NCBI GenBank assembly: GCA_964434265.1
Contig: CAYSUK010000001.1
Coordinates: 240,391 to 304,390, forward strand
Reading direction: 5' to 3'
From: an uncultured Christensenella sp.
GTDB lineage: Bacteria > Bacillota > Clostridia > Christensenellales > UBA1242
DNA length: 64,000 nt
In this document: positions 1 through 64,000 of the stretch, piece after piece
Position numbering within the stretch: position 1 is the first letter of the stretch
Layout of the letters: each line of letters starts with the position of its first letter
Program-made: the position numbers and the translations under genes
Notes under the pieces: model-generated
Database searches by the model: none
Told to the model about the DNA's origin: nothing
The model's input: the letters and a program-made list of their open reading frames with translations, nothing else

Positions 1-361
1 AGCCTATCACTTGAACAATAGACAATTGGTCGATAAGTCCCGACACCATACCAGCAGTACCTTTTAATACCTTAACAACAACAAGATTCATGGCATTCTT
101 GACAGAGATTACGCATTCCTTAAAGATTGAAAGATACTTATTTGAAAGACCTTGAACATTAGCACCAACAATAGCATATTTGTAAGTCTTATTGTCACTC
201 AATATTTTTATAAGACCAAGCTCTTTAATGTCACGACTAATTGTAGCTTGTGTAACTTCAAAGTTTGCATCTCTCAAAGCATTAACAAGTTCGTCTTGTG
301 TTTCTATGTCCTTTGTTGAAATAATCTCCAATATTTTTGATTGTCTAGAATTTCTTGCCAT
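1..361 (-). CDS. argR: Arginine repressor ArgR/AhrC, first 120 codons (C-terminus beyond left window edge; absent from supplied ORF track)
   Basis: Own reverse-strand translation from ATG at 361-359: MARNSRQSKILEIISTKDIETQDELVNALRDANFEVTQATISRDIKELGLIK...; the wHTH 'TQATISRDIKEL' string is typical of ArgR; GAGGTG SD a few nt upstream. Confidence 0.85.
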   Translation of the reverse strand, partial: MARNSRQSKILEIISTKDIETQDELVNALRDANFEVTQATISRDIKELGLIKILSDNKTYKYAIVGANVQGLSNKYLSIFKECVISVKNAMNLVVVKVLKGTAGMVSGLIDQLSIVQVIG

Positions 362-468
362 AAAGCACCTCATCGCATGATTGTATTTTTATAAAATGTA
401 TGAAACGAATATTTATTTATTTGCTTCGCAATAATTATACACTACTTTTTATGATTATGCAAGAGGTT

Positions 469-486
469 TTTGAATATTTATTCATT
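469..486. promoter_or_regulatory. ARG-box-like operator (TTTGAATATTTATTCATT)
   Basis: Matches the published 18-bp ARG box consensus TNTGAATWWWWATTCANW at every specified position; lies ~110 nt upstream of argR ATG. Confidence 0.5.
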
Positions 487-531
487 CAATTTTTTATGAA
501 TATTCAGGCCGTTTCATAAGTATAAATTTAC

Positions 532-549
532 CCTGTATATTTATTCATG
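532..549. promoter_or_regulatory. Second, weaker ARG-box-like site (CCTGTATATTTATTCATG)
   Basis: TGTAT-ATTT-ATTCA core, 1 mismatch in left half-site; reverse complement CATGAATAAATATACAGG resembles Bacillus AhrC boxes. Confidence 0.35.
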
Positions 550-611
550 CATATTTATAAATGGCTTTATAAAGCCGTTTTGGGGCTATTATTTTTTGCA
601 TAGTATGTCGC

Positions 612-647
612 AAAAATAAAAAAATGAGAGAGTAAAACTACTCTCCC
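612..647 (-). terminator. Rho-independent terminator downstream of proS
   Basis: 7-bp stem 628-634/639-645 (GAGAGTA/TACTCTC), 4-nt loop, followed on minus strand by a U-run (A-run 612-624 on +). Confidence 0.6.
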
Positions 648-675
648 ACTATGTTTTTGTTAAAAATTATTTATA

Positions 676-2355
676 CTATTTTTTTAGGATTTGCATAATC
701 TCATCATAAGTTTTTAGTGACTTTGTAAGCGTTTTTCTTTCAATAAACTCATACAATCCATTTTCACTATCACGTCCAACAATGATGATATATGGCATTC
801 CAAGAAGTTCTGCGTCAGTAAGTTTGACACCAAACGATTCTTTACGGTCGTCCATAATAATATCCAAATTATTGTTTATCAAATTGTCATATAACATATT
901 AGCACGTTCGACAAGTGTTTGGTCTTTCACATTTGCAATAACAATATGAGCATTGTATGGCGCAACAATCTCTGGCCAAATGATTCCATTGTCATCACTA
1001 TATTGTTCGACAAGTGCACTAAGTGTACGAGTAACACCTATTCCATAACAACCCATTTGCATTAGTTGTTGTTTGCCATTTACATCAAGATATTTACAAT
1101 CCATAAGTTCGGTATAATGTGTATCATTTTTAAATATGTGACCAACTTCAATACCACGAATCACTATCATAGGGTGACCACATTTAGGGCATTTGTCACC
1201 AGCTACACATTTTCTTATGTCGGCGAAAGTATCAATCTTCAAATCTTCCAAATTGGCATTTTCAAAGTGATAATCCTCCTTATTGCCACCCATAACAAAA
1301 TTGTGCATATTCTTTACTTCATTGTCAGCAACAACATATACGTTTTTCAAGTCTTTAGTTGCACCAATAAAACCAGCAACCGAACCAGCTTTTGAGATCA
1401 ACTCATGGCTTGCCATTTCAAATTTTGTTGTTTCGAGCAAGTTTGAAAGTTTAACATCTTCAACTTCTCTATCACCACGCACAAGCGCAAGTACCAAACC
1501 TTTATCAGTATCGTAAGCCACAACCTTCAAAAAGTTTTGTGGAGTTGTATTTAAAAACTTAGCAAGTTCTTCAATAGTTTTTACACTAGGAGTTTTGATT
1601 AGACTTTTTGCTTTATGTTGCACTTTTGTCGCATCTTCTTCAAAAACACATGGGGCTTTCTCGACATTTGCGGCATATTTACAATGCTCACAAACCATAA
1701 TTTCATCTTCTCCGACATCATTTTTGACCATAAATTCGCGTGAACCACTTCCACCCATTGCTCCGTTGTCGGCTTCGACAGAAACAAAATCAAGGCCAAG
1801 TTTTTCAAAAATGCGGTCATAAGTATCTGACATTGTATTAAATGATTTGTCAAGACCTGCCTTATCCACATCGTATGAATAAGCATCATTCATGATAAAC
1901 TCTTTTGCTCTTATAAGTCCAAAACGTGGTCTAACTTCGTCTCTAAACTTTGTTTGCGTTTGATACAAAATAACAGGAAGTTGTTTATAGCTAGTGATTG
2001 CGTCTTTAATTGTTTGGGTAAACATCTCTTCGTGAGTAGGCCCAAGGCAATAATCTTTTCCATTGCGGTCTTTTAATTTAAACATATCATTGCCAAATTT
2101 ATCAATACGGCCAGCATAAACATCTTGAGTCAAAAGCATAGGCATTTGCACTTTAATACAACCCGCCCTATCAAGCTCTGATTCGATTACATTTTGTATT
2201 TTACTTAATACCTTAACCGCAAGTGGCAAATACACATAAGTTCCAGCTGATTGCTTTTTAATGTAACCAGCCCTTACCAATAATTTATGACTTTTTATCT
2301 CTCCATCGGCTGGATCGTCTCTATAAGTTTTTAAAAACATTTGTGAAAATTTCAT
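676..2355 (-). CDS. proS: Prolyl-tRNA synthetase (bacterial type with editing insertion)
   Basis: 559-aa ORF; N-terminus MKFSQMFLKTYRDDPADGEIKSHKLLVRAGYIKK and length typical of bacterial ProRS; GGGA SD. Confidence 0.95.
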   Translation of the reverse strand: MKFSQMFLKTYRDDPADGEIKSHKLLVRAGYIKKQSAGTYVYLPLAVKVLSKIQNVIESELDRAGCIKVQMPMLLTQDVYAGRIDKFGNDMFKLKDRNGKDYCLGPTHEEMFTQTIKDAITSYKQLPVILYQTQTKFRDEVRPRFGLIRAKEFIMNDAYSYDVDKAGLDKSFNTMSDTYDRIFEKLGLDFVSVEADNGAMGGSGSREFMVKNDVGEDEIMVCEHCKYAANVEKAPCVFEEDATKVQHKAKSLIKTPSVKTIEELAKFLNTTPQNFLKVVAYDTDKGLVLALVRGDREVEDVKLSNLLETTKFEMASHELISKAGSVAGFIGATKDLKNVYVVADNEVKNMHNFVMGGNKEDYHFENANLEDLKIDTFADIRKCVAGDKCPKCGHPMIVIRGIEVGHIFKNDTHYTELMDCKYLDVNGKQQLMQMGCYGIGVTRTLSALVEQYSDDNGIIWPEIVAPYNAHIVIANVKDQTLVERANMLYDNLINNNLDIIMDDRKESFGVKLTDAELLGMPYIIIVGRDSENGLYEFIERKTLTKSLKTYDEIMQILKK

Positions 2356-2364
2356 AATATCCCT

Positions 2365-2568
2365 CTACATATTTTCTTCTTTAAATGTGTCTATTTCTTT
2401 CTTAATAACAGTAATTTTGCCCTTTGCTTCTTTTAATGAAACATAACATTCTTTGGCAAGCTCGCTACCTTCTTTAAAAAGTGCAATGCCTTCATCAATA
2501 CCTACATCGCCTTTTTCAAGTTTTTCGGTAATTTCTTTTAACTTTTTAAGTTTTTCATCTAAGTTCAT
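2365..2568 (-). CDS. xseB: Exodeoxyribonuclease VII small subunit
   Basis: 67-aa helical ORF overlapping xseA stop by 4 nt; typical xseA-xseB pairing. Confidence 0.9.
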   Translation of the reverse strand: MNLDEKLKKLKEITEKLEKGDVGIDEGIALFKEGSELAKECYVSLKEAKGKITVIKKEIDTFKEENM

Positions 2569-3749
2569 AATTCACCTACGCTTTTTACTTCACTTTGTAT
2601 TTTTCCATCAGTAAGTACAAATTCTATATTGTCACCGATTTTTACATCGTTTTTACTTTTAACCAAACTGCCATTACAAACCACTTTTGTATAGCCCTTT
2701 ATTAGCAAATTTTGCGGATTTAAAATATTAATACTTGATAGACACTTTTCAATTTGATTTTCATATTTTAAAATCATCATCTCAATTGCATTTTGCATAC
2801 CATCATTACACTTATCGGTGAGACCAGAATAGTTTTGGATTTTGTTAGACAGATAGTTTTCAATTTTAACAAGCATCATATCCACACTACTAAGATAACT
2901 ATTTGAAATATAATTTATATACTTTTCCATTTGAGTAAGATTGTTTAGTATCTCATTTTCAAGCAAATCCTTCCGCCATGCTACAAGTTCAGCAGCTGCA
3001 GACGGTGTCGGTGCTCTAAGGTCAGACACAAAATCAATAATTGTAAAATCAGTCTCGTGTCCCACACCACTCACAAGCGGTTTTTTACACCTAAAAGTAG
3101 CATCTGCCACAACTTCTGTATTAAACGGTTGTAAGTCTTCAAGACTTCCACCACCACGTGCGACAATCACAACATCAATATTATCATAATCACTAAAAAA
3201 GTCAATACCTTTTGCAATCTCAAATTCCGCTCCGACGCCTTGGACTTTAACAGGATAAAGTACAATGTCTATACCATCATTTCTCCTAGTAGTAACATCA
3301 ATAATATCTTGAATAACAGCACCTGTCGGCGAACTAACAACTCCTATACGTCTAACTCGCTCAGGAATGGGTTTTTTCTTTAAAGGGTCAAAATATCCTT
3401 TCTTCTCCAGGTCGTCCTTTAGTTGTAAAAACTTTTCATACAAAAGACCCTTTCCATACGGCATAATTTTCGTTGCATTAAACGACAATTTGCCACCTTT
3501 AGTATAATAGTTCATTCCGCCAGTAACCAGTACCATATCACCTAGTTTTGGTGTATCAAACTTATTTGCACCAAAGAGCACACAAGACAACAAATTCTCT
3601 TCATCTTTCAAATTAAAATATGCTATACCATTACTTATAGTATAACTGCTCACTTCACCAAAAACACTAATGTTTTTAAGCATAATTTCGCTGTCAAAAA
3701 TGTTTTTGATATATTTATTAAGTTGTGCTACCGATACACAATTCTCCAT
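2565..3749 (-). CDS. xseA: Exodeoxyribonuclease VII large subunit
   Basis: 394-aa ORF, N-terminal OB-fold region (ISVFGEVSSY...) and catalytic core GVVSSPTGAVIQDI / ARGGGSLEDL. Confidence 0.93.
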   Translation of the reverse strand: MENCVSVAQLNKYIKNIFDSEIMLKNISVFGEVSSYTISNGIAYFNLKDEENLLSCVLFGANKFDTPKLGDMVLVTGGMNYYTKGGKLSFNATKIMPYGKGLLYEKFLQLKDDLEKKGYFDPLKKKPIPERVRRIGVVSSPTGAVIQDIIDVTTRRNDGIDIVLYPVKVQGVGAEFEIAKGIDFFSDYDNIDVVIVARGGGSLEDLQPFNTEVVADATFRCKKPLVSGVGHETDFTIIDFVSDLRAPTPSAAAELVAWRKDLLENEILNNLTQMEKYINYISNSYLSSVDMMLVKIENYLSNKIQNYSGLTDKCNDGMQNAIEMMILKYENQIEKCLSSINILNPQNLLIKGYTKVVCNGSLVKSKNDVKIGDNIEFVLTDGKIQSEVKSVGEL

Positions 3750-3751
3750 AA

Positions 3752-4150
3752 CTACTCGTTGTCTTTAATAATACTAGCAATAACACCATTTACAAATTTA
3801 GAACTTCGCGGAGTCGAGTATTTTTTTGCAAGCTCAACACTCTCGTTTGCCACAATTTTGGACGGAGTCAATTTATAATACTTTATCTCATAAAGCGCCA
3901 TTATAAGTATGGCGAGGTCTACCTTAAACATATTGTCTACACTATAAACCTTAATATATTTAGAAAGTTCGTCCAATAAAATTGTTTTTTTATCTACAAT
4001 CTCACCATACATGTTTGTAAGCCATGCTTTGTTTTCTTCGTCAATATTTTCATCAGACATAATCTCGTCATACAAAACAGTACTTTCATCTTGAAAGCAT
4101 TGTTCGAAAACAAGTTTGAAAAGTTTTTCACGTGTATTAATTCTTCCCAT
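3752..4150 (-). CDS. nusB: Transcription antitermination factor NusB
   Basis: 132-aa ORF, REKLFKLVFE... / ANESVELAKKY...KFVNGV motif pattern; GGAG SD. Confidence 0.9.
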   Translation of the reverse strand: MGRINTREKLFKLVFEQCFQDESTVLYDEIMSDENIDEENKAWLTNMYGEIVDKKTILLDELSKYIKVYSVDNMFKVDLAILIMALYEIKYYKLTPSKIVANESVELAKKYSTPRSSKFVNGVIASIIKDNE

Positions 4151-4160
4151 AATCTCCTCA

Positions 4161-4198
4161 CAAAATAGACCCCTGGCTTTGTTTAGTCAAGGGTCTAT
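4161..4198 (-). terminator. Hairpin/weak terminator between asp23-like gene and nusB
   Basis: 8-bp stem ATAGACCC (4165-4172)/GGGTCTAT (4191-4198), then UUUUG on minus strand. Confidence 0.45.
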
Positions 4199-4200
4199 TA

Positions 4201-4581
4201 CTATACTATTTCTTCTTCCTTAGGGAAATCCACCCCAAGCACATGAACATTGATACGATCAATTTTCATTTCTATCATTGACGCAAGACTGTTTTTAATG
4301 TTTTCTTGAACTTTGTATGCTATCTCAGACACATTGTATCCATAGTATACATTTAGATAAACATCAACATTCATAGAGTCATTGATATAGCTTATCTTTA
4401 CACCTTCATAGTAATTATTGCTAAACCAACGCATAAGCACAGAGCCAAAGTTTGCCACCAAGCTACTAACACCTGCTATCTCTTTTGTAGCAAGGTTTAT
4501 AACTGACAACACAATATTGCGGTCATAAGTCACTCTTCCCTTTGCGGGTTTATTAAGATAATTATTGTCTTTATATACCAT
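4201..4581 (-). CDS. Asp23/Gls24-family alkaline shock protein
   Basis: ORF track 4201-4614 starts at GTG; I prefer ATG at 4581 (MVYKDNNYL...); VSSLV...GVKI...VDVYL pattern typical of Asp23 family; conserved position after spoIIIAH. Confidence 0.8.
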   Translation of the reverse strand: MVYKDNNYLNKPAKGRVTYDRNIVLSVINLATKEIAGVSSLVANFGSVLMRWFSNNYYEGVKISYINDSMNVDVYLNVYYGYNVSEIAYKVQENIKNSLASMIEMKIDRINVHVLGVDFPKEEEIV

Positions 4582-4633
4582 AACATTTTCCCTTTTACAG
4601 GGTAAGTATATCACAATATTTAGTCTTTTGCAA

Positions 4634-5116
4634 TTATTCTACTGGAATTATTTTGATATTATCAAAAGTATAATCACTACAAGTTTCGATTACATTGACA
4701 ATTTGCGACAATTCTTCATCTGTAAATGACTTGCCTTTTATAATTACATTAACACTATTTGTGAGCGCTGATACGACCACATCACTAAATCCAAGACTTT
4801 TAATATTGTTTTCAAGTGTTGTTTGGATATTAATAGTTTGAGTGATTTTAAGCATCTCAGCTTCGGCATTTTGTTTGGTTTCCGCAGATGTACTATCGCT
4901 CTCTGTAATAGCCTTTAGATATTCCATTTGTTGATCATAAGTTGTGGTACGGTCAGTACGATAGTTTGTAAAGAAATTCCCGGTAGCAACAACATTATCG
5001 CTATTAGTTGTGGCTTTTGCAGAAATATTATTGTTTAATACAATATTTAATACGGCAGTAAGTGCTAAAAGTAAGCAAAAACTTGTAATTATTATTATTC
5101 TCTTTTTCTTGGTCAT
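4634..5116 (-). CDS. spoIIIAH: Stage III sporulation protein AH
   Basis: 160 aa, N-terminal TM helix then soluble domain; last gene of an 8-gene spoIIIA-ordered operon. Confidence 0.75.
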   Translation of the reverse strand: MTKKKRIIIITSFCLLLALTAVLNIVLNNNISAKATTNSDNVVATGNFFTNYRTDRTTTYDQQMEYLKAITESDSTSAETKQNAEAEMLKITQTINIQTTLENNIKSLGFSDVVVSALTNSVNVIIKGKSFTDEELSQIVNVIETCSDYTFDNIKIIPVE

Positions 5117-5117
5117 A

Positions 5118-5747
5118 TTATCCCCCTATAAATACTTCAATTTTATTGCTTGATATTCCAAGCGCTGTGCTAACTGCATTTATTATATCCATTTTGACTC
5201 TCACATCACTAGCACCACTACTAACTACAATTACACCCTTAATCTCTGGCAAGGTCTCACCGATTACCAACGGACTGGACTTGCCATTTGTAGTAACATA
5301 TATAGGTTCGGTTGTTGTCGTAGTAGTACTGCCACCTGAAGTGGAAATTGTTTTCGTTTCTTCATTTTGTGCTATATTAAGTATAGGACTCGAATCTATA
5401 GATATCATAACTTGCGTTTTACCCGCACCACTTATTCCACTAAGTACATTTTTTAATTTATCTTCCAATATAGCTATGTATTCTAGACTACTTGTATAAC
5501 TAACACTCTCTTGGCTTGCAGTCGAACTTGAAACAGTTTCGGTAGACGGCAAAGCCTTTATAATAAGCAGTGCACATAACCCTATCACAAGTATAGGCAA
5601 AAGTGTTTTCAAACCTTTTACACCAAATAGACGAGATGAAAATATTTTTCTAACACTACTTAAAGACTTATCTTTGTTAGTTGAATGAATTGGTTTTTCA
5701 CTTATGTTTGACACCGAAACAGCAGTATCACTCTCAAATGACTTCAT
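5118..5747 (-). CDS. spoIIIAG: Stage III sporulation protein AG
   Basis: 209 aa, single TM then C-terminal domain ending IKGVIVVSSGA...KIEV; operon position. Confidence 0.75.
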   Translation of the reverse strand: MKSFESDTAVSVSNISEKPIHSTNKDKSLSSVRKIFSSRLFGVKGLKTLLPILVIGLCALLIIKALPSTETVSSSTASQESVSYTSSLEYIAILEDKLKNVLSGISGAGKTQVMISIDSSPILNIAQNEETKTISTSGGSTTTTTTEPIYVTTNGKSSPLVIGETLPEIKGVIVVSSGASDVRVKMDIINAVSTALGISSNKIEVFIGG

Positions 5748-6192
5748 ATATCACAATCTCCTCATCCACCTCCACAACTTTTTTAACCATACTCGTAATA
5801 TGTTTATACTTATTTATATGCTCGTCCATATTATTTAGAACATCACGAGAAATATAGATTTTGACATTTGATATGTTTATACAATTTGCGACAAGTTCGC
5901 CGTTTATTTCGACAACACATGGCACTCCATTTTGCGTAAGATATTCGCCAACATCTTGCTCCAAACTGGTTATTTTTTCTTCACGCACATCTTCCAACCA
6001 GTCATACTGAATATCAATATCAAAATTGTAATCCTTTTTTAAAAGAGTTAATATTGGAGATATCATAACAGCTAGAGTAAATATTCCAAAAACACACTTT
6101 ATAATTGTATTTGTCTTTCCGTTTGGAGCTATCATGTCTACCATGACTCCCAAAAAAACAACACCTACTATGCTTACTATCCACGACGTCAT
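5734..6192 (-). CDS. spoIIIAF: Stage III sporulation protein AF
   Basis: Start trimmed to ATG 6192 (ATGA overlap with spoIIIAE stop); two N-terminal TM helices; operon position. Confidence 0.7.
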   Translation of the reverse strand: MTSWIVSIVGVVFLGVMVDMIAPNGKTNTIIKCVFGIFTLAVMISPILTLLKKDYNFDIDIQYDWLEDVREEKITSLEQDVGEYLTQNGVPCVVEINGELVANCINISNVKIYISRDVLNNMDEHINKYKHITSMVKKVVEVDEEIVIYEVI

Positions 6193-7346
6193 ACAACACC
6201 ACCCAATGTGCACATAATAAGTCCAACCGTCAATATATACATAAACGAAATTGATAAAAGTATAACAAGCGGATACACCAACACTTTTGCACAGCCATTA
6301 CAAAACGAAGAAATATTGTCATCTGACATCGGTTGTAAAATTCCCGCAGTTAGTTGTAATGCAAGTTTTAACAGTAAGATTTTAAGAATTGGTGCAAGAA
6401 CAGCACCCATGAGAAGAATAAGCCCGCCGACACCCACTGCATTTTTAATAAGAACTGAAGAAAGCAACACATAATCAAGTCCATCACTAAGATATCCACC
6501 TACAATAGGAATGGCATTTTTCATAGCGAAACGAGTAGCTTTAAGACTTATGGTATCGTATTTCCCTGCCGAAATTCCTTGAATGGTAAGAAAACCAGCA
6601 AATAAAGTGAAAGTAAGTCCTACACCCCATTTAAATAGTGACGACAAAAACGACGACATTTTATCAAGTTTGACAGTTTTACTCAAGTGTCCCACCACAA
6701 CAAACACAAAAGCAACTACAAACATCGGATAAAACACCTTACTAAATATCAAAGAAACACCTGTGGAAAGAATGGCAACAAGTGGCGAATAAATTCCAAC
6801 ACTTACCACTCCACCTGTTGCAGTAAGCAATGTTAGAAGTAAAGGAAACACACACTCCATCTGGCTAGTTATGTTTGAAATAGCGTCATATGTAGACGTA
6901 ATAACCGACTTTATTACTGAAACAATTATTATGACGACAATACTATAACAAACAAGGCTTATTACTTCTCCCATGCCGTTTGCATTTTGAGACGGTCGAA
7001 AGGTTTTGAGTACAAGCGACATAACACCAAGCACCACTATCAAAATCATAATTGGCAATACATTACCTATCTGCGAAGTAAATGTTTTTACAAGATAATT
7101 TAAAGCGCTTCCATAATCTGTATTATAATTTCCTGACACCAAATCCTTGACAATTTGTTTAAAGGTCTTATTGCTTGTAACTTCACTAAAATTTGATGTT
7201 ATGTCGTCAAGCATTGACGTATCCATGCTCTCAATTTGTTTTTCAACTTCAGTTCCGAGTTCGTCAGCAAACACCAAAGTATGATTTTTTGGAACAAATG
7301 AAAACAAGCACAACAACACACATAAAAATAGTATGACTTTTTTCAT
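6189..7346 (-). CDS. spoIIIAE: Stage III sporulation protein AE (polytopic membrane)
   Basis: 385 aa, signal peptide plus multiple TM helices; size and position as in spoIIIAE. Confidence 0.85.
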   Translation of the reverse strand: MKKVILFLCVLLCLFSFVPKNHTLVFADELGTEVEKQIESMDTSMLDDITSNFSEVTSNKTFKQIVKDLVSGNYNTDYGSALNYLVKTFTSQIGNVLPIMILIVVLGVMSLVLKTFRPSQNANGMGEVISLVCYSIVVIIIVSVIKSVITSTYDAISNITSQMECVFPLLLTLLTATGGVVSVGIYSPLVAILSTGVSLIFSKVFYPMFVVAFVFVVVGHLSKTVKLDKMSSFLSSLFKWGVGLTFTLFAGFLTIQGISAGKYDTISLKATRFAMKNAIPIVGGYLSDGLDYVLLSSVLIKNAVGVGGLILLMGAVLAPILKILLLKLALQLTAGILQPMSDDNISSFCNGCAKVLVYPLVILLSISFMYILTVGLIMCTLGGVV

Positions 7347-7732
7347 TTTCCCATAAGCTCCAAAAGCAGATTAAACAGATTACTAATCAATGGCAATGCC
7401 ATAGTAAATATAATAATCTTACCGCCAAGCACCACCTTATCACCAATCGAACTATATCCACTATCAGCACACACTGACGCGCCAAATTCCACAAGATAGC
7501 CGATTCCCATAATTTTGATAAGCGTCCCAAACAAACTAGTGCTTATTCCCGATTTCACCACAATACTACTAAATAGCGCAAATATCTCAGTAAAATAGTT
7601 TAGAATATACAGTATAAGTGTTATGCTGCCTGCAATAATGATTATAAGAGAAAATTGTGGACTTACAGATTTTAGCATAGTTGCACAAAGGCAAATAATT
7701 ATGCCAATAACTACTATTTTTACAACTTCCAT
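7343..7732 (-). CDS. spoIIIAD: Stage III sporulation protein AD
   Basis: 129-aa four-TM protein, 4-nt overlap with spoIIIAE. Confidence 0.8.
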   Translation of the reverse strand: MEVVKIVVIGIIICLCATMLKSVSPQFSLIIIIAGSITLILYILNYFTEIFALFSSIVVKSGISTSLFGTLIKIMGIGYLVEFGASVCADSGYSSIGDKVVLGGKIIIFTMALPLISNLFNLLLELMGK

Positions 7733-7740
7733 AGCTCTCC

Positions 7741-7938
7741 TTAATACAACGAAAAGAGATTTTTTACAGTGGAAAACAGATCACTAATCATATTTACAAC
7801 CATAAAAAGAACAATTATTACACCCGCTAGAGTTGTGAGAGTAGCAATTTCATCTTTGCCTGCATATTTTAAGACTTGATTTGCTACAGCAACCAATATG
7901 CCAATTGCTACTATTTTAAAGATTATATTAATATCCAT
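7741..7938 (-). CDS. spoIIIAC: Stage III sporulation protein AC
   Basis: Start trimmed to ATG 7938 (MDINIIFKIVAIGILV...) preceded by GGAGGTG SD; ~65-aa two-TM protein like SpoIIIAC. Confidence 0.8.
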   Translation of the reverse strand: MDINIIFKIVAIGILVAVANQVLKYAGKDEIATLTTLAGVIIVLFMVVNMISDLFSTVKNLFSLY

Positions 7939-7980
7939 AACACCTCCAAACAAAGCCATTTATGCAAGTTTGCATAATAC

Positions 7981-8415
7981 CTAAATCAGTAGTATGCATA
8001 GTAGTATGCCAATTAAAATACTGAGTTTGAGCGATAGCATTCCCTTCTTGTCAAACTCGGCCGCACATTTTTGCTTTTGACTAGACAAATATTCTTTATA
8101 AAATTGAATATTTCGCAATTCAAAGGAAGTATCAAACTTTCCTATAGACTCTAAAAACTCTTGTATTTTTTTATTTTCTTCTTCACTCAACAATTTGTCA
8201 TTTTGGCCACTCAATACAGCCGACAGACATGTGTCACTATATTTCTCTATTATCTTATTTTTTGTAGTGTTGTAAAAAGATATCTCCTTTATCGCATACT
8301 CACAAAACACAATCATTTTATCATAAAATTTAAGTCTATCGGCAAAATATCTTTTTACTTCTATTCCTATATACACACAAGTACAAAACACAACCAGTAA
8401 AAGTAAGTACTTCAT
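7981..8415 (-). CDS. spoIIIAB: Stage III sporulation protein AB
   Basis: Start trimmed to ATG 8415 (MKYLLLLVVF...), 1-nt overlap with spoIIIAA stop; TM at both ends. Confidence 0.75.
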   Translation of the reverse strand: MKYLLLLVVFCTCVYIGIEVKRYFADRLKFYDKMIVFCEYAIKEISFYNTTKNKIIEKYSDTCLSAVLSGQNDKLLSEEENKKIQEFLESIGKFDTSFELRNIQFYKEYLSSQKQKCAAEFDKKGMLSLKLSILIGILLCILLI

Positions 8416-9311
8416 CACATATAGATACAACGCAAATAATGGTTGTAAACTCCTTCTATTGTTCCTATGCCATTTGACGAGCCAAGCACAACAATTCTTT
8501 CCCACATCTCACGGCGAAGCATCTCTTTAAAACATTCTTTGTTTTTAAGGTCGTTTATATCCTTAGCATGTAAAGTTGCTACTACTTTCACGCCAGATGT
8601 CATGGCATTTTGTATTGTTTCAAGATCTTTGTTTACATCTATTTCGTCAGTTAAAATTACACTTGGCGACATACTTCGAATACCATTTGTGAAAGCATAT
8701 TCTTTACTACAATTTTTCATAACATCTATTCCCACAAATATTTCCTTTTCATATACAGATGTTATTTCACAACGCTCATCAACAATTAGAAGATTTGGAT
8801 TATGTTCTCTCGCCTTCAATTGAAATGCAAAATCTCTTAAAAAAGTAGTTTTTCCCATACCGGGCGGTGAGATAATAAGTGTATTTTTAATACCACCCTC
8901 TACAAGCATTCCATATACTTGCAGACTACAATTTTTTATAATATGTGGAATACGAATGTTTAGTGACGATATGTTTTTAATAGTCGTGAGTTTTCCATCT
9001 GTTTGCACCAGCTCACCACAAACCCCAATACGAAGACCATTATAAGTCACATAACCATTTAGAAGTTGGTCATTTATCGAATACAACGAATTGTTTGAAA
9101 CCTTTTGAAGTATATAATCAAGATTGCACGATTTTACAACAATTCCGTCGCTAGGATTTTTACAAAGCCCATTGTAAGTCAAATACAAACACGTGCCTGC
9201 CACATTTATAGTAATTAGGCTACCCACTCTCAACCTAATCTCATTGACTTGTTCCATCGGAACTGTAGACAAGCTTTCATATAAAAAATTTGGCAATATT
9301 TCCTTTAACAT
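8415..9311 (-). CDS. spoIIIAA: Stage III sporulation protein AA (ATPase)
   Basis: 298 aa, Walker A SPPGMGKTT, Walker B LLIVDE; first gene of the operon; GGTGAG SD. Confidence 0.85.
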   Translation of the reverse strand: MLKEILPNFLYESLSTVPMEQVNEIRLRVGSLITINVAGTCLYLTYNGLCKNPSDGIVVKSCNLDYILQKVSNNSLYSINDQLLNGYVTYNGLRIGVCGELVQTDGKLTTIKNISSLNIRIPHIIKNCSLQVYGMLVEGGIKNTLIISPPGMGKTTFLRDFAFQLKAREHNPNLLIVDERCEITSVYEKEIFVGIDVMKNCSKEYAFTNGIRSMSPSVILTDEIDVNKDLETIQNAMTSGVKVVATLHAKDINDLKNKECFKEMLRREMWERIVVLGSSNGIGTIEGVYNHYLRCIYM

Positions 9312-9358
9312 AACTCACCTTTGCTTTATCATATTTGAGCAAACATGTTGTTATGACA

Positions 9359-9388
9359 ATAAAAAAAAGTATGACATAATCATACTTT
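9359..9388 (-). terminator. Rho-independent terminator after the endonuclease-IV-like gene
   Basis: 8-bp stem AAGTATGA (9367-9374)/TCATACTT (9380-9387), flanked by A/T runs on both sides. Confidence 0.6.
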
Positions 9389-9412
9389 AAAAAATGACAA
9401 AATTATAAATCA

Positions 9413-10258
9413 TTAGATTGTTTCATACATTTTTTTCATAATAATTGCATCTTGAGTTTGAGTTCCACGCGACTCGCAAATCACAATTGGAGAAAGATTA
9501 TACTTTTTAATTACTTTTGCAAGGGGTAAAAAGTCTGGGCCATATTTTTGGTCGTCAAATGTAAGATGTCGTATCTCGCCTTTTGCACCGTATTCTATTT
9601 TACTAAAATGAATATGTACATTTTTCATTCTTTCATATCCCAATCTATCAATGCAATATTTTACAACTTTTTCAAAGTCTTCTTCGCCTTTTAGACTGCC
9701 TTGTGTAAGTGCATTTATGTGCCCAAAATCAAGAGTTGGGATAAAATGGTCGAATACTGTACATAGATCAACAATTTCTTCGTATGAGCCTATTTGAGCT
9801 GTTTTCCCCATTGTTTCCAAGCATACATACATGTCGTCAAGTCCGTTTTGAATAATAACATCTTTGAGCCATACAAGTCTTTCTTTTGTGAGTCGGATTG
9901 CTTCATTTCGTTCCAACTTGCCGCAAGATGCAGGGTGCACAACAAGATGGTTTCCGCCCAAAACTTTTAACTTTTTGAGACTATCTATCACATAACCTAT
10001 ACTCTTATATGCCATTTCATCATCTGGATTTGCAAAATTTATATAATATGGTGCGTGAGCAGATATGGTGATGTCATATTTTTTCATCTCATTACAAATA
10101 TCGTTTGCAACTTCATCGCTTACATTAACACCACGATTAAATGGATACTCGTATGCACTCAAACCTTTTTCAGCCAGCCATTTAGCCATGTCGAGAGACG
10201 ACTTACAGCCGTCTGCTATTGCCATTTCACATCTGCCTGATGGCCCAAATTTTGTCAT
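9413..10258 (-). CDS. AP-endonuclease family 2 / xylose-isomerase-like TIM-barrel protein (endonuclease IV-like)
   Basis: 281 aa; SAHAPYYINF...HLVVHP...CLETMG...DFGHINA metal-ligand-like pattern resembling the Nfo family. Confidence 0.6.
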   Translation of the reverse strand: MTKFGPSGRCEMAIADGCKSSLDMAKWLAEKGLSAYEYPFNRGVNVSDEVANDICNEMKKYDITISAHAPYYINFANPDDEMAYKSIGYVIDSLKKLKVLGGNHLVVHPASCGKLERNEAIRLTKERLVWLKDVIIQNGLDDMYVCLETMGKTAQIGSYEEIVDLCTVFDHFIPTLDFGHINALTQGSLKGEEDFEKVVKYCIDRLGYERMKNVHIHFSKIEYGAKGEIRHLTFDDQKYGPDFLPLAKVIKKYNLSPIVICESRGTQTQDAIIMKKMYETI

Positions 10259-10261
10259 ATG

Positions 10262-11116
10262 TTACTCCTTTAAATAGGTTTTCATTTTCGCAATGTTTTC
10301 ATTTACCGAAACAACTGCCAATGGAATATCACCTTGCATCAAAAAATAATTACCATTACAAACATCTAATTTTACACTAAGACCATTTAAGAGTCTCTCA
10401 GTCTTGTCATTAAGTTGAATTTTTCCAAATCCATCAAAAACTTTGTCTATACCTATAAGATACTTTTCAATTTGATTTGACTCCAACAACACGTCAAGTC
10501 CTACACTATCTTGTTTTACAAATTTGCCACTTTCAATTCGATCAAGGCTAGTCATGCAAGCGACCGTACCCAAAATTGACGCAATGTCTCGAGCAATACT
10601 TCTAATATACGTACCACTTCCACATGTAATATCAAATTCAAATACATTTTTCGATATTTCACGTGTGCAAATAATACTTGAAATTATGACACGTTTTGCT
10701 TTTAGTTCGACATTTTCCCCGTTTCGTGCAAGAGTGTATGCTCGCACTCCACCAACGTTTTTAGCGCTAAACATAGGTGGAATTTGGTCTATTTGTCCAA
10801 TCATTTTCGGCAAAACGTTTTGAATGTCTGAAAAAGATATAATTTTAGTCCCTTTTGCGGTGATTTCACCTGTCGCATCAAGCGTATCTGTCGTGTAATT
10901 AAAATCAAAAACTGCAATATATCTTTTAGTTTTGTCCATAAAATAGTTAAACATACGAGTAGCTTTTCCAATAGCAATAGGCAAAATGCCACTAGCCATA
11001 GGGTCAAGAGTCCCCATGTGCCCAACTTTATCAAAATGAAAATGCTTTTTTATTTTTGCAACAACAGTACTGCTGCCTATCCCGCTAGGTTTGTATACAT
11101 TAAGAAATCCTTGCAT
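10262..11116 (-). CDS. truB: tRNA pseudouridine-55 synthase
   Basis: 284 aa; GFLNVYKPSG...KVGHMGTLDPMASGILP catalytic Asp motif. Confidence 0.93.
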   Translation of the reverse strand: MQGFLNVYKPSGIGSSTVVAKIKKHFHFDKVGHMGTLDPMASGILPIAIGKATRMFNYFMDKTKRYIAVFDFNYTTDTLDATGEITAKGTKIISFSDIQNVLPKMIGQIDQIPPMFSAKNVGGVRAYTLARNGENVELKAKRVIISSIICTREISKNVFEFDITCGSGTYIRSIARDIASILGTVACMTSLDRIESGKFVKQDSVGLDVLLESNQIEKYLIGIDKVFDGFGKIQLNDKTERLLNGLSVKLDVCNGNYFLMQGDIPLAVVSVNENIAKMKTYLKE

Positions 11117-12062
11117 AATAGTCCTTTACAGCCTTTTCTATTTTAGATATTACAGTATTATACGTCCCAAAAATATTACAACCTGAAGCATTTACATGGC
11201 CACCGCCACCAAAAGTTTCACATATTTTTGAAACATCAACTTTTCCCTTACTTCTAAAACTACATGTATACAATCCAGGTCTCTCTTCACTAATTAGAAC
11301 TCCAATTTTTGCACAATCGATGTTTACACATGTATCTACAATACCAAAGGTTTCTAGATTTGTGCAGTTTTGCTCTTTAAAATCTCTAAGGGTAAGAAAT
11401 GTAATAGCAAGAGTATTGTTACACAAAAACCGCATATGCGAAAGTGCAGTTTTGAGTAGACCTATTTGCCCGATGGTTTTACGTTTGAAAAGATAATAAT
11501 TTGCTTCATCAAAATTGAAGTTATACTCCATAAGTTTACTTGCGACATAATGTGTTTGACTTGTGGTCGAATTATGCATAAAGCAACCAGTATCACTCGA
11601 CAATCCAGCATAAAGCGAACAAGCAATATCAGAATCAAATTCTGTCCCAAGTTCTGTCAATAAGAAAAACAATATTTCGCAAGTACTGCCAAGCAATTCA
11701 ACATGATTATATGTAGCAAAATTTTCTTGTGTTTTGTGGTGGTCAATTTTGATAGTGGTCGGAATTTTTGAAAACAATGAAGAGTATTTGCCAAGGCGAT
11801 TTAAATCAGAACAATCTACCGCAACTCCCAAATCATAATCTTCACAAGTGGGAACATTTATATCCGATATATGCTTTATAAATGCATAATTCTCTGGCAA
11901 AACACAATCACAGTATATATCACAAACAGCACCCATTTTAATGAGTGCTTGTTTTAGTGCCGAAGCCGAACCAAAGCAATCACCATCTGGACGTTTGTGT
12001 GCAAAAATGGCGACTCTTTTGGCTGATTTTAAGTTTTGAATAATGTTGTTATCTATTTTCAT
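11100..12062 (-). CDS. nrnA: DHH-family phosphoesterase (NrnA-type oligoribonuclease/pAp phosphatase)
   Basis: 320 aa; HKRPDGD, DHH ('IKIDHHKT') and GGGH motifs. Confidence 0.8.
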   Translation of the reverse strand: MKIDNNIIQNLKSAKRVAIFAHKRPDGDCFGSASALKQALIKMGAVCDIYCDCVLPENYAFIKHISDINVPTCEDYDLGVAVDCSDLNRLGKYSSLFSKIPTTIKIDHHKTQENFATYNHVELLGSTCEILFFLLTELGTEFDSDIACSLYAGLSSDTGCFMHNSTTSQTHYVASKLMEYNFNFDEANYYLFKRKTIGQIGLLKTALSHMRFLCNNTLAITFLTLRDFKEQNCTNLETFGIVDTCVNIDCAKIGVLISEERPGLYTCSFRSKGKVDVSKICETFGGGGHVNASGCNIFGTYNTVISKIEKAVKDYYARIS

Positions 12063-12417
12063 TATTGTCCCTTTTATCGTTTATTTCGTCGATTACTTCG
12101 TCTATTCTTTGGCCATACTCGTATGACTCATCTAAAATAAACTCAAGATATGGGACTTTTCTAAGGTCAATTCGCTCACAAAGTTCACGTCTTAGATAGC
12201 CTGCCGAATGCAAAATTTGATTAAAAATTTCTTTTTTATCTTCACCCGGACAGAATACACTAACATAAACTTTCGATATACTAAGATCACTTGTCGTATC
12301 AACACGAGTTATACTAATTATCCCCTTTACTAGTGGATTTTTCATATCGTATGTTATAATCTCACTAAGGTGTTTTTGTATCTCTCCGTTTATTTTTAGT
12401 ATGCGTGTACTAGCCAT
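12049..12417 (-). CDS. rbfA: Ribosome-binding factor A
   Basis: 122 aa; RILKINGEIQKHLSEII...ITRVDTTSDLSISKVYVS pattern. Confidence 0.9.
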   Translation of the reverse strand: MASTRILKINGEIQKHLSEIITYDMKNPLVKGIISITRVDTTSDLSISKVYVSVFCPGEDKKEIFNQILHSAGYLRRELCERIDLRKVPYLEFILDESYEYGQRIDEVIDEINDKRDNNENR

Positions 12418-12425
12418 AATAACTC

Positions 12426-14825
12426 CTAAATTTGTTTCATTTCGTATGCTTCAATCACATCGCCAATTTTAATGTCATTGTAGTTTTTAAGTTTGATACC
12501 ACATTCGTAGCCAGATTTAACAGTTTTTGCATCGTCTTTTTGTTGTTGAAGAGTCTCGATTTCTGTTTCCGCAACGACTACATTACTTCTAAGCAAGCGT
12601 ACCTTGGCTCCACGATTTACTACACCGTCCAATACATAACAACCTGCAATAGTTCCTACGCTGCTAATTTTGAATGTTTGACGTATTTCGGCATGACCTA
12701 AAGTCACTTCTTCAAATTTAGGTGCGAGCATGCCATTTATAGCAAGTGTTATGTCATCGACTGCTTCATAAATTACGCGATACAATTTGACATCTACACC
12801 ATTTCTCTCTGCCAATGCCTTAGCTTTTGCATCAGGTCTAACATTAAAGCCAATAATAATCGCATGGCTTGCTTGTGCCAAAAGCACGTCACTTTCATTA
12901 ATTCCGCCGACAGATGCATGAATACATTTTACCCTAACTTCTTCGTTGTGTATTTTTTCTAGGGTGTCTTTCAATGCTTCACTAGAGCCTTTTACGTCGG
13001 CCTTGATAATTATATTAAGTACCTTTATTTCATTGTCGGCAGATTGTTTTAAGAAGTCTTCAAGAGTTATGTTTGTGCCTTGATTACTCTTCTCAATTTG
13101 CATTTTAGCGGTACGCTCAGCTACGATATTTTTAGCCATTTTTTCATCAACAACATATGCTTTATCGCCAGCTTCTGGTACGACATTAAATCCCAAAACT
13201 GACACTGCTGTACTAGGCTCAGCCGTTTTTACACTATTGCCTTTGTAATCCATCATAGCTCTGACTCTTCCGCTTGCAACACCGCTTACGATATAGTCGC
13301 CCACTTTAAGAGTTCCGTCACGAACGAGCACTGTCGCCACAACACCACGACCTTTATCAACCTTACTTTCAATAACAAAGCCACTAGCATCTTGTGTAGG
13401 ATCAGCAGATAATTCGGATACATCACTTACAAGAAGCACCATTTCCAACAACTGGTCAATTCCCATACCAGTAAGTGCAGAAATAGGAACACAAATCGCA
13501 TCTCCACCCCATTGTTCTGGGACGATATCATATTCGGTAAGTTGTTGTAGAATGCGGTCAGGATTTGCTGTCGGTTTGTCCATTTTGTTTATTGCAACAA
13601 TCATCGGAACACCTGCAGCCTTAATATGATTTATGGCCTCGACAGTTTGAGGCATAATTCCATCATCAGCCGCAACAACAAGAATTGCAATATCGGTCAC
13701 TTTTGCACCTCTTGCACGCATAGCAGTAAATGCTTCATGTCCAGGAGTATCAATAAAAGTAATTTTGCGATTGTTTACTTCGATAGAATATGCACCTATA
13801 TGTTGGGTAATTCCGCCTGCTTCGCCAGACACAACATTGGTCTTTTTAATTGCGTCCAAAAGCGAAGTTTTGCCATGGTCTACGTGTCCCATAACAGTAA
13901 CAATTGGTGGACGTCTAACAAGATTTTCGTCACGACTATCAAACATTTCTTGAAGTTGTTCTTCGTAATTTTTCTCAACATTGCGTTTGAGAGTAATTCC
14001 AAATTCGCCCGCAACAAGTTCGGCTGTATCAAAATCAATCACGCTATTTATATTTGGCATCATGCCTAGCATCATAAACTTCTTTATAATCTCAGTCGCT
14101 GGCTTGCCAAGTTTTTCAGATAATATCTTGACAGTCAAATTATCTGTAGTAATTGTAGCTTCTGTAATTTCTTGTTTCTCAACAACAGTATTTTGTTTGG
14201 CTTTCTTTGGTTTTAGTGTACGAACTCTTCCCATGCGCTCTTCAGCTTCGTAATCATCGAGTTCGACAAATCCCATACGGATTTTAGCCTTTATGTTTAG
14301 TCCTTGTTTGTCACTATCTATTACCTTTGATTTGTTTTTGTTTCCAAAACTACGTTCTGGCTTTGTAATAACAGTAATTTTTTCCACCTTTCCAAGGCTA
14401 GGTTTTGCCGTAGGACGTGGCGCTCCAGTAGTTGGACGACTAGTAGCCCCTTGTGTAGGACGTGCCCCTGCACCTTGTGGTCTAGCACCTTGTGAAGGTC
14501 GCGTTCCTTGTTGACGTGGCACAAAACCGTTGTTTGGACGGCTGTCTTGGCGACGTTCGAATGGCTTCGCTTGGGCGTTTGGTGTATTTTGACGCTCAAA
14601 AGACTTAGGGGTGTATACCTCTTTTGGTGCAGAAGTTTCTGTCTCAGTTTTCTTTGCGACAGATTGTTCCTTTGATTTTAAAATTTTGCAATAGTTATCA
14701 AGAGCAAGTTTTGCCTTTGATATTGCACTGACAAACGAACTCAACTCGTTTGTACTAAGTAGTCCACCTAGTGTTTTTAAATTTTCAAATTGACTACCTT
14801 GTTGTTTGTTTGTGTTTTTCTCCAA
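12426..14825 (-). CDS. infB: Translation initiation factor IF-2
   Basis: 799 aa; G-domain [23 protein letters not shown]; low-complexity Q/R/P N-terminus; apparent TTG start. Confidence 0.97.
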
Positions 14826-14827
14826 AA

Positions 14828-15163
14828 TTATATTTCCCCTTTATATATTATGTCACAGCAACCGATAATTGCCTGAGCCAAATGTTTATCTGTCACCCCT
14901 GCAAGTTTGCAAGTAGGTCGATTTATAAGTACTCCAAATGTCCCACTCACTTTTACCAAAGTGCAATTTCTACTTTGTGCAAACGTAAGTATTTTGCTAT
15001 GATTCTTTTCTGTCAAATCGTCACCAATTATTATTACAAAAAGGTGTTTGCGACAGGACAATATGTTGTCAAGTCCAAAAACCATGGAGCGGTTTTTTAT
15101 AGAAAACCCCAAATATGAAGTAATGTTATTTTTGATTTGCTCCAATAGATTTCTCCTTAACAT
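14828..15163 (-). CDS. ylxQ: L7Ae-family RNA-binding protein YlxQ
   Basis: Conserved position between ylxR and infB; start uncertain (track start 15187; ATG at 15163 chosen). Confidence 0.65.
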   Translation of the reverse strand: MLRRNLLEQIKNNITSYLGFSIKNRSMVFGLDNILSCRKHLFVIIIGDDLTEKNHSKILTFAQSRNCTLVKVSGTFGVLINRPTCKLAGVTDKHLAQAIIGCCDIIYKGEI

Positions 15164-15398
15164 CGGTATAAATTTGTTCTCCAACATTTGCCTTAAACGA
15201 GCGATTTAGTAATTTTGACTTTATACATTTTGAAACGCATTCGTCATTATTACAGATATATGCACCACGGCCGTTTAATTTTCCTGTTGGATCAATCGCA
15301 TATGTGTTTGAGTCTGCTTGCAAAACAACTCTAAGCATATCTACCTTAGGTCGCATTTGCTTACACGAAACACACATGCGCATAGGTGTTTTTTTCAT
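15126..15398 (-). CDS. ylxR: YlxR/DUF448 RNA-binding protein
   Basis: 90 aa; PMRMCVSCK...GRGAYIC motif; directly after nusA. Confidence 0.8.
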   Translation of the reverse strand: MKKTPMRMCVSCKQMRPKVDMLRVVLQADSNTYAIDPTGKLNGRGAYICNNDECVSKCIKSKLLNRSFKANVGEQIYTDVKEKSIGANQK

Positions 15399-16528
15399 TA
15401 GTTTAAATCTCCAAATGCATCGTCACCATCAAACAATTGGTCATAATTGTTGTCTTCTACATAATCGTCATTGTTTAGGTCAAATGATGGCACAACGCTC
15501 TTTGCTTTAACATCAATTTTCCAACCGGTAAGACGAGCTGCAAGTCTAACATTTTGTCCGCTTTTGCCAATTGCAAGTGAGAGTTTGTCATCAGGCACAA
15601 CAGCAAGGCATGATTTTTCGTTTTGATTTAGTTCGACATGAAGTACAGTCGCTGGGCTAAGTGCCGCCGATATAAATTCAACTGGATCTTCGCTATATGG
15701 TACGATATCTATTTTCTCACCATTTAATTCGTTTACGATTGCATTTACACGCATACCCTTATTGCCGACACAAGCGCCGATGCAGTCAAGATTTGGATTT
15801 GACGAATAAACAGAAAGTTTTGTACGATAACCTGCTTCTCTAACAATGTTTTTAATAACAACTTCGCCTGATTGTACTTCTGGAACTTCTAGTTCGAAGA
15901 GTTTTCTTACAAAGTTTGGATTTGTACGAGTAAGTTGGACATAAGGCATATTAAAGGATTCGCGAATAGCTCTTACAAGTACTTTAATTCGAGAATTTGG
16001 TGTGTATTTTTCACCTGGAATACGGTCATTTACGCCGAGCACTCCTTCTACTTGTGTCATGCCCATATCACAATATACATTATCGCCTTCCATACGACGT
16101 ACAATAACGGTCAAAAGTTCGTCTTGTTTGCTACTAACTTCGTCCATAATTTGTCCACGTTCTGCTTCTCTTAATCTTTGCATAACTACTTGCTTTGCTG
16201 TTTGCGCTGCGATACGTCCAAAGTTTTTAGGAGTCTCTTCTTGTGCAACAACATCACCCACTTTGTATGATTTTTTCAAAGCCTTTGCTTCAAGTAAACT
16301 AATCTCTTTATCTGGGTCAGTTACTTCTTCTACGATAGTTTTGTAAGAGTAAATCTTAATAGAGTTTTTCTCTGGGTTTAGTTTTACTTCAGCACTTTTT
16401 GCTTCACCTATGTGTTTTTTATAAGCACTAGTAAGCGCTGATTCAAGTGCTTCGATAAAATATTCTTTATTTATTCCTTTTTGTTCTTCCAAATCATTTA
16501 ATGCTTGAAAAAAATCCTTATTTACCAT
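15398..16528 (-). CDS. nusA: Transcription termination/antitermination factor NusA
   Basis: 376 aa; S1 and two KH regions (ACVGNKGMRV..., AIGKSGQNVRLAARLTGWKIDV). Confidence 0.96.
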   Translation of the reverse strand: MVNKDFFQALNDLEEQKGINKEYFIEALESALTSAYKKHIGEAKSAEVKLNPEKNSIKIYSYKTIVEEVTDPDKEISLLEAKALKKSYKVGDVVAQEETPKNFGRIAAQTAKQVVMQRLREAERGQIMDEVSSKQDELLTVIVRRMEGDNVYCDMGMTQVEGVLGVNDRIPGEKYTPNSRIKVLVRAIRESFNMPYVQLTRTNPNFVRKLFELEVPEVQSGEVVIKNIVREAGYRTKLSVYSSNPNLDCIGACVGNKGMRVNAIVNELNGEKIDIVPYSEDPVEFISAALSPATVLHVELNQNEKSCLAVVPDDKLSLAIGKSGQNVRLAARLTGWKIDVKAKSVVPSFDLNNDDYVEDNNYDQLFDGDDAFGDLN

Positions 16529-16540
16529 TTTTTCTTTCTC

Positions 16541-17005
16541 CTAAAATTTTATTACTGGCACTATTTGTGCAATATTTTTTCTGTCTATTTTGTATAATTT
16601 TTCACTTATTATTTCGATACTTTGCTCATTCCAAGATTGCAAAACACCTTCTAAGTTTTTTCCACCAAACTCTTTTTGCGCCTGATAGAATTTGACTTCA
16701 ACTTCTTTTCCTAAGTACTTATCAAATTGATAAGCTGTTGTGATTGGGTGGTCAAGACCCATCGACGAAACGTTTAGATTGTATGATGCACCGTTTGTAG
16801 GATCGATATCATCAAGCGGAGTGTCTAGTGCGTGCGAGACCAACTCGCAATCGTTTATGTTTACACCGCCGTCTTTGTCAATAATCACTTCTAGCACCAT
16901 ACCAGTGTTTTGTTTTCTGTACTCAACGTCCACCAAAACAAATCCAAGGTCGGTTACGATTTCGTTTATTTTATCGTAACAACTACTTACTACTTTCCCT
17001 TTCAT
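16541..17005 (-). CDS. rimP: Ribosome maturation factor RimP
   Basis: 154 aa; conserved position upstream of nusA. Confidence 0.9.
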   Translation of the reverse strand: MKGKVVSSCYDKINEIVTDLGFVLVDVEYRKQNTGMVLEVIIDKDGGVNINDCELVSHALDTPLDDIDPTNGASYNLNVSSMGLDHPITTAYQFDKYLGKEVEVKFYQAQKEFGGKNLEGVLQSWNEQSIEIISEKLYKIDRKNIAQIVPVIKF

Positions 17006-17119
17006 ACACTCTCCTTATAAATTGAAAAGTGGATTTATCAAAAACCCACTTTCAGCATAATCTATTGTAGTTATATATAATATAACATATATTATTTTAA
17101 AAATCAATACTTTTTATGC

Positions 17120-18670
17120 TTATTTAGGTGAAACATTGTCGCTTATAAGCAATAAAACTTCAGCTGTTGCTATGGCATCATTGATGGCACGGTGTGCATT
17201 GTCGAGATTTACACCAAGCCGAGTGGCTATACTTTTTAGATTAAACGTCTTTGCTCCCTTGACTTCTTTACGAGCAAGAAACAATGCATCGACTTGACGA
17301 TTATTAAACTTATATCCAAGTTTTGTGCCTGCTTTATTTAAAAATTTGTAGTCAAAATCAATATTGTATGCAACAATTACACAGCCATAACAGAACTTAT
17401 AAAAGTCAGGAATAATCTCTGATATGTTATGTGCATCTTTGACCATAGCATTTGTGATATTTGTAATAGAAGTAATCTCTGCACTTATGAGTTCTTTGGG
17501 TTTTACAAAACAAGAAAATGTCTCTGACAACTTGCCATTATGCAATTTGACCGCACCAATTTCTATTATTTCACATGTTTGATAATCAAGACCTGTTGTT
17601 TCAAAGTCAAACACAACAACGTCGTTTTGTTTTAAAAACTCATTTACTGGTCGCTCGCCCATTAAAAAATTCTCTTGAGTAGGATTTATATATGGTTCGG
17701 GTTTTACAAAAACATAATCATTTGGGCATGGCTTTTCCTTCACTTCTTTTACCACAACTTCTGGCAAAGTGCACTCAGTCACCCCTTTTACTCGCACATT
17801 TAAGTTGCCATTGTATTCTTCGACGCTACCCACAACCACGACATGGTCGCCATCATGTACTTCTTCTATTTTTTCGCCATCGTTTTTAGTCGGAAAATAA
17901 GTGCAATTTATTGTTGCATCGTCATATTTTAGAGCAAATCGATACAAATATTTTTCTTCGCCGTTTGGGTTTGTTTTAGTCTTTTTTATGTATGGCTTTT
18001 TTATGAAATAATGGACCACTCCGCCGACTTCGACATGTTCAAGTTCGCCCTTTATAGCCTTTATTGGCAAAACAGCATTTGATATTTGTTCGCCACAAAC
18101 CAATGTCGCATTTTCAACAGAATATTCGTTATATACAGGTACATCTTCAAAGTATTGTTCTTCTATTTCTCGTTCTTTAATTGCTAAAATATCTTGAGTT
18201 GTGGTGTCTTTAAATTCACTCAAAAGCACCTTAAATGATGCAAAAAAGTATTTCTCACACTCCAACTCAATCTTGCGTGACATATTTTGTGTGATATAGT
18301 GGTCATACAAATCTTTTTTTAGTAGCATTGTCACAAGGACATTTGTCCCATCAATCACGACATCAATATCGTCCCGTGTAAAACCTAATACATCACCGCT
18401 TCCACCAAATTGTTTGAACACAAGGTTTTTGATTGCATCTTCGTCGAGATACGACTTTGAAAGTTTGACGTCAATTTTGAGTTCGTTGTTGTAGTATTTA
18501 GTTATAAGGTCGATAATTTCGTCTTTATTTTTTTGATATAATGCTGGATAATCATATACAAAACGAAAAGTATTTAAGTTTTTCTCCTTATCAAAGACAA
18601 CACCTACAAGTTTTAGTTTCTTGTAAGTGTTGTTTGTTTGTTTATTAATATAAGTCAAAAGGTCGTCCAT
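17120..18670 (-). CDS. OB-fold + DEDDh 3'-5' exonuclease resembling the N-terminal third of PolC (no PHP or polymerase domains)
   Basis: 516 aa; Exo I VVVFDFETTGL, Exo II VAYNIDFDYKFL, Exo III HRAINDAIATAEV; preceding ~100-aa segment (HVEVGGVVHYF...NLNVRVKGVTE) looks like an OB fold; sits where polC sits in Firmicutes synteny. Confidence 0.7.
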   Translation of the reverse strand: MDDLLTYINKQTNNTYKKLKLVGVVFDKEKNLNTFRFVYDYPALYQKNKDEIIDLITKYYNNELKIDVKLSKSYLDEDAIKNLVFKQFGGSGDVLGFTRDDIDVVIDGTNVLVTMLLKKDLYDHYITQNMSRKIELECEKYFFASFKVLLSEFKDTTTQDILAIKEREIEEQYFEDVPVYNEYSVENATLVCGEQISNAVLPIKAIKGELEHVEVGGVVHYFIKKPYIKKTKTNPNGEEKYLYRFALKYDDATINCTYFPTKNDGEKIEEVHDGDHVVVVGSVEEYNGNLNVRVKGVTECTLPEVVVKEVKEKPCPNDYVFVKPEPYINPTQENFLMGERPVNEFLKQNDVVVFDFETTGLDYQTCEIIEIGAVKLHNGKLSETFSCFVKPKELISAEITSITNITNAMVKDAHNISEIIPDFYKFCYGCVIVAYNIDFDYKFLNKAGTKLGYKFNNRQVDALFLARKEVKGAKTFNLKSIATRLGVNLDNAHRAINDAIATAEVLLLISDNVSPK

Positions 18671-18679
18671 AGTATTCCC

Positions 18680-19774
18680 CTAAAAAACCAACATTTGTAA
18701 GAAGTCCATAATGATAACAAAGGCAAACAATACACAGATTCCGACAGCGTGAATCTTAGCTTCGATTTCTTTATTAACTGGCTTCTTCCGTATTGCCTCG
18801 ATAAGCACAAACACTATTCTTGCCCCATCAAGTGCGGGTATTGGAAGTAGATTAAAGACCGCCAAATTGACAGCAATCAATGGCACTAGAAGTAGTAGAT
18901 TTAGAAGACTTTGACTGCTTGCGGTTGCGATTTGAGATATGGTCGTAACTGGTCCGCCAAGACTTTTAAAGCCCTTTCCAACAAAAAGTTTGCCTAGTAT
19001 AACAAGACACTCCCAAGCGACTTCGCATGAGAATGGAACGGCTCTAAGTAGCGATTTTCCAAATGAATAACTATGATATTTACTTGTGACTCCAACGACA
19101 TATTTTGTCTTTGCAACACCATTTTCGTATATTACATTGCCATCATTATCGGTTTCTTCAATCGCATATTTTTTTACTGTAACATCGAGTGTTTGGTTTT
19201 TGCCATCGACAGTACGATTTATTGTAAGCACAACTTCGGTCGTATCGTCATTTATTCCTGCCATGACCGAATTAAAAGTCCCATTAAAAAACGAGCATTT
19301 TTCGCCATCAACATGAGTCACTATATCGCCTACTCGAAGGTCGTTTAGATTATTTTGAGTGACTGATGTGATTTTTGTTTGGCCATCACCGATGACCGCC
19401 AACAAGATTATACTAAACAAAATTGCTGAGATAAAGTTAAATAATGCACCACTCGCCAAAACAATAACACGTTTCCACCATGCTTGGTTGTTAAATGCGG
19501 ACGGGTCACTATCTTCTTCGTCTTCACCAAAGGCACAATAACCACCAAGCGGAACAAGACGAATGGCGAAAACTTCGCCATTTTTCTTTGTTTTCTTAAA
19601 GAGTGCCTTTCCAAAACCTATCGAAAACTCATAAATTTTAAATTTTAAAAGTTTGCCAGCCGTATAATGTCCAAACTCATGAATGGTAATCATAAGCATA
19701 AGGATTAGGATTGCGAGCAAAACATAACCTATGCTGGACATAACCGAAGCAAAACTACCTAAAAGTGAAATCAA
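18680..19774 (-). CDS. rseP: Site-2 zinc metalloprotease RseP/RasP (M50)
   Basis: 364 aa; HEFGHY zinc motif in TM1, PDZ-like middle, NLLPIPALDG motif; apparent TTG start. Confidence 0.88.
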   Translation of the reverse strand: MISLLGSFASVMSSIGYVLLAILILMLMITIHEFGHYTAGKLLKFKIYEFSIGFGKALFKKTKKNGEVFAIRLVPLGGYCAFGEDEEDSDPSAFNNQAWWKRVIVLASGALFNFISAILFSIILLAVIGDGQTKITSVTQNNLNDLRVGDIVTHVDGEKCSFFNGTFNSVMAGINDDTTEVVLTINRTVDGKNQTLDVTVKKYAIEETDNDGNVIYENGVAKTKYVVGVTSKYHSYSFGKSLLRAVPFSCEVAWECLVILGKLFVGKGFKSLGGPVTTISQIATASSQSLLNLLLLVPLIAVNLAVFNLLPIPALDGARIVFVLIEAIRKKPVNKEIEAKIHAVGICVLFAFVIIMDFLQMLVF

Positions 19775-19786
19775 ATCAATACTCCA

Positions 19787-20734
19787 TTAAACTAAAATTA
19801 AGAAAAAGACCAAAACAAACATCGCATTAAAAATAAGTGCATCAACTCTATCCATAACTCCGCCGTGGCCTGGGAAAATTGTGCCATAGTCCTTTACACG
19901 GGCATGACGTTTGAGCGCACTAGCAACAAGGTCACCGCATTGGCTAATTACCGAGCCAAGTACGCCCAATAATACTATATGCCAGATTTTGCCACCAATA
20001 GCACTATAAGCAGTAATAAAACCGCTATTTGTAATAAAAATCAAATACAACAAGAGTGCACTAACGACACCGCCAAAGAGTCCACCCACGCTACCACTAA
20101 TGGTTTTGTTTGGACTGATACGCGGACAAAGTTTTGGCCCACGAATCGAACTTCCAACAAGATACGCAAATGTGTCTGTGCAGACAGTAACAACAATCGC
20201 CAACAACAACACAAATAGCGACAATATATCACCATTTATTTTGAGCGATACGACCGAACCAAGTTCGGCAAAGTGGTTAAGCATGATAAGTGCCATAAAT
20301 AATATACTTGGATAGAATACTAAGAAAAGCGAATTAAAGGCCTTTTCATAGGCATAAGCAGTACTAGTAACATCTGTCAAATGATACTTGTCCATCTCGG
20401 CGCTTGTAGTTTTTTTCATAAAAATAGTGAGCAAAAAAACGACAAAAAAGTACAATATCAAGATGCCCAGAAGTGCTACCACATAATATTGCCAAGTAAG
20501 TTGTTTTTTAATAAGCACAATAGTCGCTATGTACATAACGGCGGGAATTGAGCCCGCAATAGCAATATGTGTATAACTCTTAAAACGTTCCATTACACGA
20601 GCAATCTCGACACATGCCATAACAGCAAGGCCTGCAAAAACAAGGTCAAAAACATACAAAGTAAGTTCTCTTGACGCAATGGCAATTATAAGCCCGAGTG
20701 TAATAAAAATACTAGTTATAAATCTTTTTTTCAT
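19787..20734 (-). CDS. cdsA: Phosphatidate cytidylyltransferase
   Basis: 315-aa polytopic protein; C-terminal SALKRHARVKDYGTIFPGHGGVMDRVD signature. Confidence 0.9.
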   Translation of the reverse strand: MKKRFITSIFITLGLIIAIASRELTLYVFDLVFAGLAVMACVEIARVMERFKSYTHIAIAGSIPAVMYIATIVLIKKQLTWQYYVVALLGILILYFFVVFLLTIFMKKTTSAEMDKYHLTDVTSTAYAYEKAFNSLFLVFYPSILFMALIMLNHFAELGSVVSLKINGDILSLFVLLLAIVVTVCTDTFAYLVGSSIRGPKLCPRISPNKTISGSVGGLFGGVVSALLLYLIFITNSGFITAYSAIGGKIWHIVLLGVLGSVISQCGDLVASALKRHARVKDYGTIFPGHGGVMDRVDALIFNAMFVLVFFLILV

Positions 20735-21440
20735 TTTGTTCTTCCTTTATCGCACCAAAACGGCGATTTCTTTTGTTAAAACTTTTAAGCGCTTTGTATA
20801 GCTGTTTTTTGTGAAAATCTGGCCAATATGTCTTTGGGAAATATAGTTCGGAGTATGCCATTTGCCAAAGCATAAAATTGCTTATCCGAAGTTCGCCACT
20901 TGTGCGCACTACAAAGTCAGGATACGGAAGTCCCGCAGTGTACAAGCGGTCTTCAAACATAGCCTTGTCGACACACTCGACCTTGTCGCTAAGTAAACTA
21001 TTTACTGCTCTCAAGATGTCGTCATGCCCACCATAATTTATGCCCATATTAAGCACCATTTTGTCGCTGTGCTTTGTGGCTTCAATGGCGCGATTGGCAT
21101 TTTCGACAAGGTTTTCAGGGAATTTTGTGTAGTCGCCCATAATGCGGATTTGTATCCCGAGCCGGTTAAATTCGGCCTGACGGTCATCATCGAAAAAGTC
21201 GGCAAACAAATCAAACAGCCCATCAAGTTCGGCTTTTGGCCTGTTCCAGTTTTCGGTCGAGAACCCAAAAATACTCACAACTTCTATGCCAAGATTGGCG
21301 CATTCGTATATTATTTCTTCGAGCGTTTTTACACCTTCACGATGCCCAAACATACGTGGAAGTCCACGCTTTTTAGCCCAGCGCCCATTTCCATCAATTA
21401 TAAATGCAATGTGCTTTGGAATTTTCTTAAACTTTGCCAT
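20712..21440 (-). CDS. uppS: Undecaprenyl-diphosphate synthase
   Basis: 242 aa; HIAFIIDGNGRWA and RTSGELRISNFMLWQ motifs. Confidence 0.95.
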   Translation of the reverse strand: MAKFKKIPKHIAFIIDGNGRWAKKRGLPRMFGHREGVKTLEEIIYECANLGIEVVSIFGFSTENWNRPKAELDGLFDLFADFFDDDRQAEFNRLGIQIRIMGDYTKFPENLVENANRAIEATKHSDKMVLNMGINYGGHDDILRAVNSLLSDKVECVDKAMFEDRLYTAGLPYPDFVVRTSGELRISNFMLWQMAYSELYFPKTYWPDFHKKQLYKALKSFNKRNRRFGAIKEEQNEKKIYN

Positions 21441-21489
21441 AACTATCTCCTATCTCCAAAATCTTTTGTACTCCAAGCACACAAGTGCA

Positions 21490-22059
21490 TTATACTTCCA
21501 TAATGTCTTTTACTTTATTTGCACAAAGTTTGTCAAGACGTGCTATGCTATCGTCAATAGTTTTTTGAACGTCTTTTTCAAGTCTGTCATACTCGTCTTC
21601 GGTAATTGTCGAATTTTTCTTCATCGACTTAAATTCGTCAAGTGTATCCCTACGTGCATTACGTACGACAACTTTTGTGCTCTCAGTAAGCTTGTTTACT
21701 TCTTTTGAAAGTTCTTTACGTCGCTCTTCGGTAAGTTGTGGGAATACAAGTCTAATAACACGACCATCATCGCTAGGATTTACACCAAGATTTGCCGATT
21801 CGATGGCCTTTGATACATTTTTAAGTTGGGATATATCCCATACACTCACAAGCACCATACGCGCTTCGGGGACAGACACTGTCGCCATTTGGCTGACAGG
21901 AGTCATTGTGCCATAGTAGTCCACCATCACACGTTCGACAATACGTGGGTTTGCTCTCCCCGCACGTATTTGCAATAGCTCGTCAGTGTAATGCTCTATG
22001 GCTTTATCTATCGAACTTTGCATATCTTCTAAATATAGTTCTACTTCTTCGTTGTACAT
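21490..22059 (-). CDS. frr: Ribosome recycling factor
   Basis: Track ORF starts at GTG 22068; ATG at 22059 has a GGTGG SD 7 nt upstream; IRAGRANP motif. Confidence 0.95.
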   Translation of the reverse strand: MYNEEVELYLEDMQSSIDKAIEHYTDELLQIRAGRANPRIVERVMVDYYGTMTPVSQMATVSVPEARMVLVSVWDISQLKNVSKAIESANLGVNPSDDGRVIRLVFPQLTEERRKELSKEVNKLTESTKVVVRNARRDTLDEFKSMKKNSTITEDEYDRLEKDVQKTIDDSIARLDKLCANKVKDIMEV

Positions 22060-22089
22060 AATTTCCACCTTATTTATATAATATAACTA

Positions 22090-22118
22090 ATTTTACTAAA
22101 TAAAGTTACTTTTTGCAA
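22090..22118 (-). promoter_or_regulatory. Candidate sigma-A promoter for frr (TTGCAA-17-TAAAAT)
   Basis: -35 at 22113-22118, -10 at 22090-22095, 17-nt spacer, ~30 nt upstream of frr ATG. Confidence 0.45.
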
Positions 22119-22223
22119 ATATAATTACCCAAATTATTACACCTTTGTTATTTTTTTCCCACTCAAACATACCCCAAGCTACACAAAACTATCATTTTCG
22201 CACAACACTCACCCTTAGAGCAC

Positions 22224-22248
22224 AACAAAAAAAGACCGCAACCGGTCT
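22224..22248 (-). terminator. Rho-independent terminator after the DGR reverse transcriptase
   Basis: Stem AGACCG (22233-22238)/CGGTCT (22243-22248), then U-run on minus strand (A-run 22226-22232 on +). Confidence 0.55.
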
Positions 22249-23276
22249 CACGCACACTTACAAAACATATCTTGCACTTTGCAAAAAAAATAAAAAGCAT
22301 CGCCTTTTCTAAACAGTCCCCCATAACTTATCAGCGAAAACTCTCTTTTTCTTGCTGACAATTTTTTTATACTTACAAGGAAACCAATATTTTTCACCTT
22401 ACACATAACACGTTTTTTTACAGCTCGCCTAAGTTTTTGAACAATCTCGCCGTCATCGGACATAAAAAAATTCCATCCCAAAAACGCAACTCCGTTTTTG
22501 AGTGGAAAGATGTCTGATTTAGGATTTAATATTAAGCGGTTTTTGATAAGCACATCCCCCGCCACATCAAAGCACAACTTTGCCGTCTTCTTATCGGGCA
22601 CAACCGCCACAATATCATCCATATATCTAATATAATGTTTGACCCCAAGCCTTTCCTTAAACATGCGGTCAAGTATATCAAGATAAAGTAGCGCTATACA
22701 CTGACTGGTCTGATTCCCCATAGGAAGCCCCTTGCCCGTGTCTGGATTATAACTGTCTAGTATCTCACATAAAAGTCCAAATATATTTGTGTCTTTGACT
22801 ATCTTACCTAGCTTTTGCTTTGCAAGCTCATGGTCGATAGAAGGAAAATATTTTCTTACATCAAGTTTTACAATGTACCCCGATTTTCCATATCTCTTGT
22901 AATGCGCCAACATAAACTTTCTAAGTCGACTTATCGCAAAACTCGTACCCTTGCCCACTCGACAAGCACTGTTGTCATATATAAGATGTCTCTCAAGTAA
23001 CGGTGACAAATAATTGTCGCAAAGCGAATGCTGTACAATGCGGTCACGATAAGATATAGCTTGTATCTCTCGCTCCTTTGGGTCGTATATGGTAAATTTG
23101 TGATACCCACCCACTTTGTATCTTCCATACTTTAAGTCATAATGAAGTGACCAAAGATTTTCCGACAAATTTGCTTCAAAAAGTATGACTTCTTTCTTGT
23201 GCCTTTTACTAAGCCGTGCTCGCCTATGTGCTTTGTAAAGACTCTCAAAAGATATAATATTTTCCCAATCAGTCAT
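22248..23276 (-). CDS. DGR-type reverse transcriptase
   Basis: Start trimmed to ATG 23276 (MTDWENII...; GGAGAG SD); RT motifs incl. YIRYMDDIVAV (YMDD) and LPMGNQTSQ, which fits the DGR-RT [ILV]GxxxSQ motif; adjacent TR/VR/Avd. Confidence 0.9.
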   Translation of the reverse strand: MTDWENIISFESLYKAHRRARLSKRHKKEVILFEANLSENLWSLHYDLKYGRYKVGGYHKFTIYDPKEREIQAISYRDRIVQHSLCDNYLSPLLERHLIYDNSACRVGKGTSFAISRLRKFMLAHYKRYGKSGYIVKLDVRKYFPSIDHELAKQKLGKIVKDTNIFGLLCEILDSYNPDTGKGLPMGNQTSQCIALLYLDILDRMFKERLGVKHYIRYMDDIVAVVPDKKTAKLCFDVAGDVLIKNRLILNPKSDIFPLKNGVAFLGWNFFMSDDGEIVQKLRRAVKKRVMCKVKNIGFLVSIKKLSARKREFSLISYGGLFRKGDAFYFFCKVQDMFCKCA

Positions 23277-23290
23277 ATTCTCTCCTTTAA

Positions 23291-23359
23291 AAACAAAAAA
23301 AACCATTGGGGAATAATCCACGTATGTTAAAGCATAGCCGTAACATATCACCAATGGTT
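23291..23359 (-). other. Structured element + U-tract between TR and RT start (terminator-like; candidate 3' end or structural part of the DGR RNA)
   Basis: 9-bp outer stem AACCATTGG (23301-23309)/CCAATGGTT (23351-23359), inner 6-bp stem 23324-23329/23341-23346; on minus strand followed by UUUUUUUUGUUUUU (23291-23300). Confidence 0.5.
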
Positions 23360-23469
23360 AGTCTTCTTCTCGCCACAAATATGTGACAAAAAAGGAAAAG
23401 ATTCCTTTGCTTCCAGATACACGATGCATGTGCCTACATACACCCGCTGACTTTTCTCTTTCGATAGGA

Positions 23470-23588
23470 GCAAATCGGGAACAGCGCCGTTTATCGGATT
23501 GTTGACATTGTTGTTGTCGTTGACATTGCCCTTATTGACGTCAGAGGCATTGTTGCTGTTGTTGTAATTAGGAGACCGAAGCCAAACA
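23470..23588 (-). repeat. DGR template repeat (TR), 119 bp
   Basis: Aligns without gaps to 24301-24419 (offset 831); A-rich on coding strand with 14 AAY codons; lies between avd and RT. Confidence 0.9.
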
Positions 23589-23637
23589 TAACCAAAGCAC
23601 CAATGCACTTTCATAACCTTTTCCTATATCACTAGTC

Positions 23638-24006
23638 TTAACTAGATGATACCTGTTTTGTAGTGCTCGCTATCCACTTGCCTAGATAATACAAACTCTC
23701 CGCTTGCATTTTTGAGATTTGCTCATATTGCTTAAATAAGATACACTCTTGTTCAAATGCAAGTTGAGCAAAATAATCTAGCATAGATAGTAGCCCCTTT
23801 GCTTTGTATTGCAATTCGAGCCTTCTACTTATATCCTTTTCCATATTGGCTAGATATATAGTCTCAATTGCATCAAGTATATAGTTTTGTAGTCTTACTA
23901 TCAATGTAAACCTAAATTTCTTAGGTGATTTTTCTGTAATTGTTATTATATATTTTGCTAAATCTTTTGTTTTAGTCATTACAAATAATTCGTTTTTCTT
24001 TTGCAT
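23638..24006 (-). CDS. avd: Avd-like accessory variability determinant (four-helix-bundle protein)
   Basis: 122-aa basic helical ORF (…KKFRFTLIVRLQNYILDAIETIYLAN…) between target gene and TR, as in canonical DGRs. Confidence 0.8.
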   Translation of the reverse strand: MQKKNELFVMTKTKDLAKYIITITEKSPKKFRFTLIVRLQNYILDAIETIYLANMEKDISRRLELQYKAKGLLSMLDYFAQLAFEQECILFKQYEQISKMQAESLYYLGKWIASTTKQVSSS

Positions 24007-24064
24007 GATATTATTTCCATTCTTTTGTTATAAAGTCTTACTTAAAAAAGTAACTTTGCTTTTT

Positions 24065-24100
24065 ATATGTGAATGTGCTCCGTTCGCACCAATCACATAT
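24065..24100 (-). other. Imperfect stem-loop in target-avd spacer
   Basis: ATATGTGA (24065-24072)/TCACATAT (24093-24100) with inner GTGC/GCAC. Confidence 0.4.
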
Positions 24101-24144
24101 GCACGAGATTGGCACTCCCATTATGGTCTTTTTTTATATCCTCA

Positions 24145-24173
24145 CGGCTCGTAAAATAGCCTTTTACGAGCCG
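24145..24173 (-). other. Perfect 12-bp stem-loop in target-avd spacer
   Basis: CGGCTCGTAAAA (24145-24156), loop TAGCC, TTTTACGAGCCG (24162-24173); no adjacent U-run. Confidence 0.5.
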
Positions 24174-24210
24174 AAATAAGGTTGTTTAATTACTTTCCTA
24201 TCTTTGCTCA

Positions 24211-24238
24211 CAATCGGGCGTAAAACGCCTTACGATTG
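24211..24238 (-). other. Bipartite stem-loop in target-avd spacer
   Basis: CAATCG/CGATTG outer stem plus GGCG/CGCC inner stem with a 3-nt bulge. Confidence 0.45.
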
Positions 24239-24269
24239 CTTCACAAAGGGATTATATGATACACAACGT

Positions 24270-24296
24270 CAGTCTGTTGGTTTCACCTACAGACTG
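24270..24296 (-). other. Hairpin immediately 3' of the VR (overlaps target stop codon)
   Basis: 8-bp stem CAGTCTGT (24270-24277)/ACAGACTG (24289-24296), 11-nt loop, no U-run; starts 5 nt past the end of VR/TR homology. Confidence 0.6.
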
Positions 24297-25927
24297 AGTT
24301 GCAAAGCGGGAACAGCGCCGAAAACCGGATAGTCGACACCGTCGAGGCCGATGCCACTGCCCATAAGGACGTCAGAGGCAATGTAGCTGCCGTCGCAATA
24401 AGGAGACCGAAGCCAAACAATACCACGATCTATCAACATAATATACACAGCATGTTCTTCGTTTGTAGGATCTAGCTCGCCTACTTGTGCCTCAATAAAT
24501 TCCTTAGTATATGTAATTGCTTTTGTCGCTTTTGCATAGTCAGAAGTGCTCCATATACGGGCGGAATCAGACACAGTACGGTCAGAATTAAAGCCGTATG
24601 ATGTATTGATAAGGTCGGCATAACTTAGTGCAAATACATAGTCGTTTGTATCTTCACAAGTGTATGGGTTTTCACCACTGTTATTTGTAGTTGTTGTATT
24701 TTTACTATTGTCTACTGTTGTAAGTTGGATAAGTGACTTTTGCTCTGATGTAAATGATTTCTCATAGAAATCACCAGTAAGGAAACTACGTAATTCACTC
24801 CATTTGTAGTTGTTGGCATATACTTGTACTCCATTATCGGTCAATATATTGCCACTAGTATCTGTAGCATAATAATCACTACCACTTCGAGTGTGATTTG
24901 ATTGATATGCCATGCCTTGGAGTATGGTGTCTGATGTAATTAGTGCTGTGCCGTCAGAATTACTTAGTATTCGCCATTTGATAGGCTCGACTTTAAAGTA
25001 GTAGTCAGAACCATTTTGCATTGCTGTGCCGTCACTAGCAACATTCATTTTGTATGCAGCCAAATCGTCCCAACTCATATCAAGAAGTTCTGCATCTTCT
25101 TCAGTATAATTTATTGTCACCTTGGCATAACGTTCACCGTCACTACCTAAATAGTAGCCGTCAGAGTCAGGTGTCGATGATGTGATTGTGACATCATCGG
25201 ACTTGATAGTTTGTGGGAATGAGCCAAAGGTAATATACTTACCGTCTTCGGATAATTCATATAGATTCTCTGTAGGGGCAAGTTCTTCAAAGTATGGTAT
25301 GAAATCTACGATAGTAGTAGGTACTTCTCCGCTCTCGCCATGGATTTGGCTTTGGATTACTACTCCTTTCATGGATATTGTACATTTTTGACCGCTGGCT
25401 GAATTGCCGAGTGAGTTTGGGAATGTGATAGGTACTGTGAATTTGATAGTAGTTCCGCTTGTAGTAGGTGTAAATACTTTTAGATTTGCTGTGTTTGATT
25501 TTTCTGCTAGGTACAAGTCACCATTGTATACTACCATGACTGTATCTGTAGACTTTGTGCCATTGATAGTGACGTCATATGTACTACCTGCGGTGAGTGT
25601 AAGTTTTGCGCCCGTAGAGCCTGCTTTGAGTGATGGGATTACTTTTAGTACTCCGCTTGTAGGGTCGCCATCTGTTCCGTTTTTCACTACAAGTGTAGTC
25701 TCTACATCGACTGTTTGGCTAGGCACGACTGTGAGTCCGTCGCTAGTCGCTACTGACACACCATTCTCGCCATCAAACTCGATTGATGCACCGAGTTTGA
25801 TTTCCGTACTGCCACTCTTACTATCGCCAAAGAATGCGACAGTAAGTCCGATAGTTGCACCGACGCATAGGACTAGTATGAGTGCCATGCAGACTAGCAT
25901 TTTGTGAAATTTAAATTGACTTTTCAT
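24287..25927 (-). CDS. DGR target (variable) protein: N-terminal TM/signal, beta-rich stalk domain, C-terminal lectin-like variable domain
   Basis: 546 aa; N-terminal hydrophobic helix ending ...TVAFFGDSK; FGSFPQT...IKWRILS...VFALSYADL...VWLRSP pattern as seen in Firmicutes DGR variable proteins; VR at extreme C-terminus; GGAGA SD. Confidence 0.85.
   Translation of the reverse strand: MKSQFKFHKMLVCMALILVLCVGATIGLTVAFFGDSKSGSTEIKLGASIEFDGENGVSVATSDGLTVVPSQTVDVETTLVVKNGTDGDPTSGVLKVIPSLKAGSTGAKLTLTAGSTYDVTINGTKSTDTVMVVYNGDLYLAEKSNTANLKVFTPTTSGTTIKFTVPITFPNSLGNSASGQKCTISMKGVVIQSQIHGESGEVPTTIVDFIPYFEELAPTENLYELSEDGKYITFGSFPQTIKSDDVTITSSTPDSDGYYLGSDGERYAKVTINYTEEDAELLDMSWDDLAAYKMNVASDGTAMQNGSDYYFKVEPIKWRILSNSDGTALITSDTILQGMAYQSNHTRSGSDYYATDTSGNILTDNGVQVYANNYKWSELRSFLTGDFYEKSFTSEQKSLIQLTTVDNSKNTTTTNNSGENPYTCEDTNDYVFALSYADLINTSYGFNSDRTVSDSARIWSTSDYAKATKAITYTKEFIEAQVGELDPTNEEHAVYIMLIDRGIVWLRSPYCDGSYIASDVLMGSGIGLDGVDYPVFGAVPALQLSL
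24301..24419 (-). repeat. DGR variable repeat (VR), last ~39 codons of the target gene
   Basis: 93/119 identity to TR; 25 of 26 mismatches at TR adenines (coding strand); invariant flanks VWLRSP and GGCGCTGTTCCCG. Confidence 0.9.
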
Positions 25928-26027
25928 TTGTTTTCTCCATTTTCCATTTTTATTCTACCCATATATGAGTGGATTTATATATATAATATAACTTATACTC
26001 TTTCTTGACATTATTCTATTCAAGTTT

Positions 26028-26059
26028 ATTATATGATACCCCCCCCCCCGCCTTGTCAA
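26028..26059 (-). promoter_or_regulatory. Candidate promoter of the DGR target gene with the G11 tract in its spacer
   Basis: Minus strand TTGACA (26054-26059), aggc+G11, TATCAT (26033-26038) overlapping TATAAT (26028-26033); spacers 15 and 20 nt. Confidence 0.35.
26039..26049. repeat. Homopolymer C11 (+) / G11 (-)
   Basis: Direct reading: cc at 26039-26040 plus ccccccccc at 26041-26049; I saw no other G/C run of comparable length in the window. Confidence 0.9.
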
Positions 26060-26160
26060 ATGAATTTGAGCAAGTTGTGGGAAAAAAGGAAAATTTTTTT
26101 ATAAAAAAACACTCTTCAAAGAAATGTCAAAAGTAAAAAAGGCAAGTAGTGCTAGGCTCA

Positions 26161-26193
26161 GAAAGAAAAAATAGCATGAGAATACTCATGCTA
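26161..26193 (-). terminator. Terminator-like hairpin in the tsf-DGR spacer
   Basis: 9-bp stem TAGCATGAG (26172-26180)/CTCATGCTA (26185-26193), U-run on minus strand. Confidence 0.4.
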
Positions 26194-26306
26194 TATGATT
26201 GGTATTTTTTCTTTCTAGAAACAACGCAATGCGCCGTCTTTTTTTATATCCAATCTCTCTTCAAGAAAATCTCAAACAAAACAAAAGCAAGAGAGACAAG
26301 GAAAAT

Positions 26307-26360
26307 AAAAAAATCAGGCCGGGAGCATACTCGATGCTATGTGACCTGCCTGATTTTTTG
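26307..26360 (-). terminator. Rho-independent (bidirectional-looking) terminator after tsf
   Basis: Outer stem ATCAGGC (26313-26319)/GCCTGAT (26348-26354) extended by A6/T6, inner AGCAT/ATGCT stem. Confidence 0.7.
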
Positions 26361-26384
26361 TATTGACGCCGTATGTCGACGCTT

Positions 26385-27029
26385 TTATTTTGTTTGAGCC
26401 ATAACTTCTTCTACAAAGTTATCCGATCTCTTTACAAGTCCCTCACCCATCTCATAACGTACAAAACGACGGATAGTGATTTTTTCACCGATAGTAAGGA
26501 TAGCTTCGTTTAGAAGAGCAGTGATAGTTTTGTCTGGGTCTTTTACATAAGTTTGGTCTAGAAGACAGTTTTCTTCATAGAACTTTTTGATACGACCTTC
26601 TACCATTCTTTCGATAATATTTTCTGGCTTGCCTTCATTTAGTGCTTGGTTGCGAAGGATTTCTTTCTCGTGTTCGAGTACGTCAGCAGGAACTTCGTCA
26701 CGGCTTACGTATTCTGGACGAGCAGCGGCAATTTGAAGTGCAACATTTTTGCAGAACTCTACAAATTTGTCTGATTTTGCTACGAAGTCTGTTTCGCAGT
26801 TTACTTCAAGCAAAACACCAATTTTGCCACCCATGTGGATATATGAAGTTACAAGACCTTCTGCAGCGATACGGTCCGCTTTCTTGGCTGCAGCAGCGAT
26901 ACCCTTTTCTCTTAGCCACTCAGTAGCTTTGTCTAGGTCGCCATCAGTAGCAACAAGTGCTTTTTTGCAGTCCATGATACCTGCATTGGTACGTTTTCTC
27001 AATTTTACAATATCGTCTGTTGTAAACAT
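26385..27029 (-). CDS. tsf: Elongation factor Ts
   Basis: 214 aa; [21 protein letters not shown]-like N-terminus; short Firmicutes-type EF-Ts. Confidence 0.96.
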
Positions 27030-27047
27030 ATATATTCTCCTTAAATA

Positions 27048-27812
27048 TTATTCTTCTACTGTTTCTGTTTCAGCGACAGCTTCTGTCTCTACAGCAGTTT
27101 CGGTGTCTTCTGTATTTAGTACAGGTGCAACACCTTCTTTGGCTTCGATTACAGCATTTGCCATTGCAGCAGCGATAAGTTGAACGGCTCTAATTGCGTC
27201 ATCATTGCCTGGGATAACATAATCTACTAGGTCTGGGTCACAGTTTGTGTCGATAAGTCCTACGATAGGAATGTTTAGAGAGCGAGCTTCTTGAACAGCG
27301 ATGTGCTCTTTCTTTGTGTCTACAATAAACATTACATCTGGAAGTTTGGTCATCTCTTTGATACCGCCAAGGTTCTTCTCAAGTTTGTCACGCTCAGCTT
27401 TAAGTTTGATTACTTCTTTCTTAGGAAGCAAGTTAAACTCTCCGACCTTTTCCATATTGTTTAGTTTGTTTAGACGCTCGATACGGCTACGGATAGTCTT
27501 AAAGTTTGTAAGTGTACCACCCAACCAACGTGAGTTGATGTAGTACATTCCACATCTTTTTGCCTCGTCTTCGATAGCTTTTTGAGCTTGTTTTTTAGTC
27601 CCTACAAATAGGATTGTTTTGCCTTGGCTAGCCATCTCTTTGATATAATCATAAGCTTTGTCTACCAAAACAGCTGTGTCTTCTAGATTGATGATATGAA
27701 TATCATTTCTAGCTGTGAAAATGTATGGAGCCATTTTTGGGTTCCATTTGCGAGTTTGGTGACCGAAGTGTACACCAGCCTCTAATAGTTGCTTCATTGA
27801 AATTACTGACAT
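27048..27812 (-). CDS. rpsB: 30S ribosomal protein S2
   Basis: Start trimmed from 27887 to ATG 27812 ([25 protein letters not shown]) with GGAGGA SD. Confidence 0.96.
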
Positions 27813-27937
27813 TTTTTCCTCCTTGTTTTTATTCCTCCCCAATCCTTTAAAACTCGTTTTGCCACCATACAGGCAACAGCAAAACAATAAGACGGGTGTG
27901 TAGTGTTTCTTTGAAACCGCATGTAGTTTAGCATATT

Positions 27938-27965
27938 ATTATAAATATTACAAGTATTTTTACAA
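27938..27965 (-). promoter_or_regulatory. Candidate rpsB promoter (TTGTAA-16-TATAAT), implying a ~125-nt leader
   Basis: -35 at 27960-27965, -10 at 27938-27943. Confidence 0.4.
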
Positions 27966-27986
27966 AACTTTATATTATATTTGCAC

Positions 27987-28012
27987 AAAAAAAAGATGGC
28001 ACACTTGCCACC
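27987..28012 (-). terminator. Rho-independent terminator after the DUF1292 gene
   Basis: GGUGGCA/UGCCAUC stem (one G-U), loop AGUG, then U8 on minus strand. Confidence 0.65.
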
Positions 28013-28024
28013 TTTAAAAACAAA

Positions 28025-28348
28025 TTATTCGTTGTCGATTTCGATGCCTTGTGCACGAAGAAGGTCATAGTATGCGTCAAAAACCTTATCGATGACCTTA
28101 TCGTCTTCTTCTAGTATCAAACAATCTTCGTCGTCTATCTCTTCGATTGCAAATACTACCGCTTCGTCTTCGCCTAGTCCGTCCCATTGTTCTACTGGTC
28201 TAAGTAGTACATATGTTTTGTCTTCAACTGGAATAACTGCGATTTGTTCGAACTCGTTTTCGTTGTTGTTTTCGTCGTAAAGAACGATGTTTTCGTCGTT
28301 TTTCTCATCAAGCAACATGTCTATTGGTGATAATTTTGTTTCTTTCAT
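28025..28348 (-). CDS. DUF1292-family acidic protein (YrzB-like)
   Basis: 107 aa, very acidic; ...NEFEQIAVIPVEDKTYVLLRPVE... pattern; follows ruvX as in Bacillus yrrK-yrzB. Confidence 0.8.
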   Translation of the reverse strand: MKETKLSPIDMLLDEKNDENIVLYDENNNENEFEQIAVIPVEDKTYVLLRPVEQWDGLGEDEAVVFAIEEIDDEDCLILEEDDKVIDKVFDAYYDLLRAQGIEIDNE

Positions 28349-28350
28349 AA

Positions 28351-28782
28351 TTACTCTCCTTTATGAGTATCAAGATACTCTTGTAAAATTATTGTCGATG
28401 CGAGTTTGTCGATGACCTTTTTGCGTTTGTCACGTCTTACTCCAGCATCTACAAGTATGTTTTCGGCACTGACCGATGTGAGTCTTTCGTCCATAAAGTC
28501 TACAGCAATCCCCGTCTTATCGACAAGTTTGCGAGCAAACTCACGAGTCGCTTGCACTCGTTCGCCTTCGCTCCCGTCCATATTTAGCGGAAGTCCAAAA
28601 ACGACTTTTTTGACCGACCTATCAGCAATGAGTTTTGCCAAATAGTCAAGGTCAAATTCTAGGTTTTTGCGAGTAAACGTCTCATACGGGCTAGCGATAA
28701 GTCTAGTCATATCACTAAACGATATGCCTATGCGAACTTCGCCATAATCAAGACCCATAATTTTGTACAGTGCTTTATCCAT
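28351..28782 (-). CDS. ruvX: Holliday-junction resolvase-like nuclease RuvX/YqgF
   Basis: IMGLDYGEVRIGISFSD N-terminal motif; start uncertain (GTG 28797, ATG 28782 or 28758). Confidence 0.85.
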   Translation of the reverse strand: MDKALYKIMGLDYGEVRIGISFSDMTRLIASPYETFTRKNLEFDLDYLAKLIADRSVKKVVFGLPLNMDGSEGERVQATREFARKLVDKTGIAVDFMDERLTSVSAENILVDAGVRRDKRKKVIDKLASTIILQEYLDTHKGE

Positions 28783-28828
28783 ACCATATAATAACACACT
28801 CCAACAATTTTACAAAAGGATTTTTTGA

Positions 28829-28966
28829 TTATTTTATTTTTTCGATTTGTTTTTTAACGGCTTTTTTGCCTTTCTCGACCATTTGCATAGCCTTGTCATT
28901 GTTTGACACAACAACTGCCCCCACCATTAGTCCTAGGGCAAAAAACATAATTGCACAGTCTTTCAT
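28829..28966 (-). CDS. Hypothetical 45-aa membrane peptide (below ORF-track cutoff)
   Basis: Own translation MKDCAIMFFALGLMVGAVVVSNNDKAMQMVEKGKKAVKKQIEKIK*; GGAGGAAG SD 4 nt before ATG 28966; one TM helix plus basic tail. Confidence 0.35.
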   Translation of the reverse strand: MKDCAIMFFALGLMVGAVVVSNNDKAMQMVEKGKKAVKKQIEKIK

Positions 28967-29013
28967 AACTTCCTCCTTTTTAGATATGTTGTGCAATTAA
29001 TGTAGAATTATGT

Positions 29014-29040
29014 AAAAAAGACAACCACTAGGTCGTCTTT
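29014..29040 (-). terminator. Rho-independent terminator after nifU
   Basis: 9-bp stem (29018-29026/29031-29039, one G-U on minus strand), then U-run. Confidence 0.6.
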
Positions 29041-29043
29041 AAA

Positions 29044-29757
29044 TTACAACTTCTTTATCTTTTTTGTAAGATTTAGAAATGTTTTGTTTAGTTTTTTAGC
29101 ATTTTCTTTCTTTGCTTTTTTCTCTGCTTTTTTATCGACAGGCGCTGATTCGTTTTCGTCAAAATCATGTACTTCGACTTTGATTACATCGACCGATTTA
29201 ACTTCCTTCTCAGCTTTTGCTTTTTTAAGCAAATTTAGACTACTATTCAAACTCTCAATATTTGCCTTTATATCGGCAGTTTTCTCAGTTTTTGTTTCTT
29301 CTACTTTTTCAGTAGAAACAGCTTTTGATTTTACTGAATTTTTAGCACTTGGCTTTTCTACTTTCTTTGGATTTTTAGCATCTCTTGCCTGCTTTTTACG
29401 ATACTTTGCAATTGCATCTTCGATTGCTTCTTTTGCAAGCACTGAGCAGTGGATTTTGTGAACTGGAAGTTCGCCTACTTCTTTGATAATAAGGTCATTA
29501 TCAAAGTTTAGGGCTTGTTCTACCGTCCAGCCTTTGATAAGTTCGGTCGCAATACTCGACGATACTATTGCTGCGGCACAACCAAATGTCTCAAAACTTG
29601 CATCTTCAATGACTTCGTTTTCATTGATTTTGAGATATATTTTCATAATATCTCCACAAGCAACATTTCCTACTTGTCCGATGGCATTTGCACCCTTGAG
29701 TTTGCCGACATTTTTAGGGTTTTTAAATATTTCCATTACTTTTTCATTGTATACCAT
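29044..29757 (-). CDS. nifU: Fe-S cluster scaffold NifU/IscU N-domain with ~110-aa Lys/Glu-rich C-terminal extension
   Basis: ATG 29757 with GGTGA SD; GNVACGD...FGCAAAI...IHCSVLA cysteine ligand pattern; tail is low-complexity K/E/A. Confidence 0.85.
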   Translation of the reverse strand: MVYNEKVMEIFKNPKNVGKLKGANAIGQVGNVACGDIMKIYLKINENEVIEDASFETFGCAAAIVSSSIATELIKGWTVEQALNFDNDLIIKEVGELPVHKIHCSVLAKEAIEDAIAKYRKKQARDAKNPKKVEKPSAKNSVKSKAVSTEKVEETKTEKTADIKANIESLNSSLNLLKKAKAEKEVKSVDVIKVEVHDFDENESAPVDKKAEKKAKKENAKKLNKTFLNLTKKIKKL

Positions 29758-29758
29758 A

Positions 29759-30937
29759 TTATTCACCTTTTACCTTTTTCTTCTTTAATGGGCTCATCGA
29801 ACGAAGACGTTTAACCACCTTGTCGAGTTTCTCTACGACATAGTCTACATCGGCCTTTGTGATATCAGCACCAAACGAAAATCTAATTGCACCATTGCTG
29901 TCTTCATGTGAAAGACCCATGGCTTTTAGAACGTGGCTCTTTTCAAGCGAACCAGATGCACAGGCAGAACCGGTCGATACCGCAATACCTTCTAGGTCAA
30001 GCAACATAAGTATGCTCTCGCCTTCGATAAAACGGAAAGATATGTTTACGATTCCTGGGGCTTTTTGATTTAGTTTGCCATTTATTTTGATATCAGGAAT
30101 GGTGTACTCAACCTTTTTAATAAAGTAATCAGTAATCGAGGCAAGTTTGCGGTTAACTTCTTTCATATCACGCATGGTAAGTTCGAGTGCTTTTCCAAAA
30201 CCAACAATTGCTGGAACATTTGTTGTACCGCCACGTTTGTTCATTTCTTGCTCGCCACCCATCATAAATTTCTTTATAGGGGTGCCAGTTCTGACATATA
30301 AAGCACCTACTCCCTTTGGCCCATGAATTTTGTGAGACGACATTGAAAGCAAATCAATATGCATATCAACGACATCAAATGGAAGTACTGACATTGCTTG
30401 TACAGCATCAGTGTGAAAATATGCTTTGTAGTCTTTTAGTATCTCACCAATTGCTTTGATGTTTTGAATTGTGCCCACTTCGTTGTTTACAGCCATAATA
30501 GACACAAGTGTAGTATCTGGTCTAAGTGCATGCAAAAGTTCTTCTACCGACACAAGACCTTCACCGTCTACAGGCAAATATGTCACTTCAAAACCCTCTC
30601 TTTCAAGGTCTGCACACGACTCCAAAATTGCATGGTGCTCAATTGATGACACAATAATATGTTTGCCACGACGAGCATTTGCATATGCGACTCCCTTTAT
30701 TGCCCAGTTGTCTGCTTCTGTTCCACCAGATGTGAAAAATATTTCGTTACGTTTTGCATTTATGCTTTTTGCAATAACGTCACGTGCATGGTCGACTGCC
30801 TTTGCCGCATCACGACCAAAACCATGAAGCGAGTTTGCATTGCCATAAGTCGATGTAAAATATGGCAACATTTCATTTACAACTTCGCCAGCTACTACTG
30901 TCGTTGCTGCATTGTCAAGATAAACTTTTCTATCCAT
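29759..30937 (-). CDS. nifS: Cysteine desulfurase (NifS type)
   Basis: 392 aa; [13 protein letters not shown]-lysine motif, SxGSACASG active-site loop. Confidence 0.93.
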
Positions 30938-31334
30938 AAATTTCTCCTTTTTCTATCATGTCTTGGAGTGTAATACTATCCAAAACATTGTTTAAACTAT
31001 CATATATAAATTTGAAAATACCTTTATTTGGGCATGCACTATTTGCACACTTGCCAGACTTTGCACAATCGGAAAACACCAAGTCCTTTTCCAAAACTCT
31101 TAGCACATCACCTATCGTGATGTCTGATGGTGATTTAGCAATCTCATAACCGCCTGTCGTGCCACGAGACGTCTTAACAAGCCCGCCACGTCGCATAATC
31201 CCTAGCACCTTTTCTAGATACGGCTGAGTCACCAGTGTCGCAGATGAAAGTTCTTTTAGCGACATTGTTCCATCACTCAGTGCAAGATGATACAATGCAT
31301 TTAGTCCATACCGACTTTTTGTTGATAATTTCAT
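30930..31334 (-). CDS. Rrf2-family transcriptional regulator (IscR/CymR-like)
   Basis: 134 aa; [19 protein letters not shown]-terminal wHTH; three Cys ([12 protein letters not shown]) consistent with a cluster-binding Rrf2. Confidence 0.85.
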
Positions 31335-31360
31335 AATCCCTACCTTTTTAGTCTGAATTT

Positions 31361-31389
31361 ATTTTATTATATATTGTTGATATTGTCAA
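31361..31389 (-). promoter_or_regulatory. Candidate promoter of the Rrf2-nifS-nifU operon (TTGACA-17-TAAAAT)
   Basis: -35 at 31384-31389, -10 at 31361-31366. Confidence 0.4.
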
Positions 31390-31412
31390 TAGTTATTTAA
31401 CAATAATTATTT

Positions 31413-31470
31413 AAAAAGTAAAAAACTCCCAACATTTTGGCTCAAATATGAGTCGCATGTTAGGAGTTTT
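31413..31470 (-). terminator. Long-stem terminator after the LRR giant gene
   Basis: 14-bp arms 31422-31435/31457-31470 (1 mismatch), inner CTCA/TGAG stem, U-run on minus strand. Confidence 0.65.
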
Positions 31471-31480
31471 TAGGATTATA

Positions 31481-34400
31481 TTATTTTTCTGACGTCTTCT
31501 TAATATAGTTTTTATAATATTCACAATTGCTCGACTTGATATAATTATCATAATACTTATCAGGCACATAGACAGAAAGTACCGTGCTGTTTTGTGGGAA
31601 AATGCGATAACTATAAGAAGAACTATAACCTACACTAGGTGGATTTTCCGATTGGAATGTGACAGATTGTAGCGTGCTTATATTAAAAGCACCGCCATAA
31701 ATATAAGTCACGTTACTAGGGATTGTGACACTTGTAAGTTTGGTACTAGCAAATGCACCTTCATATATAGTTTTGACTCCAGAGCCCAAACTCAATTTGG
31801 TTAGACTACTGCCATAAAATGCATATTTGCTGATACTTGTAACTCCAGATGGAATTGTTACACTTGTAAGATTTGTACCAGAAAAAGCATATTCGCCGAT
31901 AGTTTTTACTTTGTTTGGAATAGAAAACTTTTCAAGCTTATCGCAAGAACTAAAAGCACTATTTCCTATACTTTCTAGTTTTGGTGTACCACTAAATGAA
32001 ACCGTTTTTAAATTGTCGCAGTCATAAAATGCATAACCATCAATCCGTACAACGCTACTAGGAATAGTAACTGCAGTAATAGTGTCATTGTTGTAAAATG
32101 CACCGTATCTTATGCCATAGCTACCCGCAGGAATAGTAACCGATGTTGTTGTTCCGCTATAACTTATAATATACTTATTGTTGTCATTGCCTATTACATA
32201 GGTAAACCCACCACTATCAGTGACAATTGTTGTTGTTGAGGATTTGTTTACTATCTTTACTGCATAATATCCCACACAACCATTTGTCGAATAACTGTTG
32301 TTTATGGTCAGACTTGAAAGATTTAACACTTCAGCTAGTCGATAACAATAATCAAATGCATTATTTCCTATCGAAGTAACACCGGAAGGAATAACAATAG
32401 TTGTAATTTGTGAAAGGTATGCAAATGCGTACCCGCCTATGCTCACAAGCCTTGAGTTTGACCCAAACGAAACACTCTTCACACTATTACAATTGTAAAA
32501 AGCATTATTCCCTATTTTGGTGGTAGTGTAAGGAATAGCAAGTGAAGTAAGGTTTTTACAACCATAAAACGAATAGTTTCCTATAGTATTTAGGCCACTA
32601 GGGAATGTAACCGAAGTAATATTATAATTTTCATAAAACGCACCGCCACAAATACCATAGCATGAAGGTATAACAACTTCTTTTTCATTGCCATAATAAG
32701 CAACAATGTATTTGTTTCCATTATTTCCTACTATTGTTTCGTAGTCGCCTGATTTTTGAATAATACTGGAGCCACTTGTAACCAATCGTACGGCATTGTA
32801 CGCGACAAGTCCATTTTCTGTACTACCCATAGTTAGACTTAGATTTGAATAGTTTATGACTTCAGCCAATCTGTAGCAACCGGAAAATGCCGACTCGCCT
32901 ATTTCTTCAAGTCCAGAAGGAAGAAGAATAGATGTAAGATTTCTACAATAAGCAAATGCATAATTACTTATGGTAGAGAGTTTGCTTGTTGAAGCAATGT
33001 CTATATTATGTAGATTATGACAAGATGAAAATGCTGACCTACCAATAGATTCTACACTAACAGCAATTTGTATAGTTGTTAAATTGCCACAATCATAAAA
33101 AGCACTACTACCAATATACTTGACTCCGTTTGATATTGTGAGATTTTTTATACTATCACGATCATTAAAAGCACTTTCACCTATTCCAACCACATTACCA
33201 GGAATAGTGACATCTGAAGTTATACTACCTTGATAAAAGGCATAAGGTTTGATATAGTATGAGCGATTTGTAGGAAGAAGGAATGATCCTTCATATTGAC
33301 CACATAGATAGGTCTTTCCATCATCGCCTACTATATATTTGTAGTCTCCAACACTTTCGACTATACTTTTTCCAGAATTTACAGACCTAACAACATAAGA
33401 AGAAGTTATTTCCAAACTTGATTTGTTTATTATTTCTGCAAGACGATAACAATCTCTTAAAGCCCAAGACCCAAGACTTGTAAGAGTGCTTGGCAATGTG
33501 ATGCTTGTGAGCCTATAACAACTATAAAAAGCATTGTCACCTATAGAAGTAGTTCCTTCAGGAATAATTATACTAGTTATGTAATTACAATAACAAAATG
33601 CATTACTCCCAATACTTTGTAAAGATGTATTATTTCCAAAAACAACATTTGACAAGTCGTAACAATTATAGAATGCCGATGATCCAATAGTCCCTATAGT
33701 ACAATTATCAGCAAATGTGAGTGTGGTCATATTGCCACATGCCCCAAAAGCCGAAATACCAATAGTATCAATCGTGGAATTATTTGCAAATGTTACAGTC
33801 TCTAACTCATAGCAATTATAAAAAGCATAAGATCCAATACTGGTTATGTCCGAATTCGCACTAAAGGAAACTGATTTTAGTCCATTATAGCAATATGCAA
33901 AAGCATAGTCAGAAATAGATTGTAATTTTGCTGAGAAATGCAAATTGCCTGAGAGTTTGCAATGATAAAAGGCATAAGTTCCGACCGAATCGAGATACAT
34001 ATCGTCATTTATTGTTATGTAATAAGTAATAGAATCATTATAGTATTTATCTAGCGTCTTGTAAAAAGCCTTTTGCCCTATACTCTTAAGGCTTGATGGC
34101 AATTGTATTGTAAGATATCGCGCACATTCGCTAAAAGCAAAATCGCCTATTTCTTTAAGGGCAGCCGTCCCCTTAAATGTGACTGTACCTAATTTCTCAC
34201 AGTTTGCAAAAGCATAATTTCCGATGCTATTAAGCACACTTCCACTTGCAATAGTAACACTTGCAAGATTTTCAAAACCACTAAATGCATAATCCGAAAG
34301 CGAAGTGACATACTTAGGTATGTTTATCGTAGTAAGGAAGGTATATGGCTTTATCCAATCAAGACTGGTAAGTTGTGAATTGTCTGGAATAATTATTTCG

Positions 34401-36481
34401 GTGAGAGCATCACAATTTGAAAAAGCATTGTCGCCAATATCTACAAGGCTACTTGGAATTGTTATACCAGGCAAACTTACACAACCATAAAGAGCCCTAC
34501 TGCCCAATTTATTAAGTTTGCTATTTGATGCAAAAGAAATATTTGCAAGACTTGTACAACCATTAAATGCATCAGCGCCTATTGTTTGTACACTGCTTGG
34601 AATGGTTATGCCAGTCAGTGCCGTACAATATGAAAAAGCATTATTGTCAAATGAACTTATTGCACAATTTGTACCAAATTTGACCGTACTTAGGTTTGTA
34701 CAATATAAAAATGTATTTGAAGATATCGCTTGCAAAACTGAATTTGCAACAACTTCAAAAGTTTTTAGTTGGTTACAATTATAGAAAGAATACGACTTAA
34801 TAGTTTTGACTGTCTTTGGAATTATTATGTTTTCCAATGCAGTACAATCTTTAAAAGCGTACTCTGATATAGTTTCCAGTTTTGAATTTGACGCAAAGTT
34901 TAGTGTTGTGAGTCCGCGACAATTTGCAAAAGTGTATGGTTCGATTTTGTTAAGTTTTGCATCTTCTACCATCGAAAATGTTTGAAGGCTGTTACAGTTA
35001 TAAAATGAGTACGCATACATATTTTCTACATTTTTAGGAATGGTGATTCTTTGCAATGAATTACAATAACCAAATGCATACTCACCTATACTTTTAAGGT
35101 CAGAATTGGTCGCAAACTCAACACTTGACAGTCTCGTACAATTATAGAAAGCGTAAGCACCGATATTTTGCACACCGCCAGCCACATTGATATTTGTCAG
35201 GCTAGCACAATTTGCAAATGCATATTCATCTATATTTGTAACACCTGTTGGAAAAGATATCGACGTAACAGTCGAACCATTGAAGGCATTATTTTTTATG
35301 CGATAGACATTATCTGTAGGCAAAGCAAGTTCGTATTGATTTCCCATATACCCAATCAAATATGTCTCGTTGTTGTCGCCTACTACATAATAATAATCGC
35401 CATTTTTTTCTATCTCGCTCCAATCAATCTCAGATATACGCACAGCATATTTGGCAATTTTGCCGTATGCATCGCTTCCTAGCGACAAATCAAGCTCGGA
35501 CAGATTTAATATTTCACTCAAATGATAACATTGGGTAAAAGCATTATCCGAAACAACCGAGACACTGGCAGGTACAGTAAAACTCATAAGTTTTTTGCAA
35601 TTATAAAACGACCTATTGCCTATACTTTGTAGTTTGGAATCAGGCGAAAACCACACGCTTTCGATAGTGTTGTTATTTGCAAATGCATTGTCGGCAATAC
35701 TTTTTATTATATATCTCGAACCTTCTATATTTGCGAATGCAGGGACAGAAATTTCACTGCCAACAAATGAATCATCAATACCCGTCAATATTGCACTATT
35801 TTTATCATCTGAAAGTGTATATGTAAGTGAAGATGTATAACTTATTGGCGTAGTCATAGTATCAAAGTATGGTTTGAAGTCTGTAACTGTCTTGAGTCTA
35901 TTTAGACGAGATGCACTATTTATCATCTTTCCAGTAAGTTGGATACCTATTTTTTGACCTTCTACTTCTTCGGGCAATTCGTCAGCGAATGTTATTGTCA
36001 AAGCAAACGTGATAGTCATGTCTTTAGTGTTTGAAGGCAATGTATACATCAAGGTATTGTCAAGTGCATCAACCAAATACAAACATCCGTCTTGCACAAC
36101 AAGCACCGCTGTCGTCAATTTTACCTTATTGATTGTTACTTCAAAAGTAGTTCCGTCTTCATATCCTGAAAGATAATCAACATAACTATCAAGATTTTCA
36201 AGATCAAATCTAAATATTCCCTTTGAATCGTCTTGGCTATCAGAATTAACTTTGAATGAGATGTACACATCTCTTTTATCACCGGCTTCGATTGTTATGT
36301 CGTTATTTTTAGTGGAAGCCAATCCGGTCAATCCGTCATATACTATGTTTGCGTTTATGTGGAAAAAATCATCTTCTTTTGGTTCGACAAAAAACAAAAA
36401 AACAACAGCTACGACTGCTATTATCGCCATCACTAAAAATATTAAAAAACTGTTTGATCTTGTTCTATATCTCATAAGCAC
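31481..36481 (-). CDS. Giant BspA-type leucine-rich-repeat surface protein (1666 aa) with N-terminal membrane anchor
   Basis: Dozens of ~23-aa repeats (IP.sV.sIG.yAF..C..L..I.f); N-terminal TM helix; no SD seen; start GTG 36481 or ATG 36475. Confidence 0.85.
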   Translation of the reverse strand: MLMRYRTRSNSFLIFLVMAIIAVVAVVFLFFVEPKEDDFFHINANIVYDGLTGLASTKNNDITIEAGDKRDVYISFKVNSDSQDDSKGIFRFDLENLDSYVDYLSGYEDGTTFEVTINKVKLTTAVLVVQDGCLYLVDALDNTLMYTLPSNTKDMTITFALTITFADELPEEVEGQKIGIQLTGKMINSASRLNRLKTVTDFKPYFDTMTTPISYTSSLTYTLSDDKNSAILTGIDDSFVGSEISVPAFANIEGSRYIIKSIADNAFANNNTIESVWFSPDSKLQSIGNRSFYNCKKLMSFTVPASVSVVSDNAFTQCYHLSEILNLSELDLSLGSDAYGKIAKYAVRISEIDWSEIEKNGDYYYVVGDNNETYLIGYMGNQYELALPTDNVYRIKNNAFNGSTVTSISFPTGVTNIDEYAFANCASLTNINVAGGVQNIGAYAFYNCTRLSSVEFATNSDLKSIGEYAFGYCNSLQRITIPKNVENMYAYSFYNCNSLQTFSMVEDAKLNKIEPYTFANCRGLTTLNFASNSKLETISEYAFKDCTALENIIIPKTVKTIKSYSFYNCNQLKTFEVVANSVLQAISSNTFLYCTNLSTVKFGTNCAISSFDNNAFSYCTALTGITIPSSVQTIGADAFNGCTSLANISFASNSKLNKLGSRALYGCVSLPGITIPSSLVDIGDNAFSNCDALTEIIIPDNSQLTSLDWIKPYTFLTTINIPKYVTSLSDYAFSGFENLASVTIASGSVLNSIGNYAFANCEKLGTVTFKGTAALKEIGDFAFSECARYLTIQLPSSLKSIGQKAFYKTLDKYYNDSITYYITINDDMYLDSVGTYAFYHCKLSGNLHFSAKLQSISDYAFAYCYNGLKSVSFSANSDITSIGSYAFYNCYELETVTFANNSTIDTIGISAFGACGNMTTLTFADNCTIGTIGSSAFYNCYDLSNVVFGNNTSLQSIGSNAFCYCNYITSIIIPEGTTSIGDNAFYSCYRLTSITLPSTLTSLGSWALRDCYRLAEIINKSSLEITSSYVVRSVNSGKSIVESVGDYKYIVGDDGKTYLCGQYEGSFLLPTNRSYYIKPYAFYQGSITSDVTIPGNVVGIGESAFNDRDSIKNLTISNGVKYIGSSAFYDCGNLTTIQIAVSVESIGRSAFSSCHNLHNIDIASTSKLSTISNYAFAYCRNLTSILLPSGLEEIGESAFSGCYRLAEVINYSNLSLTMGSTENGLVAYNAVRLVTSGSSIIQKSGDYETIVGNNGNKYIVAYYGNEKEVVIPSCYGICGGAFYENYNITSVTFPSGLNTIGNYSFYGCKNLTSLAIPYTTTKIGNNAFYNCNSVKSVSFGSNSRLVSIGGYAFAYLSQITTIVIPSGVTSIGNNAFDYCYRLAEVLNLSSLTINNSYSTNGCVGYYAVKIVNKSSTTTIVTDSGGFTYVIGNDNNKYIISYSGTTTSVTIPAGSYGIRYGAFYNNDTITAVTIPSSVVRIDGYAFYDCDNLKTVSFSGTPKLESIGNSAFSSCDKLEKFSIPNKVKTIGEYAFSGTNLTSVTIPSGVTSISKYAFYGSSLTKLSLGSGVKTIYEGAFASTKLTSVTIPSNVTYIYGGAFNISTLQSVTFQSENPPSVGYSSSYSYRIFPQNSTVLSVYVPDKYYDNYIKSSNCEYYKNYIKKTSEK

Positions 36482-36585
36482 ACTTTAAATAATAATGTTA
36501 TTAGTTTGTCAAATATTAATGATTTCTTCCATTTTTTATATTTTATATAAATATAAAACTTGTGTCAAATGATTATGAGTACATT

Positions 36586-36619
36586 CAAAAAAGAAAAAAC
36601 TCCCTTAGTAGAGAGTTTT
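36586..36619 (-). terminator. Probable terminator after thioredoxin
   Basis: 7-bp stem AAAACTC (36596-36602)/GAGTTTT (36613-36619), U-rich tail on minus strand. Confidence 0.45.
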
Positions 36620-36938
36620 ACATGTATTGGTCAAACAATGCTTTTGATTGAGTAAGGTTTCTAAATCCCACAACCTTATCTATCTCAGCTCCGTCTTTAT
36701 AGAAAATCATAGTCGGAACACTCATAATGCCGTTTTGTTTGCAAAGTTTGTCGTTTTGGTCGACATCGACTTCGGCTATTTTGACATCTTTATATTTTGC
36801 ATCTTTCATTTGGTCAAATATCGCACTTTGCATACGACAAGGTCCGCACCAAGTTCCATAAAACTTGACTACTACAAGTTTGTCATAGTTTAGAACTTCT
36901 TTTTCAAAGTTTTGTTCGTTTATATCTACATGTATCAT
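36618..36938 (-). CDS. trxA: Thioredoxin
   Basis: 106 aa with WCGPC active site. Confidence 0.92.
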   Translation of the reverse strand: MIHVDINEQNFEKEVLNYDKLVVVKFYGTWCGPCRMQSAIFDQMKDAKYKDVKIAEVDVDQNDKLCKQNGIMSVPTMIFYKDGAEIDKVVGFRNLTQSKALFDQYM

Positions 36939-36972
36939 AACTATTCTCCTTTTTTAATATGTGCAAAAAACA

Positions 36973-37647
36973 TCATTTTATTAGGTCATTTACAACAACT
37001 GATGCCATAACACACCCACACATGGCTGGATAATATGCAATACTTCCCACAACACGGCCGCTTGAGATGCTATCTTGCGATGTAAATACAACTTGATGAT
37101 GCAAAACACCTTCTTCTTTGAGACGTTTGCGTAGTATCTTTGCAAGCCCATCATTGTGAGTATCAAAAATATCACAACAGTTAAACTCAGGCACTGAGTA
37201 TCTATTGCCTGCACCCATCGCACTAATGGATTTTACATTTAATCTATGACACTCTTTTATAAGTTCGATTTTGTCAGTAACTATATCAATCGCATCGACG
37301 ACATAATCATACTGACCCAAATCAAAGTCTGCGACATTCTCCTTGCAGACTTTTGTATTTAGAGTAGTCAATTTTAAGTCGGGATTTATATCCACCAAAC
37401 GTGCCTTAAATACGTCAGTTTTTGGACATCCCATAGTACTATGCAAAGCAATGATTTGGCGATTTATATTTGTACAATCGACGGTGTCAAAATCAACAAT
37501 AGTAAGTGAGCCTATTCCTGACCTAACAAGCATTTCTGCGACATATCCGCCCACTCCACCAAGACCAAAAACAATCACCTTTGAGTCTTTGAGTTTTTGT
37601 AATTTTTCAGGTCCAATAAGTAGTTCGGTGCGATCTAAAAATGACAT
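36973..37647 (-). CDS. tcdA: ThiF/MoeB-family tRNA threonylcarbamoyladenosine dehydratase (TcdA-like)
   Basis: 224 aa; VIVFGLGGVGGY nucleotide-binding loop, DFDTVDCTNINRQ motif. Confidence 0.8.
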   Translation of the reverse strand: MSFLDRTELLIGPEKLQKLKDSKVIVFGLGGVGGYVAEMLVRSGIGSLTIVDFDTVDCTNINRQIIALHSTMGCPKTDVFKARLVDINPDLKLTTLNTKVCKENVADFDLGQYDYVVDAIDIVTDKIELIKECHRLNVKSISAMGAGNRYSVPEFNCCDIFDTHNDGLAKILRKRLKEEGVLHHQVVFTSQDSISSGRVVGSIAYYPAMCGCVMASVVVNDLIK

Positions 37648-37648
37648 A

Positions 37649-38896
37649 CTAACCTCTCAAATAATCAAAAATTTCTTTTTGTCTAACAGTGTCTTGTGCT
37701 CCGGTTTGCATATTTCTAACAGTAAAGACCTTATTATTTATTTCGTCATCGCCGACAGTAATTACGTATTTTACATTTAGTTTGTCAGCGTATTTAAATT
37801 GGGCTTTTAGACTACGAAGCATAAGGTCCATTTCTACACAATATCCCTTATCTCTAAGTGTTTTTGCAAGACTAACTACAAACTCGTCGTTTTGTGTAGC
37901 ACTAGCGATGTAAATATCGACCTTATTGGGGTTTTCGATTTTTATACCTTTGCTTTCTAGATATAATAATAGTCTTTCAATACCTATTCCAAAGCCTATT
38001 ACTGGAGTGTCCTTACCACCTAGTTCGGCAATTAGATTGTTATAGCGACCACCACCGCCAAGTGCATTTTGTCCGAGTTTTTTGTCGTCATCGACAAACT
38101 CAAATACAATATTTGTATAGTAGTCGATACCACGGACAAGTTTTGGGTCTACTCTAAAATTAATTTCTTCTACAGATAGAAGGCGTTGTAGGTGGTCAAA
38201 ATGTTCTTTACATTCGTCACACAAACAATCTTCAATAGATGGGATATCACGCAAAATTGCCTTACATTCTTCACTCTTACAATCAAGCATGCGAAGCGGA
38301 TTTTGATTAAATCGGCGATTGCAATCTTCACACATTTCATTAAGGTGAGGTCGAGCATATTCGCGGATTATCTCAATATATTTTTTACGACAATCTGCAC
38401 AGCCAAGATTGTTTATACTTACTATTGGGTCAATACCAAAAGCACGATAAAACTCAGTCGCTATCATGATTGTTTCAACTTCAGAAAGTACCGAATTTGA
38501 ACCATACATTTCAAGTCCAAATTGGTGGTGTTGTCTAAGTCTGCCTGCTTGTGGTCTTTCATATCTAAAGCATGGTGTAATATAAAACATTTTGAGTGGC
38601 ATTGTTTCGTTAAAAAGTCCGTTTTCGATAAAACTACGTGCAACCCCGGCTGTTCCTTCTGGTTTTAATGTAATTGAGCGGTTTCCCTTGTCTAGAAAGG
38701 TGTACATCTCCTTGTTTACGATGTCACTCGACTCACCTACACCGCGTACAAAAAGTTCGGTGTGTTCAAACATCGGTGTGCGGATTTCTTTAAGATTGTA
38801 TTTACGGGCTATATCATAAGCAACTTCTTGCACTTTTTGCCATTTATAACTCTCGCTTGGCAATATGTCTTTTGTCCCTTTTGGAATATTTATCAT
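37649..38896 (-). CDS. hisS: Histidyl-tRNA synthetase
   Basis: 415 aa; PKGTKDILP, class II motifs (FRYERPQAGRLRQHHQFG, GGGRYNNL). Confidence 0.96.
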   Translation of the reverse strand: MINIPKGTKDILPSESYKWQKVQEVAYDIARKYNLKEIRTPMFEHTELFVRGVGESSDIVNKEMYTFLDKGNRSITLKPEGTAGVARSFIENGLFNETMPLKMFYITPCFRYERPQAGRLRQHHQFGLEMYGSNSVLSEVETIMIATEFYRAFGIDPIVSINNLGCADCRKKYIEIIREYARPHLNEMCEDCNRRFNQNPLRMLDCKSEECKAILRDIPSIEDCLCDECKEHFDHLQRLLSVEEINFRVDPKLVRGIDYYTNIVFEFVDDDKKLGQNALGGGGRYNNLIAELGGKDTPVIGFGIGIERLLLYLESKGIKIENPNKVDIYIASATQNDEFVVSLAKTLRDKGYCVEMDLMLRSLKAQFKYADKLNVKYVITVGDDEINNKVFTVRNMQTGAQDTVRQKEIFDYLRG

Positions 38897-38907
38897 AATT
38901 TCTCCTA

Positions 38908-40221
38908 TTAGATAATGTATCTACTCAAATCGTATTTTTTAGTAGTATCTTTTAATGCATTGTTTACATACTTTTCATCAACTACAACATCCATAACTGG
39001 GTGTGTGCCATTTGCATTAAAGGATATGTCTTCAAGAACAAGTTCTAGTATATTATGCAATCTTCTTGCACCAAGATTTTCGCTTGTTTCGTTTTCATTT
39101 TCCGCAACTTCACTTATGCGTTTGAGAGCATCTGGTGTAAACGATAAGTTTATATTGTCTACACTAAGAAGTTGGGCATATTGTAAAGTAAGGGCATTTT
39201 TCGGAACAGTCAATATCTTGTAAAAATCGTCCTTATTTAGGTTTTGGAGTTCGACCCTAATAGGGAAACGTCCTTGGAATTCTGGAATCAAATCTTCTAT
39301 TTTACTAACATGGAATGCACCTGCAGCAATAAACAAAATATAATCTGTCTTAATTACGCCATATTTTGTCGTAACCGTACTACCTTCGACAAGTGGCAAA
39401 ATATCTCTTTGCACACCTTCTCTACTTACATCTGGTCCTTTGCTAGCACCTTTGCCAGCAATTTTGTCGATTTCATCAATAAAGATAATGCCTTCTTGCT
39501 CAGCACGACGAATGGCTTCACTATTTAGACTGTCAGTGTCGATAAGTTTGTCACTCTCTTCTGCCATAAGCATGTCAATAGCCTTTGCTACTGTCATTTT
39601 CTTTTTGTGTCGACTTTGTGGAAATATACTACCCAACACATTTTGGAAATCAATATCAGGACCCATGTTTGTCATAAGCCCAATAGGCTTTGCTTGTTCG
39701 GCTATTGACAATTCTACTACATCATTATCACATTTTCCAGCATCAACATCTGCATATAGTTGTTTTTTAAAATCTTCGTCGGACATCTCTTCAGGTTTTG
39801 CAAGTTTTTTAACTGGATACAATACATCAACAATTTTATTTATGACATTTGCACGAGCTTTTACCTTTACTTCTTGTACTTTTTCTTCTTTTACAAGTCT
39901 GATCGAAACATCTACTAAGTCTCTTATCATGCTTTCGCAGTCACGTCCAACATAACCAACTTCGGTAAATTTTGTCGCTTCAACCTTTACAAAAGGCGCT
40001 TTGACAAGTTTTGCTAGACGTCTAGCAATCTCAGTTTTGCCGACACCAGTAGGTCCTTGCATAATGATGTTTTTAGGTGTTATTTCATCACGCATTTCCT
40101 TTGGAAGTTTGCTTCTTCTATAACGATTTCTAAGTGCAATAGCAACTGCTTTTTTCGCATTTGATTGACCAATGATATATTTATCAAGTTCGGTCACTAT
40201 TTGTTTTGGTGATAAATCCAT
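38908..40221 (-). CDS. hslU: ATP-dependent protease ATPase subunit HslU
   Basis: Start trimmed to ATG 40221 (MDLSPKQIVTELDKYIIGQ); Walker A GPTGVGKTEIARRLA; GAGGAGG SD. Confidence 0.95.
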   Translation of the reverse strand: MDLSPKQIVTELDKYIIGQSNAKKAVAIALRNRYRRSKLPKEMRDEITPKNIIMQGPTGVGKTEIARRLAKLVKAPFVKVEATKFTEVGYVGRDCESMIRDLVDVSIRLVKEEKVQEVKVKARANVINKIVDVLYPVKKLAKPEEMSDEDFKKQLYADVDAGKCDNDVVELSIAEQAKPIGLMTNMGPDIDFQNVLGSIFPQSRHKKKMTVAKAIDMLMAEESDKLIDTDSLNSEAIRRAEQEGIIFIDEIDKIAGKGASKGPDVSREGVQRDILPLVEGSTVTTKYGVIKTDYILFIAAGAFHVSKIEDLIPEFQGRFPIRVELQNLNKDDFYKILTVPKNALTLQYAQLLSVDNINLSFTPDALKRISEVAENENETSENLGARRLHNILELVLEDISFNANGTHPVMDVVVDEKYVNNALKDTTKKYDLSRYII

Positions 40222-40222
40222 A

Positions 40223-40756
40223 TTAGACCTCCTCACAAGTGATATGATGATTTGTATAAACGCAAATATCACCTGCTATTTCTATACATTTAATAGCAAT
40301 TTCACGAGCTGACAAATCAGTATTGTCGATAAGTGCACGACCAGCTGCAAGAGCATAATTTCCGCCGCTACCAATAGCCACAACATTATTTTCAGGTTCG
40401 ATTACTTCGCCATTACCCGAAACCATAAGAAGTTTGTGCTCATCAGCAACAATCATAAGTGCGTCCAATTTACGCATATATTTGTCGTCACGAAATCCGA
40501 TAGCAATCTCAACAGCGCTACGCATAAGATTTCCACTAAATTTTTGTAGCAATTCTTCAAAACGAGCTGACAAAGCAAATGCATCTGCAACAGAACCAGC
40601 AAATCCAATAATAACTCGGTCGTTGTAGATACGTCTAACTTTTACAGCATTGCCTTTCATAATAACGTGTTCGCCGACAGTAACTTGTCCATCGCCAGCA
40701 ACAGCAGTTTTACCATTTTTCTTGATCGCAACAATTGTTGTACCTCTAAATTCCAT
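40223..40756 (-). CDS. hslV: ATP-dependent protease subunit HslV
   Basis: 177 aa; N-terminal GTTIVAIK (Thr nucleophile) motif. Confidence 0.95.
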   Translation of the reverse strand: MEFRGTTIVAIKKNGKTAVAGDGQVTVGEHVIMKGNAVKVRRIYNDRVIIGFAGSVADAFALSARFEELLQKFSGNLMRSAVEIAIGFRDDKYMRKLDALMIVADEHKLLMVSGNGEVIEPENNVVAIGSGGNYALAAGRALIDNTDLSAREIAIKCIEIAGDICVYTNHHITCEEV

Positions 40757-40806
40757 ATTAACTCCTTTATTTTGCTTATTATATCATAACCATTTTGTTA
40801 TTACAA

Positions 40807-42129
40807 CTAAACTATCAAATTGTTTTTTGCAATATCGTCCAATATACATTGTTTTGATAGTTCGTACAACTTTAGATTTTTCTCTTTTTTGTCCCTTATA
40901 TGTGCATACTCGCCAAGATTTATAAGCCCCATATTACTACTCATAGGCTGAAATGATTTTGGCTCGGCATTTGAGATATAATGTGAAAGTGCTCCTATCA
41001 TAGTGTGTGTATCCCATAGTATCTCGTTTTCACCCGACATAATGCGTGCCATATTTATGCCACAAACAAGTCCGCTAGCTATACTCTCGATGTATCCTTC
41101 TACCCCACTTAATTGACCAGCAATAAAAATATTTGGGTGGTTTTTGAGTCTATAGTTTTTGAGTGACATGGGTGCATTTATGTAAGTATTTCTATGCATT
41201 GTGCCATATCGCAAAAACTCAGCATTTTTTAGTCCCGGGATAAGCGAGAAAATACGTTTTTGCTCGGGATATGTAAGATTTGTCTGAAATCCAACCATAT
41301 TGTAAAAGTCGTTTTGAGTAGTTTCTCTGCGAAGTTGGACAACTGCATATGGTCTACGGCCAGTATGCGAGTCAGTAATTCCGACAGGTTTTAGCGGGCC
41401 AAAACGCATTGTATCGACACCACGTTTTGCAAGCACTTCAATGGGCATACAACCTTCAAAAACTTTGTTGTTTTCAAAGTCGTGTAGTTTGACAATCTCG
41501 CCATTTACAAGTGCATCATGAAATGCAAGATACTCGTCTTTTTCAAATGGCAAGTTTATATAATCGCTTGTTCCTTTATCGTATCTATCACCCATAAATG
41601 CGATATTAAAGTCTATCGAATCAAAATTTACAATAGGTGCTATTGCATCAAAGAAATAAAGATATTCGCCACCCACTAGTCTTTTAATCTCATCGCTAAG
41701 GCCATCACTTGTGAGTGGACCTGTAGCGATAATAGTAGGACGAGTCTCATCGATAGAAGTAACTTCTCCTTGAATAAGATTGAAGTCTTTATACTCTTTT
41801 AGTTTTGCTGTGACAAGTGCACTAAAGTCATCTCGATTAACGGCAAGAGCATTACCTGCCGGAACGCTTGTAGCATCTGCACATTTAATCACAAGCGAGT
41901 CGAGCAATCGAAGTTCGTTTTTGAGTACTCCGCCTGCCGTCGTAGGCAAATCACTTTTAAGACTATTACTACATACAAGCTCGCACAAGTTTGGGTTTTT
42001 ATGGGCTGGGGAGAACTTTTGCGGTTTCATTTCATACATATCTACCGCAAAACCACGTTTGAGTAGTTGATAACTTGCTTCACAACCCGCAAGTCCCCCG
42101 CCGATAATGCTAATTTTGGGTTTGGTCAT
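40807..42129 (-). CDS. trmFO: Folate-dependent tRNA (U54) methyltransferase TrmFO
   Basis: 440 aa; IIGGGLAGCEA FAD loop; position after topA as in Bacillus. Confidence 0.93.
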   Translation of the reverse strand: MTKPKISIIGGGLAGCEASYQLLKRGFAVDMYEMKPQKFSPAHKNPNLCELVCSNSLKSDLPTTAGGVLKNELRLLDSLVIKCADATSVPAGNALAVNRDDFSALVTAKLKEYKDFNLIQGEVTSIDETRPTIIATGPLTSDGLSDEIKRLVGGEYLYFFDAIAPIVNFDSIDFNIAFMGDRYDKGTSDYINLPFEKDEYLAFHDALVNGEIVKLHDFENNKVFEGCMPIEVLAKRGVDTMRFGPLKPVGITDSHTGRRPYAVVQLRRETTQNDFYNMVGFQTNLTYPEQKRIFSLIPGLKNAEFLRYGTMHRNTYINAPMSLKNYRLKNHPNIFIAGQLSGVEGYIESIASGLVCGINMARIMSGENEILWDTHTMIGALSHYISNAEPKSFQPMSSNMGLINLGEYAHIRDKKEKNLKLYELSKQCILDDIAKNNLIV

Positions 42130-44254
42130 CAGTATCAGTTTTTTCCTTTTCTTGTTTTTGTATTTTTACATACTCAGTGTAATCACATTTGTCATTACTA
42201 CATTTCTTTCGAATGTTTGAACCCATCTTTTTGCCCGTCAAATAACTATTGCATTTTGGGCATTTTTCTTCAAGTGGTGCTTCCCACGAAACAAAGTCAC
42301 ATTCGGGATATCCACTACAACCAAAGAAAGTGTTTCCCTTTTTGCTAGTTTTTTCATACACGGGTTTGCCGCATTTTGGACAAATTCCCGCTTGTTTTTG
42401 CATACTCATGATGTTTTTGCAATTTGGATAATTGCTACAAGCCAAAAACTCGCCGTATTTGCCAGTACGTATAACCATCTCGCTTCCACATTTGTCACAT
42501 TTGATGTCTGTAGGTTTAGGTGGAATTTTAAATTTTGTGCTATCGTGGTCTGCCCCATTTAGTTGTTTGACAAAATCTTTATAAAACTCGCTTACAAAGT
42601 CTTGCCATGCAATACCTTCTTCGGCTACCTTATCAAGTTTTTCTTCCATGTCAGCAGTAAATTTTGTATCTGCTATGGTATCGAAATACTTCACCATAAA
42701 GTCGTTTACATGTTCGCCAAGCTCGGTAGGTTTTATCGCCTTGCCTTCTTTTTCGATATATTTACGACCGCTAAGTGTAGAAATTGTAGGAGTGTATGTC
42801 GCTGGACGACCTATACCCTTATCTTCCATCTCTTTTACAATAGTTGCTTCGGTGTATCTTGGTAGTGGCTTTGTAAATTTTTGTGTAGGAACAAGTTCGT
42901 TTATTTTCAAAACATCGCCAGTAGCAAGCGGTGGAAGTTTTGCATTTGTTCCTTCTTCTTCATCATCTGTACTTGTATCTTTTTTCTTTTTACCTAGGTC
43001 ATATAGTTTTGTAAAACCATCAAAAACGGTAGTTTTGCCAGATGCCTTAAATTCGTAATCACCATTCTCGATTTGTGCAACAACTTGGTCATATTCGGCA
43101 TCTGCCATCTGGCAAGCCAAAAATTTTGTATAAATCATATTGTAAAGTTTGTAGTTGTCGGGTGACAAAAATGGCTTTACGCTCTCAGGAGTCCTTTCAA
43201 TATGGATAGGTCTTATAGCTTCATGGGCGTCTTGTGCATTTGACTTGGTCTTATACACATTTGGTGTACTTGGAAGATACTTCTCTCCAAAGTTTTCTGC
43301 GATGTATTTACGAGCCATTGTGATTGACTCAGGACTAAGTCTTACAGAGTCAGTACGGATATATGTTACGAGTGCGACTTTGCCTTCGCCTTTTATCTCT
43401 ACACCTTCATACAATTCTTGGGCACATGCTGTTGTCTTTTTAAGGGACATGCCGAGTTTGTTTAAAGCATCTTGTTGCATCGTTGATGTAGTATATGGTG
43501 GAGTTGGATGCGATTTTGTAAGTGACTTTTTGACATTGCCTACTACAAAACTACCCGCTTTAAGTTCTGCCAAGGTCTCATCCATTTGTTCTTTGTTTTG
43601 AATTGTTACCTTTTTACCTTTCTTTTTAGTAAGTGACGCTTTGAATGTATCCTTCTCTGAAAAGTTATATAGTTTTGCAACTAGCGACCAATACTCTTCG
43701 CTCTTAAAGTTTTTGATTTCATTTTCACGGTCTACGATAAGTTTGAGTGTAGCACTTTGAACTCTGCCGGCCGATAGTTTTGGTTGGATTTTGCGGCATA
43801 GTATAGGCGATATTTTATAACCTACAAGTCTATCTAGTACCCTACGTGCTTGTTGGGCATTTACAAGATTGATATCTATTCCACGCGGATTTTCAAGTCC
43901 CTTTGTGACAGCATTTTTACTAATTTCATTAAATACGATACGAATAGGGTCATTGATATTTAGGTCAAGAATATTACACAAGTGCCAACTTATAGCTTCT
44001 CCTTCTCTATCAGGGTCGGTCGCGAGATATATACGGTCAGCCTTGCTTGCCTTTTCGCGTAGCATCTTAACAATATCTTTCTTATCAGAAATAATCTCGT
44101 ATTGTGGCTTAAAATTGTCTAGTACATTTACTGCAAGTAGATTTGACGGCAAATCTCTTACGTGTCCTTTTGTCGCAACAACTTCATAGTCGCTTCCAAG
44201 ATATTTTTTGATGGTGTCTTTTTTACCAACACCCTCTATAATAACTAAATTCAT
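42110..44254 (-). CDS. topA: DNA topoisomerase I
   Basis: 714 aa; Toprim N-terminus, YIRTDS active-site Tyr context, C-terminal Zn-ribbon repeats (CxxC). Confidence 0.96.
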   Translation of the reverse strand: MNLVIIEGVGKKDTIKKYLGSDYEVVATKGHVRDLPSNLLAVNVLDNFKPQYEIISDKKDIVKMLREKASKADRIYLATDPDREGEAISWHLCNILDLNINDPIRIVFNEISKNAVTKGLENPRGIDINLVNAQQARRVLDRLVGYKISPILCRKIQPKLSAGRVQSATLKLIVDRENEIKNFKSEEYWSLVAKLYNFSEKDTFKASLTKKKGKKVTIQNKEQMDETLAELKAGSFVVGNVKKSLTKSHPTPPYTTSTMQQDALNKLGMSLKKTTACAQELYEGVEIKGEGKVALVTYIRTDSVRLSPESITMARKYIAENFGEKYLPSTPNVYKTKSNAQDAHEAIRPIHIERTPESVKPFLSPDNYKLYNMIYTKFLACQMADAEYDQVVAQIENGDYEFKASGKTTVFDGFTKLYDLGKKKKDTSTDDEEEGTNAKLPPLATGDVLKINELVPTQKFTKPLPRYTEATIVKEMEDKGIGRPATYTPTISTLSGRKYIEKEGKAIKPTELGEHVNDFMVKYFDTIADTKFTADMEEKLDKVAEEGIAWQDFVSEFYKDFVKQLNGADHDSTKFKIPPKPTDIKCDKCGSEMVIRTGKYGEFLACSNYPNCKNIMSMQKQAGICPKCGKPVYEKTSKKGNTFFGCSGYPECDFVSWEAPLEEKCPKCNSYLTGKKMGSNIRKKCSNDKCDYTEYVKIQKQEKEKTDTDDQTQN

Positions 44255-44263
44255 TATGTCTCC

Positions 44264-45349
44264 TTATTTTCTATAATAATTCCCAGGAAGTTTTTGTACT
44301 ACACCTTTAAGTTCGAGTCGCATGAGTAGTGTGCTGAGTCTTTTAGGCTCAATTTTGAGTCTGGACACAAGTTCTTCATAGTGCACTTCATCATTTTTTA
44401 GTGCATCGATGATCATTTGCTCTTCCATGGAAAGTTGTTCCATAACAACGGCTGTTTTGGTCGTTTCTTTACCAAACGAACGTATGATTTCGTCAGCATC
44501 TAGCACCATACTGCTTTGGCAATTTTTAATAACCATGTTACAACCTTTGCTATATATGTCAGTAATTCTACCCGGCACTACAAAAAGATCACGATTGTTT
44601 TCAAGTGCATATTCTTTTGTGTGCATACTACCGCTTTTCTCAGTAGCTTCGGTGATGAGCACACCTTGACATATGCCCGCAACAATTCGATTGCGTGCTG
44701 GGAAGTAATATCTTTGTGGTTTTGTATTTGGTTTGTATTCACTAATAAGTAGTCCGCCACTAGACAAAATCTTTTCTGCCAGTGGTGTATTTGTGGCTGG
44801 ATAAATGTTGTTTAGTCCGCCACCTAACACTGCAATGGTTTTGCCACCCACTTCAAGGCATGCACTATGTGCGACAGAATCGACACCATCACACAACCCA
44901 CTCACAATTGTGATGCCCGCTTTAGCGATCTCACGAGTAAACATAGCTGTGACGTCTTTGCCATATCTAGTGCATCGACGCGTACCCACAACAGCCAAGC
45001 ATGGCGAGTTTAGAAGTTCGGTATTTCCTTTGCAATACAACATGATTGGTGGACTAATTGTTTCTCTTAACAACTTACTATATTTGTCAGACACAATTGA
45101 CACAAATTTTATATCTTGGTCGTCGAAATTTTTAATATAGTTGTTTATAAAATTTTCATCATGAGCAAAACTCATTTTTTCATATGTAGCATCGTCAATT
45201 ATATTTAAAATGCTGACTTTATCTTTATCCCAATTGTTCCATAAATCCAATACATTAGGATAAAGTTCGATGAGTTGGTGCAACTTTTTAAGGCTTATGC
45301 TATCAAATATACTAAGCCAAATAAGTACTTTTTCTTCTTTACTATACAT
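44264..45349 (-). CDS. dprA: DNA-processing protein DprA/Smf
   Basis: Track start 45361 is TTG; ATG at 45349 preferred; AVVGTRRCTRYG...GLCDGVDS Rossmann core. Confidence 0.9.
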   Translation of the reverse strand: MYSKEEKVLIWLSIFDSISLKKLHQLIELYPNVLDLWNNWDKDKVSILNIIDDATYEKMSFAHDENFINNYIKNFDDQDIKFVSIVSDKYSKLLRETISPPIMLYCKGNTELLNSPCLAVVGTRRCTRYGKDVTAMFTREIAKAGITIVSGLCDGVDSVAHSACLEVGGKTIAVLGGGLNNIYPATNTPLAEKILSSGGLLISEYKPNTKPQRYYFPARNRIVAGICQGVLITEATEKSGSMHTKEYALENNRDLFVVPGRITDIYSKGCNMVIKNCQSSMVLDADEIIRSFGKETTKTAVVMEQLSMEEQMIIDALKNDEVHYEELVSRLKIEPKRLSTLLMRLELKGVVQKLPGNYYRK

Positions 45350-45351
45350 AA

Positions 45352-46884
45352 CTAATTCCAATATTTTTTATCAAGTGTGCGATATGATATCGCTTCTATA
45401 ATATGGTCGTCAGTAATATTTTCACTTCCTTCCAAATCGGCAATTGTACGCGCAACTTTAAGTATACGATTATATGCCCTTGCACTAAGGTTAAGCTTTT
45501 CAAATGCACCACGAAGTAGTGTATCACTTTCAAAACTCAATTTGCAATATTGTTTGAGTTGTTGGTCGTCCATCTTAGCATTTGAATAGTTGTTGCTTCC
45601 GCTATAACGACTGAGTTGAACTTCACGGGCTTTATCGACACGCTTTTTAATCTCTTCACTAGTCTCTTCAAAAACAGTCGAAGTAAGGTCATTATACGTA
45701 ACATTATCCACTTCAATATGCATATCAATACGGTCCATAAGTGGTCCACTGAGTTTGTTTAGATACTTGTGAATTTGTTGGGGAGTGCACTTACACTCTT
45801 TTGTTTTACTGCCATAATTTCCACATGGACATGGGTTCATACTTGCAATAAGCATAAAATTTGCTGGATACTCAACTGTATTTTCAAGTCGAGTAATATT
45901 TATGACGCCATCTTCAAGTGGCTGACGTAAAGTTTCGAGCGACTGACGTGAGTATTCTGGAAGTTCGTCCAAAAACAATACGCCATTATGCGAAAGACTG
46001 ACTTCGCCTGGTTTTGCATATCGCCCACCACCTGTAAGTGAAATAGTCGTAGCAGTATGGTGTGGCGAACGGAATGGTCTATTTGTAATAATTCCTTCTT
46101 TACTATCAAGCACACCTGCTATGCTATGTATTTTTGTTACTTCTAAAGCTTCACTAAATGTAAGTTCGGGAAGTATAGATGGAAAACATTTTGCAAGCAT
46201 TGTTTTACCACTACCTGGCGGACCTATCATGAGCACATTATGTCCACCTGCGGCAGCTATCTCCAATGCGCGTTTTGCACTGTTTTGACCCTTTACATAT
46301 TTAAAATCGTTTGTTTTACTATACTTTTTCTTAGCAGATGCAAAATCACTTTGCTTTGTAGGCAATATTTCTTTTTCACCTTTCAAAAAACCAACTGTTT
46401 CTTCAAGTGATGAAACAGCATATATTTCCATTCCTTCGATAAAACTGGCTTCAATTTCGTTTTCTTTTGGAATTATAACCTTTTTATATCCCGCTTCTCT
46501 TGCCGCGATAAGGATAGGCAAAACACCATTTACATGTCGCAAATCGCCATCAAGACTGAGTTCGCCAAGGAAAATAAAATCCTTTGAAAGACTTACGTCT
46601 ATTTGCTCAGATGCTGACAATATGCCAATCGCAATAGCTAGGTCATAAAGCGGACCTTCTTTTTTTGTATCAGCGGGCGCAAGATTTACGATAATTTTTA
46701 ATATGGGATATTTAAAACCACTATTTTTAATGGCGCTTCTTACACGTTCTTTACTTTCTTTGATTGAAGTTCCGACCAATCCAACAATGTCATATGCTGG
46801 CAATCCTTGATTTATATCCACTTCAACCTTAATTAGATATCCGTCTATTCCATTTAGACCAAAGCTCTTAGTGATAGATAACAT
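45352..46884 (-). CDS. yifB: YifB/ComM-family Mg-chelatase-like AAA+ ATPase
   Basis: ~510 aa; Lon-like N-domain, Walker A GPPGSGKTMLA, Walker B GVLFLDELPE. Confidence 0.9.
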   Translation of the reverse strand: MLSITKSFGLNGIDGYLIKVEVDINQGLPAYDIVGLVGTSIKESKERVRSAIKNSGFKYPILKIIVNLAPADTKKEGPLYDLAIAIGILSASEQIDVSLSKDFIFLGELSLDGDLRHVNGVLPILIAAREAGYKKVIIPKENEIEASFIEGMEIYAVSSLEETVGFLKGEKEILPTKQSDFASAKKKYSKTNDFKYVKGQNSAKRALEIAAAGGHNVLMIGPPGSGKTMLAKCFPSILPELTFSEALEVTKIHSIAGVLDSKEGIITNRPFRSPHHTATTISLTGGGRYAKPGEVSLSHNGVLFLDELPEYSRQSLETLRQPLEDGVINITRLENTVEYPANFMLIASMNPCPCGNYGSKTKECKCTPQQIHKYLNKLSGPLMDRIDMHIEVDNVTYNDLTSTVFEETSEEIKKRVDKAREVQLSRYSGSNNYSNAKMDDQQLKQYCKLSFESDTLLRGAFEKLNLSARAYNRILKVARTIADLEGSENITDDHIIEAISYRTLDKKYWN

Positions 46885-47009
46885 TTTCACCTCACAATTA
46901 TATTTTATTATAATACCTTTTGTGTTTTAATCCAAACAATTTAAAACCATTTGTATATATAAATTATTATATAATATATAATAAGCGGCTTGGATAACTT
47001 GTTTTATAA

Positions 47010-47046
47010 AAAACAAACAAAAAAAGACACCGCATTTGCGATGTCA
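47010..47046 (-). terminator. Rho-independent terminator after rplS
   Basis: 9-bp stem 47027-47035/47038-47046 (one G-U on minus strand), then long U-rich run. Confidence 0.65.
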
Positions 47047-47052
47047 ATAATG

Positions 47053-47394
47053 TTATTTCTTTTCTTTAATTTTTGCAGCTTTACCAGACAAATCACGAAG
47101 ATAGTACAATTTTGCACGTCTAACTTTACCATGTTTAACTACTTCAATTTTGTCTACTCTTGGCGAATGGATAGGGAATGTTTTTTCCACACCTACACCA
47201 AAAGAAACACGTCTAACTGTAAAAGTCTCTCTAACGCTAGAGTTTTTTCTAGCGATTACGATACCTTCAAAAACTTGAATACGTTCTCTAGTACCTTCTA
47301 CAATTTTGTTGTATACTTTGACAGTATCTCCAACTGCGAACTCAGGTACTTCTGGTTTTAGATTTTCTCTTTCTAGTGCTTGAATAATTGTCAT
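47053..47394 (-). CDS. rplS: 50S ribosomal protein L19
   Basis: Start trimmed to ATG 47394 (MTIIQALE...) with GGAGGT SD; FAVGDTVKV...RIQVFEG pattern. Confidence 0.96.
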
Positions 47395-47490
47395 GACTTT
47401 ACCTCCTATCATACTTGATGTTCGTACGCAAAATCGCAGAGGACCATCCGAAGTCTATGATATCATACCACAACCCCGGCTTTTTTACAA
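47395..47490 (-). promoter_or_regulatory. rplS promoter (TTGTAA-17-TGgTATGAT) plus ~60-nt structured leader (candidate L19 autoregulatory leader)
   Basis: -35 at 47485-47490, extended -10 at 47462-47470; leader 5' AUCAUA can pair with UAUGAU just upstream of the SD. Confidence 0.4.
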
Positions 47491-47608
47491 GTGTTTTTTT
47501 ACATTTTTTTACATTTTTATTATTTTATTGATTTTGAGGTCTATTTATTCGATATTTTTACAATATTTTACACCTTTATGACGTCATTTTTGATACTTTG
47601 CAGAGTAC

Positions 47609-47956
47609 TTAAAAAGCATCGACCAAATGTGTTATTCTATCGCCTATAATTTCCACGACATCAAATCTCACACCAACTTTATCATACAGCCTATTTGCTT
47701 TCAAATATCCCATACTTGTCAAGCGGATTTTATGTTGTTTTTGAGCAGTTACCATTTCGCGCGGATAGCCGAAATACAAACTATCTTTGTACTTTACTTC
47801 GACAAAAACATAAGTTTCGCCATCTTTTGCAATAAGGTCTATCTCACCTATTTGATTTTTGTAATTTAGTTCGATTACTTTATAACCCTTTTTCATCAGA
47901 TATTCGAGAGCCATGTGCTCACCGATACTACCTTTTGCCTTATTGTACTGTTTCAT
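47609..47956 (-). CDS. yraN: YraN-family (UPF0102) endonuclease-like protein
   Basis: 115 aa; GEIDLIA...VFVEVK PD-(D/E)xK-like motif. Confidence 0.85.
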   Translation of the reverse strand: MKQYNKAKGSIGEHMALEYLMKKGYKVIELNYKNQIGEIDLIAKDGETYVFVEVKYKDSLYFGYPREMVTAQKQHKIRLTSMGYLKANRLYDKVGVRFDVVEIIGDRITHLVDAF

Positions 47957-47963
47957 ATTACTC

Positions 47964-48554
47964 TCATTTTACAAAATTTTTAATAAATGTATCACGATGT
48001 ATCTCACACTTGCCGTATTTTTTAAGCGCTTCGATATGCTCTTTGGTGCCATAACCTTTATGTTTTTTAAAATTATATTCTGGATACTGCTCATCAAGTT
48101 TACACATAAGTCTATCACGGGTGACCTTAGCCAAAATAGATGCACAGGCGATATTATAACTTAATGCGTCGCCATGAATAATGCTATCGGTAGGCACTTT
48201 TGTGTCTATTTTGACAGCATCAATAAGCACAATATCTGGCTTCACAACAAGGCTTTCGATACATTTTTGCATGCCAAGTTTGGTTGCATTTAGAATATTT
48301 ATTTCGTCGATGGTTTTGTTGTCAACAAGTTCGATATGATAATCGAGTGCCAAATCTACTATTTGGTCAAATAGTTTTTCACGTTTTTTCTCGCTGAGTT
48401 TTTTGCTGTCATTTACTTCGTCAAGCACTGGGCTTTTTGGCATAATGACAACAGCAACGGCTACTGGACCTGCAAGCGGGCCACGTCCTGCTTCGTCAAT
48501 GCCCGCAACATATTGCAATCCTTGTTCGTAATATTTTCTCTCATAATCAAGCAT
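47964..48554 (-). CDS. rnhB: Ribonuclease HII
   Basis: 196 aa; GIDEAGRGPLAGPV catalytic motif. Confidence 0.93.
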   Translation of the reverse strand: MLDYERKYYEQGLQYVAGIDEAGRGPLAGPVAVAVVIMPKSPVLDEVNDSKKLSEKKREKLFDQIVDLALDYHIELVDNKTIDEINILNATKLGMQKCIESLVVKPDIVLIDAVKIDTKVPTDSIIHGDALSYNIACASILAKVTRDRLMCKLDEQYPEYNFKKHKGYGTKEHIEALKKYGKCEIHRDTFIKNFVK

Positions 48555-49446
48555 TTTGGTTTTCCAACTTTTTTCTATCTTTAACAGTTAGTTTTTTAAT
48601 ATCTGACACACTTTCAAGAGTGATTCGTCCAAGTTTGCCCGCTTTAAAATCATTTACAATCATATATGCGCCACGGTCATAGTCAATATCGTTTCCTTTA
48701 AGAATACATCTTTTTGCAATACAAATGTTTTCGAGTATTTCAAGCGGTGTCATATCGTCTGAAATATCAATACCATATCGGCTTTGAAGTATGTTTTTAT
48801 CAAGTGCATTTAAGTCTGATATAAGGTCAAGACTAAGGTCTGGAATATCGACAACATTGTCGCTGATAGAGCCAATATATGCTAAGTGATGCGCGACCTT
48901 GTTGTTGTCAAATGCTGGCCAAAGTGTACCCGGTGTGTCTAATATCTCCAAGTATGGATTTACCCTTACCCATTGTTTTCCACGTGTAACACCCGGTTTG
49001 TTCCCCGTCATTGCCTTGGATTTGCCGACAAGATTATTGGCAAGGGTGCTCTTGCCACTATTTGGAACTCCGACTATCATTGCACGAAGTATAACCTTTA
49101 CACCCTTATTCTCATACTTTTCAATTTTGGCTTTATTAAGCGACTTTATAGCATTTATAATCTCTTTACAATCGCCCGATGTTGTGCTATTTGTCGAGAC
49201 ACAAATGGTGTTTGGTTTTTTAAACCATTTCATCCAATCTTTGACTTTTTGCTCGTCAGCCATGTCGACTTTATTAAAGACATATATAATAGGTTTTTCG
49301 CCAATAAAATCGGCAAACTTTGGATTTACGCATGAAAAAGGTGCACGGCTATCTAGTACATAGATTACCGCATCTACAATTTTTATGTCATTTTCCATCA
49401 TTTTTAGGGCTTTGTTCATATGCCCCGGATACCATTGGATTATCAT
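48547..49446 (-). CDS. rbgA: Ribosome biogenesis GTPase A (YlqF/RbgA)
   Basis: 299 aa; QWYPGHM, circularly permuted GTPase (NKVD before GVPNSGKST). Confidence 0.9.
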   Translation of the reverse strand: MIIQWYPGHMNKALKMMENDIKIVDAVIYVLDSRAPFSCVNPKFADFIGEKPIIYVFNKVDMADEQKVKDWMKWFKKPNTICVSTNSTTSGDCKEIINAIKSLNKAKIEKYENKGVKVILRAMIVGVPNSGKSTLANNLVGKSKAMTGNKPGVTRGKQWVRVNPYLEILDTPGTLWPAFDNNKVAHHLAYIGSISDNVVDIPDLSLDLISDLNALDKNILQSRYGIDISDDMTPLEILENICIAKRCILKGNDIDYDRGAYMIVNDFKAGKLGRITLESVSDIKKLTVKDRKKLENQNA

Positions 49447-49456
49447 AGTTTTTCCT

Positions 49457-50131
49457 TTATTTTTTATCTAGTAAATCTGGTCGATATTTTTTAGTTTCGA
49501 GTAATTTTTGCTCAGTTTTCCACTTTTCAATTTCTTTGTGATTGCCATTTAATAGTACATCTGGAACACTTAGTCCCATAAACTCACGTGGTCGTGTATA
49601 TTGGGGATATTCGAGCAAATTGTCGCTAAAACTCTCGTCCACGACACTTGTATCACTATGAAGTACATTTGGGACATAACGCAAAATTGCGTCTGTAAGC
49701 ACCATCGCTGGAAGTTCGCCACCAGTAAGGACATAGTCACCTATGCTAATTTGTTCGTCGACACAAAGTGTAATTATACGTTCGTCTATGCCCTCATAGT
49801 GTCCACATACTAGCACTAAGTGGTTATGTTTTTGCGACATGTCTTTCACAACATCTTGTGTCAAAACACGTCCTTTTGGCGACATGTACACAACATATGC
49901 GTCGTCGTCCTTTACTGACATAATTGCATCATAAAGTGGTTGGGGTGTCATTATCATGCCGTCGCCACCACTGTATGGATAGTCGTCAGTTTTGTGGTGT
50001 TTTTCTTTACTAAAATCCCTTATGTTTACTATATTTATCTCGACAAGTTGTTTCTCCGTCGCTTTGCCGATAAGGCTGGTTTGGAGCGGAGCAAACATCT
50101 CAGGGAATATCGTAAGTATATCTATTCTCAT
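49457..50131 (-). CDS. trmD: tRNA (guanine37-N1)-methyltransferase
   Basis: Start trimmed to ATG 50131 (MRIDILTIFPEMF) with GGAGAA SD. Confidence 0.95.
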   Translation of the reverse strand: MRIDILTIFPEMFAPLQTSLIGKATEKQLVEINIVNIRDFSKEKHHKTDDYPYSGGDGMIMTPQPLYDAIMSVKDDDAYVVYMSPKGRVLTQDVVKDMSQKHNHLVLVCGHYEGIDERIITLCVDEQISIGDYVLTGGELPAMVLTDAILRYVPNVLHSDTSVVDESFSDNLLEYPQYTRPREFMGLSVPDVLLNGNHKEIEKWKTEQKLLETKKYRPDLLDKK

Positions 50132-50139
50132 AGTTTCTC

Positions 50140-50625
50140 CTAGCATTTTATCTCGTCAAGAATATATTCGTCGACAGTAATTTTTTTGTTTTGTATATCA
50201 ATATCAGTGATCACGTCACGAGCATATGGAAACATAAACTCGCCCGTTTGGGTAGAGACAGTAAAGACATCTGCAGCACCATAGCCGTTTACTTCGGTCA
50301 CTTCGCCGATTACAGTTTTTCTTTGTTTGCTATATACTATGCAACCGACAAAATCCGCCCTTGATATAGCCGAATTTTCAGTCTCAGGCGCATCAAAATA
50401 TACAGGGACATTACGCAATGTTTCTGCATAGTTTCGGTCGTTTACTTCGTCGACTTTGAGTATAACAAAACCTTCTCTTATAGTCACCTTTTCGACCTTA
50501 CATGATAGGTTTTTAATTTCGACAGACTCCAATTTTTTAAAGTCAATATCCCAGTCTTCTGGTCGCACACGCATCTCGCCTTTGATGCCTTGTGGTTTTG
50601 TAATCACGCCAAGTAATGTTTTCAT
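50140..50625 (-). CDS. rimM: 16S rRNA processing protein RimM
   Basis: 161 aa; GVITKPQGIKGEMRV N-terminal motif. Confidence 0.9.
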   Translation of the reverse strand: MKTLLGVITKPQGIKGEMRVRPEDWDIDFKKLESVEIKNLSCKVEKVTIREGFVILKVDEVNDRNYAETLRNVPVYFDAPETENSAISRADFVGCIVYSKQRKTVIGEVTEVNGYGAADVFTVSTQTGEFMFPYARDVITDIDIQNKKITVDEYILDEIKC

Positions 50626-50671
50626 AATTTCACCTCACATATATAATATCACAAAACAAAGATTTAGCATA

Positions 50672-50697
50672 CAAAAAAATGCCTAAAATTTAGGCAT
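50672..50697 (-). terminator. Terminator-like hairpin after the KH-domain gene
   Basis: ATGCCTA (50679-50685)/TAGGCAT (50691-50697), loop AAATT, U-run on minus strand; overlaps stop codon. Confidence 0.6.
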
Positions 50698-50935
50698 TTT
50701 CTTTTTCGATAATCTTTACAACATATCTTTGGTTTGCTTTGGTTGTGACCGACTTTACAATGGTGCGGATAGCTGATGCTATTTTGCCATTTCTGCCTAT
50801 CACTTTTCCCATGTCGCTTGGGTCTACTTTTACAGTAACCACTTTTACTTTCTCGCTTTCGTCAGCAACAGTGATTTCTACTTGGTCGGGTTTTGATACC
50901 AAAGAATTGATTATATATCTCAATAATTCTTCCAT
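50690..50935 (-). CDS. ylqC: KH-domain RNA-binding protein (YlqC family)
   Basis: 81 aa; GKVIGRNGKIASAIRT KH GxxG motif. Confidence 0.85.
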   Translation of the reverse strand: MEELLRYIINSLVSKPDQVEITVADESEKVKVVTVKVDPSDMGKVIGRNGKIASAIRTIVKSVTTKANQRYVVKIIEKENA

Positions 50936-50949
50936 CGCACCCTCACCTA

Positions 50950-51246
50950 CTATTTATCTTCTTTTTTCTTTTTGTCAGTTTTTGGAGCACGTTTTGCAAC
51001 AGGTTTTAGAAGGCCTTGGTTTACAAGAATAGTGCGTGCTGTCTCAGTAGGTTGGGCACCAGTATTTAGCCAGTATTGAGCTCTCTCAACATTTAGGTTT
51101 ACTTCTGCTGGTGTAGTAAGTGGATTGTATGTTCCGAGTTTTTCGATATACTCTCCATCTCTTGCCTTTCTAGAATCGGTAACTACTACACGATAGAAAG
51201 GTGATTTTTTGTCGCCTAGACGAGTAAGTCTGATTTTTACTGCCAT
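50950..51246 (-). CDS. rpsP: 30S ribosomal protein S16
   Basis: [23 protein letters not shown]-terminus. Confidence 0.95.
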
Positions 51247-51312
51247 TTTTTTATCTCCTTTTGTAAAAATTTTTATATACTCAATTTTTTAGAAAAATTG
51301 TAAAAAACATTA

Positions 51313-52626
51313 TTAAAAACCACGCATTGGGTTAAATCTGCCCGACTTCATTTGTTTCATCATGTCTTTGGCTTGGGCAAATTGTTTGAGCAAGATATTT
51401 ACGTCTTGAATTGTTGTGCCCGAACCCATGGCAATACGTTTTTTCTGACTGCCTTTTATGATGTCAGGATTAGTTCGTTCTTTCTTAGTCATGCTTTGAA
51501 TGATGGCCTTATTTTTTGCGAGAGCATTTTCATCGATTTGACCGACTTTAAATTTGTTTGCTCCCGGAATCATATTTATTAGGTCATTTATGTTTCCCAT
51601 CTTACGGACTTGGTCAAACTGAACAAGATAATCATCAAGAGTAAAGCTATTTTCTCTAAATTTCTTTTCGAGTTTTTTTGCTTCTTCTTCAGTCACGACT
51701 TGTTGGGCTTTTTCTATAAGGGTCAATACGTCACCCATATTTAGTATTCGGCTTGCCATGCGGTCTGGATAAAATGGCTCTATATCGTCCATTTTTTCGC
51801 CTATACCACAGAATTTTATAGGCTTATTTGTAACCGCTTTTATGCTTAGTGCTGCACCGCCACGAGTATCGCCGTCGAGTTTTGTAAGTATAACACCGCT
51901 TATGTCAAGTGCGTCATTAAAACTTGTCGCAACAGTAACTGCGTCTTGACCTGTCATACTATCGACGGTAAGAAGTATCTCTTTTGGATTTACCGCTTTT
52001 TTGATTTCTTTAAGTTCGGTCATGAGTTCTTCATTTATATGAAGACGACCAGCAGTGTCTATGATTACAACATCATAGCCCTTTTTATCGGCATACTTTA
52101 TTGCATTTTGCGCTGTCTTTTGTGGTTTGTTTGTGCCTTCGTCATATACTTCGACATCGACTGATTTGCCCACAACTTTAAGTTGGTTTATTGCAGCGGG
52201 ACGGTAGATATCACAAGCAACAAGAAGTGGTTTTTTGCCTTGCTTTTTTAGGTACTTGGCAAGTTTGCCACACATAGTAGTTTTACCAGCACCTTGAAGT
52301 CCGCACATAAGTATAACTGTAGGTGGCGCTGATGCAAATTCGAGCTTAGCATTTGTACTACCCATGAGTGATGTGAGTTCTTCATTGACTATTTTCACAA
52401 CTTGTTGACCTGGAGTCAACGACTTCATAACACGTTCGCCTTGACACTTTTCACTTATCGACGCAACTAGATTTTTCACAACCATAAAGTTTACGTCAGC
52501 TTCTAAAAGTGCAATACGAATTTCACGCATGGCATTTTTGATTTCCAAATCGGTCAATTTGCCACGTTTGGTAATCTTACTAAACACATGATTAAGTTTT
52601 TCACTAAGTGAACCAAATAGTGCCAT
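51313..52626 (-). CDS. ffh: Signal recognition particle protein Ffh
   Basis: 437 aa; GLQGAGKTT, DTAGR, TKLDGD, Met-rich C-terminus. Confidence 0.97.
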   Translation of the reverse strand: MALFGSLSEKLNHVFSKITKRGKLTDLEIKNAMREIRIALLEADVNFMVVKNLVASISEKCQGERVMKSLTPGQQVVKIVNEELTSLMGSTNAKLEFASAPPTVILMCGLQGAGKTTMCGKLAKYLKKQGKKPLLVACDIYRPAAINQLKVVGKSVDVEVYDEGTNKPQKTAQNAIKYADKKGYDVVIIDTAGRLHINEELMTELKEIKKAVNPKEILLTVDSMTGQDAVTVATSFNDALDISGVILTKLDGDTRGGAALSIKAVTNKPIKFCGIGEKMDDIEPFYPDRMASRILNMGDVLTLIEKAQQVVTEEEAKKLEKKFRENSFTLDDYLVQFDQVRKMGNINDLINMIPGANKFKVGQIDENALAKNKAIIQSMTKKERTNPDIIKGSQKKRIAMGSGTTIQDVNILLKQFAQAKDMMKQMKSGRFNPMRGF

Positions 52627-52925
52627 TAGTCCTCCAAAACGTCAAGTATTTTATCTACAATGTCGCTGTCGCCTGTTTTCATATCTTCAATACGTGAGAT
52701 TTTTGCATACAGTCTAAGTACTGTCTCGTACTTTTCAAGTGCATCAGTCCCTTGACGAATGCTATCAAGTACAGCTTGGCGACTTATGCCCTTAATCTCG
52801 CTTATTTCAGCCAAAGAATAGTCATTTGCATAGTACTCTGTAAGCATATCACGTTGTCTTTCAGTCAAGAGTCCGCCATACAAATCAAGTAATTTATTTA
52901 CCCTAATATTTTTTTCTATTGACAT
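52626..52925 (-). CDS. ylxM: YlxM/UPF0122 helix-turn-helix protein
   Basis: Start trimmed to ATG 52925 with AGGAGTG SD; conserved position before ffh. Confidence 0.85.
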   Translation of the reverse strand: MSIEKNIRVNKLLDLYGGLLTERQRDMLTEYYANDYSLAEISEIKGISRQAVLDSIRQGTDALEKYETVLRLYAKISRIEDMKTGDSDIVDKILDVLED

Positions 52926-52935
52926 AGTCACTCCT

Positions 52936-52973
52936 AAAAACAATACTGTAAAGCAAAATTACTTTACAGTATT
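52936..52973 (-). terminator. 12-bp hairpin + U-run abutting the ylxM SD (terminator/attenuator or processing site)
   Basis: AATACTGTAAAG (52942-52953)/CTTTACAGTATT (52962-52973), followed on minus strand by UGUUUUU then the SD. Confidence 0.45.
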
Positions 52974-53013
52974 ATATATGAGTATAATATATATGTCAAG
53001 TGTTTTTTAAAAT

Positions 53014-53910
53014 TTAGATAAAGTTTTGAACAAAATCATCGGTATCAAACTCTATCATGTCATCAATCCCTTCACCGACACCGACAAACACAACTGGCAA
53101 GTTGTACTGTTTTGCGATTGCAAACACCACTCCGCCTTTGGCTGTGCCGTCGAGTTTTGTAAGCACAATGCCGTCAAGTCCTATGGTTTCATTAAAAACT
53201 TCGACTTGCGATAAGGCATTTTGACCTGTTGTTGCATCAATGACTAGGTAGTTTTTATGTTGGAAACCTTTACTCTCCCACTCACGTTCGATTATGCGAT
53301 TAACCTTTTTGAGTTCTTCCATAAGATTGGCTTTATTGTGTAGTCTGCCTGCCGTGTCGACTAGCACTACATCGTCGTGTTTTGCAACCGCACTTGCAAT
53401 TCCGTCATACACAACAGCACCGACATCGGCACCCTCGGCATATTTTACAATACGACATTTGTTGCGATTTGCCCACTCAGTAAGTTGGTCTGATGCAGCG
53501 GCACGAAAGGTATCTCCAGCAACAAACAAAACTTTCTTTTTCTTTTCAGTAAAATAGTGTGCAATTTTGCCTATTGATGTTGTTTTGCCGACACCATTTA
53601 CACCTACAAAAGTAATAAGCGTAGGATACTCAATAGGTTCGGTCTCGATATCTAGCAAATCTTTCATACTCTCACGAAGAAGTTCTTTAAAGTCTTCTTC
53701 GGTCTTGACCTTTTTCTTTTTTGCCAAATGACGTACATTTTCAATTATTTGTTCGGTCGCATCAGTGCCCATATCGCTTGATATCAGAACATATTCTAGT
53801 TCTTCGAAAAACTCATCATCAAGTTCGCCACTAAACAAGCCTGACAATTTGGATACCAGTGCATCTTTTGTTTTTTTAAGTCCGGAAAAAAGTTTTGAAA
53901 ATAGTCCCAT
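53014..53910 (-). CDS. ftsY: SRP receptor FtsY
   Basis: 298 aa; GVNGVGKTT, DTAGR, TKLDGT motifs. Confidence 0.95.
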   Translation of the reverse strand: MGLFSKLFSGLKKTKDALVSKLSGLFSGELDDEFFEELEYVLISSDMGTDATEQIIENVRHLAKKKKVKTEEDFKELLRESMKDLLDIETEPIEYPTLITFVGVNGVGKTTSIGKIAHYFTEKKKKVLFVAGDTFRAAASDQLTEWANRNKCRIVKYAEGADVGAVVYDGIASAVAKHDDVVLVDTAGRLHNKANLMEELKKVNRIIEREWESKGFQHKNYLVIDATTGQNALSQVEVFNETIGLDGIVLTKLDGTAKGGVVFAIAKQYNLPVVFVGVGEGIDDMIEFDTDDFVQNFI

Positions 53911-56900
53911 TAGTTTTTCTCCACATTTTCTATTGCTTCGCTAAGTTTGACAGAAACAATCTTACTTACACCCTTTTCTTCCATTGTTACACCATACAGA
54001 CAGTCAGCATGTTCCATAGTAGGCTTTTTGTGGGTAATAACAATAAATTGGGTCTCTTCGCTATACTTTTTCAAATACTTTGCAAAACGTCCTACATTGG
54101 CTTCATCTAGCGCTGCTTCTATCTCGTCAAGAAGACAGAATGGCATAGGACGAAGACGCAATATTGCAAACAATATCGCAATAGCAGTAAGCGACTTTTC
54201 GCCACCACTGAGAAGAGTGATATTGCTAAGTTTTTTCCCTGGTGGCTCGGCAATAATGTCAACACCTGCTTCCAAAATATCATCACTCTCAACAAGTTCG
54301 AGTCGTGCTTTTCCACCACCAAACAATTCTTTAAATACAATTGCAAAGTTTGCGTTTATTTTATCAAATTCTTCTTTGAATCGTGCTGTCATCTCATCAG
54401 CAAGTTCTTTAATAATCTTCTTCAAGTCGTCTTCTGCTTGCATAAGGTCTTTGGCTTGATTATACATATCGCCATGACGTTCGAGCAATGCTTTATAATC
54501 TTCGATAGCATTGACGTTTATATTGCCAAGTTTGATTATTTCACGTTTGATGCGATTTATCTCAGGCATTGCCGTCTTTATATCAAACAAGTCTTGTTTG
54601 TATTCAAGTGCAGTATTGTATGTTACTTCATACTCTGTCCAAACACGTTCTTGCATTGTTTCGATGTCAGTATCAACTTTAGTGAGATTTAGTTCTTGTT
54701 GGTACTTTTTATCTTGCAATTTATTGACTTCATTGCCAAGATTCATACGTTCTTCTTCAAGACGACGGAGATTTGATTGCATCTTAATCTTATCATCATT
54801 AAGTGTGGCAAGTTTGGTCTTTATATCGTCAAGTTCTTTCATGTTTTCGATTGTATCAATCGACGTCGACGCTTCGCCATATGTAACCTTAAATTTCTCC
54901 AATTGCTCATTTGTAGATGCAAGAGATATTTGTGCATTTGTAAGTCCTGCTTTTGTGTTTTCCAAGTCAGATACAAGCCTTATTGATTCTTGTTTGAGCG
55001 ATAGTATCTCACTTTCAATTTGAGCATTTTGTACTTTTAATGAAATTAATTCATTATTGTATTCGTCTCGTCTTGCTCTAAGGTCACCAAATTGAACTCC
55101 ACCTAGTCCACTTTCTCCTACCTCGATACCTTTTTCGCTACTATTGAGTTTGTTTAGTTCGGTCTCGATACTAGCAAGCATTTGCTTTGTTTTCTCAATG
55201 TCAGCAAAAACACGATTACGTTGGTTTTCAAGGTCAAATGTAAGGTCGTGATATTTATTAAACAATTCTTGGTGTTGGGCAATAGCAACTTCTTTGTTGT
55301 GTACAGCAAGTGTTAATTCACGTGCTTTATCATTTATCGAATCAAGTTTTGATGTCAATACATCGTACTCTGCACGTTTTGTAGTTCGCTCTGACTCAAG
55401 TCGCTCAATAGCACTCTTAGTATTTGCAATATCATTATCACGTGAAAGCAGATTTGTAACTTGTGCCTTTTTACTGCCACCTGTAATAGAACCTTGTGGA
55501 TTTATGATATCACCATCAAGAGTAACAATCCTAAATTGATAGTTTGATTGCATTGCAATAGAAACAGCATTGTTTATATTGTTTACAATTACAGTATTTC
55601 CAAGCAGACTATCTACTACATTTTGGATTTCTTTGTCATAACTTACAAGGTCACTAGCGACACCAAAACAGCCTTCGTGATTTAGTAAGTGATTATAAGT
55701 TCGATCAAAGTGACGCGGTTTGACAGTATTTATAGGCAAGAATGTAATACGACCATACTCACGAGATTTTAGATAGTTTATGAGTTCTTTGGCATTACTA
55801 TCAGAATAAGTAACGATATTTTGAACACCGCTTCCTAGTGCCATCTCGATAGCTGTTTGATAAGTGGACGGAACTTTAATAAGATTTGCCACAACACCTA
55901 CTATTTTCTTTTTGAGTTCGGCATTACGCTCAGCATCGGAAAGTAGTCTTTTTACACTGCCATTATAGCCTTCATACTCTTTTTGCATATCAACAAGCAA
56001 CTTTAGCCTTTGTTGCATAGAGAATATATTTGAAGTGGTTGTGTTTATTTCGTTCTCTTTCTCTTTAATATCATTTGTTTGACCTTGCAAAACATTTAGT
56101 GTATAGTCAAGTTCTTTTTGTGTCTTGTTTTTATCTATCGACAATTCTTGAATTGTGTTTTGTTCGGCCTTCAACTTCTCATTGCTATCGTTATATCTAG
56201 ATACAAGGTCGCTTAGGTTTGCATTATATACTGTAAGATTTGAATTATACGAATTTTTCTCAGCATTTAGTGCAGATATTTGAGCTTTTACATCTCCAAG
56301 TTTGCTAAGTGCATCAAAAAGTTTTTTCTGAGTGTCTTCGACTTCGCTTTCGCTTGTTGCAAGTTGGGCCGAAATAGAATCGTACTTTTCTTGCAAGTCA
56401 CTAGTCTTTGAGCGATTTTGATAAAGCTCGGCTTCCTTATTTGAAATGGCATTCTTATTTGTATATATTTGTTGTTCGAGATTTGCTTTTTGCTCGGTCA
56501 AACGTTTGACTTCTTCACTAAGACGGAGACTCTCGACTTCAAGATTGCGAAGACGTTCTTTAATAAGATTTGTCTCGCCGGCTTGTTTTTCAATGCCTAC
56601 AGTGAGTTCGAGCATTTTATCGCGAAGTTCGGTTACATGTTCGTCTAGGTGATTTATCTCTTCAAAGGTCGAGTTGTAGTCAGATATGACCTTATCAAGT
56701 TCGGCTTGACGGCTATTCATCTCTTCTACAATGCCAGCAATTTTCGTGTTTATAATTTCCTTATTTGTGCTGGCAAAGTCATATTGGTGAATATATGCAT
56801 TTATCTCCAATATTTTTAGTTTTTCTTTGTACTCAAGATATGTTTTGGCCGTCTCAGATTGGCGTTTGAGCGGTGCCAATTGGCGGTCAATCTCCGATAT

Positions 56901-57482
56901 AATATCATTTATACGGGTAAGATTGTCACGAGTACGGTCAAGTTTTCGCTCAGACTCAACCTTTTTTGCTTTAAACTTTGCAATGCCGGCAGCTTCTTCA
57001 AAGATAGCGCGGCGGTCTTCGGGTTTGCTATTTATAATCTCTTCGACCTTACCTTGTCCAATAATCGAATAACCGCTTTTGCCGATTCCGCTATCATGCA
57101 ACATCTCAATAATATCTTTTAGTCGGCACGGTGCTCGATTTATCATATACTCACTCTCGCCACTACGATATAGTTTACGTGTGATTACTATCTCTTCGTA
57201 TTCGCTACGGAAAATCTTGTTTGAGTTGTCAAAGCATAGTGAAACTTCGCAAAAACTAAGGCTCTTACGTTTTTCAGTGCCTTTAAAAATAACGTCTTGC
57301 ATGGAAGTTCCACGAAGCATTTTACTTGATTGTTCGCCAAGCACCCAGCGGATAGCATCAGCAACATTACTCTTTCCACAGCCGTTTGGCCCGACTATAG
57401 CAGTTATGCCTTCACCAAACGTAATTTTAATAGGGTCTGCAAACGACTTAAACCCCACCATTTCAATTTGTTTAAAATTCAA
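53910..57482 (-). CDS. smc: Chromosome partition protein SMC
   Basis: 1190 aa; N-terminal GPNGCGKSN Walker A, long coiled coils, hinge, C-terminal LSGGEK and LDEIEAALD; TTG start with GGAGG SD. Confidence 0.96.
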   Translation of the reverse strand: MNFKQIEMVGFKSFADPIKITFGEGITAIVGPNGCGKSNVADAIRWVLGEQSSKMLRGTSMQDVIFKGTEKRKSLSFCEVSLCFDNSNKIFRSEYEEIVITRKLYRSGESEYMINRAPCRLKDIIEMLHDSGIGKSGYSIIGQGKVEEIINSKPEDRRAIFEEAAGIAKFKAKKVESERKLDRTRDNLTRINDIISEIDRQLAPLKRQSETAKTYLEYKEKLKILEINAYIHQYDFASTNKEIINTKIAGIVEEMNSRQAELDKVISDYNSTFEEINHLDEHVTELRDKMLELTVGIEKQAGETNLIKERLRNLEVESLRLSEEVKRLTEQKANLEQQIYTNKNAISNKEAELYQNRSKTSDLQEKYDSISAQLATSESEVEDTQKKLFDALSKLGDVKAQISALNAEKNSYNSNLTVYNANLSDLVSRYNDSNEKLKAEQNTIQELSIDKNKTQKELDYTLNVLQGQTNDIKEKENEINTTTSNIFSMQQRLKLLVDMQKEYEGYNGSVKRLLSDAERNAELKKKIVGVVANLIKVPSTYQTAIEMALGSGVQNIVTYSDSNAKELINYLKSREYGRITFLPINTVKPRHFDRTYNHLLNHEGCFGVASDLVSYDKEIQNVVDSLLGNTVIVNNINNAVSIAMQSNYQFRIVTLDGDIINPQGSITGGSKKAQVTNLLSRDNDIANTKSAIERLESERTTKRAEYDVLTSKLDSINDKARELTLAVHNKEVAIAQHQELFNKYHDLTFDLENQRNRVFADIEKTKQMLASIETELNKLNSSEKGIEVGESGLGGVQFGDLRARRDEYNNELISLKVQNAQIESEILSLKQESIRLVSDLENTKAGLTNAQISLASTNEQLEKFKVTYGEASTSIDTIENMKELDDIKTKLATLNDDKIKMQSNLRRLEEERMNLGNEVNKLQDKKYQQELNLTKVDTDIETMQERVWTEYEVTYNTALEYKQDLFDIKTAMPEINRIKREIIKLGNINVNAIEDYKALLERHGDMYNQAKDLMQAEDDLKKIIKELADEMTARFKEEFDKINANFAIVFKELFGGGKARLELVESDDILEAGVDIIAEPPGKKLSNITLLSGGEKSLTAIAILFAILRLRPMPFCLLDEIEAALDEANVGRFAKYLKKYSEETQFIVITHKKPTMEHADCLYGVTMEEKGVSKIVSVKLSEAIENVEKN

Positions 57483-57561
57483 AATATGCCTCCAAATCGA
57501 TAAGTCTTATAGATTATATCACACACTAATTTTTTTTCCAAAGCAATTTACACATCAAAAC

Positions 57562-57586
57562 GAAAAAATGCCTACAAATTAGGCAT
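57562..57586 (-). terminator. Terminator-like hairpin after rnc
   Basis: ATGCCTA (57568-57574)/TAGGCAT (57580-57586), loop CAAAT, U-run on minus strand. Confidence 0.6.
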
Positions 57587-57595
57587 TTTGTTATG

Positions 57596-58255
57596 TTATT
57601 TCGCTTTGCTTAGATATTGCTTAGCGCAGTTTTGTTCGCACTCTTTATGGCTTTTACCTGTCGCTTCGGCGACTTTTTTATCGTCCACATAAAGTGCAAC
57701 AGTAAATATTTTTTGGTTATTTTTGCCGACTTCTTCCAAAATTTCAAAACGAAAACTCCTTTGTGGTGTCATGGCTTGAAGCGTTTCTTGAAGGGTGGTC
57801 TTGTAGTCGATATGGTCGGCGACATGTTTGGCTACATGTTTTTTATCGACCAACAGCATTCTTTCAACAATCGACCTTGCCTCATTTATTCCACCATCAA
57901 AATATACTGACGCCAATATACTCTCAAAGACATCGGCTTTTATGCTATCTGACACAACTTTGACACTCTTTCCAACACGAATATAATTGTCGATACGATT
58001 TGACTTTATGATGTTTGCGAAAGTCTCGGTCGAAACGAGTTTTGCACGGTACTTTGAAAGCAGCCCAGCATCTACATCAAAATTTTGATAGAGATACTCT
58101 CCCACTATAAAGTCAGCAAGAGCATCACCCACATATTCGAGTCGCTCATAACTATCAACACCATGTTCGTGAGCATAACTTGTATGAGTAAGTGCTCTTT
58201 CTAAAAGTTTTTCGTTGTTAAATTTATATCCGATTATTTTTTCAATACTATTCAT
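57596..58255 (-). CDS. rnc: Ribonuclease III
   Basis: Start trimmed to ATG 58255 (MNSIEKIIGYKFNN); ERLEYVGDA signature; 8-nt overlap with plsX. Confidence 0.93.
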   Translation of the reverse strand: MNSIEKIIGYKFNNEKLLERALTHTSYAHEHGVDSYERLEYVGDALADFIVGEYLYQNFDVDAGLLSKYRAKLVSTETFANIIKSNRIDNYIRVGKSVKVVSDSIKADVFESILASVYFDGGINEARSIVERMLLVDKKHVAKHVADHIDYKTTLQETLQAMTPQRSFRFEILEEVGKNNQKIFTVALYVDDKKVAEATGKSHKECEQNCAKQYLSKAK

Positions 58256-59273
58256 TTTCAATATCCAAATGTATGTTTTCGATATCCTTTGCAATATTTT
58301 CTACGACTTTTGCTTTGTGTGCATCGACTACTTGCATAATACTTGCGCAAAAACTCTCAGGAGTACTACTTCCATGCGACTTAATTACAAGTTTTTTACA
58401 ACCTAATAGGCATGCTCCGCCTTGATTATTGTAGTCAAGTACACTTTTTAAGTTTTTAAAGGATTTTCGCATAAACAGATATCCAAACTTACTCCAAAAA
58501 CTGCTTTTAATTTCACGTTTGAGCATAGATAGAAGTGACAAAATCGCACCTTCGCTACTTTTTAAGAGAACGTTTCCTGCAAATGCATCGGTCACAACTA
58601 TATCGTAGTCGCCAGAAAGCAATTCTCTTGCCTCCATATTACCTACAAAGTTTATGCAATCAAGTCTGCTGAGCATAGGGAATACAGTTTTGCATAGTTC
58701 GTTTCCTTTATGGTCTTCTGTGCCGACATTTAGTAATGCAACACGTGGTTTTTCAATGCCGTATACATTTTTTAGATATGCATTCGCCATGAGTGCAAAG
58801 TGTACAAGATTTATAGGTTTTGAATCCATATTTGCACCACAATCACAGATTGCTACTATGCCACCCTTCTTGGTAGGAAGAATAGGACAAAGTGCTGGTC
58901 TTGATACTCCTTGTAGTCTGCCAAGTTTTAAAAACGCACCTGTAAGTACAGCGCCTGTACTTCCACCACTAACCATTCCGACAATCTCTTCGTTTGTGCG
59001 AAGTTCGTTTATTGTTTTTACAAGCGAAGACTCAGTTTTTTGTCGGATAGCTGTTGTTGGAACATCGTCATTTGTAATAACATCTGTCGCATCAATAATT
59101 GATATTTGGTCAGCATTGTATTTTTCTTCTGCCAAAATATCACTTATCTCGTTTTGTTTGCCGACGATTACTACATGCAAATCCTTGTCTTTATTTACAG
59201 CCATTACACTGCCTTTTACTGTGGCGATAGGTGCATTATCCCCACCCATGCCGTCGATTATTACCTTATACAT
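58248..59273 (-). CDS. plsX: Phosphate acyltransferase PlsX
   Basis: Start trimmed to ATG 59273 (MYKVIIDGMGGDNAP) with GGAGA SD. Confidence 0.94.
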   Translation of the reverse strand: MYKVIIDGMGGDNAPIATVKGSVMAVNKDKDLHVVIVGKQNEISDILAEEKYNADQISIIDATDVITNDDVPTTAIRQKTESSLVKTINELRTNEEIVGMVSGGSTGAVLTGAFLKLGRLQGVSRPALCPILPTKKGGIVAICDCGANMDSKPINLVHFALMANAYLKNVYGIEKPRVALLNVGTEDHKGNELCKTVFPMLSRLDCINFVGNMEARELLSGDYDIVVTDAFAGNVLLKSSEGAILSLLSMLKREIKSSFWSKFGYLFMRKSFKNLKSVLDYNNQGGACLLGCKKLVIKSHGSSTPESFCASIMQVVDAHKAKVVENIAKDIENIHLDIENE

Positions 59274-60957
59274 TATATATCTCCTTTTTTGTGTTTTGGT
59301 CATTGAATGTGATATGCGAAATCTGACCACTCTCAATCTCAATTATTTTGTTACATACATCTGCAAACTCTGAATATGCACTGAAAATAATTGTCGTTTT
59401 GTTTGACGATATGTTTTTTATCACATCTAAAATTTCTTTTTTCTCATCAGCATTGATATTGCGTGGAATTTCGTATATCAAAACAACCCCACTTCCACTT
59501 AGCAAGCACTTTGCAAGTCCCAATAAAAACTGTTCTTTACTACTAAGAGTGCTTGGATTTGTCTCCAACTTGTCTTTTGATGACATCAGTTTGTTATATA
59601 GTCCAACTTCTTCCAAGGCATTATTAATTTGTTTTTTATTTGACTTTACAAGACTGAGTTCTTTTACTATCGTTTCTTCAAAAAAGTATGGCTTACTAGT
59701 AACATACGATATATTTTTAGACATGGCTCGTTTGGAATAATCAGATATTTCAAGTCCATCAATATATATATCACCTTTATCTGGTTCGATAATGCGGTTT
59801 AGCATTTCAAAGATAGTTCGTTTGCCCGAACTTCGTGTCCCTAAAAACAAAACAGTATCGCCGTCTTTAATATGAAAATTTACATCTTTTAATGTTGTAC
59901 GGTTTTCGTCGTTTGGTTTTTTAGAATAATATACATTTATGAAGTCAATTTGTCCTAAAATGTCATCATAATTGTTTTTGCCAAATCGCACAACGTCGCG
60001 TTCGGTAAATTCGGAGACTGTCTTTACTCTATTCATGCTTACAATGGCATTTTTGAGTTCGGTAAATATAACCAAAAACTCGTTTGAAACAGTGATACAA
60101 TTTGAAATATATGGCACAACTATCAAATACATTTCAAGTGTAAGTGAACCTTTAGATACCATTATGACCATAAACACTGTAACAACAAAGATAAACAAAT
60201 TACACCATACATAATACCAGTTGTCGATAGCCGACGACCAGTGTTGGCGACGACGGAATTCGTCGATATATCTATCGCCAGTTTTCGCTGTTTTTTCTTT
60301 AAGCATGTGTTTGACATTGTCATTATTTACATAATCTTTTGAGTCCAGTACTTTTGAAAATGCAGTATATTCGTCATCAATACTCTCTCTAATTTTGCGA
60401 GTGCCGTTTGCATAGCGTGTTTGGAGTAAGGATATGATAACGCTATTTATGTAAATCATAACCACAATAACAAGTGCAACTATTATATTTATACCAGCAA
60501 CAATGCAAAGCATAATAATTACTTGAAGTAGTCGTCCCAATCTACCCGTCAAAGAATCTGAAAAATTTGCGACAGTATAAACATCTTGGTGATAAATATT
60601 TAAAAGTTTGTTGGCGCTATTTGTCTTAAAGTTTTCTTTTTCGGCAACAAACATTTTATCGACTATCTCACTTTGCATTCGGGCATAACTACTTTTAAGT
60701 AGACGTGGGTGAATTATATATTTAGGATGAATGAATACATTTCTAAGTGTATATAGCAACACACCAAACAATAGATTTAGTATAGCCAATTTATAATTGC
60801 CGACAGTAATTGCAGTAATTACCTTGGCCGAAAAAACCGGTTCGAGCACGATACATATTCGATACAAACATGATGACAACAGCGACAAACTAAACCATTT
60901 TTTATCAGGGCGCGCAAACTGCCACCACTTTTTAAGCATTTTAAGATTTTCTCGCAT
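59266..60957 (-). CDS. ABC exporter-type half transporter (TMD-NBD) with degenerate nucleotide-binding motifs
   Basis: 563 aa; six predicted TM helices then an NBD with GTRSSGKRT (Walker A), VTSKP (Q-loop lacks Gln), LSSKEQ (signature), VVLIYEIP (Walker B lacks Asp). Confidence 0.8.
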   Translation of the reverse strand: MRENLKMLKKWWQFARPDKKWFSLSLLSSCLYRICIVLEPVFSAKVITAITVGNYKLAILNLLFGVLLYTLRNVFIHPKYIIHPRLLKSSYARMQSEIVDKMFVAEKENFKTNSANKLLNIYHQDVYTVANFSDSLTGRLGRLLQVIIMLCIVAGINIIVALVIVVMIYINSVIISLLQTRYANGTRKIRESIDDEYTAFSKVLDSKDYVNNDNVKHMLKEKTAKTGDRYIDEFRRRQHWSSAIDNWYYVWCNLFIFVVTVFMVIMVSKGSLTLEMYLIVVPYISNCITVSNEFLVIFTELKNAIVSMNRVKTVSEFTERDVVRFGKNNYDDILGQIDFINVYYSKKPNDENRTTLKDVNFHIKDGDTVLFLGTRSSGKRTIFEMLNRIIEPDKGDIYIDGLEISDYSKRAMSKNISYVTSKPYFFEETIVKELSLVKSNKKQINNALEEVGLYNKLMSSKDKLETNPSTLSSKEQFLLGLAKCLLSGSGVVLIYEIPRNINADEKKEILDVIKNISSNKTTIIFSAYSEFADVCNKIIEIESGQISHITFNDQNTKKEIYNV

Positions 60958-61017
60958 AAATAATTCCTTTCAGTGATTATAATAACACATAAAGCCAAAT
61001 ATCACAAACAATTAGCG

Positions 61018-61049
61018 AAAAAAAATAAAGACCACATTATATGGTCTTT
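61018..61049 (-). terminator. Rho-independent terminator after rpmF
   Basis: 8-bp stem AAAGACCA (61027-61034)/TGGTCTTT (61042-61049), U-run on minus strand. Confidence 0.65.
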
Positions 61050-61056
61050 ACAAAAA

Positions 61057-61263
61057 CTATTTAGTTTCGTTGTTTTCTTTTTTGTCTTTGGCTACGACGA
61101 TTTTTTGTTCGCCATCATAATATCCACATTTCTTGCAAACTCTGTGGTTTTCTTTAAGTTCGTGACAGTGTGGACACTCAACAAGAGAAGGTGTAGAAAT
61201 CTTCCAATTTGCTTTTCTTGAATTACGTCTAGCCTTAGATACCTTACTTTTTGGTACTGCCAT
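61057..61263 (-). CDS. rpmF: 50S ribosomal protein L32
   Basis: MAVPKSKVSKARRNSR N-terminus, CxxC...CxxC zinc ribbon; unusually long (68 aa) with a K/E tail. Confidence 0.93.
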   Translation of the reverse strand: MAVPKSKVSKARRNSRKANWKISTPSLVECPHCHELKENHRVCKKCGYYDGEQKIVVAKDKKENNETK

Positions 61264-61292
61264 ATTGCACCTCCCTATTTATTTGCTCTAAG

Positions 61293-61321
61293 ATTATATA
61301 GCAATAAAACATCTTTGTCAA
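61293..61321 (-). promoter_or_regulatory. Consensus sigma-A promoter for rpmF (TTGACA-17-TATAAT)
   Basis: -35 at 61316-61321, -10 at 61293-61298, exact 17-nt spacer; GGGAGG SD follows. Confidence 0.6.
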
Positions 61322-61363
61322 TTATAAAACAAAACTATTTTTGTGATTTTTTGATTAAATCGA

Positions 61364-62557
61364 CTATCTAGCTACGATTTTCTCAGTTTCTTTTGCAATT
61401 ACGTACTCTTCGTCAGTAGGAATTACAAATGTACGTACACGCGAACCATCTGCTGTAATCTCTGCGATTTGGTCTCTTTCTACACCATAGTTTTTGTCGT
61501 TGTCTACGCTCCAACCGATATAGTCCATGTTTTCAGAAACCATTTCTCTTACTTCTGGTGTATGCTCGCCAACACCTGCTGTAAATACTACTGCGTCAAG
61601 ACCGCCCATTGCTGCAGAATATGCACCGATATATTTTTTGATACGATAAGCATACATTTTGAGTGACAACTCGATATCAGGATCGCCTCTAAGTTCAAGT
61701 ATCTCACGCATGTCAGATGCTTTACCGTTTACACCGATAAGACCGCTATCTTTATTTAGCATCTTCAATACTTCGCTTACTGACTTACCTTCTTTCTTGC
61801 AGATAAACTCAATTACTGCTGGGTCGATATCGCCCGAACGAGTATTCATCATGATACCTTCAAGTGGTGTAAAGCCCATAGATGTATCAATACTCTCGCC
61901 ACCTTTTACAGCTGTGATAGATGCACCACTTCCGATGTGACAAGTGATAATTTTAAGGTCTTTTATGTCCTTACCCATTACTCTTGCACATTCGTTTGCT
62001 ACAAAGTAGTGACTTGTGCCATGAGCGCCATAACGACGGATAGCGTATTCGTCATAGTATCTTTTAGGAATAGCATATCTATATGCATAATCTGGAAGTG
62101 TCTTATGGAAACCGATATCAAATACAGCGACATTTGGGATTTCGCTACTAACAGCCATTGCACCCTCAATACCTGAGATTGCACCTGGAACATGTAGTGG
62201 CGAGAAATCAACACGTGATTTAAAGTCTTCTAGCACTTCTGGTGTAACCAAAATAGGGTCAAAATACTTGTCACCTACGTTTACGACACGGTGGCCAAAT
62301 GCTTTGATTTCTTTAATGTCTTTTACAACACCAACTTCACTATCAGTAAGTTGTGAAAGAACCATTGTCATTGCTTTTGCGTGGTCGTTTATTGTCTCAT
62401 TTATAATAACTTCTTTGCCATTTGCTTTGTATCTTAAAAAGGACTTGCCTTCGCCAATACGTTCTACATTGCCTTTTGCTAGGACTTTTGCTTCTGCTGT
62501 CTCTAAAAGTTGGAATTTTAGAGTGCTACTTCCAGCATTAATAACTAAAATTTTCAT
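61364..62557 (-). CDS. ackA: Acetate kinase
   Basis: 397 aa; MKILVINAGSSTLKFQL N-terminus, HRVVNVG, typical length. Confidence 0.96.
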   Translation of the reverse strand: MKILVINAGSSTLKFQLLETAEAKVLAKGNVERIGEGKSFLRYKANGKEVIINETINDHAKAMTMVLSQLTDSEVGVVKDIKEIKAFGHRVVNVGDKYFDPILVTPEVLEDFKSRVDFSPLHVPGAISGIEGAMAVSSEIPNVAVFDIGFHKTLPDYAYRYAIPKRYYDEYAIRRYGAHGTSHYFVANECARVMGKDIKDLKIITCHIGSGASITAVKGGESIDTSMGFTPLEGIMMNTRSGDIDPAVIEFICKKEGKSVSEVLKMLNKDSGLIGVNGKASDMREILELRGDPDIELSLKMYAYRIKKYIGAYSAAMGGLDAVVFTAGVGEHTPEVREMVSENMDYIGWSVDNDKNYGVERDQIAEITADGSRVRTFVIPTDEEYVIAKETEKIVAR

Positions 62558-62566
62558 ATTTTCTCC

Positions 62567-63562
62567 TTAATTTTTACTTTGCAAAATTGTTATAGCGATT
62601 GTTGTGACTATTTCGCTCTCGCTTGCCCCACGGCTTAGGTCATTTACAGGTTTGTTTAGACCTTGCACAATAGGACCAATAGCTTTGTACCCACCAAATC
62701 GTTGCATAATCTTATATCCAATGTTTCCGCTATTAAGGTCAGGGAATACAAGTACATTTGCCCTGCCACCAACAGACGAGTCTGGACACTTAACTTTTGC
62801 AACGTCGCTACAAATTGCACTATCTAATTGTAACTCGCCATCGTACTTAAAGTCAAGAGATTTAGCATTCATTATTGAGACAGTTTTACGAATTTTATCC
62901 GCCGACTCACCCACACCGCTACCTTTGGTCGAATATGAAAGCAGTGCAACTCGTGGGTCTTCGCCCAAAAATGTGCGAAAACTATTTGCGCTGTCAATGG
63001 CGATATCGGCAAGTTCTTCGCTAGATGGGTTTTCCATAATAGCACAGTCGCTAAGCAGATACTTTTCACGGCTACCATCTTTTAGCATAATGAAAAAACT
63101 CGATGCCTTTTTATTGGGTCTACATTTTATTATTTGGAATGCAGGCTTGAAAGTGTCTTTTGATGGGACGCATATGCCCGACACACTGCCATCTACGAGT
63201 CCAAGTTCGACCATCATTGTCGCATAGTATACGGGGTCTTGTAGTAGTTTTTTGGCATCGTCAAGCGTAATCCCCTTATCCTTTCTTATCACATACAATG
63301 CATTTGCAAGCATTTCAGTCATCTCATGTGTATGGATATTTACCACTCTTACATTTTTGTATGATTGCAGATTATACTTTTTTAAGTCATCGTCATTTTG
63401 AACTAAAAACACAACATCGCAAATATTATTCTTAGCACAGTACAGTCCTGCATTGACGATTTTGTCAGACATGCTCGCTTCGGGCAAAACGATTGTGCCT
63501 TTGAGTTTTTTGGCAGAGTTTAGCCATTTGGTTTCTTGAGCAGAAAAAGTGTAATTTTCCAT
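62567..63562 (-). CDS. pta: Phosphate acetyltransferase
   Basis: Start trimmed to ATG 63562 (MENYTFSAQETKWL) with GGGAG SD; IGPIVQGLNKPVNDLSRG C-terminal motif. Confidence 0.92.
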   Translation of the reverse strand: MENYTFSAQETKWLNSAKKLKGTIVLPEASMSDKIVNAGLYCAKNNICDVVFLVQNDDDLKKYNLQSYKNVRVVNIHTHEMTEMLANALYVIRKDKGITLDDAKKLLQDPVYYATMMVELGLVDGSVSGICVPSKDTFKPAFQIIKCRPNKKASSFFIMLKDGSREKYLLSDCAIMENPSSEELADIAIDSANSFRTFLGEDPRVALLSYSTKGSGVGESADKIRKTVSIMNAKSLDFKYDGELQLDSAICSDVAKVKCPDSSVGGRANVLVFPDLNSGNIGYKIMQRFGGYKAIGPIVQGLNKPVNDLSRGASESEIVTTIAITILQSKN

Positions 63563-63677
63563 AAAACAACTCCCTTTTGTCAAAAAGTATTTGCAAGTAA
63601 GCAAAAACTATTATATAATGATTTTGTAGTTATATAATACACTATTTAATATAATTTGTAAAACAATTAGGTGAAAT

Positions 63678-64000
63678 ATGAATTTATGTGCAATTATTTG
63701 TGAATACAATCCATTACACTATGGTCACTTGTATCACATTCAAAAATCCAAAGAACTAAGTGGTGCCGACGGAGTGCTTTGCATACTTAGCGGAAACTTT
63801 ACCCAACGTGGCGAGCCCACTGTCTGCAACAAATACATCAGAGCGACTATGGCACTTGAAGCAGGAGCAGATATTGTTGTACAAATGCCGACAGCATATG
63901 CTTGTTCGTCAGCAGAAATATTTGCTTTGGCAGGTGTCAAGATTGCAAACAGTTTTAAAAATGTCACTCACCTTTCATTTGGGTGTGAGACCAAAAACTA
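63678..64000 (+). CDS. tmcAL: tRNA(Met) cytidine acetate ligase TmcAL/YlbM-like nucleotidyltransferase, N-terminal fragment (runs off window)
   Basis: Own + strand translation MNLCAIICEYNPLHYGHLYHIQKSKELSGADGVLCILSGNFTQRGEP...; EYNPxHxGH motif; AGGTGA SD; only + strand gene in the window. Confidence 0.8.
   Translation, partial: MNLCAIICEYNPLHYGHLYHIQKSKELSGADGVLCILSGNFTQRGEPTVCNKYIRATMALEAGADIVVQMPTAYACSSAEIFALAGVKIANSFKNVTHLSFGCETKN

Follow-up and report, generated by a model that had tools for sequence, protein, structure and literature searches.

A G11 tract in the promoter spacer of a DGR target gene from an uncultured Christensenella sp.: a probable slippage-prone switch

In the stretch of 64,000 bases analyzed here (referred to as the window), a run of 11 G residues lies on the minus strand between a perfect −35 hexamer and two overlapping −10-like hexamers, upstream of the target gene of a DGR. 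The question that this locus raises is whether the run makes transcription of the target changeable, is a static part of the promoter, or has no consequence. In our view, with a probability of roughly 0.7, it is a hypermutable homopolymer in the promoter spacer, of the porA/opc type, which would tune or switch the transcription of a DGR-diversified surface protein. A sigma-A (sigma-70-type) promoter with the G11 tract in its spacer would drive the membrane-anchored protein, slipped-strand mispairing at replication would add G residues to the tract or remove them, and the altered distance between −35 and −10 would change target transcription, either stepwise or in an on/off manner. Such switching would be frequent and reversible in this organism.

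The promoter and the DGR cassette

The minus strand reads TTGACA-AGGC-G11-TATCAT/TATAAT, with spacers of 15 and 20 nt, about 100 nt before the target ATG, which confirms the arrangement given in a preliminary description of this DNA and places an uninterrupted homopolymer of at least about 8 nt between a recognizable −35 and −10 (Table 1). The ATG of the 546-amino-acid target ORF, at position 25927, is located 100 nt past TATAAT and has GGAG in front of it. That no other long G/C homopolymer is present in the window, as had been claimed, is also correct, since the run (C11 on the plus strand) is the sole run of six or more G or C residues within the 64,000 bases, and a run of 11 or more is expected by chance about 1e-3 times per window under an iid model. 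The GC content, previously put at about 33%, was measured as 36.5%.

Table 1. Coordinates of the promoter, DGR, and terminator features in the window
Feature	Position	Strand	Basis or remark
−35 hexamer TTGACA	26054-26059	minus	perfect consensus, read directly
AGGC, nonrepeat part of the 15-nt spacer	26050-26053	minus	read directly
G11 homopolymer (C11 on plus strand), 3' part of promoter spacer	26039-26049	minus	read directly; run census
TATCAT, −10 hexamer abutting the tract; spacer 15 nt at G11	26033-26038	minus	−10 by homology with the family
TATAAT, second −10-like hexamer overlapping TATCAT; spacer 20 nt at G11, 17 nt at G8	26028-26033	minus	candidate −10
A/T-rich, UP-element-like region upstream of −35	26060-26110	minus	putative function; A/T-rich upstream DNA common to homologous promoters
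Predicted 5' UTR of about 95-100 nt, with GGAG ribosome-binding site before ATG	25928-26027	minus	sequence reading
DGR target gene, 546 amino acids, N-terminal membrane anchor/signal, C-terminal DUF6273 variable domain	24287-25927	minus	
Variable repeat (VR), 3' end of target gene	24301-24425	minus	TR/VR comparison
Stem-loop of 8 bp (CAGTCTGT ... ACAGACTG) overlapping target stop codon	24270-24296	minus	position of DGR hairpin downstream of VR
bAvd accessory gene	23638-24006	minus	PF22296, E = 1.8e-8
Template repeat (TR)	23470-23594	minus	TR/VR comparison
DGR reverse transcriptase (RT)	22248-23354	minus	RVT_1, E = 1.4e-16
Terminator-like hairpin and T run between tsf and target promoter	26171-26194	minus	sequence reading and scan
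tsf terminator	~26305-26354		sequence reading and scan

The generic promoter scanner accepts spacers of 16 to 18 nt only, and the G11 promoter was missed by it because its spacer is either 15 or 20 nt. The scanner did return weaker promoter-like matches just downstream of the tract, such as ATGTCA-17-TATTAT at 26011-25983, and the preliminary description had offered TTGAAT-17-GAGTAT (26023-25995) as an alternative promoter. Together with the noncanonical spacers at G11, such matches speak for a reading in which the core promoter in use excludes the tract and the tract, if it acts at all, does so by shifting an upstream activator or UP element relative to that promoter, in the manner of the Bordetella fim promoters discussed below. 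We consider this improbable, because it is the TTGAC/TAnnnT pair flanking the G run that is conserved, whereas the downstream candidates, TTGAAT-17-GAGTAT among them, are weak and have no counterpart in homologous loci. Moreover, a perfect −35 beside the tract would be unexpected for an activator-dependent promoter of the fim type.

That the downstream gene is a DGR target, as previously proposed, is well supported. A comparison of VR with TR shows 28 mismatches over 125 positions, and 26 of these fall on TR adenines. The RT and bAvd genes lie beside the TR/VR pair, the target ORF carries VR at its 3' end, and the DGR is intact. It has in common with BPP-1 mtd-type DGRs the RT, bAvd, the adenine-specific TR/VR differences, and a post-VR hairpin, the variable domain here being a C-terminal DUF6273 domain. 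The stem-loop at 24270-24296 presumably has the role of the corresponding hairpin in BPP-1-type DGRs. An N-terminal hydrophobic anchor combined with the DGR-diversified DUF6273 domain marks the target as having a surface-exposed or contingency function, and DUF6273 is reported as a DGR target domain in papers on DGR targets and gut phages (PMC10743442, PMC11792537). A role of the tract in DGR homing was considered and rejected, with the tract lying 1.6 kb from VR and most tract-bearing homologs having no RT within 4 kb; a G-quadruplex was likewise rejected, there being only a single G run.

The window is part of a bacterial chromosome, in which every large ORF is on the minus strand, SMC, IF-2, and topoisomerase I are encoded, and the gene order around the tract is rpsB, tsf, DGR, frr, uppS, cdsA. 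The terminator-like hairpin between tsf and the target promoter, in addition to the tsf terminator itself, would insulate the target from read-through. The whole cassette (22248-26059) sits between tsf (26385-27029) and frr (21490-22068), a place usually occupied by pyrH in bacteria, and no pyrH is found there. The target genes of relatives are similarly embedded in housekeeping neighborhoods, as in locus L102, where a sigma-70 gene lies on one side and rpsL on the other.

Several minor features of the promoter region were noted. The best promoter-like match of the region is on the opposite (plus) strand, namely, TTGACA-16-TATTAT at 26005-26032 (11/12), and would start transcription approximately at the C11 run, away from the target and antisense to the 3' region of tsf; it may be due to chance, because the total of promoter-like matches equals the shuffle expectation. 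The 11-mer TATCATATAAT of the double −10 recurs at 24251-24261 (minus strand), 26 nt past the target stop codon, immediately beyond the post-VR hairpin and ahead of avd, and this second copy may be the −10 of an avd-TR-RT transcript. The motif GGATATAAAAAAAGAC is present at 26229-26245 and at 24125-24141 (minus strand), that is, in both intergenic regions flanking the target gene, and this repeat may reflect chance in A/T-rich DNA. An Rfam search of the window and eight tract-bearing loci revealed no riboswitch or leader family in the 5' UTRs.

G runs in the promoters of homologous targets

Relatives of the target were identified by an alignment-based scan of genome contigs, a scan with the single protein having given none, and they come from MAGs labeled Clostridia, Eubacteriales, Christensenellaceae, Bacilli, and Mollicutes. 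A TTGAC element followed by a sense-strand G run at or near the −10 precedes DUF6273 target homologs in at least 13 other loci, drawn from Clostridia/Bacilli MAGs and SRA assemblies. In the closest retrievable ortholog, P0005 (55% identity), the promoter reads TTGACA-cacccGGGGGAGGGGGGG-TAAAAT and stands at the same distance from the start codon.

The specificity of this association can be judged from a census of G/C runs in 619.5 kb, comprising the window and 81 related loci. Runs of 5, 6, and 7 residues number 198, 30, and 3, respectively, after which there are 10 runs of 8 to 15 residues. Of these 10, nine are flanked by TTGAC and TAnnnT on the sense strand (TTGAC..Gn..TAnnnT). Eight of the nine are followed by a DUF6273 target homolog, and for the remaining one (L013) the contig stops short of any gene downstream. 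The tenth run, the misfit, is a second G9 in L008 (positions 4252-4260, GTGTGTGTGTG-G9-ATTGG, MAG CAYWFC01), which follows the target gene at a distance of 106 nt, in a context that is not promoter-like. Additional G-run promoters, beyond this census, came from SRA and ENA contigs.

Across the family, tracts of 6, 8, 9, 10, 11, and 15 residues were found, as well as an interrupted form of 5+A+7. The spacers range from 14 to 20 nt with a mode of 16 nt, the individual counts being one of 14 nt, four of 15 nt, eight of 16 nt, one each of 17 and 18 nt, and two of 20 nt. Of 13 homologous promoters, 9 have a TAnnnT hexamer immediately next to the G run. When ten promoters are aligned, TTGAC is invariant, and apart from A/T-rich upstream DNA only TTGAC, the G run, and the −10 T are conserved. 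Since these promoters are highly diverged except for TTGAC, the G run, and the −10, the run itself is what is kept. G-tract promoters cluster among the nearest relatives of the target; a G run of at least 6 residues within 400 nt was present in 6 of the 63 homologs with enough upstream sequence (L003, L006, L008, L009, L010, and L028), and two more (L034 and L048) have one 0.3 to 0.7 kb upstream. Tract-free homologous promoters (L004, L012, and L015) have ordinary spacers of 17 to 18 nt, and the sigma-A spacing rules therefore appear to be normal in these bacteria.

Conservation of this kind could also be read in a static sense, with the G run serving as a fixed promoter element next to the −10, whether as the binding site of a regulator, a rigid A-like spacer, or an incomplete extended −10 (G at −14), and with the length differences described below being incidental drift without a switch. 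As a whole, we think this reading, the main alternative, unlikely, although several observations speak for it. Several species (L010, L013, L034, L048, L102, and L107) share an almost unchanged block TGC-G8-TAnAAT with a 16-nt spacer, and of the nine contigs sampled for two G8 genes, eight have exactly G8 (four of four samples for P0048 and four of five for P0061). This recurrent form counts against the slippage reading, as it shows that short tracts are fairly stable, and it may point to a sequence-specific role of the run. Furthermore, the run is confined to the sense strand and in most cases adjoins the −10, and a short G6 version occupies the same place in L113 and L114. Against a static element stands the variability of its geometry, as run length varies from 6 to 15 residues, the offset from the −35 varies from 0 to 9 nt, and in four promoters 3 to 6 other bases follow the run. 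A fixed site would also need no uninterrupted homopolymer, a sequence type that is otherwise avoided in these genomes.

Some loci show further features. The tract-free promoter of L004 (~2420-2470) begins with TTGACACTATG, as does the G11 promoter of L095, and where the G run would be, it has repeated palindromes resembling a repressor operator (GTAACATAATGTTAC, TGTAACAATATGTTACA). Long leaders (0.3 to 0.55 kb) that are GC-rich and apparently structured follow some G8 promoters (L034, 3131-3667; L048, 3082-3796; L107, 782-1200), and no Rfam family matched the two of these covered by the search, those of L034 and L048. A DNA-pattern scan of a metagenome collection without this species, using the promoter flanks from the window, yielded 11 unrelated ordinary promoters without a G run. 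A scan of IMG/VR gave one distant relative only, the G6 of which is a ribosome-binding site, and the target subfamily is essentially cellular and not phage-borne.

Tract-length differences in near-identical DNA

Further information on the behavior of the tract came from comparisons of genes that encode exactly the same protein in different samples. L100 has G10 where L101 has G8, with one other mismatch in 1,593 bp; L107 to L110 have G8 where L111 has G9, with no other difference in 2,709 bp; and L095 to L097 have G11 where the contig of L098 starts with 12 G (at least G12), the 1,623 bp being otherwise identical, with the proviso for all these values that homopolymer lengths in short-read MAG assemblies may be off by one. 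The sources of these differing tracts include SRR33013287 (G10) and SRR33036515 (G8), ERZ15845372 (G9) and ERZ15235816 (G8), and SRR33036523 (at least G12). Of five contigs of the P0012 gene, two break at the tract, the fifth contig starting just after it, although contig breaks at G runs can stem from poor Illumina coverage or sequencing chemistry and not from heterogeneity. Short tracts are steadier than long ones, and this length dependence fits the prediction for slippage. From these comparisons we infer that the tract is a mutational hot spot in the homologous loci, and a tract indel as the only or nearly only difference in near-identical DNA, the signature of such a hot spot, is a further point against a static element; taken with the spread of lengths and positions, it favors mutability as the property under selection. 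The earlier suggestion that a slippage-prone spacer homopolymer adds a second layer of variation to this protein is thus supported by both the conserved G-tract promoters and the length differences in near-identical DNA.

Polymorphism of tract length was seen in the homologous promoters, whereas at the locus of the window itself the only possible sign of it is a contig break after 10 G. This break is found in an independent k-mer assembly of the same species (Logan SRR10277277, contig L001), the only other assembly of the species that was found, in which tsf and the DNA downstream of it are identical to the window until the contig stops inside the tract. Either the assembly graph branches or coverage is lost at this point. 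Since L001 ends inside the tract with 10 G, the run exists in the reads. In the same run, the contig L002, which carries avd, RT, and frr, begins at window position 24203, 84 nt downstream of the target stop codon, so that neither of the two flanking contigs contains the target gene; its absence is consistent with heterogeneity at both gene ends, that is, at VR and at the G tract.

The preliminary description had named an assembly or polishing artifact as one of the outcomes that would undo its proposal. An artifact, or a chance sequence without consequence, would be in keeping with the error-prone nature of homopolymers, with the origin of the window from a metagenome-assembled contig, and with the single other assembly of the species. 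However, that independent assembly also shows 10 G or more at this position, and an artifact is ruled out by the recurrence of G-run promoters in at least 13 independent loci, the assemblies of which come from different groups and tools. Chance is countered by the low expectation of such a run per window and by its position exactly between consensus hexamers. We therefore regard this explanation, in either form, as highly improbable.

Returning to the slippage switch, the assembled G11 state is probably one of low expression, because the spacer to TATCAT, at 15 nt, falls one nucleotide below the family mode of 16 nt. It was previously proposed that a gain of two G or a loss of three G would turn the promoter on by producing a 17-nt spacer. 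That requirement is a hypothesis, since by homology TATCAT is the −10 and the family mode is 16 and not 17 nt, so that one extra G would already reach the family-mode spacer. With the two overlapping hexamers, G12 to G14 would give 16 to 18 nt to TATCAT, and G7 to G9 would give 16 to 18 nt to TATAAT. It is possible that there are two permissive windows in this promoter, at approximately G7 to G9 and G12 to G14, with a trough at G10 to G11. On the other hand, a spacer of 15 nt may not be OFF in the family, because the modal spacer is 16 nt and 15 nt occurs four times.

Comparison with known systems and a possible two-tier module

Tract-length slippage in the promoters of other bacteria, to which the preliminary description had referred, is illustrated by two examples. 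For the Neisseria meningitidis porA promoter, 11 G between the −35 and −10 result in high expression, and 10 G and 9 G result in 2.2-fold and 13-fold less protein, respectively (PMC3639595). The porA and opc promoters share with the one described here a tract of about 9 to 14 nt (poly-G, or poly-C in opc) between −35 and −10, a sigma-70-type promoter, and a surface protein as product. In both porA and opc, tract length sets the spacer and expression is graded, a relationship that is proposed for the promoter described here. Differences lie in the host, which is an uncultured low-GC gut Firmicute and not a Gram-negative pathogen, in the controlled gene, which is itself hypermutated by a DGR, and in the two overlapping −10 hexamers, which could give two permissive length windows. 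In the second example, the fim2, fim3, and fimX promoters of Bordetella pertussis and Bordetella bronchiseptica, a C stretch of 7 to 19 residues is polymorphic among strains, and its length alters transcript abundance (PMC1891110). Similar to the G tract, the fim stretch is a long homopolymer conserved across the promoters of a paralogous family of surface-structure genes. However, it spaces the BvgA activator site from the −10 in promoters without a consensus −35, whereas a perfect TTGACA flanks the tract here and TTGAC is invariant in the family.

Two layers of surface-protein variation are also known from a low-GC, Firmicute-related lineage. The vlp genes of Mycoplasma hyorhinis are switched ON and OFF through a poly-A tract in the promoter spacer, and the protein itself is varied by a separate mechanism. 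That second layer is variation in repeat number, and with it size, and not adenine mutagenesis by a retroelement, and the tract is poly-A and not poly-G.

Searches of the literature on DGRs combined with phase variation, homopolymers, or poly-G found no promoter homopolymer or phase-variable control of DGR targets. While the class of mechanism is classical, a systematic association of it with the DGR targets of gut Firmicutes seems not to have been described, and little is known so far about the expression control and functions of chromosomal DGR targets. A broader proposal, which we put forward tentatively, is that a conserved and selected G-tract promoter and a DGR form a two-tier contingency module in an uncultured clade of gut Clostridia and Bacilli, with two permissive length windows at the locus described here. 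In such a module, the slippage switch would govern whether the protein is displayed or at what level, and the DGR would govern what the protein binds. A conserved mutational switch in front of DGR targets would imply that display is costly or risky, for instance because the protein is a phage receptor or an IgA target, and populations would then hedge on both expression and binding specificity. Phase variation through promoter spacers, classically known from a few cultured pathogens, would thereby also reach the abundant uncultured Firmicutes of the gut. The signature, TTGAC followed by G8 or more and TAnnnT, can be counted directly in metagenomic reads, and this would allow switching to be followed in vivo.

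Paralogs of the target are present in the same genome, with P0003, P0004, and P0010 on one NCBI contig of 362,787 bp; P0009 and P0002, the latter from a second strain, are on other contigs. Two paralogs are full-length DUF6273 proteins (84% and 57% identity) that differ in their VR-region sequences, and one is an LRR protein whose N-terminal 200 amino acids are nearly identical to those of the target. These relationships suggest that there are several DGR targets and a shuffled N-terminal module, and the paralog promoters may carry the same tract. Within the window, the minus-strand gene at 31481-36481, which has no G/C tract upstream, encodes a 1,666-amino-acid leucine-rich-repeat adhesin-like protein with HupY/LrrG-like and Gli349-like segments, the N-terminal region of which shares 28% identity with residues 43 to 216 of the DGR target.
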